IMG/VR virus record: IMGVR_UViG_3300031566_000001
Coordinates: 79,143 to 143,142 of that record
DNA: 64,000 nucleotides
Strand: one strand, 5' to 3'
Source of the DNA: a virus
Numbering within the stretch: the first letter of the stretch is position 1; each line of letters starts with the position of its first letter. This document shows, in pieces, positions 1 to 64,000 of the stretch. A model generated the notes under the pieces. That model did not search any database and was not told the DNA's origin. It was given only the letters and a program-made list of their open reading frames with translations. Made by a program: the position numbers and the translations under genes.

Positions 1-865
1 GGAAAGCAACACCCTGGAGAACCTGTACGACCAGGGTGTGAACAAGGGCCGCCTCTGGGTGGACTGGGCTGATGAGAACCGCATCGAGTATGACCCCATC
101 CTGAGAGAGCAGGAGATACCCTTGTTCGTCAACGAGGCCACAAGGTTATGGTGCTACTGGGAGACGGAGCCGCGGTTCCCCTGGCAGACGGAAGCGTACT
201 ATCAGGAGCAGGCCGGGGCCTTGACGGAGCTGGAATTCCGCCGGGTACACAAGAATGAGTGGGTCACCTCGGAGGATGTTTTCGTACCTATCGAGTGGTG
301 GCACGGCTGCGCGGTGGAGACGCCCTTCCCGCCGTTGCAGTCGAGTGAGGAAGTGATCCTGGGGGTAGACGCAGCGGTCAGTGGCGATTCGTTCGCAGTG
401 GTGGGTGTCACGCGGCATCCGATGGCCCCTGGCACTCACGTGGCGGTGCGCTACAGCCGGGTATGGTACCCACCCAAGGGCGGGGAGCTGGACTTCGGCC
501 CTATCGACCAGGAGATACGGCGCTTCTGTGGGGAGCACAACGTGGTGGAGGTGGCCTACGACAAGTGGCAGCTACACAAGCTGGCCACAGACCAGGGCAA
601 GGACTACGTGGCCCACTGGAGGTCCTTCAGCCAGGGGTCCGAGCGTTTGGAGTCGGACGTACAGCTATACCAGCTCATCAGGGCCAAGGAATGCACCCAT
701 GATGGGACGCACCATGAGCTGACCCGGCACATCGCCAATGCCAATAGCAAGATGAGCAAGGAAGAGGAGACGCGGCTGCGGATTGTCAAGAGCAAACGGG
801 GCAAGATTGATGCGTGTGTGGCGCTCTCTATGGCGGCGCACCGGTGTTTATACCTGAACCTGTGA
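1..865 (+). CDS. terL: Terminase large subunit, C-terminal nuclease domain (5'-truncated by window)
   Basis: ILGVDAAVSGDSFAVV, YDKWQ and KIDACVAL motifs of the TerL RNase H-like domain; upstream of portal. Confidence 0.9.
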   Translation, partial: ESNTLENLYDQGVNKGRLWVDWADENRIEYDPILREQEIPLFVNEATRLWCYWETEPRFPWQTEAYYQEQAGALTELEFRRVHKNEWVTSEDVFVPIEWWHGCAVETPFPPLQSSEEVILGVDAAVSGDSFAVVGVTRHPMAPGTHVAVRYSRVWYPPKGGELDFGPIDQEIRRFCGEHNVVEVAYDKWQLHKLATDQGKDYVAHWRSFSQGSERLESDVQLYQLIRAKECTHDGTHHELTRHIANANSKMSKEEETRLRIVKSKRGKIDACVALSMAAHRCLYLNL

Positions 866-873
866 GGGGAGAG

Positions 874-1047
874 ATGAAGCAAGAACTCTGTCCGGTATGC
901 CGCGGTAAGAAAATAATCGTGTCCACTCATATCTCGGGGGTTCTCTCCCAGAGGAAGTGCTCAGCCTGCGGTGGCACGGGAATCGTCAAGCCGAAGACCT
1001 GCAACATGCCCCCAGGATCGTGTGGGGGCTGCCCAGGTCGGTTCTAA
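874..1047 (+). CDS. Small DnaJ-type zinc-finger protein
   Basis: CPVCRGKK and CSACGGTG CxxCxGxG-like repeats; purine-rich RBS before ATG 874. Confidence 0.55.
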   Translation: MKQELCPVCRGKKIIVSTHISGVLSQRKCSACGGTGIVKPKTCNMPPGSCGGCPGRF

Positions 1048-1077
1048 GGCGCTTAAAGCTGAGATGAGGGGTATCCC

Positions 1078-1635
1078 ATGTCTAACACGGTAATCATTGC
1101 GGGCAGGAACTACACTGACCCAGATAGGCCAGCACAGGCTCCGCACATTGACGCGGACGGTACTGCGTATATCAGGACGCTGGGTCAGAGTGACGTGGTG
1201 ATGCTGTCCGAACCAGCATTGGCTGCCGCCAGGGCGGGGACAGCATTCTGCCACAAGGTGAACAGTAAGGTGGGCATCAATGGTGCGCCAACGGTGCTGA
1301 CGGATGCGGGCCTGCTCAGGACAACGACTGCAGGCTACAGGGACGTTATCACTTGCCTCTATGCCTATCTGAGCACATTCAGCGATTCGTGTGAGTTTGA
1401 GATAGGCTACACGGCAAACGCGGATGGCACGGGGGCATTTACGGCGATGACGATGATGTTTGGCCTTGATACTGGCGCTGCCTCTTCGGTGCCTTCACCA
1501 AGCCTTACGATGCTTAGCCCACCCATTGTCATCACACCAGCCATGGGCGGGGCATGGACTATCAGGGCACAGACCAATGATGCAGGTGCAACGGTGACAT
1601 TCGGCATAAACGGCTGGCGCGAGCTTATCACCTAA
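1078..1635 (+). CDS. Hypothetical virion-associated protein
   Basis: 185 aa ORF with RBS, between terL and portal; A/G/T-rich beta-strand-like sequence. Confidence 0.6.
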   Translation: MSNTVIIAGRNYTDPDRPAQAPHIDADGTAYIRTLGQSDVVMLSEPALAAARAGTAFCHKVNSKVGINGAPTVLTDAGLLRTTTAGYRDVITCLYAYLSTFSDSCEFEIGYTANADGTGAFTAMTMMFGLDTGAASSVPSPSLTMLSPPIVITPAMGGAWTIRAQTNDAGATVTFGINGWRELIT

Positions 1636-1637
1636 TT

Positions 1638-1680
1638 CTTTGCCAGCAAAGGAAACGCTGGCCTAGCCTTTTGTGCAAAA
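1638..1680 (-). promoter_or_regulatory. Double-palindrome site (inverted copy)
   Basis: CTTTGC-CA-GCAAAG, 17 nt, TTTTGTGCAAAA; directly before RBS of 1691. Confidence 0.7.
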
Positions 1681-1690
1681 GGGGAGAACG

Positions 1691-2086
1691 ATGGCGAGAG
1701 TAGAGATAGCGGGACACGGCCAGGATAGCAATACGCCCATCGGTGCGGTATTCAGTGAGCAGGGCATCATCGTGCCGCCTTATGATGACTTGGTTAGTTA
1801 CGGGCCGACCGATGCGCCCGCTGTCAACAAGGCGATATACACGCCCAGTGCCAGCTTCCGGTTCATCCCTCAGTTGGTTGTGATGTCCTGTGAGGGGGCA
1901 CAGATCTTCACTTTCGCCTGCGGGACCTGGCACATGACCATTTACATCTCTGGGCAGTCAGGGGGCACGGAGGTCATTCCCTTCGTCGGTGGGGGCCTGC
2001 GGCTGGCACGGCTGCCGTTGTTATTGACTACGCCCAACGCGGTGAATCACTACGTGGGCTTCATGGGTAGGCAGGTGGTGGAATAG
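1691..2086 (+). CDS. Hypothetical virion-associated protein
   Basis: GGGGAG RBS then ATG 1691; N-terminal IAG motif shared with neighbours. Confidence 0.6.
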   Translation: MARVEIAGHGQDSNTPIGAVFSEQGIIVPPYDDLVSYGPTDAPAVNKAIYTPSASFRFIPQLVVMSCEGAQIFTFACGTWHMTIYISGQSGGTEVIPFVGGGLRLARLPLLLTTPNAVNHYVGFMGRQVVE

Positions 2087-2093
2087 GGGGCGC

Positions 2094-2495
2094 ATGATGA
2101 GCATAGCACAAACGGTACTGATAGCAGGTAGAGGAGCGGACGGGACACCTCAGGTTATTGAGGTAACTGTTGGGGGTGCATTGCCGGTCAGCGCATCGGC
2201 GGCGGACAACCCTACCTATCCTCTGGTGCGGAACCTGACCCTGACCCTGGCTAATACGGAATATGCACAGGTTCTCCCTGCTAACTGTCGGTCCTTCGAG
2301 TTTCATTGCCGCACGGCCAACGATATTCGGTTTGCGTTCGAGCCGGGGCGTGTCGGCCCACCGGCGGCGCCGTACATGACCTTGCCCTCTGGCTTGTGGT
2401 ACTACTCCGAGGAGGTCTACTTGCAACCAGTGTGGACCCTCTACTTCGCCAGCGCGGTTGCCGCCGTGGTGGTGGAACTCATAGGGTGGACGTAA
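2094..2495 (+). CDS. Hypothetical virion-associated protein
   Basis: 133 aa ORF, tightly packed in operon. Confidence 0.6.
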   Translation: MMSIAQTVLIAGRGADGTPQVIEVTVGGALPVSASAADNPTYPLVRNLTLTLANTEYAQVLPANCRSFEFHCRTANDIRFAFEPGRVGPPAAPYMTLPSGLWYYSEEVYLQPVWTLYFASAVAAVVVELIGWT

Positions 2496-2496
2496 G

Positions 2497-3570
2497 ATGC
2501 CGGTAAGGGGTGGCGCGGGCCTTCTAGCGGCCTTGCTGGAGACGGGGCAGATAACGCCCTACAGCTTCTTCGATGATGGGAGCTACGAGGCGGGCGTAGC
2601 CAAAGCCTATACCGTCAACGCCCTGGCGGGCAACACCGATATTGAGGTCGCCCACTACGCGGCGGGTACGCTCAGCTTCACCGCGCCCGGCACCATAGCG
2701 GATGCTGCAAATGGGCTGGCGGGCTGGGCGGTGAATGACCGCATGGTCATCAAGGGTAGTGGCTCCAACGACGGTGAGGTTACAGTCACGGGCATCGGTG
2801 GAGCACCGGCGAACCTGACCATCTCTGCGGCGGTGAATGAGCTGGCAGGGGCCATGACCTCATTGTATAAGGTGGCTGCGCACTCAAACAACGTCGTCAC
2901 GGACACCAACACGGGGTTAATGTGGAGCCGCAACACCTCCACAGGTGAGGCCGTAGGGCCGATGAGCAACGGTCTATTGAACTGGTACAACGTGGCGACG
3001 GACTGTGCAATCTATGCTGGGGTTAACACCGTGAGTGTGATAATGCCCGGCAATATCTTCCGCGTCATCGGAGGGGCCGCCTTGACCCAATTTCATATCG
3101 GGGACTGCATCATGGCGGCGGGGTTCGTCAACGGGGTCAACAATCTCCCCAATGCCTATGTGGTGAGCGCCACACCTAATGGTGCCGATTTGGACATCGT
3201 TGTGGACCCCGGCAATCAGGTCTTGATAGCTGAGGGCGCAGTAGGCGACTGGATTTATCTCAATTGCCAGTCCATCTTCAACTATGCGGCGGGGGCACGG
3301 CTGGGGAGCGTGGGCACGTACACGGATTGGCGAGTGCCAAATCGGGTCGAGATTATGGGCCTTGTTGGAATGGAAGCAGGGGCAGTATTGCCTGATGTAC
3401 TCGCATTCCCTGGCTGGCCCGCAGCGCCTATTTGGCAGTCAACCACCTGCCCAGGACAGATACTAGCCGCCTGGAGAATCGATTTGGCGGCGGGCATTAA
3501 CCAAGGGCAAGCGTTAAGGATAGCCAAGGCTGCGAATGGTATCACTGCCCTTGTGAGGCTAGGAACATGA
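2497..3570 (+). CDS. DUF1566/Lcl-domain protein (putative adhesin/decoration)
   Basis: VVTDTNTGLMW and YTDWRVPNRVEI motifs typical of DUF1566. Confidence 0.7.
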   Translation: MPVRGGAGLLAALLETGQITPYSFFDDGSYEAGVAKAYTVNALAGNTDIEVAHYAAGTLSFTAPGTIADAANGLAGWAVNDRMVIKGSGSNDGEVTVTGIGGAPANLTISAAVNELAGAMTSLYKVAAHSNNVVTDTNTGLMWSRNTSTGEAVGPMSNGLLNWYNVATDCAIYAGVNTVSVIMPGNIFRVIGGAALTQFHIGDCIMAAGFVNGVNNLPNAYVVSATPNGADLDIVVDPGNQVLIAEGAVGDWIYLNCQSIFNYAAGARLGSVGTYTDWRVPNRVEIMGLVGMEAGAVLPDVLAFPGWPAAPIWQSTTCPGQILAAWRIDLAAGINQGQALRIAKAANGITALVRLGT

Positions 3571-4124
3571 TAGACCTGCAATCTAAGACGCTGGACGAAC
3601 TCAGGGCGATGGACAAAGAGGACATCATCAAGGCCATCTTCGAGGGCGAGACTTACAGCGACCCTCATTTGGTCAAGGACCAGTTTGGCAACAACGTGGA
3701 GCTGGTTGATGAGATTCGCCAGAAGTACGACGGCAACCTGGTGGGGCGGCGCGTTGTCAGGTGGACCTATCACGACGCTAAAGAGGGCATTGTCAACGAA
3801 ATCATCACTGAGGACGGCAAGGTGAGGGATATGGTCACCCACCCGCTAGACGGCAGGCAGCCTACGCTCAGGAGGGTGCCCATTGCGGAGCCGGTGCCGC
3901 TGGAGGAGCTGGGCGGCATGGGCGGCGCGGCTGTTGTGCCGGAACCAGTGCTGCCGGAGCCGGAGCCGCTTATCTTGCCGGTGCCCCTTCGAGCTGTAGA
4001 GGTCACACCGGAGCCGGTTATCACTGAAGAGCCAGCTATCATCGAGGCACCGCTGACCAAGTGGCAGCGGTTCAAGAAGCGGGCGGAGCGCATCATCTTC
4101 CTGCTACCGGACGACGTAGTATAA
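3567..4124 (+). CDS. Hypothetical protein with Pro/Glu-rich linker
   Basis: ATGA-coupled to upstream gene. Confidence 0.6.
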   Translation: MIDLQSKTLDELRAMDKEDIIKAIFEGETYSDPHLVKDQFGNNVELVDEIRQKYDGNLVGRRVVRWTYHDAKEGIVNEIITEDGKVRDMVTHPLDGRQPTLRRVPIAEPVPLEELGGMGGAAVVPEPVLPEPEPLILPVPLRAVEVTPEPVITEEPAIIEAPLTKWQRFKKRAERIIFLLPDDVV

Positions 4125-4133
4125 GGGGAAGGC

Positions 4134-6359
4134 ATGGCTAAGAAGAAGCGCAGACCGGAGCCGACCAAAGAAGAGGTCATCCTGGAAGAGGACGCTAAGG
4201 TCGCCAAGCCGCCTGCAGACATTGCGGCTGCGGCCAGGGCCTCCGTGCAGGAAACGGCCCCGACGGGCTGGGGTGGTTCTCAGATATTCCTGTTCCAGAT
4301 GGCGCTCAAGGCAGATGAGGCCCCCTTGTGGTGGACCGTGCAGCGTGACGCGTGGCTGCGTTCATTCTGGCAGACTGCACCTTTCTTACCGGGGGTCATT
4401 TACTCTATAGCGGCCCGCAATGCAGCCTTCCGATTTGAGTTCACTGGTCCGGAGGAGCAGGTTCAATATTCTAAGGACCTGTGTGCTCAGGCAGACCTTG
4501 GAGCGGGCTGGCAGTCGTTTGTGATGAAGCTCACGCAGGACTTGCTTACACAAGATAATGGTGCATTTATCGAGGTCATTCGGCCTGCCAGGGTACGCAC
4601 TAAGAAGGGATTACTCCAGGCGGTCAAGGCCCGCGGCTCAGATGGGGAGATGGAATGGTTCCAGGTGTACCGCAATCAGATAGAACCCATTGACCTGGAG
4701 GAGTACAAGGTTGAGGACTCGCCGGTGGACCAACCTCTGGGTATTGCACATCTGGATGCAGGACGGTGCCAGAGGACGGGGGATATTGATTATCCTGTAG
4801 TCTACACAGACCGCAAGAATCAGAAACACAAATTGGCCTGGTGGCAAGTTATCACTCTAGAGGACATGCCCAGCCCTCAAGAGGACATGAACAATGTGGG
4901 CTTCTGCGCGGTGTCTCGGATACTGAGGGCGGCGCAGATACTACGAGACGTTGCAATCTACAAGCAGGAGAAGGTTTCAGGGCGTTTTGCGGGTTCTGTG
5001 TGGGTGACTAATGTGGATGCAACTCGTGTCACGGATGCGGTGAAACAGGCCAAGGTGAATGCGGACCAGTTGGGGTTGTCTCGATATATGCCGCCTATCA
5101 TCGCCTCACTTTTGGATCCCCAGGCCGATCCCAAAGCCATAGAGATAGCCCTAGCTTCTTTGCCCGATGGCTTCGATGAAGAGGTTGCTCTGCGGTGGTA
5201 CATTACGGAGCTGGCGCTGGGCACGGGCACGGATTACACCTACCTGGCCCCATTGCCGGGGCAGGGGCTGGGTACGGCTACTCAGGTAGAGACCATGGCC
5301 CGGCAGACCAAGGGCAAGAGTTCAAGAATATTTATGAACACGTTGGAGTTCAAGTTCCGGTATCATCGACTGCTGCCGGGTCAGGTAGACATGAACTTTG
5401 TGGAGGTAGATGCAGAGGAGCAGGAGACCAAGGATGCGGCAACGCAGCGCCGGGCTGAGACGAGAGCTATATGTATCCAGAGCGGGGAGATCACCCCGCA
5501 GGTGGCCCGTCAGATCGCAGTGGACCAGGGGGACCTGGAGCCGGACTACCTGGATATGATGGAGGAAGAGGAAGTTACGTCAGAGGTCACGGAAGAGCCG
5601 GAGGAGTCACCCGGCGGGTTTGAGCCGGGGGATGTGACCGAAGAGCCAGAGGAGAAAGGGGTCTGGGCACGGCTCAAGGCCCTGGGGGATCGGCTGCAGC
5701 TCAGACGTCGGAACTCCGGCTACGAGGGCAAGGTCAACGCCTATGCTGAGAAGTTGATAACAGCCTACGATGAGTGGGCGCAGAAGTGGGCCAAGCGCAT
5801 CGCCGGGGCCTCCTTGATAGATCGGGATGTGTTTATCAGGGATGCGGCTAATGAGATAGATGACATCATGCAGGAGATCGCCCTCAAGGGTCTACCGGAG
5901 GCCTACGCGCTGGGCCTAGAAGAGGAGGAGCTGACTCAGGATGGTGCGCTGGCCGTAGAGGCGTATACGGACCGCAACCTGCGCTTCCTGGAGTTCAGCT
6001 TGAACCCTGACGTGCAGACCAAGCTCAAGGGGTTGGGCGATGAGGGGTTGAAGGATGCAGGGGCCGTGCTGGGTGTCCTGGGTACGTTCAGGGGCCGTGT
6101 AGCGACGTATGCGGGGCCGTACTGGGTAATGGTATGGAAGGGTACAGAAGAGCGTGCCAAGGCGCAGGGGCAGGCACAGGAGCGTGTGATACCCGTCACA
6201 CGGCATCTGGACGACAGGGCTGAGCACTGTGATACCTGCCCGCCCAAGGCCGGGGCGTACAAGTCCTGGGCGGAGATGATTGCAGAGTGCGGCGGGGTCC
6301 CGGCGGATTCTTCGGATTCATGTGGCTGTAATTGTCGCTGCTGGATCACGCTAGGATAG
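4134..6359 (+). CDS. Portal protein with C-terminal head-morphogenesis (Mu gpF/SPP1 gp7-like) region
   Basis: Position after terL; LTQDLLTQDNGAFIEV portal-like motif; acidic linker; C-terminal HCDTC...CGCNCRC. Confidence 0.8.
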   Translation: MAKKKRRPEPTKEEVILEEDAKVAKPPADIAAAARASVQETAPTGWGGSQIFLFQMALKADEAPLWWTVQRDAWLRSFWQTAPFLPGVIYSIAARNAAFRFEFTGPEEQVQYSKDLCAQADLGAGWQSFVMKLTQDLLTQDNGAFIEVIRPARVRTKKGLLQAVKARGSDGEMEWFQVYRNQIEPIDLEEYKVEDSPVDQPLGIAHLDAGRCQRTGDIDYPVVYTDRKNQKHKLAWWQVITLEDMPSPQEDMNNVGFCAVSRILRAAQILRDVAIYKQEKVSGRFAGSVWVTNVDATRVTDAVKQAKVNADQLGLSRYMPPIIASLLDPQADPKAIEIALASLPDGFDEEVALRWYITELALGTGTDYTYLAPLPGQGLGTATQVETMARQTKGKSSRIFMNTLEFKFRYHRLLPGQVDMNFVEVDAEEQETKDAATQRRAETRAICIQSGEITPQVARQIAVDQGDLEPDYLDMMEEEEVTSEVTEEPEESPGGFEPGDVTEEPEEKGVWARLKALGDRLQLRRRNSGYEGKVNAYAEKLITAYDEWAQKWAKRIAGASLIDRDVFIRDAANEIDDIMQEIALKGLPEAYALGLEEEELTQDGALAVEAYTDRNLRFLEFSLNPDVQTKLKGLGDEGLKDAGAVLGVLGTFRGRVATYAGPYWVMVWKGTEERAKAQGQAQERVIPVTRHLDDRAEHCDTCPPKAGAYKSWAEMIAECGGVPADSSDSCGCNCRCWITLG

Positions 6360-6372
6360 ATTGGAGGGCACA

Positions 6373-6810
6373 ATGGTTGCCGACAATTCTGAATCCGCTA
6401 AGGCCGAAGTTACTATCTATGCTTTCCATCATCCTGATTGGAAGCGTGATGAACCAGGTTCATGGATATATGTTGGTCACACTGCCCGTGAGCTACAAGA
6501 GAGACTCAGAGAACACTTAGAGGCTGCCGATAATGGTAGTACAAGTCCTTGGCCTATGATTGATCACCTGCGTGAATTGCTGAATGAGGACAGGATGCCA
6601 GTAGGAGGTATTTTAGAAACCTGTCCGTATGAACTTCGGTATTCTGCGGAAGCCTACTGGATTTGTATACTCAAAACAGAGGGGCATAATGTTGTCAACG
6701 GTGGCGGCCGAGAAGTAATGATAGCTCTTGATTGGGCTATTCAGATTGCCACCGAATTTCAAGAAGCAGGAAATTCTTGGGCACATTATGCCCTTAGGAG
6801 ATTACAATGA
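6373..6810 (+). CDS. GIY-YIG family endonuclease
   Basis: TIYAF...WIYVGHT...ERLREH; visibly more AT-rich than flanks. Confidence 0.7.
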   Translation: MVADNSESAKAEVTIYAFHHPDWKRDEPGSWIYVGHTARELQERLREHLEAADNGSTSPWPMIDHLRELLNEDRMPVGGILETCPYELRYSAEAYWICILKTEGHNVVNGGGREVMIALDWAIQIATEFQEAGNSWAHYALRRLQ

Positions 6811-6989
6811 CAAAGAGCATAGACATTCCCATAGCGAGCGTCACTAAGGACCTCACCGTCCAGGTGAACCTTACAGGCTTCCGCCAGTGGCACCTGCGGC
6901 TGCGTGTGGGTATGGTCCTGATGCGGCTCGCCATCTGGATATCAGGTATGGGATGCAATGTGGAGGAACCGGTAAACGATGCCCCCTAG
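6807..6989 (+). CDS. Small hypothetical protein
   Basis: ATGA overlap, AGGAG RBS. Confidence 0.5.
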   Translation: MTKSIDIPIASVTKDLTVQVNLTGFRQWHLRLRVGMVLMRLAIWISGMGCNVEEPVNDAP

Positions 6990-7476
6990 AATCAGGCTTG
7001 AGCGCATCGGGTCTGATAAACCCATTGTGGATACCAAGAAGTTCGTCAGGGGCCTGGTGCGGGCCGTGGATGATACCGTGGCCATCGTGGAGAGCAACTT
7101 CAAGGCCACTACAAGAACCTGGAAGCACCAGGTCCGGTTCAAGCGCCGCAGAGCCACCAGGCGGGGTGATACCATCGAGGGTGACGTGACCACGAACGAT
7201 GAGATATACGGTTACGTCTCAGGGGGTACACGGAGGCATTTCGTGCGGCCCCGTCGAGCTAAGGCACTGCGATTCAGGGGTGGCAAGTATGGAGCCAAGA
7301 CACGCCCCAGGGTTTTGGGATCACGCAAGGGTGGTGGTCGGGGTGCGTTTGTGTTCTCTAAAGGGCATTGGGTGAAGGGCATCAAGGCTAGGGAGTTCCC
7401 GCAAGAGATCGCCAAGCGGCGCCAAAGGAACCTGCACAACTTCGTCATCAGGGCATACGCGGAGGCCAGAGGGTGA
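6979..7476 (+). CDS. Basic neck/morphogenesis protein (HK97 gp10-like)
   Basis: YGYVSGGTRRHFVRPRRAKALRF motif seen in phage gp10-like proteins. Confidence 0.55.
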   Translation: MPPRIRLERIGSDKPIVDTKKFVRGLVRAVDDTVAIVESNFKATTRTWKHQVRFKRRRATRRGDTIEGDVTTNDEIYGYVSGGTRRHFVRPRRAKALRFRGGKYGAKTRPRVLGSRKGGGRGAFVFSKGHWVKGIKAREFPQEIAKRRQRNLHNFVIRAYAEARG

Positions 7477-7622
7477 ACAGCAAAGACCGCAAGCTGCTGA
7501 TGGAACAACGCAGGGCTTTGTTGCTACAGGTAGACGCTATTGAGCGCAGGGTGGGGATTGCACCCACGACAGCAGACTTGCGTAAGCAAACGAAATGTGA
7601 TAAGGTTGTTGTCAAACCATAA
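7473..7622 (+). CDS. 49-aa hypothetical protein (not in ORF track)
   Basis: GGAGG RBS, GTG start overlapping upstream stop; MNSKDRKLLMEQRRALLLQVDAIERRVG. Confidence 0.5.
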   Translation: MNSKDRKLLMEQRRALLLQVDAIERRVGIAPTTADLRKQTKCDKVVVKP

Positions 7623-7640
7623 GAAGGCTTCCCGAGAGGC

Positions 7641-7699
7641 ACGCCGTTCACCATGCGGTCACCGCGCAAGCGACCACCGCAGGAGGGCGGCGTTTCTTT
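7641..7699 (+). promoter_or_regulatory. Structured leader/terminator-like hairpin before head protease gene
   Basis: ACGCCGTTC/GGGCGGCGT outer stem, inner TGCGGT/ACCGCA and CGC-GCAA-GCG; AGGAGG overlaps the stems; followed by TTCTTT. Confidence 0.5.
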
Positions 7700-10120
7700 A
7701 TGAGACCACCGGGATTGTACCTCAAACCACCACACGGGGAGCTGTCCTTCACCGGGGTCAAGACCGCGCTGGCCAAGGCCCGCGACTTCAGTTTTGAGGG
7801 GCCTTACACGCTGTGCTCAGGGCCGTTTGCCTATGGTGAGCTAGCGTTGTCCGAGCCGGAGGTGGTGGGCGTTGAGGAGTTCGATGCCCGGTTCAGCGAG
7901 CACAGGGTCTCAGTCAAAGAGCGCCGCAAGTGGTGGCCGGACTCAGAGCAATTGTACCTGTATGCCTACAACGGTTGGGTGCCCTATGAGTCACCGCAGC
8001 GGGTCGATGTACCTGCTCAGGTGCAGACATTGATGGGGCCGGTGGAGTTCGTAAAGGCCGAAGGAGGGGTGGACATGGGACAGGGAGTAACCATCAACTA
8101 TCACTATAACACTGATGCGCCAGCGGAGTCGGGCGTTGTTAAAGACTTCAAGTTGCTGAAGGCCATGGCCGGGGATGGTGAGGCTATCAAGGCACTGACC
8201 GGGGACAACAGTGAAGAGACGAAGGTATGGAAGCCCTCGGATGCGCCATCGCACACAGAAGCGGCGGATACCCCGAAGAAGCGGAACCAGTGGGCCGGGG
8301 CGGCCAATGGAGCGCGGGAGACCTGCCTGGACAAGATAGACGGTACGCCCACAAAGGCACAAGTCGATGCTTGTGAGGCCAGCGCCATCCGGATAGCCAA
8401 CGCAGCGGTCAAGAGTGCGGAGATTCAGGATTCCCGTAGCGAGAAGGGTGAGTTGAGCCTGTCAGATATCCAGAGCATGATGTGGACGGCTTTGTCTCCT
8501 AGTGAAGATAGCAAGCCGTACGTTCAGGACATAGACATCTATGACAATTATGTCACGTACAAGCTGGAGGGTATGGACTACCTACGCGTCTATACGATTG
8601 TGGATGGGAAGCTCCAGATGGGTGAGGCTACTGAGATTGAGTACGTGATACGGCCCAAAGTAGAGGTATTGGGCAAGGGTTACAAGGCGGAGCTGGTCCA
8701 GGAGTTCGATGCTTTGGAACTGGGCGACAAGTCCCTGGGTGATGATGAGAAGGCCGCTTTGACCTCTGCGCAGCGCAAGGCACTCCCCAACAGTTCCTTC
8801 GCCTGGATCGAGACCGGTGAGGGCTGTGAGAAGGTGGACGGCAAGACACCGGAGAAGTGCCGCCACCTCCCCTACAAGAAGGCGGACGGGAGCCTAGACT
8901 GTGCCAGGGTGCGCAATGCCAGGGCCAGAATACCGCAGATGAGCGGTGTGCCCCAGGCCGCTAAGGACAAGATCGAGGGAGCACAGAAGAAGTGCACCGA
9001 GGAGAAGAGTTTACCAGCGTCATTGAGAGCCCAGGCTAACAAGGCACTTGAGGGCATGGTGGGCCTGTGGAGGGCTGTGACCGGCGATGACAAGCTCTTA
9101 GAGGGTGAGACCGGGTTCAAGGCATTTAAGGGTACAGACGGCAAGACCTACATCCTCACATGGACCACTAATGCCTTCATGGACCGGGATGGTGAGATAT
9201 TCACCACCAAGTCCATCGAGGACTACGCGGACCGGGCCTGGCAGGAGATCAAGGCCACGGGCAGCAAGGGGCAATATGACTGCTGGCACATACCCGGCAG
9301 TGAATTCGCTGACATCACGTGGGCCGGAGCAGAGGGCCGGTACCTGGTGGAGATGGGCACCTTCCATGACGATGAGGTGGGGAAGGTGTTTGAGAAATTC
9401 TTCACGGAGTGCCCAGAGGCCCAGAAAGAGATTGCCCCTGACGGCTGGGGGGTCTCTCATAAGTTCACTTTCAAGCCTGGGGACCGGGACGATGGGGTGT
9501 TTGACTGGTTTGACAAGAGCCGTACTTCGGTTCTGTCAATTCGCCGGGCTGCCAATCCGTACACAGCTATGGAGGTGCTTCAGATGAGTTTGGATGAAGA
9601 GCAAATCAACGTACTCAAGACGATTGGTGAGGCCGCGGACGTGGACTTGCTGGGCATGGTGCAGAAGGCCGGAGCCGCATCCAAGACCCTTGAGGAGGCC
9701 GGAGTGGCCCACAAGAGCGCCGATGAGAAGCCTGCGGGGGAGCAGGAGCCAACCAATGAAGATAGTGATGAGACCGCCGACGTGCCGGTCGATGATGTAG
9801 CGCAGCGCGTGGCCGAGATCATGGGTATGAAGGAGCTGAGCGTGTTGCTCCAGAAGTTTGATGGGCGCCTGACCGCTGTGGAGCAGGGTGACGAGGAACA
9901 GAAGAAGCGCCTGGCCGAAGTGGAGAAGGACGATACGGCTAGGTTGAGCGAGAAGCAAGCCTGGCGGCCAAATGTGGTGTGGCTCCGTCCCTCCACGGCT
10001 GACGGCACTCTCCTTGACGAGAGCAAGGATTTAGCCGACAAGAAGCCGATGACTCCCAAGGCCATTGATCACGTCTCTGATGTGGTATTGGGAAGACCGG
10101 CACCGGGAGGTAAGACATAA
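7700..10120 (+). CDS. Multi-domain prohead protease/scaffold protein
   Basis: Directly upstream of MCP; TNAFMDRDGEIF protease-like motif; coiled-coil C-terminus; extra N-terminal domains. Confidence 0.7.
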   Translation: MRPPGLYLKPPHGELSFTGVKTALAKARDFSFEGPYTLCSGPFAYGELALSEPEVVGVEEFDARFSEHRVSVKERRKWWPDSEQLYLYAYNGWVPYESPQRVDVPAQVQTLMGPVEFVKAEGGVDMGQGVTINYHYNTDAPAESGVVKDFKLLKAMAGDGEAIKALTGDNSEETKVWKPSDAPSHTEAADTPKKRNQWAGAANGARETCLDKIDGTPTKAQVDACEASAIRIANAAVKSAEIQDSRSEKGELSLSDIQSMMWTALSPSEDSKPYVQDIDIYDNYVTYKLEGMDYLRVYTIVDGKLQMGEATEIEYVIRPKVEVLGKGYKAELVQEFDALELGDKSLGDDEKAALTSAQRKALPNSSFAWIETGEGCEKVDGKTPEKCRHLPYKKADGSLDCARVRNARARIPQMSGVPQAAKDKIEGAQKKCTEEKSLPASLRAQANKALEGMVGLWRAVTGDDKLLEGETGFKAFKGTDGKTYILTWTTNAFMDRDGEIFTTKSIEDYADRAWQEIKATGSKGQYDCWHIPGSEFADITWAGAEGRYLVEMGTFHDDEVGKVFEKFFTECPEAQKEIAPDGWGVSHKFTFKPGDRDDGVFDWFDKSRTSVLSIRRAANPYTAMEVLQMSLDEEQINVLKTIGEAADVDLLGMVQKAGAASKTLEEAGVAHKSADEKPAGEQEPTNEDSDETADVPVDDVAQRVAEIMGMKELSVLLQKFDGRLTAVEQGDEEQKKRLAEVEKDDTARLSEKQAWRPNVVWLRPSTADGTLLDESKDLADKKPMTPKAIDHVSDVVLGRPAPGGKT

Positions 10121-11619
10121 TGCCACCGCAACTGAATCAGGATCAAATGGTAACCCTGGGGCAGGCCATCGCTCAGGGGATGATGAAGGCTGGCCTGGTG
10201 CAAGGCCAGAAGTACGCTACAGGGACGCCGACGACCAACTGGATTCATGGCCCTGGTGGGATCCTCGGTTCGTCAGCCCTGGACCAGCAGATCATCTCTG
10301 GGCGCATCACGCCTATGGGCCTCAGCTCAGTGCTCCCGATCAACATGAGCCGGGACACGAATCCCGAGTTTGGGTATCTCACGGGCATGACGCCCAGTGG
10401 TGAGGCAGAGCCGAGCGGCCCTTGCGCGGACTGCCCAAGCGGCCTCTCTCAGTCGTGCATCCAGACCACGCAGTTTGGGCGCGTCTGCCGTGAGACCAAG
10501 GAGATGGATATCGACCGGACCATCGAGCGCATCAACCGTGGCGAGATCGACTACCAGCTCCTCAATGACATCCTGGGCATCGAGCCCGCAGACGTCTTCC
10601 GGGCCATCAACCAGCCGGACTACCGGACCGTGCTCAACGTAGCAACGGCCTGGGGTATGGTGGAAGTGGGGATGATGTTCCAGGAGGCGCTAACGCCCAT
10701 GACCTTCCAGGGGAACCCTGTGAACAACACCGCCGGGGGCGGGTACAAGGAGTTTGCGGGGCTGGACCTGCTCATCAGCACCAACTACGTTGATGCTCAC
10801 ACAGGCGCCAACTGCGGTGCCTTGGACGCCGATGTCAAGACGTTCAACTGGGCGGACGTGAACTCTGTGGACGCCAATGGCAACTTCGCCATCGTGTCTC
10901 AACTGTCCTGGATGGAGGAGTACGTTCACCGCAATGCCAGGCGCATGAAGCTCATGCCTGCCAGCTGGACGTGGGTGATGCGTGAGGAGCTGTGGTATAT
11001 GCTCACGGAGATCTGGCCCACCGCCTATTACACCAGCCGGGGCCTGACCGCAGTGCCCCCTGGTGTCTCTGTGAACGTGGACGGTGTGGACCTGACTCAG
11101 CTCCGGGACAACATGCGTGCCGGGATGTTTTTGGACATCAACGGGCGCAGGCACCCCGTCGTGATAGACGATGGGATAGTGGAGTACAACGAGGAAACCG
11201 GCCAGGGCAACCTTGTGGCCGGGGACTTCGCCAGCACGATTTACCTAGTGCCCATCACCGTCAGGGGAGGCACGCAGGCCACCTTCTACGAGACGAAGGA
11301 CTACCGGTTTACGGCGGCGGAGATGGCCGCCAGTCCGGGGGGCATGCTGCAAGACCAGTTCTGGACGGACGATGGACGGTTCCTGTGGACGCTTGACCGC
11401 CAGCTGTGGTGCTACATCCTGGCGGGCAAGATTGAGCCGCGGATCCTCCTGCGGACTCCCATGCTGTCGGGCAAGCTGGAATACATCAAGTACACGCCCG
11501 TACAGCACTTCAGGGACTACGCATCGACGAGCGACTACTTCGTGAAGGGTGGAGTTCCCTCCAGGCCAGCCCCGAGTTTCTGGGGCACCTGGAACCTGCC
11601 TGCAACCTATAGCCGCTAA
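10120..11619 (+). CDS. Major capsid protein
   Basis: Position after protease; FQGNP...GYKEFAGLDLLI motif; strong codon bias; hairpin downstream. Confidence 0.8.
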   Translation: MPPQLNQDQMVTLGQAIAQGMMKAGLVQGQKYATGTPTTNWIHGPGGILGSSALDQQIISGRITPMGLSSVLPINMSRDTNPEFGYLTGMTPSGEAEPSGPCADCPSGLSQSCIQTTQFGRVCRETKEMDIDRTIERINRGEIDYQLLNDILGIEPADVFRAINQPDYRTVLNVATAWGMVEVGMMFQEALTPMTFQGNPVNNTAGGGYKEFAGLDLLISTNYVDAHTGANCGALDADVKTFNWADVNSVDANGNFAIVSQLSWMEEYVHRNARRMKLMPASWTWVMREELWYMLTEIWPTAYYTSRGLTAVPPGVSVNVDGVDLTQLRDNMRAGMFLDINGRRHPVVIDDGIVEYNEETGQGNLVAGDFASTIYLVPITVRGGTQATFYETKDYRFTAAEMAASPGGMLQDQFWTDDGRFLWTLDRQLWCYILAGKIEPRILLRTPMLSGKLEYIKYTPVQHFRDYASTSDYFVKGGVPSRPAPSFWGTWNLPATYSR

Positions 11620-11631
11620 CGGTGACAAACA

Positions 11632-11654
11632 TGGGGGCGGTTCTTCCGCCCCCA
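11632..11654 (+). terminator. GC-rich hairpin after MCP
   Basis: TGGGGGCGG-TTCTT-CCGCCCCCA; no U-tract. Confidence 0.5.
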
Positions 11655-11676
11655 CATACCCATAGGAGATAGATTG

Positions 11677-14307
11677 ATGCGTGTCCAGATGGTGCCGGGG
11701 GAGCGGTTCTTCCGCTCGCATGAGAGCGGCATAAAGCGGGTCGTGGAGGCGTACTGCCAGTACCTGCCCGAGTTCGGTGTGGAGGTTGTGAACACCGACG
11801 AGGGCACAGACTACGATGTCAAAGCGGTACATGCGGGGATGGCCCCGGATTGCGACGTGGCGCATTTGCACGGGCTGTACTGGACCTCTGACTATGAGGC
11901 CCAGGCGTGGGAGTGGAAGGCCAACAGCGGGGTCATTCAGAACCTGCGTGTGGCCAGGGAGGTCACGGTGCCCTCGGAGTGGGTGGCCATGACTCTCAGG
12001 CGGGACCTGCGCATTCAGCCCCATGTGATTCCCCACGGCATAGAGTGGGATGAATGGGCGCATCACCACGAGGAGAGCGGCGGGTACGTGCTGTGGAACA
12101 AGAATAGGGATGCTGACGTGTGCACGCCCTACCCGATGGCAGACCTGGCACGCATGATGCCAGAGGTGAAGTTCCTGTCCACGTTTGCGCCGCAGGATGC
12201 GCCTGACAATGTGGAGGTCATTGGGCTACAGGAGTACGATGGGATGCGGCTTCTGGTGCAGGGTGCAGGGGTGTACCTGAGCACGACCAAAGAGACGTTC
12301 GGAATCGGCATCCTGGAGGCCATGGCAGCGGGTGTGCCGGTGCTAGGATTTGCGTGGGGCAACATCGGGAACCTGGTGCAACATCAAGTCAACGGGTGGT
12401 TATCTGCACCAGGGGATTTCGATCACTTACGGGAAGGGCTGGAGTACTGCTTACAACATCGGGTAAGGATGGGCGAGGCCGGGCGTGAGATGTCCAGGCA
12501 TTATCACTGGAGGGATGCCTGTGAGCAAGTGGCAGAGGTCTACAGGCTGGCAGGGCAGGAGCGCCCTGCAGACGTGGCGGTGATCATCCCATCCCACAAC
12601 TACGCGGACAAGGTAGGAAGGGCCATAGAGAGTGCCCTGGCACAGACCTATGAAGGGCTTACAGATGTAGTGGTAGTAGATGACGGGAGCGATGACAACA
12701 CGGGGCAGGTCGTAGTAGAGTATGAAAAAGACAACCGGGTGCGATACATCAAGCAACAGAATCAGGGTGTGGCGGTGGCCCGGAACAAGGGCATTGCCAG
12801 TGTCAACACAAAGTACGTCTGCTGCCTGGATGCGGACGATGCCATCGCACCGGAGTTCCTGAGCAGGTGCATCGAGCCACTGGAAGCAGACCGGTCATTG
12901 GGGCTGTCATTTGCGGGGCTGTGGGCTATGACCCCGGACGGCCAGGCAGCTCAGTCCAGGTGGCCGGACGGCTACGACTTCGAGCAGCAGATAGCACGGC
13001 GCAACCAGGTCCCCACGTGCTGCGTGTTCCGTAGGGAGGCCTGGGAGAGATTGGGCGGGTATCGGAAAAGGTATTGCCCAGACGGCGCGGGTAGCGAGGA
13101 TGCGGAGTTCTGGACTCGCATGGGGGCTTACGGCTGGGGCGGGGTACAGGCTACCAAGGAACCGCTGTTCCTTTACTCCCTAGGTGCGGGCCACGTGACG
13201 AAGAAGCTGGGGGAAGGCAATTACCAGGAGCCGGACTGGCTGGCGTGGCACCCGTGGGTTCAGGATAGACAATTCCCCCTAGCTTGTGTGGCGGAAGTAG
13301 AGAGATTCAGCCACCCGGTACGGGCCTACGATACGCCGTGGATCAGCGTGATCGTGCCCGTGGGTCCAGGGCATGAGGAGATCGTGGTGGACGCACTGGA
13401 CAGCCTTGAGGCGCAGATGTTCCGCCAATGGGAGTGCGTGCTGGTAAATGACACAGGGGAGCCGTTGCCGGAGCAGCTACTAAGGGCATATCCCTATGTA
13501 ACACTGGTGGAGACGCCGGGGTCAAAGGGTGCAGGTTATGCACGGAACAGGGGCGTGGAGGCAGCCAGGGGTCCCCTGCTTACTTTCCTAGATGCAGACG
13601 ACTACTTGCAGCCGGGGTTTTTGCAGGCGTGTATAGATGCCAGGCTGCAGACGGGCAAGTGGGTCTACACGGATTTGTGGTCATCGTGGCCCAACGGCGA
13701 GATACACGAGTACCCCGTAGACGACTTCGGCGTGGAGAGCCTGTGGCGGGACGGCCTGGGGGCGGTAACGCTGGTCACTGATCATGCCGAGTTCCAGGCC
13801 GTAGGGGGCTTCGATGAGGAGATGCACACGCGGGAAGATTGGGACTTCCAGCTCAAGCTGGCCATGGCGGGATTCTGCGGCGTGCGTGTGTCCGCTCCCT
13901 TGATGACCTACCGCCTGGCTACGGGGGAGCGCAGGGACCAGCAGGCGAGTGATACCGCGACTATGCTGAGAGAGAAATACCCACTGGAGGATTTGATGGC
14001 AAGATGCGGAGGGTGCGGGCAGGCTCAAGCAATGAGTATAGACCCGCCTCAGAACTGGAGTACCAAAGAGGCAGCGGGCTTCGAGCGGCTGGAATACACA
14101 GGCTCAAACCGGGGCACCTCTACGTTCAGGGGCATAACGGGGCGCAGCTACCGCTTCGGGAACAACGATGACTCGCGGGTGGGCTTGGTGCACCCTGAGG
14201 ATGCCCGCAACTTTATCGACGTGAAGCATCTACCTTTCAAGCGTGTACAGACGCTAGTTCCGGCACAGTCGCTGCCCACAGCGCTGGTGGCCCCGGTTTC
14301 AGGGTAG
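11677..14307 (+). CDS. Tri-domain glycosyltransferase (GT4 + GT2 + GT2)
   Basis: ETFGIGILEAMAAGVPV (GT4); VVVVDDGSDD and LDADD (GT2); LVNDT and FLDADD (second GT2). Confidence 0.9.
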   Translation: MRVQMVPGERFFRSHESGIKRVVEAYCQYLPEFGVEVVNTDEGTDYDVKAVHAGMAPDCDVAHLHGLYWTSDYEAQAWEWKANSGVIQNLRVAREVTVPSEWVAMTLRRDLRIQPHVIPHGIEWDEWAHHHEESGGYVLWNKNRDADVCTPYPMADLARMMPEVKFLSTFAPQDAPDNVEVIGLQEYDGMRLLVQGAGVYLSTTKETFGIGILEAMAAGVPVLGFAWGNIGNLVQHQVNGWLSAPGDFDHLREGLEYCLQHRVRMGEAGREMSRHYHWRDACEQVAEVYRLAGQERPADVAVIIPSHNYADKVGRAIESALAQTYEGLTDVVVVDDGSDDNTGQVVVEYEKDNRVRYIKQQNQGVAVARNKGIASVNTKYVCCLDADDAIAPEFLSRCIEPLEADRSLGLSFAGLWAMTPDGQAAQSRWPDGYDFEQQIARRNQVPTCCVFRREAWERLGGYRKRYCPDGAGSEDAEFWTRMGAYGWGGVQATKEPLFLYSLGAGHVTKKLGEGNYQEPDWLAWHPWVQDRQFPLACVAEVERFSHPVRAYDTPWISVIVPVGPGHEEIVVDALDSLEAQMFRQWECVLVNDTGEPLPEQLLRAYPYVTLVETPGSKGAGYARNRGVEAARGPLLTFLDADDYLQPGFLQACIDARLQTGKWVYTDLWSSWPNGEIHEYPVDDFGVESLWRDGLGAVTLVTDHAEFQAVGGFDEEMHTREDWDFQLKLAMAGFCGVRVSAPLMTYRLATGERRDQQASDTATMLREKYPLEDLMARCGGCGQAQAMSIDPPQNWSTKEAAGFERLEYTGSNRGTSTFRGITGRSYRFGNNDDSRVGLVHPEDARNFIDVKHLPFKRVQTLVPAQSLPTALVAPVSG

Positions 14308-14313
14308 GGAGAG

Positions 14314-15579
14314 ATGAGTAGGGATACAACACCGACTCTACTGTCACTGGACAGATACGCCAAGTGGCTGGGGCTGGACCCTTTGCACTTCGCGGGGGGA
14401 TACAGTGCGCTCCGGCCCGTGGGCACCTGCAACAGTGTGTGGATGCAGTACGATTGGCAGAACGCTAGCCATGTGGGCCGACACCAGATGGCAGACCTCA
14501 TTGCCAAGGCGGAGCAAGACATCGCCCTGCACACGGGGTACTGGCCCGCCCTGGTGTGGATCTCGGATGAGTGGCACCCGTATCCCAGGCCGCACCGCCG
14601 GGAGCTGTACGGGACCGGGCTAACGCGGCGTGGTAACTACAAACCCATGAACCTCAAATGGGGCTACACGTGGTACGGGGGGCAGAGGGCAGTAACAGCC
14701 ATCGACCCGGCCAACGTGACACGGGACGCAGATGTAGACGCTGATGGTGACGGCTTCGCGGAGTGGGCACAGTTCACCATCATCAATGTAGCGACGGATT
14801 TCAACGTGTGTCAGTTGAGGGCGTATTTCAAGGCCTACGCCGCGCTGGACGCAACCAACTGCCGAACTGACCCGGCCAGCGCGGGAGCGGACCCGGCCTG
14901 GGAAGTGCAGCCCGTAACGGCTACGCTATCAGGCACGACGTTGACGGTATTGATCCCGATATGGTGCCTGTTCAAGCCGCAGCTGCAGGAGGCGTTCAAC
15001 GCGACGGGCATAGATGCGGACGCCCCAGCTAGTTATGTGGACACACTCCTGTTCTACCGAGAGTACAATGACCCGTCGGAGCAGGTGCAATTCCTGTGGG
15101 GCGAGCCGGGTTGCAGGACCGCGGCCTGTGCTGTCAGCATACAAGCAGGTTGTTTTGGGGTGCAGGACCCCAGGGAGAGCACCGTGGTCCCGCAGCCTGG
15201 GGTGTGGGATGCAACTGCTCAATCCTTTACCCTTGCATCGTGGACTGAAGTAAGAGAGCCTGATTCGGTACGTTTCTGGTACCGGGCAGGATATCAGCCA
15301 GAGGTGGCCCCAGGCTGCGATCCGCTGAGCGACTACTGGGCCAACCTGATAGCCATCCTGGCGACGTCCAGGCTGGAGCGGCCCTTGTGTACGTGCTCAG
15401 CGGCCAGGACGAAGGCCGAACTCTGGCGTACAGATGTGACCAGAACCGATGAGGTCAGTTACCAGTTGGGCATGGACGCGCCAGAGTGCCCTCTGGGGCA
15501 CCGCAGGGGAGAGGTACACGTGTGGAAGAATATCTCAGGCCGTCCCGGTCTGATTAAGGGGCAGGCCGTACAGTGGTAG
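14314..15579 (+). CDS. Putative head-tail connector/adaptor
   Basis: Position; LIAKAEQDIALHTGY and VRFWYRAGY adaptor-like motifs. Confidence 0.55.
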   Translation: MSRDTTPTLLSLDRYAKWLGLDPLHFAGGYSALRPVGTCNSVWMQYDWQNASHVGRHQMADLIAKAEQDIALHTGYWPALVWISDEWHPYPRPHRRELYGTGLTRRGNYKPMNLKWGYTWYGGQRAVTAIDPANVTRDADVDADGDGFAEWAQFTIINVATDFNVCQLRAYFKAYAALDATNCRTDPASAGADPAWEVQPVTATLSGTTLTVLIPIWCLFKPQLQEAFNATGIDADAPASYVDTLLFYREYNDPSEQVQFLWGEPGCRTAACAVSIQAGCFGVQDPRESTVVPQPGVWDATAQSFTLASWTEVREPDSVRFWYRAGYQPEVAPGCDPLSDYWANLIAILATSRLERPLCTCSAARTKAELWRTDVTRTDEVSYQLGMDAPECPLGHRRGEVHVWKNISGRPGLIKGQAVQW

Positions 15580-15589
15580 GAGGTGGAGA

Positions 15590-17104
15590 ATGAGTAACGG
15601 CAATGCAACACCAGCACAAAAGGGATTCAGCCGTGTGTTCCTCATCGAGGGGAGGGCACGGGGTGACCATGTGCCTGTATACATGGGGTGTATGAGTGCC
15701 GGGGGGATAGACTGGTCCTTGGGTACCGTCTCCAAGATCGATTGTCCCAGCGACCGGCAGTACGATGCGTTTGTGGAGCGGGGGAAGAGCAAGTCGGAAT
15801 CAGACCGGCCCTCAAGCTCACTGGTGGGTCGGTATGCGGCGGACCTGGAGAGCACGATGATTCGGCTGGCCAGGACCGGCTGTGCATTTGACCTGCACTA
15901 TCATTTTGGGGTGTGCACAGACCCGCAGCTGTTCAACGTCTTCCAGAAGGCCGTTGTATGGGAAGATGTTGACATGACCAAATACTCCACGGACCCCCTC
16001 GGTGCCTTGGAGGAGGGAGACCGCGGAGCGATAAATGAGACCGGGGAGCTATCCGCCAGGGAGTTCTACGAGGTGCTCCCCATGGCCTTCGCAGAGGTGG
16101 CGGCGGCCATTGTCACCAATGAGATCATGGACGTGGTGGTCTGTGATAGCGTATCATGCGGGGAGTGCGCGGACCAGTCAGGCGGCTGCGAGAGGGTGTA
16201 CTCAGTCAGCCTGGCAGCAGGCGGATCACCGGGTACACCTGCTGATGTAGTGTACACGCTGAACGGCGCGGCAGGGCCTTGGGCCACCAGCGAGATCGAC
16301 TCACTCGGTGCAACGGAGGACCCGACGGGGCTGGCATGCCTGGCCGGGTACGTGGTGGTGGTATCAGCAGACTCGTGCTCCCTGCACTACGTACTACAGG
16401 CTGATCTGGACACGGTGGGTGACGAGACCTGGGTGGAGAACCTTGTGGGGTTCGTGGACAAGGGAACGGGAACCTGCCCCTTGGACATCTGGAGCGTGGG
16501 CAACTACGCCTTCATCTCCGCTGAGGGCGGGTATGTGTACGGCACTGCTGACCCGACAGCGGGTGTGACTATCTTGGAAGCGGGCAACGCGGTGACCAAC
16601 GCCTTGTGGGCCATCCACGCCATGAACCGGAACGTCTGTGTGGCTGTGGGCAGCGCAGGCGCAGTGATCCGGACAGGGAACGGTGGGGACACCTGGCAGC
16701 ACATGAGCGCGCCTGTGGGCCTTGGCACGTCCCTACAATCGGTGTGGGTCAAGACCGAGACAGAGTGGTGGGTCGGTTCCAGTGACGGGCGGCTGTTTGA
16801 GACCTTGGACGGAGGCGATACGTGGAACCTGCGGCAGAACTGGGCCGGGGGTGCCGTCAGTGATATCGCGTTCTCCTCGGACAATGTGATGACCGTTTCG
16901 CACACCACGGCTGCCGGGGTGGGGCGGCTACTGCGCAGCTACAACGGCGGTAACAGCTTCGTGGTGCTACCGGAGAGCGCAGGGGCCTTGCCAGCCAGCA
17001 GTCGGCTGAACGCCATTGCCCTGTGTGAGGATGATGTCAACCAGGTGGTCGCGGTCGGGTTGGACGGCGCCACAGACGGCATCATAATCTGGGGCGAGGA
17101 CTAG
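15590..17104 (+). CDS. Major tail protein with C-terminal beta-propeller (BNR/YCF48-like repeats)
   Basis: TGNGGDTW, TLDGGDTW and SYNGGNSF Asp-box repeats; precedes chaperone and TMP. Confidence 0.7.
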   Translation: MSNGNATPAQKGFSRVFLIEGRARGDHVPVYMGCMSAGGIDWSLGTVSKIDCPSDRQYDAFVERGKSKSESDRPSSSLVGRYAADLESTMIRLARTGCAFDLHYHFGVCTDPQLFNVFQKAVVWEDVDMTKYSTDPLGALEEGDRGAINETGELSAREFYEVLPMAFAEVAAAIVTNEIMDVVVCDSVSCGECADQSGGCERVYSVSLAAGGSPGTPADVVYTLNGAAGPWATSEIDSLGATEDPTGLACLAGYVVVVSADSCSLHYVLQADLDTVGDETWVENLVGFVDKGTGTCPLDIWSVGNYAFISAEGGYVYGTADPTAGVTILEAGNAVTNALWAIHAMNRNVCVAVGSAGAVIRTGNGGDTWQHMSAPVGLGTSLQSVWVKTETEWWVGSSDGRLFETLDGGDTWNLRQNWAGGAVSDIAFSSDNVMTVSHTTAAGVGRLLRSYNGGNSFVVLPESAGALPASSRLNAIALCEDDVNQVVAVGLDGATDGIIIWGED

Positions 17105-17111
17105 AAAATAC

Positions 17112-17236
17112 TGACCGATAAATCAGCGGTCACTGGGCGTGGAGGGCTAGACCAGTAGGTTCCCTATGAAGCGTCAAGGGGGCATTGATGTAAGACCCTT
17201 AGTCCTGAATTGACAGGACCTATATTTGGATTTGGG
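17112..17236 (+). ncRNA. Orphan omega-RNA (TnpB reRNA)-like scaffold, copy A
   Basis: Shares 21-nt and 13-nt identical blocks plus covarying stems with the tnpB 3' region (58190-58328); no tnpB adjacent. Confidence 0.75.
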
Positions 17237-17247
17237 AGGATCTTCCC

Positions 17248-17784
17248 ATGGCAACAAAAGTGAAGCATACCAAGAAGAAGGGCTTGCCGCCTGCTGCATT
17301 GGCGGCTATCGAGACCGCCAAGGAGATGCACAAGGCAGAGAAGCCCTTGGAGGTGACGCTGATACACGGGGTCACGGCCACGCTGCATGCTGTGGCCCCG
17401 TCCCTGATACAAGATGTGCAGCTGCGCATCGAGGACCCCAAGGTCCCAGTGGTCTACATCGAGGCCAAGGAGCGGGACGAGGAGAACCCGAACGACCCCT
17501 CATACCTAGCTGCAATGGATCGGGCGGCGCAAGAGCGTAACGCGGCGGTCATGGACGCCCTAATTATGATGGGCGTAGAGCTGCCCGAGGGGTTCGAGGT
17601 GCCGCCGAAGTGGGTGAAGCGTCTCAAGATACTGGGCTTCGACTTCGATGAGGATGATCCTGACGAGGTGGAGTTCGTCTTCAAGAAGTACCACACTAGC
17701 ACTAGCGTCATAGCGACGCTGTCTGTGATGTCGGGTATCCGGGAGGAGGACGTGGCCGCATTCCGCGAGCTTTTTCGCGGTTAA
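17248..17784 (+). CDS. Tail assembly chaperone
   Basis: Between tail tube and TMP; acidic. Confidence 0.7.
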   Translation: MATKVKHTKKKGLPPAALAAIETAKEMHKAEKPLEVTLIHGVTATLHAVAPSLIQDVQLRIEDPKVPVVYIEAKERDEENPNDPSYLAAMDRAAQERNAAVMDALIMMGVELPEGFEVPPKWVKRLKILGFDFDEDDPDEVEFVFKKYHTSTSVIATLSVMSGIREEDVAAFRELFRG

Positions 17785-18046
17785 GCGGCATAGCACACCC
17801 ATCCGGGACTATCCCCTCTCGGACGCAGTCAAGACGGGCATCACGGCCAGCGGTCACTTCGTGCAGTGGGAGGCTGCTAACGCGGCGGGCTTGGACCTGT
17901 ACCTGTGGGACCGGGGCTTTTATCCCCTGCGGTTCATGGCTAAGGTTCTGGCCTGGCATGAGGATCATGAGCTGATAGAGCAGCACAAACAATCTGCGCT
18001 GCTCAAGGACGCGGAGCGTAAGGCCAAGAAAAAGGGGAAGCGGTAG
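17771..18046 (+). CDS. Tail chaperone extension (probable frameshift product)
   Basis: Open frame overlapping chaperone end at CTTTTTC; no clear RBS; ends immediately before TMP start. Confidence 0.55.
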   Translation, partial: FFAVKRHSTPIRDYPLSDAVKTGITASGHFVQWEAANAAGLDLYLWDRGFYPLRFMAKVLAWHEDHELIEQHKQSALLKDAERKAKKKGKR

Positions 18047-20638
18047 GTGGCAATAGAGACCATCGGCGTCCGGGTAGTGGTTGAGGGCGCAAACAAGGCG
18101 GTCGATGACCTGAACAGGGTCAACAAGGCAGCGTCAAGCCTGGGCGGCGCGGCTGCGGCCACTGCTTCCCCTTTGGGTATCCTGGGCAGTGCGCTGGCCA
18201 ACGTAGGGCAGATCGCCGCGGGCATCATCAGCGCGCACCTGTTCACCAACCTGGTAGAAGGCCTGAAAAGTGTAGCGTATGAGGCCCTGTTTGGTGCAGG
18301 GCGCGTCGAGGAGCTTGAGGTCATCCTGGAACTCTTAGGCACGCGGGCTGGTTACAGCGCAAGCCAGCTCTACCAGTGGCGTGACGCGATGGTGGACGCG
18401 GGTATCCGCAGCGACGTAGCCACTAAGAGTATTGCAGAGTTCATTCGTTACCAGATGGACGCGACCAAGGCCGTAGAGCTGGCGGCTGTGGCCCAGGACG
18501 CGGCTACCTTTGCAGCTGAGGATAGCACCGAGGCCCTAGCAGGCCTGATGCACGGTATCCTCACCCAGAGGTCCATCGTCCTACGGACCTACGGCATCAT
18601 CGTGGACACAAACCAGGCAATGGAGGACTACAAGGACGTCATCGGCGCGGTTGGCAGGGAATTGACCGCCTCCGAGCGCGTGCAGGCTATGATGAATGCG
18701 GTATTAGCCCAAGGCGTTGCTATCAGCGGGGCCTACGAGGCGGCGATGGGCACCTGGACCAAGATGTGGAGGACGCTGACAGGAAGACTCATCCCGGAGA
18801 TGATCTGGCAGCTGGGTGGCCCGTTCCAGCAGGTCATGGGTTCTGCGGTTTTTGCTATCGCCGACTTCGTCAAGGTGCTGACCGCAGCGGTGTCGGAGGG
18901 TGGCAGGCTGAGGCCTATCTTAGATGCGTTAGTTGTGGTCGTCAACAGGCTCCTGGCCCCGGTCATAGCCCTGACCCGCGTGGTAGGCGATTGGCTAGGG
19001 ACCACGGCGGAGGGTGCCAAGAAGGTAACCAAGGCCATGGAGGAGATGGCGGGTAAGGTGACCGCAGTACAGGCCCCTAACCTGGCAGCCGCTTTTGAGA
19101 GCGGGGCTACGAAGATCATTGACGCCAACAGGGATCTCACTAAGTCCATCACCCGCATGTGGGACGATCACAACCGCAGGCTGGTGCAGACTACATTTGA
19201 TTTCAACCTGGGGCGGTTGAGGGATGAGCTGGACTGGCAGCGGCGTAGAGAGCGGGGCCTGGAGGAGCATAACCGCAAGATGGCGGACATGTACGCGGAG
19301 CTGGATGAGCTGCGCACGGGCAAGCAACGCCAAGAGATCAAGGCCCAGATGCAGGACGAACAGAAGGACTACGCAACCCAGCGGTCACAGTTCGAGCGGT
19401 TGCTGGCTCAGGCGCAATCCGATGAAGAGAAGCAGCGCATTCAGGGCTGGCTCGATGTACTAGCCATTGAACATCAGGGCAACCAGGAGGCGCTACAAGA
19501 AGAGGTAAGCGCCATAGATGCTGAGCAAGCAGCTCTGGAGAAGCGCATCGCCTTAGAGGAGAAAGCCTTTAAGGACCGGAGAGCCCTAGAGGCAGAGGAT
19601 CGGCGCATCCGGTTGGCCCGTGAGGATGAGGACTTTGCGCGGCGCACGGCCAGGGAAGAGGAAGAGGCGCGGCGCAGGGAGACCTTGCAACGTGAGGAAA
19701 CCACAGAGCGGATTGCTCTCATACGGGAGCAGATCGCCGAGGAGAACGCGGCCAAGCTGGCTGCGTACCAGGAGCAGGGGGCGATGCTCACGCAGTCTGT
19801 AGGGGAGCAAAAGGGCATCCTGGAGGAACTGGGCAAGGAGCAGAAGAGTTTGATAGATGAATGGAAGACGACTATAGAAGGCTGGTTTGAAACCATCAAG
19901 GATGTTGACTGGAAGGGATTGGCTGCAGACGTGAGTTCTATCGCTCAGAGCCTCGGTGATATAGCTGGGCCAGCGGCGATTATTACGGGTATTCTAACCA
20001 CGGGCTATATCAGGGGCCTGATAACCTCATTCGGTGGCTTTAATCAAGTCCTGAAGGGCACAGGCGATATCGTGCAAGGAATATTCGGCCTTGACATTCC
20101 ACGTATCTTGACTGGAACTAAGACGTTTGTCGAGGGCTGGATGATCACCTTTATTGGATTCTTCGGTGGGGCTTTGCAAAGCGTCTATAACCTACTAACA
20201 GGCAAGTCAGTCAGAATTGTAGATGATGTGGTGGATGAATTACGGCGTTTATCTAGTGAAAGCACAAGACTCGGTGGTGAGTTCATAGAAGGCCTCATCC
20301 TTGGCATAAATCGTTGGTGGCAGCAGCTCATAAACCGGGTGAGGGAACTGGCCGAGGCCATCATCTACGAGGTCAAGGTTAGACTACTTATGGGCTCACC
20401 ATCCAAGGTATTCATCGGTATAGGCCAGGAGATCTCACGGAGCTTGGCGGAAGGTATTCGGTCGATGGGGGACCTACCCGCGCTACAGATGGGTCAGGTC
20501 ACCTTGGGCACCCTGGCGGCTGTACCTGCGTCAACGACGACCGTTAGCAACAGCTACAACCTCAATATGACCAGTATGGCCCCGGTGTCTACGGTGGTCT
20601 CAGACTTCCGGCTGATAAAGGTGATCGCGGGGCGGTAG
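18047..20638 (+). CDS. Tape measure protein
   Basis: Ala/Gly-rich helical with long coiled coil; LRTYGI TMP motif; SPSKVF C-terminal motif. Confidence 0.9.
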   Translation: MAIETIGVRVVVEGANKAVDDLNRVNKAASSLGGAAAATASPLGILGSALANVGQIAAGIISAHLFTNLVEGLKSVAYEALFGAGRVEELEVILELLGTRAGYSASQLYQWRDAMVDAGIRSDVATKSIAEFIRYQMDATKAVELAAVAQDAATFAAEDSTEALAGLMHGILTQRSIVLRTYGIIVDTNQAMEDYKDVIGAVGRELTASERVQAMMNAVLAQGVAISGAYEAAMGTWTKMWRTLTGRLIPEMIWQLGGPFQQVMGSAVFAIADFVKVLTAAVSEGGRLRPILDALVVVVNRLLAPVIALTRVVGDWLGTTAEGAKKVTKAMEEMAGKVTAVQAPNLAAAFESGATKIIDANRDLTKSITRMWDDHNRRLVQTTFDFNLGRLRDELDWQRRRERGLEEHNRKMADMYAELDELRTGKQRQEIKAQMQDEQKDYATQRSQFERLLAQAQSDEEKQRIQGWLDVLAIEHQGNQEALQEEVSAIDAEQAALEKRIALEEKAFKDRRALEAEDRRIRLAREDEDFARRTAREEEEARRRETLQREETTERIALIREQIAEENAAKLAAYQEQGAMLTQSVGEQKGILEELGKEQKSLIDEWKTTIEGWFETIKDVDWKGLAADVSSIAQSLGDIAGPAAIITGILTTGYIRGLITSFGGFNQVLKGTGDIVQGIFGLDIPRILTGTKTFVEGWMITFIGFFGGALQSVYNLLTGKSVRIVDDVVDELRRLSSESTRLGGEFIEGLILGINRWWQQLINRVRELAEAIIYEVKVRLLMGSPSKVFIGIGQEISRSLAEGIRSMGDLPALQMGQVTLGTLAAVPASTTTVSNSYNLNMTSMAPVSTVVSDFRLIKVIAGR

Positions 20639-20750
20639 CCAGTGCGTTGTTAGCGGCGCCCAGGCTGCCCAGGGCAGTTTTTGGGGTGAAATGAGTAATA
20701 TGTTATGAGGTACGCTCAATCGGTAGAATCAGGGGACCACCTGAGGCGGT

Positions 20751-20812
20751 TTTTGCGCAAAAACCTGGAGCATCTTTTCTTTTGCGGGCAAAAGGTTCAC
20801 GGGGGCGATAAT
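20751..20812 (+). promoter_or_regulatory. Double-palindrome site plus -10-like box
   Basis: TTTTGCGCAAAA-N17-TTTTGC-GG-GCAAAA-N13-GATAAT. Confidence 0.7.
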
Positions 20813-20840
20813 ATGGGCAAAAGAGTTCACGGAGGGCATC

Positions 20841-23210
20841 ATGGTCAAGAAGCGATTGGCTCTTGCGGCTGCCCTGCTGCTGATACTTATGGTGGCAGGG
20901 GGTAGGGACATGGGCATTTGTGACATCAAGTATGAGCTGATAACGCCGGACGGTCAGACGTTCAACTTCATGGGTCCAGGGAGGGCACCGGGATCTGCTG
21001 CATCCCTGCAAGCACATGAGGGCTTTGGGTTGCCGCCGGTGCGCCACGTTACCCAGGACCTATACGATGTGCCGGGGAACCTCCTGGTGGACGTGGTGGT
21101 ACAGGGCCGGATAATCACCATCACCGAGTCGGCCTACGCCACGGACGCCACGAGGAAGGGGTTGCACAAAGCCTTGGCGGCTATCTGGGACGCTGTGCGT
21201 TGGGACCGGGGGGCCACGAATACCACACCAAGCACCCTACGGTACACAGTGGACGGGAATAGCTGGGACCTGAAGGTAGTGCTCTCAGGGGTTGTAGAGT
21301 CACCCCAGGGTCGATACGGGAAGAACGAGATCGTGGGCCTGCGTTTTGAGGCACATGACCCGCTATGGTGGGACGACGAAGAGAGCAGCCTGACGTTGGA
21401 CTGGACCGACGACTATTTGGTCCGGTTGGTCCTGAGCAACGTGGACGGCGTTTGGGACAACATGGGACCGCCAGCGGCGATTGCCGCAGGTGCCGGCGGG
21501 TTTACCGTGGTCCGTGGAGTCCAAGTCTCGCCAGATCAACAGTATGTGTATTATGGCGGCGACTTTCAGACGTGGAACAACCTACCGGCGGGCAATCACG
21601 TTGTCCGGTGGAACATCGCAACGGAGACCTGGGAGCCGGTGGGCGGGGGCCTGAATAATGCGGTGTGGGGCCTCTACTTTGGGCCTGATGGGACGCTGTA
21701 CGCCGTTGGGGATTTTACCAACGGGTCCGGTGGCGTGGGCGATGGGGCTGCCGACTACCTGGCGCGGTACGACCCGCTAACTGACACCTGGGTCAACGTG
21801 GGCGGCGGTCCTGGGGTCGGCGTTGTGACGCGTGTTGAGACCGTCCTAGTGGGCCACGATGGGACCTTGTACGTCGGCGGCGATTATACCGACTGGCAAG
21901 GGATCGGCGCGGACTACATCGTCTCGTACACGGTGGCGGGCGGTTGGGCGACGTTGGGGGCCGCTGCGCTCGATGCCGAGGTACTCGCGTTGGTCAACCT
22001 GCCAAACGGCCACGTCGTCCTGGGCGGGACTTTCCGAAATATCGGCGCGGTCGCTTATGAGCGCATCGCCGAATGGGACCCGGTGGCCGGGGCCTTTACT
22101 ACCGTTGGGCCGGGCTTCTCGGGGCCGGTCTACGCGCTCACTGTCGGGCTAGACGGCAAGCTGTACGCGGGCGGCGTGTTCAACTGGGTTGGCTGGCCCG
22201 CCATGATCCTAGAAGTGTTCAATATCGCTGTTTGGAATGGGACGATATGGTCTAGCATGGACGGCGGCTTTCCAGTCCTGGCCATCGCCGGGATGCAGCT
22301 AGTTACGCGGCCTGATGGAGACATCTACGCTCTAGGAGGCTTCCAGGACGCAAGCGGGTTGCCGTTGGCTGATTTCGTTGCCCGATGGAATGGGTTTACT
22401 TGGATACCGATTGACGTTGTGCTTCCAGTGCCGGCAGCTCTGCGGGGGCATCCTCATGTTGCGTTTACGGAATCGAATGATATGTACCTGACAACCGATG
22501 CGTTGGCCGTGACGGTCCCGGTTGGAGCTGACAACAGCGTGGTCAACCTGGGATCGGCTGCCACCTTGCCTGTTATCGAGGTCAAGAATCAAGGCGACGT
22601 CTCAATAATCCGCAGCGAGACCACCGGCGGCGAGCTGGCGTTCAAACCCATGCACCTACAAGACGGCGAGATCGTCATTGTGGACCTGAGCACGGGCCGC
22701 AAAACGATCACGTCGAGCTGGCGGGGCAACCGCCTGGGAGACCTGTTGCCGCCAGGCGTCGGCGGGTTTGAGCTGGAGTCAAACCCCAGGGCGCAGTACG
22801 GCGGCGTGGACGGTGCCAACCTGATAACCGTGTTCATCACGGACGCGGACCCCAGGGAGCACAACGACGACAACAACCAGCTCTCCGGTTGGGCCAACGT
22901 CACCGGGATTGAGCAGACCAACACGGACCTGGGGCGGTTGTACGTGAGCATCGTTTTCGACGGCGTGGACTATCACGTCAATCTATACAGCGATGCGGCC
23001 AGGACTGAGCTTGTGGGCCATACGGCGGACTATGCCGCACCTGGGGCACAGGTGATCGTGGCCGACAACGATTCAGGCCTGGGGGGCAGTATCACCGTGG
23101 ACGCCGTGGTCGCTGCGGACGATGACATCGAGGTCTACTTTACCATCGTCACGGCCACCTGGTACAACCGGTGGTGGAGTCTGAGTGAGGCCGTTCTAGC
23201 GGCAGAATGA
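20841..23210 (+). CDS. Distal tail protein with inserted beta-propeller domain
   Basis: After TMP; LRFEAHDPLW Dit-like motif; repeated LYxGGxF / ARWNG blades; alternative ATG at 20910. Confidence 0.75.
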   Translation: MVKKRLALAAALLLILMVAGGRDMGICDIKYELITPDGQTFNFMGPGRAPGSAASLQAHEGFGLPPVRHVTQDLYDVPGNLLVDVVVQGRIITITESAYATDATRKGLHKALAAIWDAVRWDRGATNTTPSTLRYTVDGNSWDLKVVLSGVVESPQGRYGKNEIVGLRFEAHDPLWWDDEESSLTLDWTDDYLVRLVLSNVDGVWDNMGPPAAIAAGAGGFTVVRGVQVSPDQQYVYYGGDFQTWNNLPAGNHVVRWNIATETWEPVGGGLNNAVWGLYFGPDGTLYAVGDFTNGSGGVGDGAADYLARYDPLTDTWVNVGGGPGVGVVTRVETVLVGHDGTLYVGGDYTDWQGIGADYIVSYTVAGGWATLGAAALDAEVLALVNLPNGHVVLGGTFRNIGAVAYERIAEWDPVAGAFTTVGPGFSGPVYALTVGLDGKLYAGGVFNWVGWPAMILEVFNIAVWNGTIWSSMDGGFPVLAIAGMQLVTRPDGDIYALGGFQDASGLPLADFVARWNGFTWIPIDVVLPVPAALRGHPHVAFTESNDMYLTTDALAVTVPVGADNSVVNLGSAATLPVIEVKNQGDVSIIRSETTGGELAFKPMHLQDGEIVIVDLSTGRKTITSSWRGNRLGDLLPPGVGGFELESNPRAQYGGVDGANLITVFITDADPREHNDDNNQLSGWANVTGIEQTNTDLGRLYVSIVFDGVDYHVNLYSDAARTELVGHTADYAAPGAQVIVADNDSGLGGSITVDAVVAADDDIEVYFTIVTATWYNRWWSLSEAVLAAE

Positions 23211-23222
23211 TTGTGAGGGGCT

Positions 23223-24335
23223 ATGCCCGCTGAGTACGAGGTACACCTGCTGGAGGCCGCAAGGGACAACCGTCTGGACATCATAGATGACTTCGCGGTC
23301 CTGTCTTATGCCCAGCGGGTCAATGAGATAGGTGCCTTTGGCCTGTCTGTGTGGGCGGACAATTTCAACATCACTTTCGCACACCTGGACGGGCGCATCG
23401 TCGTCTGGCGCAAGCCAGAGGGAGGGCGGCGCTACATCGACTTTGCGGGCTTCATTCGGGGTGTGAAGCGCCAGTATAGGGATGGTAGGCAGCAGGTGAT
23501 ACTCTCCGGTACGGACTATAACGACCTCCTGCGTAGGCGCCGGGTGGCTTATGCGGCTACTACCGCAGAGGCCAGGAAGGCGGACCAGGCCGACGATATG
23601 ATGGTGGAGCTGGTGAACGAGAACCTGGGGGCTACCGCTGTCGCGGGCCGGGACCTCACGGGGCTGGGGTTCTCCGTAGCGGCTTCACCCTCCGCGGGGA
23701 CCATCGTGAGGGGCGACTTCGCCTACGAGAAGCTGCTGGACACGCTACAGGGCATTTCCGATGCCAGTCGGCAGACCCCAACGACACAAGCCTTCTTTGG
23801 TATTGTGCCCATCAACAGCGGGTGGGAGATGGAGTTTCGCACCAACGTGCCGCAGTGGGGCCAGGACCATAGCCACCCCAACGGAATACACGGACCGGTG
23901 GTGTTCTCACAGGAGTACGAAAACATGGCCAACCCGGAACTAGAGTGGGATAGGCACGATGAGGTAACAGTGGTCTACGGCGGGGGGCGGGGAGAGGACC
24001 TGACTAGGCCTGTCATAGAGGTGGCGGACACGACCCGTGAGGGCGAGAGCCCACTGAACCGCTGTGAGGGTTTCGAGTCCGTGGATGCGGCCACGACCCT
24101 GGAGCTTATTGACGGGGCCAACGCCAAGCTGGACGAGGGCCGGGGCAAGAGGCGGTTCACCTTTGACGTGGTGGAGATTCCCAGCACGCTCTACGGTCTA
24201 CATTGGGGGTTTGGAGATTTAGTGACCGCTGTTTATGGGGGCGAGCAGTGGGACCTGCACGTGGCGGCGGTAGAGGTCACGGTGGAGGGCAAGATAGAGA
24301 CCATCAAGCCGCGTTTTGAGGAGTTTGCAGGGTGA
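23223..24335 (+). CDS. Minor tail/baseplate hub protein (ReqiPepy6 Gp37-like)
   Basis: VYGGGRGE and YGLHWGFGDLVT motifs; follows Dit. Confidence 0.75.
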   Translation: MPAEYEVHLLEAARDNRLDIIDDFAVLSYAQRVNEIGAFGLSVWADNFNITFAHLDGRIVVWRKPEGGRRYIDFAGFIRGVKRQYRDGRQQVILSGTDYNDLLRRRRVAYAATTAEARKADQADDMMVELVNENLGATAVAGRDLTGLGFSVAASPSAGTIVRGDFAYEKLLDTLQGISDASRQTPTTQAFFGIVPINSGWEMEFRTNVPQWGQDHSHPNGIHGPVVFSQEYENMANPELEWDRHDEVTVVYGGGRGEDLTRPVIEVADTTREGESPLNRCEGFESVDAATTLELIDGANAKLDEGRGKRRFTFDVVEIPSTLYGLHWGFGDLVTAVYGGEQWDLHVAAVEVTVEGKIETIKPRFEEFAG

Positions 24336-25015
24336 GTACTACCGTAGAGCAGCTCGTGGCGGGTGTTGCCACGTTGGAACAGGGCATCAGGGCGCTTGAG
24401 GTCCGGGAAAGGCCCCTGGCCTTGCGCGGCTGGCGGGACGACTTTCAGGGAGATGCCTTACACGAGCAGTACAGCACGCATGTAAATAATGGCACGGTGG
24501 GTTTCTCAGTGGGCGGGCAGCACGGCGGTGTCTTGGAGCTGTCCGTGAACGCGATAGCCGATTCCTGGGCCGATATGTTCCTGGGTACCAGGGCCGACAA
24601 CTACCTCACCCTCGATGCCGATAGCGGTTGGACTATGATCTGGCGAATGAAAGTCAGTTCCGTAGCAGGCAACCTCCGTGCACGAGCTGGGGCGAGGGAT
24701 GATGCAGCCAATAACTATATCGCCGCTGGCCTGTGGCAGGATTTTGGAAACAACTGGATCGTGGTGAACCGCTCAGGGGGCGGTGTCGTCAACACGGCAG
24801 CCAGCTCCATCGCCGCGGACACTGACTGGCATGTGCATCGGATCGATGCTACCTCAGGGCGCGTTGATTACTTCCTGGATGGAGACCTTCTTGTAACAAC
24901 CACCGTGAGTGTGCCAATCGCTGTACTCACACCATGGATAAGTACCTATGTTAATGCTGCTGTGGCTAGGATCGCCTACTATGACTACTGGAATACCATC
25001 CCAAGGAACTTGTGA
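24332..25015 (+). CDS. Putative receptor-binding protein, ConA/LamG-like (paralog 1)
   Basis: Coiled coil + WRDDFxGD; DTDWHVHRI...VDYFLDG. Confidence 0.6.
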   Translation: MSTTVEQLVAGVATLEQGIRALEVRERPLALRGWRDDFQGDALHEQYSTHVNNGTVGFSVGGQHGGVLELSVNAIADSWADMFLGTRADNYLTLDADSGWTMIWRMKVSSVAGNLRARAGARDDAANNYIAAGLWQDFGNNWIVVNRSGGGVVNTAASSIAADTDWHVHRIDATSGRVDYFLDGDLLVTTTVSVPIAVLTPWISTYVNAAVARIAYYDYWNTIPRNL

Positions 25016-25707
25016 TGATTAAACAGCTTGTAGCACGATTAGCTGCTGCGCAGAAGAAACTAGATGCCTTAGAGACCAGGGAGCGTCCCCTGGCCCTGCG
25101 GGGTTGGAGAGATGACTTCTTGGGTGACAGCATCCAGGAGCAGTACACCGCTGTCTCTAACGGTGTGGGTAGCGGCGGGGCTTTGCAGAACAATGCACAC
25201 GGTGGGGTCTATAAGCTGACTGCCGGGGCCGGGGCTGGCCGGTATCACTACCTCTGGCTGGGTAATGCGGCAGATGGGTACGCCACCCTAGACGCCGACT
25301 ATGGCTGGAAGATGATAGCACGGATGGCAATAAGTCATACGACGACCTTCGATGGTCAATTTGGTGTAGCTGATTCAGCATACAACAATTTTGTCTTGGC
25401 CGGGATAGGAACGACATTTCTAGCAGCCAACTGGGTGCTGATTACAAGGATCGGCGGCGGTGCGGTGAATGTTGTGGATACTGATATAGCCGCCGACACA
25501 GACCCCCACGTACACCGGTTAGGGGTCTGCCCCACGTTGGCAGGGCACCAAGCAGACTACTTGCTCGATGGAACTCGAATCGCCACCACCACGGTGTCAG
25601 TGCCTATCGCGGTCTTGACCCCGATTGTGCGTGCTAGTGCAACCGCTGCATTCGCACGATGGGATGACCTAGATTACTGGGTAGTAATACCGCAAAACCT
25701 AACGTAA
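25012..25707 (+). CDS. Putative receptor-binding protein, ConA/LamG-like (paralog 2)
   Basis: Shares ERPLALRGWRDDF, TLDAD.GW and TTTVSVPIAVLTP with upstream gene. Confidence 0.6.
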   Translation: MMIKQLVARLAAAQKKLDALETRERPLALRGWRDDFLGDSIQEQYTAVSNGVGSGGALQNNAHGGVYKLTAGAGAGRYHYLWLGNAADGYATLDADYGWKMIARMAISHTTTFDGQFGVADSAYNNFVLAGIGTTFLAANWVLITRIGGGAVNVVDTDIAADTDPHVHRLGVCPTLAGHQADYLLDGTRIATTTVSVPIAVLTPIVRASATAAFARWDDLDYWVVIPQNLT

Positions 25708-25737
25708 AGCTCGTAAGGCTTTTGGGGGAGGGATATC

Positions 25738-26202
25738 TTGAACGGTGAGGGCGTCAGGAAGAAGGCAGAGCTGTTTGATGAGGAGCAGTCAGTTGATACC
25801 GTCTCCAATGAGGACCTGCGCTGGATGCTGCTCTTCTCACGCAAGGACTTTCAGGGTGGCCTTGACGGTCTGAAGGGTTCCCTCGACCGATTGGAGAAGG
25901 ACCACCAGGTCGTGTCCACGCGGGTTCAGGCTAATGCCCTAGCAGTGGGGCGTATCCAGCAGGCCCATGATGATTGCCCCCTGTCCGGTCAGGAGGGCAG
26001 AGACGGCTTCATGGTCAAGGTTACGAAGATCTGTTTGGAGGCGGCCAAGGCAGGGGTCAAGGAGGCCAACGGCAACAAGGCCGTGCTGGGGCCGCTGAGT
26101 AGGAATGAGGCTTTTCAGATCATGGGCTGGGTGATCACGATACTGGTGATAGCCCTGGTATTTTTGGCAACGAACGGGCAGATTCACATCCCAATCCCGT
26201 AA
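25738..26202 (+). CDS. Coiled-coil protein with C-terminal TM helix (lysis-associated?)
   Basis: IMGWVITILVIALVFLA TM segment; start of lysis region. Confidence 0.5.
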   Translation: MNGEGVRKKAELFDEEQSVDTVSNEDLRWMLLFSRKDFQGGLDGLKGSLDRLEKDHQVVSTRVQANALAVGRIQQAHDDCPLSGQEGRDGFMVKVTKICLEAAKAGVKEANGNKAVLGPLSRNEAFQIMGWVITILVIALVFLATNGQIHIPIP

Positions 26203-26213
26203 AGGAGGTACAG

Positions 26214-27944
26214 ATGTCTGTCTTGTGGCCCGTGCCTGTAGGGGACACCGGTATAGGTGTCCACTCCGACCCCAATGCCTACTACAAGCCCTCGGATTTC
26301 GAGGCCTACGCTGATGACCTGCTAGCCCACAAATCGCCTTGGTTCCTGCACTGGTTCTTTGACGAGGGTGCTGCCGACTTCATCGAGGCGATGCGCCGGA
26401 AGGGCATCGAGGTCATAGGTAGGCCTGGCCCTGCCAAGATGCCGAACCCTATGATCGACGTCGCCCACCTGGACGCCTACATCGAGGCGGGTGTTAGGTG
26501 GTTCGTGATCATGAACGAATTGAACCTGCATGAGGAGTGGGTAGTCGATTGGAAACGCTTTGAGAAGCCTGTCCGTAAATGTGCCGACCAGTTCGTGCGC
26601 TACGCCGACATCATCCGGGGTAAGGGCGATCACCTGTGGGTGCTGACCCCGCCGCCTTCCTTGGGCGGACACATGAATCACAGGGAGTGGTTTACCCGGT
26701 TCATGTATGCTATGTGCAACATTGCGGCGGAACGCGGCCAGACGCTGCGGCAGCTCCTATATCACTGCGGCATCGGGATACACTGCCGCTCGGTGGGCAA
26801 CCCCTTGGAGGCCGGGCCGAGTTGGTATGATTGCAGCTCACGAGAGTGGGAGTGGTTCCGGGACACGCTCATTGCCATGCTGAGGGAGACCCGCGAGGAG
26901 TTCGAGGCCGACCCCATCCCCTTCATTAACACGGAGGCCTTAGACCAGCCTGACTGGCTACCCAGGCTGGGCGGCAACTATGACTGGGGCCTATGGGAAC
27001 GGCGCAACCTGCGGCAAATGAGCTGGTTCAACCCCGACAATGAGGAGTACCGATACCCATCATACGTTGTGGCCAACTGCTTCTGGGTCATCCACACTGA
27101 CAGGTTTAGCCCCTGGCCGCAGTGCGGGCTATACGGCAACTACCCGCACTTCCTACAGCGGGGTGACTACACCACTAACCTGTGGCGGGCCATGCCCGCT
27201 CACATAAACTGGACGAGGAGGGACGACGTGGAACCAGGACCAACACCGGAAGTACCAGAGGTCAAGTTGAGGGTCTACGATTTCGAGGGCACGAAGCAGA
27301 GCCTAGAGTGGGTGCAGGGCAAGTACGGCGTGCAGCTGGAGCAGTGCAAGGGCAAGGGCTGGCACGTGTCGCAGATGAGGGAGCGCGTAAACGCTGCCGC
27401 GGGCATGGAGATGTTCTTCTACGACGACAACGGTGCAGTACAGGGGTTGCCGGTGGAGTTTCACTGGCCTGGCGGGTGCGACTGTGACAAGAAGACAGAG
27501 GTTGACGGCAAGGTAGGGTTTGCCTATAACGCCTGGATATGGGACCCTGCTGTTGGGGGGCCATACTGGATCGAAGTGCCTGAGCCGTCGGACTCCCTGG
27601 GGGGCCTGGGCATGCTGGCCATGACCAATCATGACCATCTCGATTTCGTGTGGAAGTTCGGGGTTTTGGAGGGCTCGGGGCCAGTGGATCCCTTAGAGGT
27701 CATCCTGCCCCTGGCGGAGGAGAAGTTACAAGCGATCCCGGTCCCGAACGACTGGGCATACCCTGCCAAGGCCATTGAAAACGGCCACCCCATCCAGGTG
27801 GGCGGGTATGCGCAGGTGGAGATCGGTGGGGTGTTGTGGGGATACCAGACCTTCACCAACGAGGCGCAGGACAGCTACGGGGTGGCCTATTCACCGGAGG
27901 GTCAGTACGACAAAACCGAGTTTGCGGTCATTGAGAGAGATTAA
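26214..27944 (+). CDS. Putative glycoside hydrolase (clan GH-A-like TIM barrel) with C-terminal domains
   Basis: FVIMNELNL acid/base-like and PFINTE nucleophile-like motifs; Pro-rich linker; lysis region. Confidence 0.55.
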   Translation: MSVLWPVPVGDTGIGVHSDPNAYYKPSDFEAYADDLLAHKSPWFLHWFFDEGAADFIEAMRRKGIEVIGRPGPAKMPNPMIDVAHLDAYIEAGVRWFVIMNELNLHEEWVVDWKRFEKPVRKCADQFVRYADIIRGKGDHLWVLTPPPSLGGHMNHREWFTRFMYAMCNIAAERGQTLRQLLYHCGIGIHCRSVGNPLEAGPSWYDCSSREWEWFRDTLIAMLRETREEFEADPIPFINTEALDQPDWLPRLGGNYDWGLWERRNLRQMSWFNPDNEEYRYPSYVVANCFWVIHTDRFSPWPQCGLYGNYPHFLQRGDYTTNLWRAMPAHINWTRRDDVEPGPTPEVPEVKLRVYDFEGTKQSLEWVQGKYGVQLEQCKGKGWHVSQMRERVNAAAGMEMFFYDDNGAVQGLPVEFHWPGGCDCDKKTEVDGKVGFAYNAWIWDPAVGGPYWIEVPEPSDSLGGLGMLAMTNHDHLDFVWKFGVLEGSGPVDPLEVILPLAEEKLQAIPVPNDWAYPAKAIENGHPIQVGGYAQVEIGGVLWGYQTFTNEAQDSYGVAYSPEGQYDKTEFAVIERD

Positions 27945-27964
27945 CGCCTTATATTACTTACTAC

Positions 27965-27984
27965 CTTTAGAGATATCTCTAAAG
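27965..27984. repeat. Perfect 20-bp palindrome
   Basis: CTTTAGAGATATCTCTAAAG in AT-rich intergenic gap. Confidence 0.85.
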
Positions 27985-28035
27985 TAAGTGTATAGTATAT
28001 GGCGGACTTTTCGCCAAGTTGATGGTTCGCAGTTC

Positions 28036-28068
28036 TTTTGCCAGCAAAACATCGCCCTGGTGTATAAT
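28036..28068 (+). promoter_or_regulatory. Palindrome site plus -10 box
   Basis: TTTTGC-CA-GCAAAA-N13-TATAAT; upstream palindrome degenerate. Confidence 0.7.
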
Positions 28069-28096
28069 GAGATAAACGGTTGTGTGAGGTTGATTC

Positions 28097-28288
28097 ATGG
28101 CCCGTTATTTCATAGCAGGGGATGAGCTTATTGTAGCAGTGGCGTGTAACGACAACGGCGCGCAGGTCCTTGAGTGCACGGGTTACGTTGAGTGCACGCA
28201 GGAGGAATATGAGCTGTTGCTGGAGTTGTTTCAGAAAAAGGGCATCGGTGATGCCTATATCGAGGTACGTGACATTCATGGAGACTGA
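28097..28288 (+). CDS. Small hypothetical protein
   Basis: GAGG RBS, downstream of promoter motif. Confidence 0.55.
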   Translation: MARYFIAGDELIVAVACNDNGAQVLECTGYVECTQEEYELLLELFQKKGIGDAYIEVRDIHGD

Positions 28289-28291
28289 CCC

Positions 28292-28837
28292 ATGGGCGCT
28301 TTGATAGACATCCTGGGGGCGGGCGGCGTGCACCTTGTGGAGAAGCGGCACCTGCTGCCCGTGAACCCTAAGCAGCCCTGGCTCTACCGGGAGTTACATG
28401 ATGTCAAGGGCGCTATTATTCATCATATCGCCGGGGTGGCGTGGGCTACCTCTGAGCGCATTCACAAGATGCACCAGGACTTTGGCTGGCCTGGCATGGC
28501 GTACACCTTCTACGTGCATTATGACTATGGGCAGCCGGGGCTGCCGGTGGTGACGGACTTCGATCATCGGCTCCGCGATTGGGGTCCGCAGGCGGGCGCG
28601 GGACCGCATAGCGTGAACCCGGAGACCTTCGGGGTGGCCCTGGGCGGGAACTTCGTCCGGGTGGCACCTGCCCCGGAGATGATTGCGGAGCTGGTCAACC
28701 TGATGCACGGTTTGCAAGTGTTTTTCACGCGTGAGGTGGGGTATTCTCTGTTCATCAAACCTCACTTTCAAGTCGGCAAGACGAAATGCCCGGGGTTGGC
28801 CTGGGACTCGTACCTCGCGGCCATAGGCTGCGCGTAG
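28292..28837 (+). CDS. N-acetylmuramoyl-L-alanine amidase (Amidase_2) endolysin
   Basis: IIHH, GWPGMAYTFYV, GVALGGNF, PH...TKCPG. Confidence 0.85.
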   Translation: MGALIDILGAGGVHLVEKRHLLPVNPKQPWLYRELHDVKGAIIHHIAGVAWATSERIHKMHQDFGWPGMAYTFYVHYDYGQPGLPVVTDFDHRLRDWGPQAGAGPHSVNPETFGVALGGNFVRVAPAPEMIAELVNLMHGLQVFFTREVGYSLFIKPHFQVGKTKCPGLAWDSYLAAIGCA

Positions 28838-28847
28838 GGAGGTAGAC

Positions 28848-29201
28848 ATGGGACTGGTAGAGCTGATTGTAGGGCTGCTCAGGAACCCGGCGGTGTTGGG
28901 CGCTATCGCTGTGGCATTGGTGTGGCTCCTGCGCAAGGTCAAGTGGTCTGTGGACGGCCCGAAGGCCATTTGGATGACGTATGTCGTGGCCCTGTGTATC
29001 GCCGTTGGGGAGAAGCTGCTCCTAGAGGGCTTCCCCGTCGTGGTCACCTGCGGCTTGGTGCCCACTGATCCGCCAACTTTCATCGTCTGCGTGTTTCAGA
29101 TCATCGAGAATATCCTTGCTTGGTCTGGTGTGCTTTTCGTGGCGGCGACGGTGATATACAAGGTCCTGCGCAGCAAGATGCTACTCGGTGAGCGCATCTG
29201 A
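28848..29201 (+). CDS. Putative holin
   Basis: Three hydrophobic segments, basic C-terminus, after endolysin. Confidence 0.65.
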   Translation: MGLVELIVGLLRNPAVLGAIAVALVWLLRKVKWSVDGPKAIWMTYVVALCIAVGEKLLLEGFPVVVTCGLVPTDPPTFIVCVFQIIENILAWSGVLFVAATVIYKVLRSKMLLGERI

Positions 29202-29238
29202 CCTTGATGTGTGTTTTGGGGCAGGGTCGGCATCGGCC

Positions 29239-29300
29239 TTTTGCACAAAAGAGCGAGCCATCCGTTCTTTTGCCAGCAAAAGGTTGAGTCTAACTATACT
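29239..29300 (+). promoter_or_regulatory. Double-palindrome site plus -10 box heading glycan cluster
   Basis: TTTTGCACAAAA-N17-TTTTGC-CA-GCAAAA-N13-TATACT. Confidence 0.75.
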
Positions 29301-29356
29301 AGGGGTGGTATAGTCGGCACGGTCCTGCCCCCCTCAGCCGTTCCCGGAGGAGTGAG

Positions 29357-30361
29357 ATGTCTAGCTACTGGAAGGACCGCCGGGTTATCTGCACGGGGGG
29401 ATCGGGCTTTCTCGGCTCTCACCTGGTCGATGCCCTGAGGCGCTTGGATTGCAAGCCGTTTGTCCCCCGCTCCGGCCAGTACGATTTGCGGAGTGAAGAG
29501 GGCGTTATCAATATGTTCAACGATGCCATGGCGCTGTGGGGCCAGGAGGGGTGCCAAACCCTGTTTCACCTCGCGGCGCTGTGTGGTGGTATCGGGTTCA
29601 ATCAGAAGTTCCCCGCTCGGTTGTGGCATGACAATTTGCTGATGGGCATCCATCTCATCAACACGGCGGCATTTTGCGGGGTGGAGAAGTTTGTGGGTGT
29701 GGGTACGGTGTGCTCATACCCGAAGCATACCCCGACGCCGTTCAATGAACAGTCCTTGTGGGACGGTTACCCTGAGGAGACCAATGCTCCTTACGGCCTC
29801 GCCAAGAAGGCGCTCCTGGTTGGCCTGCAGGCGTATGGGCAAGAGAGGCAATTAGAGTGGACCTACGTCATGCCCACGAACCTCTACGGGCCGCGGGATC
29901 ACTTCGGGGCGCGGTCCCACGTCATCCCGGCCCTGATTGACAAGTTTCTACACGCCAAAGGGGAGCCTACGGTGTCTGTGTGGGGCACGGGCACGCCCAC
30001 GCGCGACTTTCTGTACGTCAAGGACTGCGCTGCGGCGCTGCTCCTGGCGGGGGAGTTGCTTTCGGGAGGTCCGTACAACATCGGCTCAGGACGCGAAATC
30101 AGCATCGAGGACCTGGCACGCCTCATAGCGGACGCAGTGGGCTTCCGGGGTCAAATCTGCTTTGATGCCTTCAAGCCCGACGGCCAGCCACGCCGGGTGC
30201 TCGATAGTTCCAAGTTTATGAAACTAACAGAGTGGTCCCCACAGGTGGGGTTCGAGCAGGGATTGACTCAGACGGTGCAGTGGTATAGAGATTTACAGCA
30301 GGACGGCAAGCCTGAGTTGACCGGTGTGCGTGCTGAATCCGGTGGGTCGCCGTCGGTATAG
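29357..30361 (+). CDS. fcl: GDP-L-fucose synthase
   Basis: TGGSGFLG, HLAALCGGIG, TVCSYPK, YGLAK, PTNLYGP, SHVIPALI, KPDGQPRR. Confidence 0.93.
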   Translation: MSSYWKDRRVICTGGSGFLGSHLVDALRRLDCKPFVPRSGQYDLRSEEGVINMFNDAMALWGQEGCQTLFHLAALCGGIGFNQKFPARLWHDNLLMGIHLINTAAFCGVEKFVGVGTVCSYPKHTPTPFNEQSLWDGYPEETNAPYGLAKKALLVGLQAYGQERQLEWTYVMPTNLYGPRDHFGARSHVIPALIDKFLHAKGEPTVSVWGTGTPTRDFLYVKDCAAALLLAGELLSGGPYNIGSGREISIEDLARLIADAVGFRGQICFDAFKPDGQPRRVLDSSKFMKLTEWSPQVGFEQGLTQTVQWYRDLQQDGKPELTGVRAESGGSPSV

Positions 30362-30370
30362 GGAGGGAAC

Positions 30371-31018
30371 ATGAACGAGATTGCTGTTTTTCAGATGGGC
30401 AAGTGCGGGTCGTCCACGGTCATTGAGCTGGCGCGGAAGCTGGGCATCCACGCTTCGCGGGCGTACACCCCGATGAATGCTGTGCAGGCACAGTATCCCA
30501 ACGTCATCAGCATGGCTCGGGAGCCGGTGATCCGGAACGTCTCAGCGTTCTTCCACGAGATGGCGGGCACGCTGACAGAGACGGGCTACAGCCAGGCGCT
30601 GCTAGATGAGTTCCTGCTGGGGAAGCATGATGTGCCGCTGACGTGGTTCTCTAAGGAGTTCCAGGCTGAGACCGGCATCAGCATCTATGCAGAGAAGTTC
30701 GACCGCAAGCGGGGCTGGTCCATCTATGAGAGTGGTAACAGGCGCATCTTGGTCATCAGGACTGAGGATATGACCAGGTGCCTCCTGGAGGCCATGGGTG
30801 CCCTACTGGGTGAGGAGCTGCCACGGGTAGAGGTAGAGCATTGGTTTAGTGATGCTGAGCGGCCTCACGGCGTGGGCGCTTTGTATCGGCAGTTCATGAG
30901 GGAGGCTGTTATGTCGGAGGCGTACCTGAGGCGCATGTATGGCAGCCGGTATGCCAAGCACTTCTACTACAAGAAGGAGCTTGACAGCTTTCGCGAGTTC
31001 TGGAGCGCACCGAGATGA
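30371..31018 (+). CDS. Sulfotransferase-like capsular polysaccharide synthesis protein (NKWYS-type)
   Basis: QMGKCGSST, REPVIRNVSAFF, YAKHFY. Confidence 0.7.
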   Translation: MNEIAVFQMGKCGSSTVIELARKLGIHASRAYTPMNAVQAQYPNVISMAREPVIRNVSAFFHEMAGTLTETGYSQALLDEFLLGKHDVPLTWFSKEFQAETGISIYAEKFDRKRGWSIYESGNRRILVIRTEDMTRCLLEAMGALLGEELPRVEVEHWFSDAERPHGVGALYRQFMREAVMSEAYLRRMYGSRYAKHFYYKKELDSFREFWSAPR

Positions 31019-31734
31019 GGGTATTCGTGACCACTAATGACCGGCACTTGTGGATACTTCCGGCCTTTGCGTACCTGTTCAACAAGTACTGGTCCTCTTT
31101 GCAACCTGTGGTCGTGGCGGGCTACAGCCGCCCCGACTTTGAGCTGCCCCCCAATTTCGAGTTCTACCAGATCGCGGAGGCGAACTACCCTGTTGAGAAA
31201 TGGTCTGACGGGGTGGTGCAGTTCTTGGAATCCGTGAACGATGAGCTGTTCGTGTGGATGCTGGAGGATATGCTTCTCACGCGCACGGTAGATGTGCGGG
31301 CCGTGGGTAGCCTGGCGGAGTACATGACGCTGCACCACGAGGTCATTAGGATAGACCTAACTGCTGACAGGCTCTACGCGGGGGCATCGCCGGGGCAGAG
31401 GCCTGAGTATGAGTACTACGGTAGCATGGACCTTGTGTGGTCGGAGCCGTCCAGCCCGTATCATCTCAGCCTGCAAGCGGCTATCTGGCGGCGGGACTAC
31501 CTGCTGAATTATATGATCCCCGGTGAGACGCCCTGGCAGCTGGAGATGGCAGGTACGGAGCGGCTATCGAGCACGCCGGAGGTGGTGGTACTGGGCACCC
31601 GGCAGCTCCCATGTAGATATACATTGGCCCTCAAGAGCGAGCATCCCACGGAGCCGAGCATAACCGGGATGCGCCAGGAGGACTATGACTATCTGGTGGA
31701 GCGGGGCTGGCTTCCGGAGGGGTGTCTGACGTGA
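31015..31734 (+). CDS. Putative glycosyltransferase (GT-A-like)
   Basis: WMLEDMLL, SLQAAIWRR, ETPWQLE. Confidence 0.6.
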   Translation: MRVFVTTNDRHLWILPAFAYLFNKYWSSLQPVVVAGYSRPDFELPPNFEFYQIAEANYPVEKWSDGVVQFLESVNDELFVWMLEDMLLTRTVDVRAVGSLAEYMTLHHEVIRIDLTADRLYAGASPGQRPEYEYYGSMDLVWSEPSSPYHLSLQAAIWRRDYLLNYMIPGETPWQLEMAGTERLSSTPEVVVLGTRQLPCRYTLALKSEHPTEPSITGMRQEDYDYLVERGWLPEGCLT

Positions 31735-32948
31735 AGCGAGACATAGACTCAATCATCATCGGTGAGCGGCATCGCAAGAACCTGGGGGATATCAAGGTTT
31801 TGGCTGCTAGTATAGCGGATATTGGCCTTTTGCATCCTGTGGTGATACGTCCTGATGGGGTACTCATTGCTGGCCTGCGCAGGCTAGAAGCCTGCAAATT
31901 GCTAAGTTGGTCCAAGGTTCCCGTCACAGAGGTGAACCTGGAAGAGATAGTCCGTGGCGAATCTGCTGAGAATATCTATCGCAAGGACTTTCCATTATCT
32001 GAGGCCGTCGCCATAGGCGAGGCCCTAGAACCGTTGGAGGAAGAAGCAGCCAAGAAGAGAAAGCGAGAAGCTGGCATTGCGAATTTACCGACTGTGAGTG
32101 CCAAAAAGTTTTCGGCACTCACGAAGAAAGAAACAGGTGAAACCCTTTCCAAGGTCGCCGCTGCTATAGGGATGTCTAAGCCGACTTATAAGAAGGCCAA
32201 AGAGATTGTTGAAGCAGCACGGAAGAAACCTAAAAAGTATGCTCCGCTTGTAGAGAAGATGGACCAGATTGGTAAGGTGGCTGGTATCCACAAAGACCTG
32301 AAAAGAATGCAGAAAGCTGAGAAAAAAGCTAAGCAAGCGAAGGCGCAACCTTGCATGGATGGGATACTCGTTGGCTCGATCACGGAGGTCGGCACTCAAA
32401 TTACTGATGATACCGTGGACTTTGTGCTCACGGACCCACCATATGCTGGCGGTCAAGTTAGTTTGTTCAGTGACTTATCCGCTCTCGTGGCTAGGGTACT
32501 AAAACCTGGGGGCCTCTGTTTGGTCTATAGTGGCCAGATGTTCTTGCCGGAGGTTATCGTTGGCTTGGGTGAACATCTGGAGTACGTTTGGACTTTTGCC
32601 ATTCGGCACAGTGGCGGCAATCAGCGTATCCACAAGTTCAATCTCAATAACGCGTGGAAGCCGGTCTTGGCATATTGCAAACCGCCGCTCGAAGTATGGT
32701 GGGATAGTTTCATTGATCTCACGACTGGGGGCCGAGAGAAGGACCTTCATAAATGGCAGCAAGCCGAAACGGAGGCCGCTTATTTCATTGAGCATTTGAC
32801 CATGCCGGGGGCCCTGGTATTGGATCCGTTCATGGGTAGTGGTACGGTCCTGGCGGCGGCGAAGCGCTTGGGTCGGGCTTACTTGGGCATCGAAATTGAT
32901 TCTGACGTGGCTGCGAAGGCGGCGAAGAGGATTGGAGAAGTCAAATGA
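31722..32948 (+). CDS. ParB-N domain / DNA amino-methyltransferase fusion
   Basis: IGLLHPVVI...LIAGLRRLEA (ParB); TDPPY; LDPFMGSGT. Confidence 0.88.
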   Translation: MSDVKRDIDSIIIGERHRKNLGDIKVLAASIADIGLLHPVVIRPDGVLIAGLRRLEACKLLSWSKVPVTEVNLEEIVRGESAENIYRKDFPLSEAVAIGEALEPLEEEAAKKRKREAGIANLPTVSAKKFSALTKKETGETLSKVAAAIGMSKPTYKKAKEIVEAARKKPKKYAPLVEKMDQIGKVAGIHKDLKRMQKAEKKAKQAKAQPCMDGILVGSITEVGTQITDDTVDFVLTDPPYAGGQVSLFSDLSALVARVLKPGGLCLVYSGQMFLPEVIVGLGEHLEYVWTFAIRHSGGNQRIHKFNLNNAWKPVLAYCKPPLEVWWDSFIDLTTGGREKDLHKWQQAETEAAYFIEHLTMPGALVLDPFMGSGTVLAAAKRLGRAYLGIEIDSDVAAKAAKRIGEVK

Positions 32949-33382
32949 CCCGACAACGCATGGATGGAAAAGGAACACCCTTTGGCGAATGGCTTAGGAC
33001 CCGCCACCAAGGCAAGATAGGGTCGCACACTTTCTCCGCCCAGAACCTTGACTACATTTGGCACAATTACCGCGAGAATTGGTTCATCACCATCGAAGAG
33101 AAGCGCTACGGCGGTATGAGGGACCGGAGTGCGCAGAGAGCTCAAAGGGATACCCATGGCATAGTAGCGCAATTGCTCGAAGGGTCTTCGGGTATGGATG
33201 TTGATACGCTGCGGGGCCATCGAAGGGCTGAGTATCGTGGTCATTATGAGATTGTGTTTGACCGGACCAGCCCGGACGATGGTGATATGACCATCAATGG
33301 GAGGCAGGCGAACGAGCAAGATTTGCTTAGACTCTTGACGGTTGGCAGATGGTCATGGAGTTCTGCGGAGTTGGAGCTATGA
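32945..33382 (+). CDS. Hypothetical protein, possible PD-(D/E)XK nuclease
   Basis: NLDYIW...IEEK motif; coupled to MTase. Confidence 0.45.
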   Translation: MTRQRMDGKGTPFGEWLRTRHQGKIGSHTFSAQNLDYIWHNYRENWFITIEEKRYGGMRDRSAQRAQRDTHGIVAQLLEGSSGMDVDTLRGHRRAEYRGHYEIVFDRTSPDDGDMTINGRQANEQDLLRLLTVGRWSWSSAELEL

Positions 33383-34281
33383 TCACCGTCCCCATCCGCG
33401 ACGGCACCTTCCCGCACAGCGCCTCCATGTCCCTGGCTGGCGAGAACGCGGGCGAGGCCCCGAAGTCTCTGCACTGGCGCCGTGTGCCGGACCTCCTGGA
33501 TGATGCGCCTGTGATGGTGTTCACGGATATGTGCCTGGATGAAGTCTTGCTCTCCCGGTCCCCGACGAACATCGCCATTCTTATAGAGCCGCCTGCGTTC
33601 TCCACGACTCATTATGAGAAAGCTGTGATGCTGGAGAAGTACTTTGATGCCATATTCACCTATGACCTGGAGCACCTGCGCCGTGGCGGCCCGTGGCGGT
33701 TCTACCCCTATGGCGGGTCGAGGATTCAGGAGTGGCACGTCTACGAGAAGCTGGGGCTAGTGAGCCTCATTGTGTCGGATAAGCACGTCACGGAGGGGCA
33801 CCGCCTCCGCCATGAGGCTGTTGAGCGGTTCGGCTCGCACCTACACGTCTTTGGGGAGCCTTATACCGAGTACCTTAACCCGAAGGGACCAGGGCTGCGG
33901 CCCTTCTGTTATTCCGTTGTCATCGAGTCTGGGCGGAGTGACTACTATTTTAGTGAGAAGCTCGTTGACTGCTTCTCACAGGGAGCGGTGCCCATCTACT
34001 GGGGCTGCCCTGGCATTGACGGGTTTTTTGAGGGGAACGGGATCATCTCCTTTGAGACCCTGGATGACCTGGCGTACATCCTGGCGTCCATCTCAATGCA
34101 AGACTATCACGACCGCTTGCCTGCTATCATGCGTAATCTGGAGCTGGCGCGGAGCTTTCGGTGTGCCGAGGACCACCTGGTACGGGAGTATGGCTGGCTT
34201 TTCGAGGACAGTGAGCAGGCGGCCCTGATGCGCATGCAGAGCAAGGAGCAGCTGGTGCAGAGTGAGCCGGTAATCAGGTAA
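33379..34281 (+). CDS. GT10 fucosyltransferase-like protein
   Basis: YSVVIES...YFSEKLVDCF...VPIYWG. Confidence 0.8.
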   Translation: MITVPIRDGTFPHSASMSLAGENAGEAPKSLHWRRVPDLLDDAPVMVFTDMCLDEVLLSRSPTNIAILIEPPAFSTTHYEKAVMLEKYFDAIFTYDLEHLRRGGPWRFYPYGGSRIQEWHVYEKLGLVSLIVSDKHVTEGHRLRHEAVERFGSHLHVFGEPYTEYLNPKGPGLRPFCYSVVIESGRSDYYFSEKLVDCFSQGAVPIYWGCPGIDGFFEGNGIISFETLDDLAYILASISMQDYHDRLPAIMRNLELARSFRCAEDHLVREYGWLFEDSEQAALMRMQSKEQLVQSEPVIR

Positions 34282-34288
34282 GGAGGGG

Positions 34289-34633
34289 ATGATGCATGAT
34301 GTGGGGGACATTCATGTAGCAGTAGATGTCAGGCCCTTTGGCGGCGTTGAGATTTATATTGGGCGTGGGAGGGGTTCTGGTTTTGAGGTGGCTCAGCCTG
34401 TAGAGCTGATATTCAAGTCCGCGAAGCCGGAGGAGGTATCCGAGCCAACTTTGCGGTTAGGTGAGTACTATGCCCATGAGCTGTTACAGGCGCTGGCTGA
34501 GGGGTTCGATAGTATTGGTATCAGGACCGACAAAGATGCCAAGATTGAAGGCACGCTGGGAGCGACGCGGTATCACCTGGAAGATTTGCGGAGCTTGCTG
34601 AAGTTGGGGGGGGATGAGAACCAATCTCAGTGA
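34289..34633 (+). CDS. Hypothetical phage protein
   Basis: AGGAGG RBS; ATRYHLEDLRSL motif. Confidence 0.6.
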   Translation: MMHDVGDIHVAVDVRPFGGVEIYIGRGRGSGFEVAQPVELIFKSAKPEEVSEPTLRLGEYYAHELLQALAEGFDSIGIRTDKDAKIEGTLGATRYHLEDLRSLLKLGGDENQSQ

Positions 34634-35333
34634 CAAACGGCTGTTCTTCGTGATCGGTCCACCCCGGTCCGGCACGACCATCGTGGCCAGAGTATTCAAC
34701 TCCTTAGAAGATGGGTTCTGCTTAGGGGAGCCGCACTGGATTCACGAGGCTGAGGGCGGCAAGGCTGACGGGCAGGCCTACGGCAAGGTCGAACGGTGGC
34801 ACAAGCCCGTGGATGATTACCGGCTCATCATGCAGGCCAATGTGATACCGATCCTGGAGCGGGGTCCTTTCAAGGTTGGAGGCTACAAGGAGACTTACCA
34901 GCACTTCCGGCATACCTGCGAGCCTTTGCTGGAGGCTCACATGCCCTTGGTAGACTTCTTCATCGTGGTGCTTCGGGACCCCCGACTGGTGCTATCCTCG
35001 CTGCGGGCGCTGGGCTGGGACAATGTGCGAGTGAGAGACATCAATCAAGACTACGAGCGCATGAGTGAGCTGGCGCAGGATGAGCGGGCGGTCGTGGTGG
35101 TCTTGGAGGACTTCGTGAAGGACCCCCTGGGATACCTGAATGCGTGGCTGCCCTTTCAGATCGAGGGGCCTTTGGAACTGAAGCCCACGGGTCACAGGTA
35201 CGGTGACACGGTTGCCAATAAGGGTGATACTGTGGACCCCGAGGCGCCGGGCCGGAGAGTTATGGACCTCAGCGACAAGTGGGTGCGGGGTTTGGCCCCG
35301 GCCATGGGGGTGTGGGAACGATGGAAGAGCTAA
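34614..35333 (+). CDS. Sulfotransferase
   Basis: IGPPRSGTT (5'-PSB) and LRDPRLVLSS (3'-PB). Confidence 0.8.
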   Translation: MRTNLSDKRLFFVIGPPRSGTTIVARVFNSLEDGFCLGEPHWIHEAEGGKADGQAYGKVERWHKPVDDYRLIMQANVIPILERGPFKVGGYKETYQHFRHTCEPLLEAHMPLVDFFIVVLRDPRLVLSSLRALGWDNVRVRDINQDYERMSELAQDERAVVVVLEDFVKDPLGYLNAWLPFQIEGPLELKPTGHRYGDTVANKGDTVDPEAPGRRVMDLSDKWVRGLAPAMGVWERWKS

Positions 35334-36139
35334 GGGCCTTGATGGGACGGTACACTGTGGAGAACCTGGACCCTTTTGAGGCATCTGACGGGATGGAGGC
35401 CAAGCGGTTCCAGGAGCGCATCGAGTCCCTGCCGGGCACGGTGTACGGTGATGACCCCAATCAGCGCCCGTTTGATAACGTGTTCACCTGGGGGCACGAC
35501 CATGATTTCGGGACCTTCCAGATGAAGGGCCAGATGGGAGATCGGCACATCCGGGTGGTCAAGGCGTTCCTGGATATGGGGGTGGAGTTCAAGGGCCGTG
35601 TGCTGGACGTGGGCTGCTGGACTGGTGGCACATCGCTCCTACTGGCGGCGATGGGGTGCGAAGTCACCGCTGTTGAAGAGGCTCTTCATTATGCTGGGGT
35701 CATGAACTTTTTGGCGCAGGCCTTTGGCCTTGGGAGTCAACTGGAGGTCATTCATTGGTCCCTTTACGACCTTCCGGGCTTTTGTGAGCCGGTGGACATG
35801 GTGGGGAGGTTTGACCTGGTTTTGTGCGCGGGCGTCCTGTACCATGTGACTGATCCTGTACGTGCTCTACGCATCATGTTTGAGCGTTTGGCAGACGGCG
35901 GGACGTTGTTGCTGGAGACCGCGATCTCTGAGGTTACGGGCAAGCATTTGGTCTACTGCGGCCCGCAAGAGCCGGGTTACCGATGGCTCCTACCTACGGT
36001 GGAGGTGTTGTACTGCATGTTGGTGGACGTGGGTTTCAAGGACATTCAACACGAACTGCACGCTGACGGCAGCCGGGCTACGGTAGTCGCTAAAAGGAAG
36101 GAACACGTGAGTATGATGATGGCGGGGGTATCGAGGTGA
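35321..36139 (+). CDS. Class I SAM methyltransferase (CmoB-like)
   Basis: VLDVGCWTG, FDLVLCAGVLYH, GGTLLLET. Confidence 0.85.
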   Translation: MEELRALMGRYTVENLDPFEASDGMEAKRFQERIESLPGTVYGDDPNQRPFDNVFTWGHDHDFGTFQMKGQMGDRHIRVVKAFLDMGVEFKGRVLDVGCWTGGTSLLLAAMGCEVTAVEEALHYAGVMNFLAQAFGLGSQLEVIHWSLYDLPGFCEPVDMVGRFDLVLCAGVLYHVTDPVRALRIMFERLADGGTLLLETAISEVTGKHLVYCGPQEPGYRWLLPTVEVLYCMLVDVGFKDIQHELHADGSRATVVAKRKEHVSMMMAGVSR

Positions 36140-36675
36140 CCATAACAGCTTTTGACCTTTCAGATGGGAATGAACCAATGAGTTACGGCGAGATCAACTT
36201 CCTGGTCTCATTGGTCAAGGACCTTACGGCAGAACCGGTCATCGTCAACATCGGGGCCGCGGATGGTGTGTCCACCGTGGCTATGCTGGAGGCCCGCAGG
36301 GATGCCTTCATCTTCTCTGTGGACATCGGCGAGTGCCCCCAGGAGCGGGCCAACGTAGAGGCTGCTGGGCTTGATGTAACCCGCGTGGTGCGACTCTTAG
36401 GGCGCAGTCAGGACGTCGGCAAGCGGTTCCCCTATGAGGCTGATATGGTGCTTGTGGATGGAGGGCATGATTATGAGTCCGTGGGGGGGGATATTGAGGT
36501 CTGGGCTTGGCGCGTGCGACCTAGCGGGGTGCTGGCGTTTCACGACTACATCGAGCCACCCCGGCCTGCGAACAACCCGAGTGAGGCTTTTGAGGCTGTG
36601 AATGATAACCTACCGGACGGGTTTGAGCTGGTCAGCCGTGTGGACAGGCTGATTGCATTCAGGAGGGTGGGGTGA
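36136..36675 (+). CDS. Methyltransf_24-type O-methyltransferase
   Basis: VNIGAADGVS, LVDGGHDY, GVLAFHDY. Confidence 0.85.
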   Translation: MTITAFDLSDGNEPMSYGEINFLVSLVKDLTAEPVIVNIGAADGVSTVAMLEARRDAFIFSVDIGECPQERANVEAAGLDVTRVVRLLGRSQDVGKRFPYEADMVLVDGGHDYESVGGDIEVWAWRVRPSGVLAFHDYIEPPRPANNPSEAFEAVNDNLPDGFELVSRVDRLIAFRRVG

Positions 36676-36923
36676 AGGCCAATCTAGTGTCGCTGGGCCT
36701 CCCAGCTGATGAGGTTCTCAGGCGCGTGAAGAGGCCGAAGCGCACGCGGCGCCTGGGCCTGGACCCTGACTTGCGCGGCTGGATGGGTGGCATTCAGGGC
36801 AAGGTTTTTGAGTGGGTGTATCCCTGGGGGGTGCTGGTGTTCAAACGCCGCCGGGATGAAGGGCATGGTCCGCACTGCTACCGCGTGGTGGAGAAGAGGG
36901 TGAATGATGGCAAGAAGAGATAA
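36672..36923 (+). CDS. Hypothetical protein
   Basis: GTGA-coupled ORF. Confidence 0.5.
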   Translation: MKANLVSLGLPADEVLRRVKRPKRTRRLGLDPDLRGWMGGIQGKVFEWVYPWGVLVFKRRRDEGHGPHCYRVVEKRVNDGKKR

Positions 36924-37314
36924 TGGGGAACTGCGGGAGCTGGACGCACAGGTGGCCGAGGAGGTGATGGAAGTTGAACTCTGTCACCATGAGTTGCACG
37001 AGACGAAGCCCGTTTGCAAGTACTGCCACCTTAATGAGGGTTTCTGGCAGCCGAAGTGGGGAAGAATAGAGCCACCGAATCACTATTCCACTGACATGGC
37101 CCATGCCTGGCCGGTTCACAAGATGGCTTGCTCATGGCTCTTCAGTAAGCGTAGGCTCTACTTGGTGGCGCTGCAGGGTGTGGTGTGTGAAAGGCTACGT
37201 AAAGAGGGCGAGCTAAGGGTAAAGGGCAAGGTGGCATGGCCCGATGTGCTGGTTTTCTTGGGGCCGATAGACATCTGCAATGCGGCCCTGGAGGTGGTGC
37301 GAGATGTCCCTTGA
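36904..37314 (+). CDS. Phage ABA-sandwich-like protein
   Basis: ELDAQVAEEVM...YSTDMAHAWPV...ICNAALEV. Confidence 0.6.
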   Translation: MMARRDNGELRELDAQVAEEVMEVELCHHELHETKPVCKYCHLNEGFWQPKWGRIEPPNHYSTDMAHAWPVHKMACSWLFSKRRLYLVALQGVVCERLRKEGELRVKGKVAWPDVLVFLGPIDICNAALEVVRDVP

Positions 37315-37831
37315 CCCTATGACTACCGGCCCTGCATACCAGGGTTGGGCGGTGGACTTCCTGAACCCGCGGATTGAAAAGCACTTCCGTGCCTTCGAGT
37401 GGGGTAGCGGTTGGAGCACTATCTGGCTGGCTGCGCGGTGTGCCAGCGTGGTCAGCGTAGAGCATGACCGAGAATGGTTTCAGGACGCGGAGTCCAACAT
37501 GCGGCGGTATGGGGTGGGGGAGAACGTGAGCCTGCTGCACATACCCAAGGACCGAGGCGCGTCGGAGTACGCGTACTATGCCGACGTCATCCTGGGCTAT
37601 CCCGATGAGCACTTTCACATCATCTGCGTGGACGGACGCAACCGGGCAGGGTGTATCCGGAACGCCATGGTGAAGCTGGTGAGGCCCGGCGGGATGATGG
37701 TGGTGGATGACTACCCCAGGGCGCAGTACCAGGAGGCTTTGCAGCTGATGGACAGTTGGAGCCGTAACCTGGTCTATCGGGGCACCGAGACCATGGCCAC
37801 GGGCGTGTGGTTCAGACCGACGGAGGGGTGA
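37304..37831 (+). CDS. SAM-dependent methyltransferase
   Basis: FEWGSGWSTIW, SVEHD, ICVDGRNR, GGMMVVDD. Confidence 0.85.
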   Translation: MSLDPMTTGPAYQGWAVDFLNPRIEKHFRAFEWGSGWSTIWLAARCASVVSVEHDREWFQDAESNMRRYGVGENVSLLHIPKDRGASEYAYYADVILGYPDEHFHIICVDGRNRAGCIRNAMVKLVRPGGMMVVDDYPRAQYQEALQLMDSWSRNLVYRGTETMATGVWFRPTEG

Positions 37832-37832
37832 G

Positions 37833-38591
37833 ATGACCCTTTTCGCTCATACTCACTGTGTAGCGTTTGAGCTGTCTAATACCTGTCCGTATGCCTGGTT
37901 ACACAAGAAGTGCCCTCTACACTTGGAGTTGGCATCGGCCTTTCGACTGAAGGAGACAAAACACCTGCCCGGCAGTGTTGTAAGGGCTGTGCTGGACACT
38001 TTGGGAAAGCACGGGTACAAGAGTACCATCTCCTTTCATCAGTACAATGAGCCGTTAGTTGACCCGCGCCTGTTCGAGTTCATCCGCTACGCCAGGAAGC
38101 AATGCCCGGAGGCCAGGATCATCATTCTGACCAACGGGGTTTTTCTATCGCGGCAACTGGCCCTGGAACTGGAAGAGGCTGGCCTGACGGGCTTGTGGGT
38201 GACGCTTTACGGTGGTCAGGAGGATGAAGGGGCTACATGGGAATGGATGAAACGTGAGATCATACCCATCTTCTCGGAGAGCAATGTCCAGACCTGGGCT
38301 ATGAATGATGGACTGGATGACAGGCTGTGCATTTATGATCGGGAATATCAGACTGACAGGCGCAATTGTTATGCGCCGTTTAGTGCAGTCATTATCACCA
38401 GGGATGCGGAATGGGGATTGTGTTGTATGGATTGGAAGCGCACGGTATCCCTGGGGAGCCTGAGGGAGCATACCCTGGAAGAACTGATGCAGTCCGGTGA
38501 GCCGGAGCGCATCTATGCGGCATTGCAAGGGGGGGATCGGACGGTATTGGACCTGTGCCGCCGCTGCACGTTTACGATAACCCCAAGGTGA
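37833..38591 (+). CDS. Radical SAM protein with Twitch/SPASM-like C-terminus, atypical cluster motif
   Basis: FELSNTCPYAWLHKKCP, YNEPL, LTNG, CYAPF...CCMDW...CRRC. Confidence 0.75.
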   Translation: MTLFAHTHCVAFELSNTCPYAWLHKKCPLHLELASAFRLKETKHLPGSVVRAVLDTLGKHGYKSTISFHQYNEPLVDPRLFEFIRYARKQCPEARIIILTNGVFLSRQLALELEEAGLTGLWVTLYGGQEDEGATWEWMKREIIPIFSESNVQTWAMNDGLDDRLCIYDREYQTDRRNCYAPFSAVIITRDAEWGLCCMDWKRTVSLGSLREHTLEELMQSGEPERIYAALQGGDRTVLDLCRRCTFTITPR

Positions 38592-38594
38592 GAC

Positions 38595-38637
38595 CTTTGC
38601 TGGCAAAAGGTTTGGGTGTGGTATATTTTGTGCAAAA
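38595..38637 (-). promoter_or_regulatory. Double-palindrome site (inverted copy)
   Basis: CTTTGC-TG-GCAAAA-N17-TTTTGTGCAAAA then RBS; TATATT 13 nt after first palindrome. Confidence 0.7.
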
Positions 38638-38648
38638 GGGAGGACACC

Positions 38649-38858
38649 ATGTTTGAGATTTTTCAGGGCGTTATTCTTAAATCGGATTGCCGACTAATCA
38701 TTGTGTTTCGTGATGAGGGGTCTATGCAGGCTGAGTTGATAACCCTCAATACTCATGGTCTGTTGGTCCATGCTGAAGGGGGCACTATGTATGTGCCTTG
38801 GACCTCAGTCAAGACTGTCGAGCTTCTTGATATTCTCGATGATTCTAGTGGGGAATAG
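38649..38858 (+). CDS. Small beta-rich protein (possibly Sm/SH3-like)
   Basis: GGAGG RBS; MYVPWTSVKTVE Sm2-like ending. Confidence 0.45.
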   Translation: MFEIFQGVILKSDCRLIIVFRDEGSMQAELITLNTHGLLVHAEGGTMYVPWTSVKTVELLDILDDSSGE

Positions 38859-40060
38859 TGGAGCCAAGGGGCATTCTCTACTTTGCCATAGGTAGTAGGT
38901 ATCTCATGCAGGCACAGAAGGCCGTGGCTCGCGTGCGGGACGTGTGGCCTGGGATGCCGTGCGCTATCTGGACGGAGCGGGTACCTGGTCCGGTGATGCT
39001 ATCCCGTATGGAGGCCTGGCGGCAATCACCCTTCGAGCGCACCCTGGCCCTGGATGCAGACGTGTGGCTGGCGGAGCCGGTGCCGGAGGTCTTTGACTTA
39101 CTGGACCGCTTCGACCTGGCGGCGGCGTATGCCCCCTGGAGAGAGGGTTATCCTGTGAATGTGCCCGATGCCTTCCCGGAGCACAACTGCGGCGTGGTGG
39201 CCTTTCGTAAAGATGTGATCCTACTGGATTTCATGAACGATTGGGAGCGGAGGTTCCGGGAGCGCTACAGGGACATAGAGGAGATCAAGGGTTTCCACAA
39301 TGATCAACCCGCTTTCCGGGAGGCCCTGTACTACTCAAGGGTGCGTGTCGCTACCCTGCCAGCGGAGTACAACTGGCGGGGTGTGGGTTATGTTTGGGGG
39401 AAAGTGAAGGTGCTGCACGTCAGGCGCCCGCCCCAGATGGTAGAACGGGAGATCAATGAGCGACTTGGACCAAGGGTGTGTATGAACTGGAAGATTCACT
39501 ATGGAGAGGAGTTCCACCCGTCGATGATGCTGGAGGCGATAGACCTGACTGGCAAGGACTACCATCACGAGCTAGAGGACATAGACACGCTGAAACGGCT
39601 GGCGGGGATGCTGCCCAGGGATGCGGTGGTAGTCAACATCGGGGCTGCGTTTGGTACGAGCGCCCTAGCACTCCTGGAGGCCCGTGAGGACCTGTTCGTG
39701 TTCTCTGTGGATGTGAAGCCCTGTGAGAAGGAGAGGGAACACCTGGCGCAGTCGGGCGTGGACCCGGCGCGGTGCGTGCGGGTGCTGGGTCGCTCTCAGG
39801 AGATAGGGTGGCCGCGTGTGGTGGATATGGTTTTTCTGGATGGTTCCCATGCCCGCAAGGACGTGATAGCGGACATCGAGGCATGGCTGCCCCGAATCAA
39901 GCCAGGGGGCATCGTGGCGGCTGATGACTACGAGAAGGGCTGCACACCTGCGGTGAAGCCTGTGGTGGATGAGGTGCTGATGGGCAAGTATGAGATGATC
40001 CTGCACGTGGGGGATATCGTGGCATTCAGGATACAGGGAGGGGACGATGGCAGAGCGTGA
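38858..40060 (+). CDS. Glycosyltransferase (GT8/GT77-like) + Methyltransf_24 fusion
   Basis: TLALDADV, NCGVV, NDQPAFR, LPAEYN; then VNIGAAFG, FLDGSH, ADDY. Confidence 0.85.
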   Translation: MEPRGILYFAIGSRYLMQAQKAVARVRDVWPGMPCAIWTERVPGPVMLSRMEAWRQSPFERTLALDADVWLAEPVPEVFDLLDRFDLAAAYAPWREGYPVNVPDAFPEHNCGVVAFRKDVILLDFMNDWERRFRERYRDIEEIKGFHNDQPAFREALYYSRVRVATLPAEYNWRGVGYVWGKVKVLHVRRPPQMVEREINERLGPRVCMNWKIHYGEEFHPSMMLEAIDLTGKDYHHELEDIDTLKRLAGMLPRDAVVVNIGAAFGTSALALLEAREDLFVFSVDVKPCEKEREHLAQSGVDPARCVRVLGRSQEIGWPRVVDMVFLDGSHARKDVIADIEAWLPRIKPGGIVAADDYEKGCTPAVKPVVDEVLMGKYEMILHVGDIVAFRIQGGDDGRA

Positions 40061-40234
40061 GTGCCTGGAGTGCGGCTGCGTGCGCGGCGAGTACCTGTGC
40101 CGGGTGGCGGAGCATCTCTGGGGCAGGGTAGAGTCGTTCTACCAGCGCAGCCAGAGGATGGGCTTCGATGAGAAGACCTGGAGCGATTATCAAGGGGCGC
40201 TGGCAGACTACAAGGCGCATTTCGGCAGGGAATC

Positions 40235-41041
40235 ATGAATGAGCAAGACCTCAAGGACGCCTTCGCGGCCCTGGAGCCGATGAGTGACGAGGCCCCGCCC
40301 CGGTACACGTGGGAGCGGCACCGGTGGGAGATGCGCCGCCATGTGCGCCGGGATCCCATTGCGGGGTTCTTGAACTGGCCCACGGTGACGGCTACCATGT
40401 TCGCGGGGGAGACCCCGTTTATCCGTTCTGAGCTGGAGGCCCTGCGGGCGCAGCCTGATTGGGCGATCCCTTGGCGGCCTGCCATCGCGGATAGCGGAAT
40501 AGGCAATGCCCCACGGATGTCCGGCGACACTTCCACGAACGCCAATATGATTCATCAGGCTTTTCACCTGATGATGTGGAACAAGGCCACGCTCAAGGAG
40601 CTGCGGGACCTGGAGACCATCACGGAGTTCGGTGGGGGCTATGGGGCCATGTGCCTGATAGCGTCAAGATTGGGGTTCCGGGGCACCTACCGCATGGTGG
40701 ACTTCCCCGAGATGCGGCTTCTGCAGACCTACTACCTGTCACAGCACGAGCTGGGGTGCACGGTGGAGTTTCGGGAGGTCATCGGCCCACCGCGTTCAGA
40801 CCTGTTGGTGGCTTGTTATTCGCTGAGTGAGGTCCCGCTAGAGGATCGCAAGCCGCTTCTCGGGGACGGGCGCGCTGACCATGCGGCCAATAGCTATCTC
40901 TTTGCCATGCAGGATAAGTGGGATGACGTGGACAATCTGGATTGGGTGAGGCAGTTTACTATGTGGGACAGGGACGACTTGCTGTGGTCCATCTTCCCGA
41001 TGGTGAGGCCGGGGCACTGGTACGCGATGGGCAATGCCTAA
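40235..41041 (+). CDS. Putative sugar O-methyltransferase
   Basis: EFGGGYGAM, VDFPEM, ACYSLSEVP. Confidence 0.75.
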   Translation: MNEQDLKDAFAALEPMSDEAPPRYTWERHRWEMRRHVRRDPIAGFLNWPTVTATMFAGETPFIRSELEALRAQPDWAIPWRPAIADSGIGNAPRMSGDTSTNANMIHQAFHLMMWNKATLKELRDLETITEFGGGYGAMCLIASRLGFRGTYRMVDFPEMRLLQTYYLSQHELGCTVEFREVIGPPRSDLLVACYSLSEVPLEDRKPLLGDGRADHAANSYLFAMQDKWDDVDNLDWVRQFTMWDRDDLLWSIFPMVRPGHWYAMGNA

Positions 41042-41105
41042 ATGGATCAACGACCTAAATGCACAGGTCATAGAGTGTGATGAAGGTGGAGGATGAGGAG
41101 GAGAA

Positions 41106-41252
41106 ATGAATGAGATAGTTGCGGTGCTCGTGGTGGTCTTGGTGCTGTTCTTTGTAGGGGTGCCCCTGGCGATGGTGCTCATTTCTCTTGGATGGCGCTG
41201 GCTTGACTTCGTAAATAGCAAGCTACATATCGTCAAGGGTCCGTGGGACTAG
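41106..41252 (+). CDS. 48-aa single-TM protein (not in ORF track)
   Basis: GGAGGAG RBS; MNEIVAVLVVVLVLFFVGVPLAMVLISLGW. Confidence 0.6.
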   Translation: MNEIVAVLVVVLVLFFVGVPLAMVLISLGWRWLDFVNSKLHIVKGPWD

Positions 41253-41318
41253 ATGCCCAAGTGGACTGAGGATCTAAACGCATAGGTCATAGAACGCGAC
41301 GAAGGTGGAGGATGAGGG

Positions 41319-41591
41319 ATGACCGAGAATGATGCTAGGTACTGTCTCAAGCTGCTACGAGATGAGTTGCCAGACGGGATAGACAAGGTTCTTGCCGAAG
41401 ACCCCGACGTGGTAGTGCTGGCTAAGGAGTTGATGGAAGAGCATACCCTCATGGACGAAGAGGGAGTTCTGTGGGTGAACTTAGAGCACGGGCTGCTAGA
41501 GGGCATCTTAGAGGTGCAGTTCGGCATTCGCCTGACGCCCGGTGGCTATGAGTGGGTAGGAGGACAATGCCTAAGTGGATCGACGATCTAA
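41319..41591 (+). CDS. Hypothetical protein, paralog of 62581-62847
   Basis: Shared DPDVVVLAKEL...HTLMDEEG..WVNLE...GILEVQF. Confidence 0.7.
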   Translation: MTENDARYCLKLLRDELPDGIDKVLAEDPDVVVLAKELMEEHTLMDEEGVLWVNLEHGLLEGILEVQFGIRLTPGGYEWVGGQCLSGSTI

Positions 41592-41860
41592 ACCTAGAGG
41601 TCATAGAACGCGATGAGGAACGATGTATCCTCTGTCCTGCGCCAGCGATGTATAAGCCGCACCACATCGTCCCCAGGTCTAGGGGCAAGGGGCGGAGTCC
41701 GAAACTATGGCGCTTAGAGAATATGTGTTGCGTCTGCCCACTACACCATGACAATACCAAGGCACTGCGAATCAGGTTGCTTGAGAGAATGGTTGAGCTT
41801 GGGCATGATATGACTTGGGCCAGAGAATTTGTCGGCGAGATCGCGGGGGTGACATGCTAA
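41567..41860 (+). CDS. HNH endonuclease
   Basis: VIERDEERCILC...HHIVPRS...N...VCPLHH. Confidence 0.85.
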   Translation: MPKWIDDLNLEVIERDEERCILCPAPAMYKPHHIVPRSRGKGRSPKLWRLENMCCVCPLHHDNTKALRIRLLERMVELGHDMTWAREFVGEIAGVTC

Positions 41861-43251
41861 TCTGCGCTGACTCTAGGGCTGCGCTGGCAGAGATAGAAGA
41901 GGGGAGCGTACAGTGCTGCATCACCTCTCCGCCATACTGGAGCCTCCGCAGGTACGGCGATGCAGCGGAGATGGTCTTTGGCGGCGATGCTGGCTGTGAG
42001 CATGAGTGGGGGCAGCACATTGTCAATCGGCGGGGCGCAGGCGGCGAGAGGGAATATGGCAGCTCTGATAGCGGTGTGGGCCGGGGGCCGGCACCCGAGT
42101 TGCCCTCCTCCAATATCTGCTCCCTCTGCGGCTGCTGGCGCGGTCAGTTCGGATTAGAGCCCACCCCCGAGATGTACGTGGAGCACATGCTGGACTTTTT
42201 GCGGGCAATATGGCGGGTGCTGAGGGATGATGGGACGCTGTGGCTGAATCTCGGGGACTCTTATGCGAGTCAGGGGGGGGCTAAGACAGAAGCCTCATAC
42301 GCCTCAGCAGGCACGGGCAATAGTGCCAATCGGACGCTGCGGGTTGATGCCCGGAGACCACCCGGAGGCCTCAAGCCCAAGGACCTCGTGATGATCCCCT
42401 TCCGCGTGGCGTTGGCTGCGCAGGCAGACGGGTGGTGGGTGCGGTCGGTGATCATCTGGTCCAAGCCTAACCCCATGCCAGAGTCAGTGCGGGACAGGCC
42501 GACAACGGCGCATGAATACGTGTTCCTCTTGACGAAGAGCAAGACCTACTTCTACGATGCCGATGCGATAAGGGAGCCATGTACCATGACGCCCCAGGCC
42601 AGGTTGACTCCACGAGACATGAAGAATGGCAAGGATAGCCAGCGGGCCGTTCACCGTAGACCACAATACCAGCTCCGAGATGAGCCAGGGGTAGAGGGCA
42701 ACCCATTAGGCCGCAACAAGCGTACGGTCTGGGAGATAGCCACGGCCCCATATCCCGGCGCCCACTACGCAACATTTCCTCCCAAGCTAGTAGAGCCGAT
42801 GATACTGACCACGCCCACGAAGGTCTGCGCTGAGTGCGGGGCTGGGTGGGAGAGGGTGGTTCAGAAGCCCGACATGAAGGAGCGACCAAAGCGCAACCAG
42901 CAGAAATACGGAGCAGAGCGCATCAATGTTGGCTGGGGTGACTACCCGCAGAGCGCGGGGCAGGAGTGGCAAAAGTGGCGCAACGAGAACCCTGACGTAA
43001 CCCTTGGCTTCCGCCCCACCTGCTCCTGTGATGCTGAGACCAAGCCCGCCGTCATCTTAGACCCCTTCTGTGGTAGGGGCACCGTTCTCAAAGAGGCAAG
43101 AGCGCATGGCCGGGACTGGATAGGCATAGACGTCGATCCTCAATCTATCAAGCTGGCGGAGGAATGGCTGGGGCTAGGGGAGGTTACCTATGAGATTGAC
43201 GAAGAGCATTGGATACAGCCGCAATTAGTCAATGAGGAGTCAGCACAATGA
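41854..43251 (+). CDS. DNA N4-C/N6-A methyltransferase (beta class)
   Basis: TSPPY, LWLNLGDSY, WSKPNPMPESVRDR, HYATFP, LDPFCGRGT. Confidence 0.92.
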   Translation: MLICADSRAALAEIEEGSVQCCITSPPYWSLRRYGDAAEMVFGGDAGCEHEWGQHIVNRRGAGGEREYGSSDSGVGRGPAPELPSSNICSLCGCWRGQFGLEPTPEMYVEHMLDFLRAIWRVLRDDGTLWLNLGDSYASQGGAKTEASYASAGTGNSANRTLRVDARRPPGGLKPKDLVMIPFRVALAAQADGWWVRSVIIWSKPNPMPESVRDRPTTAHEYVFLLTKSKTYFYDADAIREPCTMTPQARLTPRDMKNGKDSQRAVHRRPQYQLRDEPGVEGNPLGRNKRTVWEIATAPYPGAHYATFPPKLVEPMILTTPTKVCAECGAGWERVVQKPDMKERPKRNQQKYGAERINVGWGDYPQSAGQEWQKWRNENPDVTLGFRPTCSCDAETKPAVILDPFCGRGTVLKEARAHGRDWIGIDVDPQSIKLAEEWLGLGEVTYEIDEEHWIQPQLVNEESAQ

Positions 43252-44510
43252 TCTTTTCCAATCGTCACGAGGTGGAGACACACCTGGCTGAGCAGGCCGA
43301 TGGGGGTGTCATCGTCGAAGTGGGCTGCGGCGTAGGCGATGGCCTGGTGGCCCTGCTCAACGGCACGCGGTACGGTAGACTTTTGCCTGTGTATGCTGTC
43401 GATCCTTATACTCCCTACGTGGACAAGCTGGGGGGCACCTACGGGCCGGAGAGCAAGCAGGAGGCCCTGGATAAGGTGGTGGGCACGGGGTTGGGGCGGT
43501 TGGTGGCCTTCGTCGAGGAGGACGGCGTACTGGTGGGCGAAAATTGGGACTTGCCTACGGCCCTGGTGTGGATTGACGTCAGCATGGAGTATGACGGTCT
43601 CAAATGCGTCTGGGACGCCTGGGCGGACAAGGTCATGGAGGACGGACATATCGCTATCGCGGGCCTGGGTTATAGCAGCCTGGGTACAGCGCGGGTGATG
43701 CAGGAGGCCGTTGACTCGGGGGACTTCGTGCGGGTGCTGTCGGAGCAGGACAGGGTGGCGGTACTACGCAGGGTGCCCCGGAATAGGCGGGCCGTGTTCT
43801 ACATCGTGGATGGTGAACCCTATGCTGAGGAGGCGGCTTACAGTGCGTCCAGTGTCAAGGAGCACATGCCCGGCGTGGAGACCTTTCTGTTTGCGGTGGG
43901 TGGCACAGGGGCCAGGGAGAGCATCGACCACGTAGTGCTCTTGCCGCCTCGGGAGAGCGAGCTGTGGTACCTGGACAGCACGCGGTACTTCAACCAGGCG
44001 GTGGCGCACCTCCACGAGTACAACCGTCTTTTGTACCTTGACACGGATACCTGGGTGGCCTGGGACTGTTTGGATATGTGGTGGCTCCTAGAGCAGTTTG
44101 ACGTGTGCCTGGGGCACAGTGCGGGCCGGGAGGCCATGCCTTCAGCGATTGGGACGCCCCCGGCGTTCACTACCCTGTCTATCGGGGTTAGTTTATTCCG
44201 CAACAACGCGGAGGTCCGGGCTACGCTGGCGGACTGGCTGGCGTTCTACGAGAAGTACCAGGGCATCTACGGCGACAATGATGAGAGTCCTTTAAGGGAT
44301 GTGCTGTGGCTGAATCGGCAGGGGCTGAAAATGTATATCCTGCCCCCTGAGTACAACGTCCGAGCTGGGTTTGGGTGCTGGCTCTACGGTCGGGCTAGGA
44401 TAGTTCATGCTCGGCTGCCTCGGTTGAGGCATGTAGCAGAGCAGTTGAATGAGCACACGTCTATGCGTTTGTGGCACGATGGTGAGTTCTTGTGGTGGCA
44501 TCAGAAGTGA
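43248..44510 (+). CDS. Methyltransferase-like + glycosyltransferase fusion
   Basis: VEVGCGVG N-terminal; LYLDTDT, LPPEYN C-terminal. Confidence 0.75.
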   Translation: MIFSNRHEVETHLAEQADGGVIVEVGCGVGDGLVALLNGTRYGRLLPVYAVDPYTPYVDKLGGTYGPESKQEALDKVVGTGLGRLVAFVEEDGVLVGENWDLPTALVWIDVSMEYDGLKCVWDAWADKVMEDGHIAIAGLGYSSLGTARVMQEAVDSGDFVRVLSEQDRVAVLRRVPRNRRAVFYIVDGEPYAEEAAYSASSVKEHMPGVETFLFAVGGTGARESIDHVVLLPPRESELWYLDSTRYFNQAVAHLHEYNRLLYLDTDTWVAWDCLDMWWLLEQFDVCLGHSAGREAMPSAIGTPPAFTTLSIGVSLFRNNAEVRATLADWLAFYEKYQGIYGDNDESPLRDVLWLNRQGLKMYILPPEYNVRAGFGCWLYGRARIVHARLPRLRHVAEQLNEHTSMRLWHDGEFLWWHQK

Positions 44511-44523
44511 AAGGTGGTGAAGG

Positions 44524-44802
44524 ATGGACAGCAACGTCTTAACCCGAGGCATAATTCCCCTGAGGCGCATCAAGCGCCTGCGTAGGTGCATGAACCCCAG
44601 TTGCCGCTTCGTGGTCGGCGCGGGCAAGATGGCCTTGGAGAGCACCAACATCGGTGAGTTCGCGCGGTTGACCTGCCCTAAGTGCGGAGCACTGCATGTG
44701 TTCAACCCCATCTCTACTGTGAGGCCTGATGCTGAGCGGCACATCTTCGTGGTCCGTGACCGGGGTGGTCAGGTAGAGCATATTTTCCCGAGGGTGCAAT
44801 GA
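44524..44802 (+). CDS. Zinc-ribbon protein
   Basis: CMNPSC...CPKCG. Confidence 0.5.
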   Translation: MDSNVLTRGIIPLRRIKRLRRCMNPSCRFVVGAGKMALESTNIGEFARLTCPKCGALHVFNPISTVRPDAERHIFVVRDRGGQVEHIFPRVQ

Positions 44803-45248
44803 GGCGGCGCTACTTTGAGTGGGATTACGTTAGTAACCGCATGACTGAGTGGGCTCGCGTGGGGCACTGCTGCCAGTGCGCCGCGTGTTGTCAGAACAGC
44901 ATCGGCTTCAAGTTTGAGAGCAGCAAGCTCTATGAAGCGAAGAAATCGGGCAGTTACTACACCACTGGCAAGGGCATCTGGCAGGAGGTCCGCGTAGGGG
45001 GCCGGTACAGGCACTTCTTCCAAATGGAGTACGTGGCTGCCAAAGGGAAGGGGTGCGCCAGCCTGGAGCGTGGCTTGTGCGAGGAGTATGAGCACCGTAC
45101 TTGGATTTGCCGGGAGTGGCCCTTCTCGCCGCGCTGCATAGAAGCCACCTCGGAGTGTACTTATGGATTCCGCGAGGTTGATCGTAGGTCTTTTGTGGTC
45201 GTCGTCCCTGAGAAGGACGAGGGCGATTTCGTACATGTGCCATTGTAG
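44799..45248 (+). CDS. YkgJ-like Cys-cluster (CxxCxxCC) protein
   Basis: CCQCAACC...C...CEEYEHRTWICREWP. Confidence 0.75.
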   Translation: MRRRYFEWDYVSNRMTEWARVGHCCQCAACCQNSIGFKFESSKLYEAKKSGSYYTTGKGIWQEVRVGGRYRHFFQMEYVAAKGKGCASLERGLCEEYEHRTWICREWPFSPRCIEATSECTYGFREVDRRSFVVVVPEKDEGDFVHVPL

Positions 45249-45257
45249 GAGGGTGTT

Positions 45258-45917
45258 ATGGTCACTAAGGCCATCATGCTCATCCACGTCTTCCGGACCG
45301 GTGGTTACATGGTGCAGGGGGTCCTACGGAAGGTCCCTGGCCTGGTGATGGTCTCGGATAGGCCCACGGAGCACCTGACCTATGATCAGATGGCTGTGGT
45401 GTGCGCGAGAGAACGCATGGGGAACCCGCCCGCTATGGTTTTTATCCGCAACCCTTTTGACTGGTATGTCTCTATGTGGTGCTGGGTCAACATGGCGCCG
45501 AACATGCCTCCAGTCTCGGAGTTCCGCGAATACCTGGAGGTCATCCGGGTGCGGCGCTATGGCACCACGGGGACGGGCCGCAACTATAGCAGGCTCTCCG
45601 AGCACTGGGCTGACATGGGGGCAGGCAAGGCGCAGTGGGAGGGGCGCTTTGAGACTCTACGGGAGGACTTCATGGACATCATGCTCAAGGTCATGCCCAG
45701 CCTGGTGAACGAGAAGATGTTAGGGGACCTCATGGCCAAGGAACCCATCTATCACCCCAGCAGGCATCCTCAGACAGGTAGGCATCCTGGGGACTATCGG
45801 CAATACTACACCCCGGAGACAAGGGCATTGGTCGAGGAGTGGGACAGTGAGCTTCTAGAGCGGTTCGGTTACACTTTTGAGGAGAAGGTAGATGATATAC
45901 CCAATCCCGGTGCCTGA
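45258..45917 (+). CDS. Sulfotransferase family 2-like
   Basis: IHVFRTGG, FIRNPFDWYVS, GRFETL, YRQYY...FGYTF. Confidence 0.8.
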   Translation: MVTKAIMLIHVFRTGGYMVQGVLRKVPGLVMVSDRPTEHLTYDQMAVVCARERMGNPPAMVFIRNPFDWYVSMWCWVNMAPNMPPVSEFREYLEVIRVRRYGTTGTGRNYSRLSEHWADMGAGKAQWEGRFETLREDFMDIMLKVMPSLVNEKMLGDLMAKEPIYHPSRHPQTGRHPGDYRQYYTPETRALVEEWDSELLERFGYTFEEKVDDIPNPGA

Positions 45918-46785
45918 TGAGTTCCGCCCGGCCAGCCAGGGTTACACTATGCCGCCGCACTGCCCGCCGGAGGGGTACGGCGTGGAGCAGGACTTTGACG
46001 CTTGGTTACGGACGCAAGGGGAGCTTTTGACTGATTCCGCGGAGGCCGACTGGCTGTACCTCCCGGTGTTCTGGAACCGGCTCTTTATTGCCACCTGGAA
46101 GTGGGCGCAGGATGAGGCCGCCATAGCCCGCTGCGCCGATTGGCTGGCGGCTCTCAGGGATAGTTTGGGCGGCTTTGAGAGGGTGTTCACCGTCTGTGAA
46201 TGGGACCTGACCACGGAGCGGCAGGAGCTGGGCACGGACGGGCTGACTGTGTTCACGGCGGGGCGTCGGGATCGCGCAGGCCTTGATATACCGTTGCTCT
46301 GTGCCCCACATGGCGTCCCGCCGGTTTCATACGGCAAGCAATACCTGGCGTCATTTGTGGGCAACATTGGGACGTCAGGCTGGCGTCAGGGTATGTTGGA
46401 GGCCCTGGAGGGCTACGGCGGGGTCCTCATCGAGCACGCACAGAAGGGGCCAGCCTATTTCTGTGATGTGATGACCAAGAGCTACGTGGCCCTGGCCCCC
46501 AGGGGTCACCGGGGGCAGAGCTTCCGGTTCTACGAGGCCATGGACATGGGTGTGGCCCCGGTCCTGATCGGTGATATGGATACCCGGCCCTTTAAGAATT
46601 GGGTCAATTGGGACTCATGCTCTTACTACGTTCCTGACGCCTCGGAACTTCCCGGCTTTATTGACAACCTGGACCTGGAGGACGCGTTACGCAAGGGCGC
46701 GGAGGCGGCACGGGTATACCATGAGTGTCTGCGGTTCGGGCGGTGGTGCATGTTTGTGGTGCCTGAGCTGCTGAGCGTGCCGTAA
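45892..46785 (+). CDS. Exostosin-like glycosyltransferase (GT47)
   Basis: YLASFVG, LAPRG...SFRFYEAM..G..PV. Confidence 0.85.
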   Translation: MIYPIPVPDEFRPASQGYTMPPHCPPEGYGVEQDFDAWLRTQGELLTDSAEADWLYLPVFWNRLFIATWKWAQDEAAIARCADWLAALRDSLGGFERVFTVCEWDLTTERQELGTDGLTVFTAGRRDRAGLDIPLLCAPHGVPPVSYGKQYLASFVGNIGTSGWRQGMLEALEGYGGVLIEHAQKGPAYFCDVMTKSYVALAPRGHRGQSFRFYEAMDMGVAPVLIGDMDTRPFKNWVNWDSCSYYVPDASELPGFIDNLDLEDALRKGAEAARVYHECLRFGRWCMFVVPELLSVP

Positions 46786-47059
46786 CTCCTGCCACCTTGC
46801 CAGGGGTGGCGCGTTTCCTCCTTTTGGGGGCGGGTGGGGCCGGGCCTGCCCGCCCCCTCCTATAAGGATTTCGGCCCGGTTTTCCCTCTTGGTTGGTATG
46901 TAAATGGCGCTTTTCCTGTTTATCCGCGACCCTGCCCCCAAACGTCACCAGAGACACCCAGGTCACCCAGGGCGGTGTTGGGGTGTGAATAGGTGGCTTG
47001 ATATCCCCAAATGCTTAGAGCGGCTTGTGGTGAATCATGTTAGAATACTAAACTGGTAC

Positions 47060-47088
47060 TTGACAAAATATAAACGATGTGTTATAAT
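47060..47088 (+). promoter_or_regulatory. Consensus sigma70 promoter with extended -10 (early region)
   Basis: TTGACA-N17-TATAAT, TGn before -10, AT-rich context. Confidence 0.9.
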
Positions 47089-47145
47089 ATAGGTAAGATG
47101 AGGAACCAGAGAGCAGAGTAACAGGATACCACAGAGGAGGAGACG

Positions 47146-47379
47146 ATGGCAGAGAGAACGGATTACCCAAGGAACCTAGCTGAGATTGCAATACAGGGCG
47201 CTATTGCCCAGCTTGGTCAGGCAGATAGCCTCTTGCAGAGGTATCAGGCTGAGTACGACCTTCTTCACCACGAATTGGGTGATGATGGCGGCACGGAAGC
47301 CGCGCCAGCGCGCCATGCGGTGGAACAGGCCCTCAATCGTCTGGAATATGCCTTGCAGGAGACTAAGCAACTCTCATAG
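47146..47379 (+). CDS. Early hypothetical protein
   Basis: GAGGAG RBS after promoter. Confidence 0.65.
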   Translation: MAERTDYPRNLAEIAIQGAIAQLGQADSLLQRYQAEYDLLHHELGDDGGTEAAPARHAVEQALNRLEYALQETKQLS

Positions 47380-47463
47380 CCGAAACTGGGGTGGAGGCCC
47401 CGGTCACCCGCGATGCCGCCGTGCGGGTCCGATGAGGCGATGGGCGGCGAGAGGAGGCAACAC

Positions 47464-48126
47464 ATGAAAATCCTGGCAACTGATGAGCAGAGTCTTGCAC
47501 GCTGGCAGCGCCTACGCCCTACACCCAAGCAGATGCTCCGGATGGGCACCAATAAGAAGACATTTCACTGCGTGCGCTTTGGGCAGCTGGAGGCCTGGGG
47601 CAACGGGTTCTTCCTGCTGGTGGGGAACTCGCCGGACGTGCCTATGGAGGATATGACCCAGCGCATGCAGCGGTTCTCGGACTGGTCTGACATGAAGGAC
47701 CGGCTGCTGACGCCGGGGGCTTGCCCTGTGGAGCCGCTGCTGTACCTGGAGGCTGACCGCTACAGCGTGCAGGAGCGCCGCTTGCTGGTGATGGAGATGC
47801 GGTCGCCCACGGACAGCGATGTGATCATGGAGCACCTTACCGTCAATGCAACCATGGCGCTCTTCATAGAACGTGAGTGCAGGGCGCGGTTCCCCGAGGA
47901 CTGGATATTGGGCTGGCGGGGCAACCTGTCGGCGGAGGCCAGGATTCACGGGTGCGCCAAGGTACATCCCAAGCCATTGACGTATTGCGTAAGGGGTCCG
48001 GGAGCTGGCTATACCGCTGCTGGCGTGCTGATGCCCAGGACGTGGGGGAGTCAGTTGGTGAGCAAGGATGGTAGTGTGGCGCTCCAGTATGATGTGACCC
48101 GCAGGGTTTGTTATCGAGACGCTTGA
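47464..48126 (+). CDS. Hypothetical protein
   Basis: AGGAGG RBS, ATG 47464. Confidence 0.6.
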   Translation: MKILATDEQSLARWQRLRPTPKQMLRMGTNKKTFHCVRFGQLEAWGNGFFLLVGNSPDVPMEDMTQRMQRFSDWSDMKDRLLTPGACPVEPLLYLEADRYSVQERRLLVMEMRSPTDSDVIMEHLTVNATMALFIERECRARFPEDWILGWRGNLSAEARIHGCAKVHPKPLTYCVRGPGAGYTAAGVLMPRTWGSQLVSKDGSVALQYDVTRRVCYRDA

Positions 48127-48142
48127 TGAAAGGGGATAGAAG

Positions 48143-48385
48143 ATGACTGGCGCTGAGGTGATTGTATACGGGTTTGCTGCTGTTGGGTTCATAATAGTAC
48201 TCTGCGTAGCACTAGGGGCTACAGAGGTAGTCGCCGAAGGTATGGTTGAGGATCGCAGGGAACAAGCTGAAATAGATACTCGGAAGGTGATTCAGGAACT
48301 TGAGATAGCCCTGCGCCACGCACGTCAGCCAGAGCACATTCTACTGCCCGCTATGATGGAGGTGAACGATGTCGCACATAGTTGA
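48143..48385 (+). CDS. Small membrane protein
   Basis: N-terminal TM helix. Confidence 0.55.
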   Translation: MTGAEVIVYGFAAVGFIIVLCVALGATEVVAEGMVEDRREQAEIDTRKVIQELEIALRHARQPEHILLPAMMEVNDVAHS

Positions 48386-48629
48386 TCCGCGCAATGTGAG
48401 GCCGGGGGACCTGAAGCCTGGCGATGTAATGATAAGAACGGTGGCGCTTCATGTGTTGCCGGACTACACGGGAGGCCGGTTGATGTACCCGATGTACCTG
48501 TGCCCGTGGCCGGATTCATCCCTTGTAGATGGTGTGCCCCAGGGCGCACGCATGGAGGGCAAGCCTGAGACCATGCAAGAGATATTCCCGGTGGTGGGCA
48601 ATGCTGGGGCCAAGCCGGACCCGATGTGA
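48369..48629 (+). CDS. Hypothetical protein
   Basis: GGAGG RBS. Confidence 0.55.
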   Translation: MSHIVDPRNVRPGDLKPGDVMIRTVALHVLPDYTGGRLMYPMYLCPWPDSSLVDGVPQGARMEGKPETMQEIFPVVGNAGAKPDPM

Positions 48630-48631
48630 TG

Positions 48632-48674
48632 TTTTGCTGGCAAAGGAAAGTATGGGCTGCGCTTTTGCGCAAAA
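48632..48674 (-). promoter_or_regulatory. Double-palindrome site (inverted copy)
   Basis: TTTTGC-TG-GCAAAG-N17-TTTTGCGCAAAA then RBS. Confidence 0.7.
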
Positions 48675-48685
48675 GGGAGGGAGAG

Positions 48686-49234
48686 ATGGATATACTCAGT
48701 GCTTTCGTGGAGCGTGATGTGTATCGGTTGTGGCTTGAGAAGACCGAGAAGGAGCGCAACACGGCCAAGCTCCAGGGGCTAACAGAGTGCCAGTGCTGCG
48801 GCTTCTGCTGTGCCCGGCGGACATGTGTGCCCCTGCCGGATGAGTTGGAGTCCATTGCGGCCAACCTCCAGCTTTCTGTAGATGAGATGATCGGGAAGTA
48901 CATGGTCGGCGATGCACAATCCACGGAATCCGGCGCTTGGGCTCAGTTCCTTCGCTGGGCGAACACGGCCCAGCTAGACTTGACGGGCACCTTCTTGTCG
49001 ACGGATCGCACTTACGATAAGGGGGATTGCGTGCTCTACGATCCACAGAAACGCGAATGCCGTATCTGGGCCGTCCGGCCTGTTGACGCGCAGCAGACTA
49101 CATGCTGGAAACCGTACCAGGGTGATGATTCGCGTGATGGTTGGACAGATGGCCAACTGCAAAGGGTTTGCCCGTCGATGAACCTTGACCCGGATGAGGA
49201 TTGGGATGATGAGGAATGGGACGATGATGGATAA
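48686..49234 (+). CDS. YkgJ-like Cys-cluster protein
   Basis: CQCCGFCC...CVLY...CRIWAVRP. Confidence 0.75.
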   Translation: MDILSAFVERDVYRLWLEKTEKERNTAKLQGLTECQCCGFCCARRTCVPLPDELESIAANLQLSVDEMIGKYMVGDAQSTESGAWAQFLRWANTAQLDLTGTFLSTDRTYDKGDCVLYDPQKRECRIWAVRPVDAQQTTCWKPYQGDDSRDGWTDGQLQRVCPSMNLDPDEDWDDEEWDDDG

Positions 49235-49609
49235 ACCGAGGGGCCAGTATCCGACGGTGCCCTGCATGGAGCAGCGCCTTGAGGAGTACCTGGACAAAGA
49301 GGACCGCTGCGTCCTAGAGGACGATTACTGGTGGGAGATGAAGGACGCGGCGGCCAACAGCGGGGTGGACATGATGACCCTGGTGGAGGAGATACCGTTT
49401 GAGAAGTGGCTGCGGGCCAGGAGGGAGGGGCGTGGTGGATAAGTGGCAGAGACTGCAGAAGCTTGTGGACCTATGGCTGGAGCACATTCATGAGACCCCT
49501 GATCACACGACCCCGCTCACGGAGGATGGTGAGGCCACCTATGATACCAGCCCGTCGGCTTACCGCATTTACTGCTGCGCCTCGGGCTGTGATTGGCAGC
49601 AGGAGATAG

Positions 49610-50062
49610 ATGATGACCGCCCTGGCGAGTAGGGTCAAGCGTGCCCGTGCGGTAGTGGACGCGGGCATGGTGGAGGTCCTGCGGAGGAAGGGCAACCGGC
49701 AGCGGGCCTGGCGGATGCCCAGCGCCTCGGTGATGGGTAGCTGGTATGAGGTCTTCACCAAGCTCACTTGTGACAATGGCGTAGTCAAGGCGCATTTCTT
49801 CTGTAACCGGTGCTATGTGGCGCCTGACGGCAACGGCATGTCTAAGTGTGAGGGCAACCGCAACACGGTCTGCTATCACTGCCTGGCGGCGATGGTCAAA
49901 CTGGCCAAGGGGCGCAGGATGACGGTGCAGTTCCTTAGTAGCCGCAAGAAGGCCCTGGCCCTATTCCGGATGGGAACCGTGGTAGAGATGCACGGTGAGG
50001 GCCAGAGCCAGCCGAGGGTGTGGGCTGTGATGAAGAAGCGAGGAAGGAGGAAAGGGAAATGA
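49610..50062 (+). CDS. SWIM-like zinc-finger protein
   Basis: CNRC...C...VCYHCLAA. Confidence 0.55.
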   Translation: MMTALASRVKRARAVVDAGMVEVLRRKGNRQRAWRMPSASVMGSWYEVFTKLTCDNGVVKAHFFCNRCYVAPDGNGMSKCEGNRNTVCYHCLAAMVKLAKGRRMTVQFLSSRKKALALFRMGTVVEMHGEGQSQPRVWAVMKKRGRRKGK

Positions 50063-50362
50063 AGTGGGAATGTGAGCATTGTGGGCGTCTGAACCGAGAA
50101 AGTGACCCCTATTGTTACGGTTGCGGTTCGGATGATAGGCCACCGCTGCCAACCCAGGAATTGGATATTGGCGAGTTGACCATCATATTTTCACCAAATT
50201 TGGTCGGCAAGGATGCTGATGGCAAAGAGTGTTATCGGGCAGGTATCATCGGGCAAATGCAGTTGGAGTGCAAATATATGCCCGCCTATCTGCGCAAGCG
50301 GGTAGAGGGATGGGTGCGGAGGGCGTGTGAGGCCCAGGATATAGGCAAGCGGTTGGTGCCCA

Positions 50363-50767
50363 GTGGCTAAACCCCGGTTCCGCGCCCGGTTCAAGCAGCA
50401 TCGCCTGCGTGCCCGGTATGTGTGCCCCAAGTGTGGCCGCGTGGCCTACTATCCGTGTTACCTGGATGGGCCTGGGGAGCGCGTTCGCGGGCGACCCATA
50501 GAGGACTACTGCACCTGCGGGGCGCTCACTGAGTATTGGGGATTCACGAGCCGTTACAAGGGCACGGTGCCCTACGCTTGGGGCGGGCGGTGGATGCGGG
50601 ATTGCAAGGACTGTAAGAAGTCTACGGAACACGCTCGCATGGAGGAGGGGGGCAAGCTGTGTCGCTGTATGGAGTGCGGTCAGCAGCGGCGTCTCGATGA
50701 TGAAGAGGAGAAGCGTCGAGAGAAGTCCCAGGATTTGACCGCAACAGATATCTGGGGGCTGGGTTGA
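50363..50767 (+). CDS. Multi-zinc-ribbon protein
   Basis: CPKC, CTC, CKDC and CMEC pairs. Confidence 0.55.
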   Translation: MAKPRFRARFKQHRLRARYVCPKCGRVAYYPCYLDGPGERVRGRPIEDYCTCGALTEYWGFTSRYKGTVPYAWGGRWMRDCKDCKKSTEHARMEEGGKLCRCMECGQQRRLDDEEEKRREKSQDLTATDIWGLG

Positions 50768-51097
50768 TGAGCCCCGTTTTTCAGGAGGGTAGTGAAATGG
50801 TGATGTCAATCTATACTCAGTATGTCGATATTAGGGTGAAGGTTGCAGGTATACGGGTAGAGCATGAGTCCTGTGATGGTGGTGATGGGACTCGGACAGA
50901 TTTCGCGAAGTTGAGGGAAGTGGATGAGACGGCATACAACCGTGCTCTAGAATGCCTCAAGGGCTGGCTGGAGAGTTGCCCGGCGGAAGTGGATCGTGTG
51001 CGCGGCGGTAATAGCTCTGCTATCACATCACCATGATCCATCTCACGGCCCCGGAGCCGCGGGTGGGAGACCGTGAAAATCATAATAGGAGGGAAAC

Positions 51098-52297
51098 GTG
51101 GAGGAGTATTCTGTCTGGAATGAACAAACGATGGCTCTTCAGGTGGCCATGCGGGCTAATGTGCCGGCGTTGTTATTGGGTGTGCCGGGGATTGCCAAGA
51201 CGGCGTTTATCAAGGCATTGACAAAAGCCTGGGGATGGGACGTATTTGTGTTTCTTGGCAGCATCCGGCAACCTTCTGACATCATTGGGTACCTGGCCCC
51301 GGACATGGAGCGCGGCGTGACGAGGGAGTTGCCCCTGGAATGGGCAGTACATATCAGTGAACGCGCCAAGCGGGGTGATGTGACTGTGGTGTTCCTCGAG
51401 GAGCTGACCACGGTGTTCCCGGCTATGCAGGCGGCGCAGCTGCGGTTCGTGCATGAGCGCAAGGTGGGTGAGTGTGACCTGGGGGAGAGCACCCGCATCG
51501 TGGCTGCGGCTAACCCGCCCGAGATGGCACCCGGTGGGTTTCAGCTGGCACCGCCGATGGCCAACCGGCTTTTACACCTGGGGTGGAGGGAGGACGTGAT
51601 GCACTGGGCCGATAACATGCTGCTGGACTTCCCGGCCCCGGTACTGCCTACGTTCAATAAGGACAAGGCAGCGGAGGCCCGTGAGCGTTGGAAGGCCCTC
51701 ATTCACGCTTACATTCGAGGTTATCGCCAGGAGCACCTTGTGGTCATGCCTGCGGACAGCGAGGGGCGTGTGGATGAGGAACGGGCTTCTGGTCCGTGGG
51801 CCAGTGAGCGCACCTGGTATGAGTACCTGCTGCCCTGTCTATCTTGGTTAGACGCCGTACAGGGCATCTCCAGGCAGCTCTACGAGAGCGTGAGGGAGCG
51901 GCTGGCCACGGGGTCCATCGGCGCGGTGGGCGCGGAGTTCCTTCTGTGGGTGGACAACCTGGACCTCACTTCGGCACAGGATATGCTCAAACAGGGGTCC
52001 AAGTATGAGGTCCCGGACCGCCAGGACAGGGCCTATGCGGAGCTGGCGAACCTGTCGATTCACGTGGCGGGGTTTGGTGACAATCTCACAGAGAAGATGT
52101 GGCTGGCAGCGTGGACAGTCTTTGCGGCTGCGGCAAAGCAGGGTAAGGTGGCTACGGCTGCGGCTGCGGCGAAGTTACTGGCATCTCAGGCCAGGGCTGA
52201 CCTGCCCCTGGTTTATGAGCAGATGGCGCCGTTCAGGCCCCTACTGGAGGCTGCACGGATGATACCGCGGATTGATGATATGCTGACGGAGTTGTGA
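51098..52297 (+). CDS. MoxR-like AAA+ ATPase
   Basis: GVPGIAKT Walker A, VFLEEL Walker B, IVAAANP, PPMANR. Confidence 0.88.
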   Translation: MEEYSVWNEQTMALQVAMRANVPALLLGVPGIAKTAFIKALTKAWGWDVFVFLGSIRQPSDIIGYLAPDMERGVTRELPLEWAVHISERAKRGDVTVVFLEELTTVFPAMQAAQLRFVHERKVGECDLGESTRIVAAANPPEMAPGGFQLAPPMANRLLHLGWREDVMHWADNMLLDFPAPVLPTFNKDKAAEARERWKALIHAYIRGYRQEHLVVMPADSEGRVDEERASGPWASERTWYEYLLPCLSWLDAVQGISRQLYESVRERLATGSIGAVGAEFLLWVDNLDLTSAQDMLKQGSKYEVPDRQDRAYAELANLSIHVAGFGDNLTEKMWLAAWTVFAAAAKQGKVATAAAAAKLLASQARADLPLVYEQMAPFRPLLEAARMIPRIDDMLTEL

Positions 52298-52308
52298 GGA
52301 GCCTACTG

Positions 52309-53736
52309 ATGACCGATCATGACGCTGCCCTGGCTATGGACGCTGCACGTATCCGGCTGAACCATCTGCGGGGATACCTACGGGCTGTGCTTTGGACTAT
52401 GCGCATAGTGCCTGCGCCGGGCATTCAGACCATGGCCATGTCCAAGGACGCGGTGGTCTACTATGACCCCGAGGAGGTGTCTAGCTGGCCCTTGGAGGTC
52501 TGTGTGACCATGCTGTATCACGAGATAGGTCACTGGATGCGGCGGCACTATGAGCGCATGGTGTCCTTCCCGGATGTGAAACACGCACAGGTGGCGGCGG
52601 AGCTGGAGCTGCAGTGCGACATAGTGGAGGAGGTCCTGAGGGATAAGAACCTGGAGATGCCTGAGAGGGGCTACATAGTGCCGGGCAAGCCGCCTTTTAG
52701 AGACCTGCCCAGGGGCCTCTTGGCTGAGGAATACTATCGACTTCTGGAGCAGGAATGCCAGAAGTCCAGCAGTCAAGGCCAGCAACAAGGCCAGGGTCAG
52801 CAACAACAGGGTCAACAGGGTCAGGACCAGCAAGGTCAGGGCCAGGGCCAGAATCAGCAACAGCAGCAACAACGGGGTCAAGGCCCGCAACAGAATCAGC
52901 AGCAAGGGCAACAGGGTCAAGGTCAACAACAGCAGCAACAGGGTCAAGGCTCACAACAGGGGCAGATGCCGCCCCAGGGTTCTGTATCTGATGGGCGATG
53001 GAAGGACTGGGAAGAGTGCGATCACCCAGAGGGCATCACGGAAGCTCAGGGGCGGCTCATAGCCCGCCGGTTGGCAGAGGACATCGCTGAGGCCGTGCGT
53101 AAGGAGGAGTCTAGCCGGGGCATCGGGTCAGTACCTGCATGGATGAAGCGCTGGGCTCAGTTGCAACTCTCCCCGCAGGTGCCATGGCACAAGGTTCTGG
53201 ACCGGTGGATACGTCAGTCTATCGGGCACGTGCTGGGGTTCTCGGATTACTCATTCAGGACACCGAACCGCAGGGCTGCCCTGAGCGGCCTCATTTTACC
53301 GGGATTGGTCAAGCCGGTGCCCCGGATCGCCGTTGTGTTGGACACCTCGGGGTCTATGTCGGGCAGGCAGATCGGCATGGCCCTGACAGAGATCGGCGGC
53401 GTGCTCAAGGCGATGGGGGTCCTGGAGGGTGTGTGGGTGCTGGCTACGGACGCGGAGGCCCACACGTGTCAGCGTGTGTTCAATCCCCGCCAGGTGGACG
53501 TGGTGGGCGGCGGGGGCACCATCCTGGAGTCCGGCATTGCCAGGGCCATGAAACTGCGGCCCCGGCCCGAGATCGTGATCGTCATCTCGGACTGCTACAA
53601 CTACTGGGACGATGTCAAGCCCGCCAGGGTGAGCATCGTGATCGTGCGCGTGGGGGGTGGAAAAGCCCCTGCGTGGGCGGACAAGGTGATTGACGTGGAG
53701 GATGTGGTAGAGGACCGGGTAGTATGGACAAGATGA
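52309..53736 (+). CDS. DUF2201-type metallopeptidase-like/VWA protein
   Basis: LYHEIGH (HExxH), LDTSGSM MIDAS, GGGGT, ISD. Confidence 0.88.
   Translation: MTDHDAALAMDAARIRLNHLRGYLRAVLWTMRIVPAPGIQTMAMSKDAVVYYDPEEVSSWPLEVCVTMLYHEIGHWMRRHYERMVSFPDVKHAQVAAELELQCDIVEEVLRDKNLEMPERGYIVPGKPPFRDLPRGLLAEEYYRLLEQECQKSSSQGQQQGQGQQQQGQQGQDQQGQGQGQNQQQQQQRGQGPQQNQQQGQQGQGQQQQQQGQGSQQGQMPPQGSVSDGRWKDWEECDHPEGITEAQGRLIARRLAEDIAEAVRKEESSRGIGSVPAWMKRWAQLQLSPQVPWHKVLDRWIRQSIGHVLGFSDYSFRTPNRRAALSGLILPGLVKPVPRIAVVLDTSGSMSGRQIGMALTEIGGVLKAMGVLEGVWVLATDAEAHTCQRVFNPRQVDVVGGGGTILESGIARAMKLRPRPEIVIVISDCYNYWDDVKPARVSIVIVRVGGGKAPAWADKVIDVEDVVEDRVVWTR
52772..52965 (+). repeat. Gln/Gly low-complexity coding repeat
   Basis: CAR/GGN codon runs encoding QGQQQGQGQQQQ. 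Confidence 0.9.
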
Positions 53737-54170
53737 ATAACAAGCCATTGTTCAATATAGAAGAGTTTCCGAACACCGATATACATGTTGGCGGTTTTTG
53801 GACGCGTCAACGGTATCCTGGGTTGGATGCCCTTATCAATGCTATGCCTACGGTTCCGCCTTGGGAGAGGTTGGAGTTCTTGCATCGTCATTTTGAGTGC
53901 ATCTTGGGAAGCGAATGGAGAAAATGGCTGATTGAGATCCCAGTACCGTCATTGGCCAGTATGGTTTTCCGGTTGTCGGATAGGCCCTTTACTGTCTTGG
54001 TTCTTGTGGAAGATCCATCTTTTGTGAGGCCATTGCGATACACCTATCACTTCTACCACCTTGTCTGGCGCGTCTGGTGGCGCAAGATAGACCCCCGAAA
54101 GGACAAGAGGCTGCGTGTTATCCTCAGCGGGGCTATGGCCCTTGACGCCCTGGCTGGGAGGGAGCCGTGA
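53724..54170 (+). CDS. Hypothetical protein
   Basis: Overlap-coupled ORF. Confidence 0.5.
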   Translation: MDKMNNKPLFNIEEFPNTDIHVGGFWTRQRYPGLDALINAMPTVPPWERLEFLHRHFECILGSEWRKWLIEIPVPSLASMVFRLSDRPFTVLVLVEDPSFVRPLRYTYHFYHLVWRVWWRKIDPRKDKRLRVILSGAMALDALAGREP

Positions 54171-54613
54171 CGGTGAAGCCTGCCCTTGATGAACCGTACT
54201 TTGAGATGGAGAACGCCGTGCGGTGGTTCAGCAGGCACTACACGAAGGTGAGACCTGACCAGCTAATGAGCCTGTGCGCCTTGGAGCCGCCACCGGGGTA
54301 TGCTGATTTGCAGGAACAGGAGCTTGCAAAGAGCCGGTGGAACAAGCCACAGTGGCATCACTTTCGGCTCACTCCATCCAAGGGAGCACCGGCACTGGCT
54401 GTGGTGCTGGAGACGCGTAAAGACATGGTGTTGTCGCCTCTGAACATATCCCCTTTCGCTGCTGTACCGATGTCATTATTCCCGGTGACCTGGCGTGTGT
54501 GGCTCTACCAGTACCAGCAGGGCCGGGGTTGGGTGTGTCTGGACCCCTCGGATGATTCCCATGAGGTCGTGCGCAGGCTGCGCGGCAAGATGATCCTGGA
54601 AGCATTGAGATGA
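54167..54613 (+). CDS. Hypothetical protein
   Basis: GTGA-coupled, GGAGG RBS. Confidence 0.55.
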   Translation: MTVKPALDEPYFEMENAVRWFSRHYTKVRPDQLMSLCALEPPPGYADLQEQELAKSRWNKPQWHHFRLTPSKGAPALAVVLETRKDMVLSPLNISPFAAVPMSLFPVTWRVWLYQYQQGRGWVCLDPSDDSHEVVRRLRGKMILEALR

Positions 54614-54906
54614 CTACCAAGCTCCGCATGTATGTGATTCCTAATGGAAGGGGCGTTGTCTTCTGCCCGGAGTGTCGGGCGTGCCCGGTGCCCGAGAGTG
54701 ATTACGTGCTCCGCTGTGACGTGGGCTTGTTTCACGTGTACATTTGTGAGGGTGTGTCGCAGGGTTGGCTGATGGGCCGCAAGGCGTGTGACCCTGCTCG
54801 CGTGTGTTTGGTGACGCGTATGAGGTGGCTACGCCCCGTTTTGGATGAGCAGGGGTGTCACATTCTGGACAGTTTCGTGAGTTTGGTGGCGATGGCGAGG
54901 GGATGA
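54610..54906 (+). CDS. Hypothetical Cys-rich protein
   Basis: ATGA-coupled. Confidence 0.5.
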   Translation: MTTKLRMYVIPNGRGVVFCPECRACPVPESDYVLRCDVGLFHVYICEGVSQGWLMGRKACDPARVCLVTRMRWLRPVLDEQGCHILDSFVSLVAMARG

Positions 54907-56204
54907 AGATGATAGATCTGTTTGGTACTCAGGTTTTCCTGGAGGTCCGTAACGAGTTCCGGGCCGTCTTGCAGGCTGGGGCAAGGGAGGTTCGCTTCCT
55001 TGGGGATAGCGGTCGTTCGGATGCGGTGCGGCTCCTGGCCGCAACCAGTAACGGTGTGCCCATATTCCTGGACGAAGAGAGGCTGCCCGGTTTGCGAAAG
55101 GGCGGCCTGCGTGCGACCTTCGAGTGGTGCCGACTGTTCATCGAGGCCAACGGTGCTGCGTTTCCTGGGGTTATGATTGTCAGGGAGAACGGGACCGCGA
55201 TGTTTGTTCGGCTGCTGCCCGGCTCTCCCGTGCAGGTCACCGTGGATGTGACCGAGCCCGCGGCTTTCAACGAGGCGGGGGATGGTTTACGGGGATCGAG
55301 GGCCTTGCAGCTAGATCGCGTGGCGGCGGCGGTGCTACTCAACCCCTGGACGGTGACCAGGCCTCCCGCAGACCCAGCGCAGGTTGATCTCTATACGATG
55401 CCCGGTAAAGGGCCGGGGCAAGTACGGGAAGGTAAGGTAGCTGCTACGGACTTACTTACACGGTCTGTGGTTGTGAGCGTGGTCACTGCCAGCCCGGAAG
55501 AGGTCGAGGCGGCGCGGGTTATCCTGATGGGTATCTTGGATTCTTATCAGCGCTCCAGGGCCTCCTGTGAGCACCTGTACGGGCTGATGGAGGAGGCAGG
55601 CCGTTCCGGTCTCAGTGACGCAGCTTTTGAGCAGGCCTTGGACAGTTTGCCAGAGAAGGGTCAGGATGTCTTCGGTCAGTTAGTGAACGGTTTGATAGAC
55701 GTGGACTATGAGTGGGAGGGGTTCATGCCCCGGCCAAGCCCGGACTGGACCTACCGGGGGGACTACGCGGTCAAGTGGGTGGGTCACAAGGCATGCGACC
55801 TCCAGGTGGGTAAGTATCAAAGACTCCTTCGGGCCTGGGAGATCATGGTGCGGAAGATAGCGGGGCTGCTGGACCTGGAATGGACTTTCACGCCGGGGTT
55901 CCTAATGGGTGATGAGGACTATCTGGCTGAGATTTCAGAGTGGGGGGGGCAGACGTTTGTCCTGTTGAACCCACAGGGGTTGCGCGTCAGTGCAGCCAAG
56001 AGCGAGACGGTTCTACTGCTACGGGACCGGGCAGCGCATGTGGTGGCCCATGTGGGATGCCCGAACCATGATGAGGTTTGGGCCAGGCGATACGGGTTTT
56101 TGCTGGAGGAGAGCGCCCCACTGCTGTCAGCCTGGGCGCGTGATGAGTTGGCATGGGTGAGCAGTTACGGGGCAAGTACAATAGCGAAAGGGGTGCCAAG
56201 ATGA
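54903..56204 (+). CDS. Hypothetical protein, possible degenerate metallopeptidase C-terminus
   Basis: AAHVVAH...NHDEVW (HExxH-like, lacking Glu). Confidence 0.55.
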   Translation: MKMIDLFGTQVFLEVRNEFRAVLQAGAREVRFLGDSGRSDAVRLLAATSNGVPIFLDEERLPGLRKGGLRATFEWCRLFIEANGAAFPGVMIVRENGTAMFVRLLPGSPVQVTVDVTEPAAFNEAGDGLRGSRALQLDRVAAAVLLNPWTVTRPPADPAQVDLYTMPGKGPGQVREGKVAATDLLTRSVVVSVVTASPEEVEAARVILMGILDSYQRSRASCEHLYGLMEEAGRSGLSDAAFEQALDSLPEKGQDVFGQLVNGLIDVDYEWEGFMPRPSPDWTYRGDYAVKWVGHKACDLQVGKYQRLLRAWEIMVRKIAGLLDLEWTFTPGFLMGDEDYLAEISEWGGQTFVLLNPQGLRVSAAKSETVLLLRDRAAHVVAHVGCPNHDEVWARRYGFLLEESAPLLSAWARDELAWVSSYGASTIAKGVPR

Positions 56205-56497
56205 AGGAGACTGAGGTTCGTTTGGAAGAGATGAAGGTGGTGGACCCGCAGCTTACGTTAGTGCAGTCCCTGGACCTGAAGAACAGGCTGGCCAGTGCCT
56301 TGAAGGACATTGGGCGCGGGGATTTCGCCGACAGCCTGGGCATGGCCAGGGCGCGGTGGTGGCGCTGGCGGACCAAGGGCGTGGCGCCGGTGAAGGTAAA
56401 CGACTACCTGCATATCATCGCCCGGTTCCCGGAGCTACGGGGCAAGGTTTGGCGGCACCTGCTACATCGTGCCTTGACAGAAGTGGATCGGGAATGA
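56201..56497 (+). CDS. Hypothetical protein (possible HTH)
   Basis: FADSLGMARARWWRW. Confidence 0.45.
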   Translation: MKETEVRLEEMKVVDPQLTLVQSLDLKNRLASALKDIGRGDFADSLGMARARWWRWRTKGVAPVKVNDYLHIIARFPELRGKVWRHLLHRALTEVDRE

Positions 56498-56913
56498 GGC
56501 GGATAGTAGTCTGGCCAGTCCCTGTAAATGAGCATGCCCACATATCGTGCTCGAAGTGCAGGGTTATTACGGGTTCCTTCATATTTGTGGACGTGCCCAT
56601 AATGTGCCTGTACCTCCCTTTCATGGGGCACCTCTGGGAAGTGGTGGGGTTGGAATGCAGGGGGTGGATCCGGGATAGCTCATCATGGGAAGCGTGGGGG
56701 GTTTTGGGACAACCGCTTTGTGGGGCTGAGGCGATGGGGAGTTATTACTACAAGAAGCCTCCCTATGATTTCATGTGGGCGTGGAGGCTCTTGAGCTGTA
56801 CTAAACCAGAGGACTGGCGGGACTTGAAGGGAACCTTGATGATGGCGGCCCTGAATGGGGGCTATGTACCGTCAGGGCATCTTTTGCCAGCAAAAGGTTC
56901 TAGCGGGTTATAA
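56494..56913 (+). CDS. Hypothetical protein
   Basis: ATGA-coupled. Confidence 0.45.
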   Translation: MRRIVVWPVPVNEHAHISCSKCRVITGSFIFVDVPIMCLYLPFMGHLWEVVGLECRGWIRDSSSWEAWGVLGQPLCGAEAMGSYYYKKPPYDFMWAWRLLSCTKPEDWRDLKGTLMMAALNGGYVPSGHLLPAKGSSGL

Positions 56914-56914
56914 T
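56882..56914 (+). promoter_or_regulatory. Palindrome site plus -10 box upstream of tnpB
   Basis: TTTTGC-CA-GCAAAA-N13-TATAAT. Confidence 0.7.
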
Positions 56915-56936
56915 AGGTGAGTGAAGTAAATGAGGC

Positions 56937-56965
56937 TTGACAAACCGGAAGGAATCTGCTATACT
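56937..56965 (+). promoter_or_regulatory. Sigma70 promoter for tnpB locus
   Basis: TTGACA-N17-TATACT. Confidence 0.85.
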
Positions 56966-56971
56966 GATAAT

Positions 56972-57063
56972 GCTACAGGTGCGGCGTGGTTGTTTTGTTA
57001 TAGAAGGGGTCATGCAGGCCACGCGCACCTGTAGCGGGACGTGAGGCATAAGCATGGCCCCTT
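56972..57063 (+). ncRNA. Structured leader RNA upstream of tnpB
   Basis: GCTACAGGTGCG/CGCACCTGTAGC 12-bp stem; loop AAGGGGTCATGC complementary to GCATGGCCCCTT (57052-57063). Confidence 0.55.
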
Positions 57064-57075
57064 TGACATAGGGCG

Positions 57076-64000: not shown

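Follow-up and report, generated by a model that had tools for sequence, protein, structure and literature searches.

A full-length tnpB-less omegaRNA scaffold in the late operon of a phage that also encodes an array-linked TnpB

Sequence comparison confirmed that a gap between two late structural genes of a phage holds a full-length, tnpB-less omegaRNA scaffold of the standalone type (Table 1; hereafter the orphan), within a 64,000-nucleotide stretch (the window) that spans bases 79143-143142 of an IMG/VR virus record 143 kb long. The orphan is identifiable as a scaffold by homology and by structure, is polymorphic for insertion among related phages and is conserved in two phage lineages. That it is a standalone omegaRNA gene used in trans by the intact TnpB of the same phage, as the initial annotation proposed, is a reading to which the sequence evidence gives about an even chance.

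Self-comparison of the record (G000) resolved it into two colinear phage genomes, arranged head to tail and 75-90% identical, referred to here as genome A (approximately 1-77.5 kb of the record) and genome B (the window), so that a comparison between siblings is built in. The joined record is probably an assembly or binning chimera, and because it consists of two joined phage genomes its CheckV label of '100% complete' is misleading. The orphan is housed in a gap of 143 bases between a 504-aa gene and a 178-aa gene. The 504-aa gene, located two genes ahead of the tape-measure gene (18047-20638), gave no PHROG match and only a sub-threshold Pfam match, family searches with the 178-aa gene gave no match, and neither flanking ORF matched TnpB or TnpA. 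A 143-nt gap upstream of an identical 178-aa protein was also present in five other assemblies, as judged from coordinates only; the identical phage is present in ENA assemblies ERZ27256827, ERZ27256828 and ERZ27256834 and in runs SRR8554512 and SRR8554643. A weak promoter-like site was noted at 17061-17088, upstream of the scaffold. The insert (17105-17155) extends the upstream frame by 16 codons beyond its TAG (KILTDKSAVTGRGGLDQ), probably by coincidence, and in-frame read-through of the tail gene TAG into these 16 codons was considered and dropped as without support.

Homology between the gap and the 3' end of the resident tnpB had been noticed as two exactly shared blocks, and both were recovered (17126-17146 = 58204-58224 and 17166-17178 = 58247-58259). 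The homology begins at 17112 = 58190, approximately 14 nt before the first of these blocks, and continues through the last hairpin (17219 = 58313); BLAST of the gap against the tnpB 3' end returned E = 2e-11, and the similarity is therefore not due to chance. Three scaffold copies are present in the record, comprising one behind each genome's tnpB and the orphan. Identity between the orphan and the resident scaffold is 69%. The orphan lineage shows approximately 70% identity to each of the tnpB-linked scaffolds sampled, and no parent element was found. The tnpB-type frame within the orphan ends after 16 codons, and no effector or transposase gene is attached.

A covariance model (R2) was built from 11 tnpB-linked scaffolds only, leaving out both the window orphan and a second orphan from a related locus (L092). 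R2 matched the window orphan at 96.1 bits (E of approximately 2e-24) over 17110-17221 and model positions 1-115 of 115, with 0 non-canonical pairs, matched the L092 orphan at 101.3 bits, again over the full length with 0 non-canonical pairs, and scored the resident tnpB-linked scaffold at 129.5 bits; it gave no match in loci with an empty site. This full-length match with all pairs canonical bears out the proposal that the gap carries a copy of the TnpB guide-RNA scaffold without a protein gene. The orphan lies in the sense orientation within the late operon and is followed, as had also been described, by a flank, the guide position, that is unlike that of the resident copy and overlaps the next gene's RBS; the overlap extends to the start codon. 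Among 33 columns invariant in the tnpB-linked set, 31 are kept by the window orphan; both departures lie in the pseudoknot loop (CG to TA) and are matched by a C-to-T change in the 3' strand relative to L092.

Table 1. Features of the orphan scaffold, its flanking genes and the resident tnpB locus (positions are those of the window)
Feature	Position	Strand	Basis or detail
Upstream structural gene, 504 aa, candidate major tail protein by position only	15590..17104	+	ORF
Left junction, 7 nt from stop codon to scaffold	17105..17111	+	
Standalone omegaRNA scaffold, P1-P5 and pseudoknot strand	17112..17234	+	Leave-out covariance model R2
P1 hairpin	17112..17132	+	17112-17117 with 17127-17132; loop holds 5' pseudoknot strand TAAATC (17119-17124)
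P2 around P3	17136..17175	+	P2 17136-17140/17171-17175; P3 17144-17146/17162-17164; core motifs CTGGRCGTGGAGGG and GAAGCGTCAAG
P4 hairpin	17178..17200	+	17178-17182 with 17196-17200
P5 hairpin	17202..17219	+	17202-17207 with 17214-17219; conserved loop GAATTGAC
3' pseudoknot strand GATTTG (most likely), immediately 5' of guide	17229..17234	+	Pairs with TAAATC 17119-17124
Predicted guide, flank that the scaffold would read	17235..17254	+	Inferred from omegaRNA architecture
Downstream gene, 178 aa, candidate tail assembly chaperone by position	17248..17784	+	ORF
Resident tnpB, 403 aa, candidate effector	57076..58287	+	Pfam HTH_OrfB_IS605, OrfB_IS605, Cas12f TNB
Resident tnpB-linked scaffold	58190..58315	+	R2; homology to orphan
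CRISPR-like mini-array after tnpB, 5 repeats of 29 nt	58347..58620	+	

The structure was examined in an alignment (A2) of the 3' regions of the 11 tnpB-linked copies, taken from tnpB relatives at 55-88% protein identity, together with the two orphans. Five helices (P1-P5) were paired in 97.8% of cells with double changes in 13 of 25 pairs, a value reached by 0/500 shuffles and compared with 36-52% in slid controls, and RNAalifold, unaided, gave the same helices. Single-sequence folding was uninformative, with a z-score of -0.37 for the orphan (stability no better than shuffles) and further z-scores of +0.84 and -0.67. Covariation was present in P1 across the family (UA/CG, GC/AU/GU and GU/GC/AU/CG) and was extensive in P4, where 4/5 pairs carry double changes and 100% of cells are paired (window G.U/G.U, L092 A-U/G-C, tnpB C-G/G-C). 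Relative to the resident tnpB copy, P5 shows three double compensatory changes, and P4 and P5 together show four double (compensatory) and two single changes with 0 broken pairs. The two hairpins quoted in the initial annotation as carrying compensatory changes, P4 and P5, thus exist with their pairing intact. Its further claim, that structure has been selected without coding constraint, does not follow from these changes: most of the listed differences lie between the orphan and the resident tnpB copy, and since these may predate the loss of the parent's function they are no proof of such selection. P5 and its U-rich tail gave one weak terminator-like match (6 pairs, 4 GC, tail CTATATTTGG), with 0.4 +/- 0.7 in shuffles.

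Rfam searches of the whole window at the gathering threshold returned no matching family, an exact 21-mer scan of IMG/VR found nothing, and the core-motif pattern gave 2 chance matches only in IMG/VR. In species genomes the same pattern gave 57 matches, mostly chance matches in coding sequence (for example in a topoisomerase-like gene), with real scaffolds in Nitrosopumilaceae (archaeal) and Nostocaceae (cyanobacterial) that carry both CTGGRCGTGGAGGG and GAAGCGTCAAG; the archaeal copies are mostly at the ends of long tnpB-like frames. Several species-genome scaffolds were considered as orphans, a reading that was dropped, as most of them end long TnpB-sized frames. In viral TnpB relatives at <=41% identity, scaffolds were not detected by model R1.

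The pseudoknot was assigned by comparing loops with candidate 3' strands. The P1 loop reads CGAATC in 9/11 tnpB-linked scaffolds and in L092, TAAATC in the window orphan and GGTTC in L101/L102, and the matching 3' strands are GATTCG in L092, GATTTG in the window and GAACC in L101/L102, the last of these lying 3 nt short of the end of the element, the point at which three insertion contexts separate. The initial annotation had paired the loops with pentamers shortly after the last hairpin, and although the motifs it named (TAAAT/ATTTG and CGAAT/ATTCG) are present, the partner was set approximately 5 nt too far 5'. Comparison with L092, with L101/L102 and with the ends of the CRISPR-like repeats indicates that the true 3' strand is most likely GATTTG rather than the ATTTG at 17224-17228. 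The latter was rejected as the partner because it also occurs after P5 in L101/L102, where it is unable to pair with the loop, and it is taken as a separate conserved motif. As only three distinct pairings are available, support for the pseudoknot is moderate. In the ISDra2 omegaRNA the pseudoknot forms between a segment close to the 5' end and the nucleotides 2-6 positions upstream of the guide (PMC10097598), and the position of the orphan pseudoknot matches this arrangement.

A related effector is encoded in the orphan's own genome by the resident tnpB, which carries all three Pfam domains listed in Table 1. Its product matched ISDra2 TnpB (8BF8) over the full length (E = 6.5e-72) and is much closer to it than to LaTranC (PDB 9JFQ; E = 2e-25, C-terminal part only). 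The RuvC motifs are intact, with IDVG, EDLN, DRDLNAA and the zinc-finger Cys pairs present in the alignment with the top PDB match, 9YYG. The unusual point is the neighbour of this TnpB, a CRISPR-like array with the same pseudoknot strand at the end of its repeats: in the window mini-array four intact repeats end GATTCG and the last repeat is degenerate. The same arrangement of tnpB and array was found at 7 further loci in six lineages (A, L098, L099, L100, L166, L167). Counting the window's own, 29-nt-repeat arrays after tnpB were observed at 8 loci in seven lineages and at least 4 gene neighbourhoods, with the array of L002 at 1659-1811. The stems of the repeats covary. GATTCG, which is complementary to the CGAATC P1 loop, closes each intact repeat and is followed immediately by the spacer; in the sister clade L101/L102 the array is absent and the pseudoknot strand is in cis. 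From its sequence, the tnpB and array together look like a split guide of the V-U/TranC type. Because the repeats carry the pseudoknot strand and the orphan keeps it in cis, the orphan is the unsplit form and the resident locus is apparently split.

Several observations were made on tnpB loci in their own right. The tnpB block (window 56880-58376 compared with G000:C1:62226-63722) is 95.5% identical between genomes A and B, its flanks are approximately 78% identical and the spacers are wholly different, which suggests that the nuclease module was recently exchanged or gene-converted between sibling phages. A conserved TTGACA-17-TATACT/TATAAT promoter is present at window 56937-57075 and in homologues in L002, L099, L101, L102 and L166, and between promoter and tnpB there is a long GCTAC...GTAGC hairpin, with a stem covarying between lineages, that is either a structured 5' leader or a left-end relic. 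Comparison of tnpB upstream regions recovered this shared promoter and hairpin and found no clear left boundary. At L168 (330-560), a 73%-identical tnpB lies just downstream of tRNA 3'-half-like sequences (GGTTCGATTCC and GGTTCGAATCC motifs); its P1 loop, CGAGTC, predicts repeats ending GACTCG, and the contig stops at the first repeat.

The insertion is polymorphic at the tail-gene site. In four related loci (three distinct sequences; genome A, L084/L089, L090 and L093) the homologous gap is 35-50 nt long, lacks the element and ends TGA(A/C)A GGGAGGACCTTCCCATG, so that the candidate target GGGAGGACCTTCCCATG is kept at empty sites, and in L092, a distant relative with a 70%-identical tail protein, an orphan is present at the same site and in the same orientation. 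A full tnpB of another lineage at this site, which the initial annotation had expected of related phages if the gap were a simple deletion scar, was found in none of them, four loci being empty and one carrying the orphan. The intergenic spacers of A, L090 and L093 at this gap are unalike, indicating quick turnover at the site. In L093 an unrelated GC-rich hairpin (GTTCGCGG..CCGCGAAC, at 1078-1095) occupies the empty-site gap, and a stem-loop after the upstream structural gene may be favoured in itself.

The junctions point to how the orphan arose. The 21-50 nt spacer found between stop codon and GGGAGG at empty sites is missing at the window junction, the 7 nt between stop codon and P1 contain no left-end or tnpB sequence, and L092 carries a different 7-nt filler at the same place. 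The orphan almost certainly derives from a full TnpB element by truncation on its 5' side. The missing left end together with the missing empty-site spacer fits either a deletion running from around the stop codon into tnpB or a homing repair in which only the right-end part was copied before end joining. Both orphans begin at the same nucleotide, which makes a single origin likely. Excision of a tnpB had been offered as the alternative to a second guide RNA; the absent left end agrees with its truncated origin, and on the question of origin it is not a rival.

Because the two orphans probably share one origin, differences between them amount to effectively one comparison. They are 87.3% identical, compared with 71% for the tail gene (75% in its last 150 nt) and 65% for the next gene. 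Pairing is kept at 4/4 stem differences, and the pseudoknot has changed on both strands (G-C to A-U and C-G to U.G). Differences on family-invariant columns number 3, against approximately 4.7 expected by chance. The high identity could reflect recent recombination between phages instead of selection. With invariant-column hits at the chance level and recent exchange of the kind described for the tnpB block, the evidence for selection is suggestive and not strong.

The guide predicted for the window orphan spans the RBS GGGAGG (17234-17239) and the start codon (17248-17250) of the downstream gene. Within the 143-kb record this guide has a single near match (1 mismatch in 16), at genome A's empty site, with TATGTGAAAG in front of it. 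At empty sites the candidate target is preceded by TGAAAG or TGACAG. The window guide is mismatched at position 7 to every known empty site, within the region of approximately 12 nt that TnpB needs. In L092 (1683-1738) the scaffold is followed by 21 nt, of which the first 15 (GGACCTTCCCATGGC) are a perfect copy of the siblings' RBS and start; these transplanted 21 nt open a dead 15-codon frame and are followed by a spacer homologous to the empty-site spacer (TCACATACTTTGTGAAAGG) and then by a recoded RBS region and new start codon. With a consensus-site copy after the scaffold and its own site recoded, L092 keeps a predicted guide against the consensus and differs at its own site. Searches for a TAM returned self matches only when array spacers were compared with sequences of the record and its relatives, and none was found with the array against INPHARED phages, with one spacer against IMG/VR or with DnaB neighbours in IMG/VR.

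In the reading of use in trans, the starting point would be a TnpB element placed ahead of the RBS of the gene that follows the tail gene, from which a deletion or an aborted homing repair removed the left end and almost the whole of tnpB, leaving exactly the guide-RNA scaffold. The scaffold would be transcribed within the late structural mRNA, and the phage TnpB would bind it and trim its 5' side as with its own mRNA, TnpB being known to make omegaRNA from longer mRNA by 5' processing (PMC10278001); approximately 16-20 nt from 17235, comprising RBS and start codon, would then be read as the guide. The phage's own copy would be protected because the scaffold, not a TAM, precedes the guide sequence. 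Empty-site siblings, which show spacer-TAM-GGGAGGACCTTCCC, would be cut in co-infection, and the outcome would be that siblings are excluded or that the orphan is copied into them via recombinational repair. P5 and its U-rich tail resemble a weak terminator, which would stop the transcript before the guide.

The orphan may instead be an inert scar, a non-functional 3' stub that was passively carried, was spread to the L092 lineage by recombination and is too young to have decayed. This appears somewhat unlikely, given that intergenic DNA at the site changes fast and yet the orphan is better conserved than the flanking coding genes, and that the stem changes (4/4) and the pseudoknot double change keep pairing, for which neutrality was put at approximately 0.01 (a rough estimate from one sequence pair). 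A scar would be expected to show what the junctions do show, namely a single copy with neither a left end nor a tnpB remnant, the upstream empty-site spacer missing as for a deletion from the stop codon into tnpB, and a possible microhomology (CTAAAGT) shared by the L092 junction and the tnpB bases immediately 5' of P1. Consistent with it are also the contrast in identity between the tnpB block and its flanks, since recent exchange does occur, the alteration of invariant columns between orphans at about the chance rate and the mismatch of the window guide to known targets.

A more elaborate form of use in trans, in which the orphan is a portable scaffold-plus-guide weapon or homing cassette that moves between siblings and one TnpB works in two modes, is unlikely. 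The L092 guide would then be a transplanted copy of the siblings' RBS and start, and the window guide the RBS in situ. The ancestral, unsplit mode would be represented by the orphan, with the window pseudoknot drifted to a private pairing, and the split mode by the array repeats supplying the pseudoknot strand.

Exaptation of the insert, in particular of P5 with its U-rich tail and of a sequestered RBS, as a cis-regulatory RNA independent of TnpB (an attenuator, terminator or translational brake), setting the ratio of the abundant upstream structural protein to the chaperone and tape-measure genes, is quite improbable, as it leaves unexplained the retention of five helices, single-stranded core motifs and a pseudoknot. 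The element adjoins an RBS, and the hairpin in the same gap of L093 indicates that structure there may be useful; against this, A and L090 have a short unstructured gap. P5 followed by CTATATTT matches a terminator-like scan, but a U-rich motif at this place is shared across the family and is also present in the tnpB-linked L101/L102. There is very little to recommend the remaining alternative, a spare tracr-like scaffold whose P1 loop pairs with the GATTCG end of mini-array crRNAs and whose own flank is not a guide: termination after P5 would yield such a guide-less scaffold, and the repeat ends are a perfect match to the CGAATC loop of the L092 orphan and of array-linked scaffolds, but the window loop TAAATC has one mismatch to GATTCG and matches its own cis strand GATTTG, and a scaffold of this kind is already encoded by the tnpB 3' end.

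The orphan is a leftover of a known kind, since standalone omegaRNAs acting in trans have already been described. Such RNAs reportedly function in trans with compatible effectors, with their biological role stated to be unknown (PMC10691335), and the cases of Altae-Tran et al. (2021), as summarised in PMC10691335, are 'evidently mobilized' copies in cellular genomes. Like them, the orphan is a scaffold with neither effector nor transposase next to it, and its genome encodes a related TnpB; unlike those described, it is single-copy, has no left end and is located in a phage late operon, the sequence predicted to serve as its guide comprises the RBS and start of an essential structural-module gene, and the resident TnpB is array-linked. 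The ISDra2 omegaRNA (8H1J, 8BF8/8EXA) consists of a scaffold of approximately 116 nt and a 16-nt guide, with several stems and a pseudoknot (PMC10097598). At approximately 123 nt the orphan scaffold has the same layout, and the resident protein is a full-length homologue; the likeness is one of layout, and the orphan RNA has no detectable similarity to Rfam families. Duplication of omegaRNA segments is a proposed route to an array in type V-U variants (PMC10691335). The resident TnpB locus is like TnpB-to-Cas12 intermediates in having a short array with repeats that resemble the last omegaRNA hairpin and pseudoknot strand, a likeness that belongs to the partner locus, the orphan being the unsplit single-guide form.

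Two other kinds of element invite comparison. PATEs are protein-less IS200/IS605 derivatives that keep both ends and are multicopy and mobile, and in which the right end and guide-RNA region can persist. The orphan lacks the left end and is present as one copy in 143 kb, and is therefore not a mini-transposon. T-even homing endonucleases cut, in a co-infecting relative, the allele without the element, which is then introduced by repair (marker exclusion). By analogy, specificity in the present case would come from an RNA located at the protected site, with the nuclease gene 41 kb away.

If the orphan is unused, it is an ordinary repair scar. If it is used, it would represent an RNA-guided homing system reduced to an RNA gene of approximately 125 nt at the site it protects, with a borrowed nuclease, and would be a compact means of competition or gene drive between co-infecting phages and a concrete role for standalone omegaRNAs. 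As the partner TnpB is array-linked, the pair of loci can be used to ask whether one TnpB accepts both an unsplit omegaRNA and a scaffold plus crRNA, and both guide forms in one TnpB are a proposed step from transposon guide to CRISPR. Were the portable-cassette reading true, the two loci would offer a side-by-side natural view of the origin of a CRISPR array from an omegaRNA.
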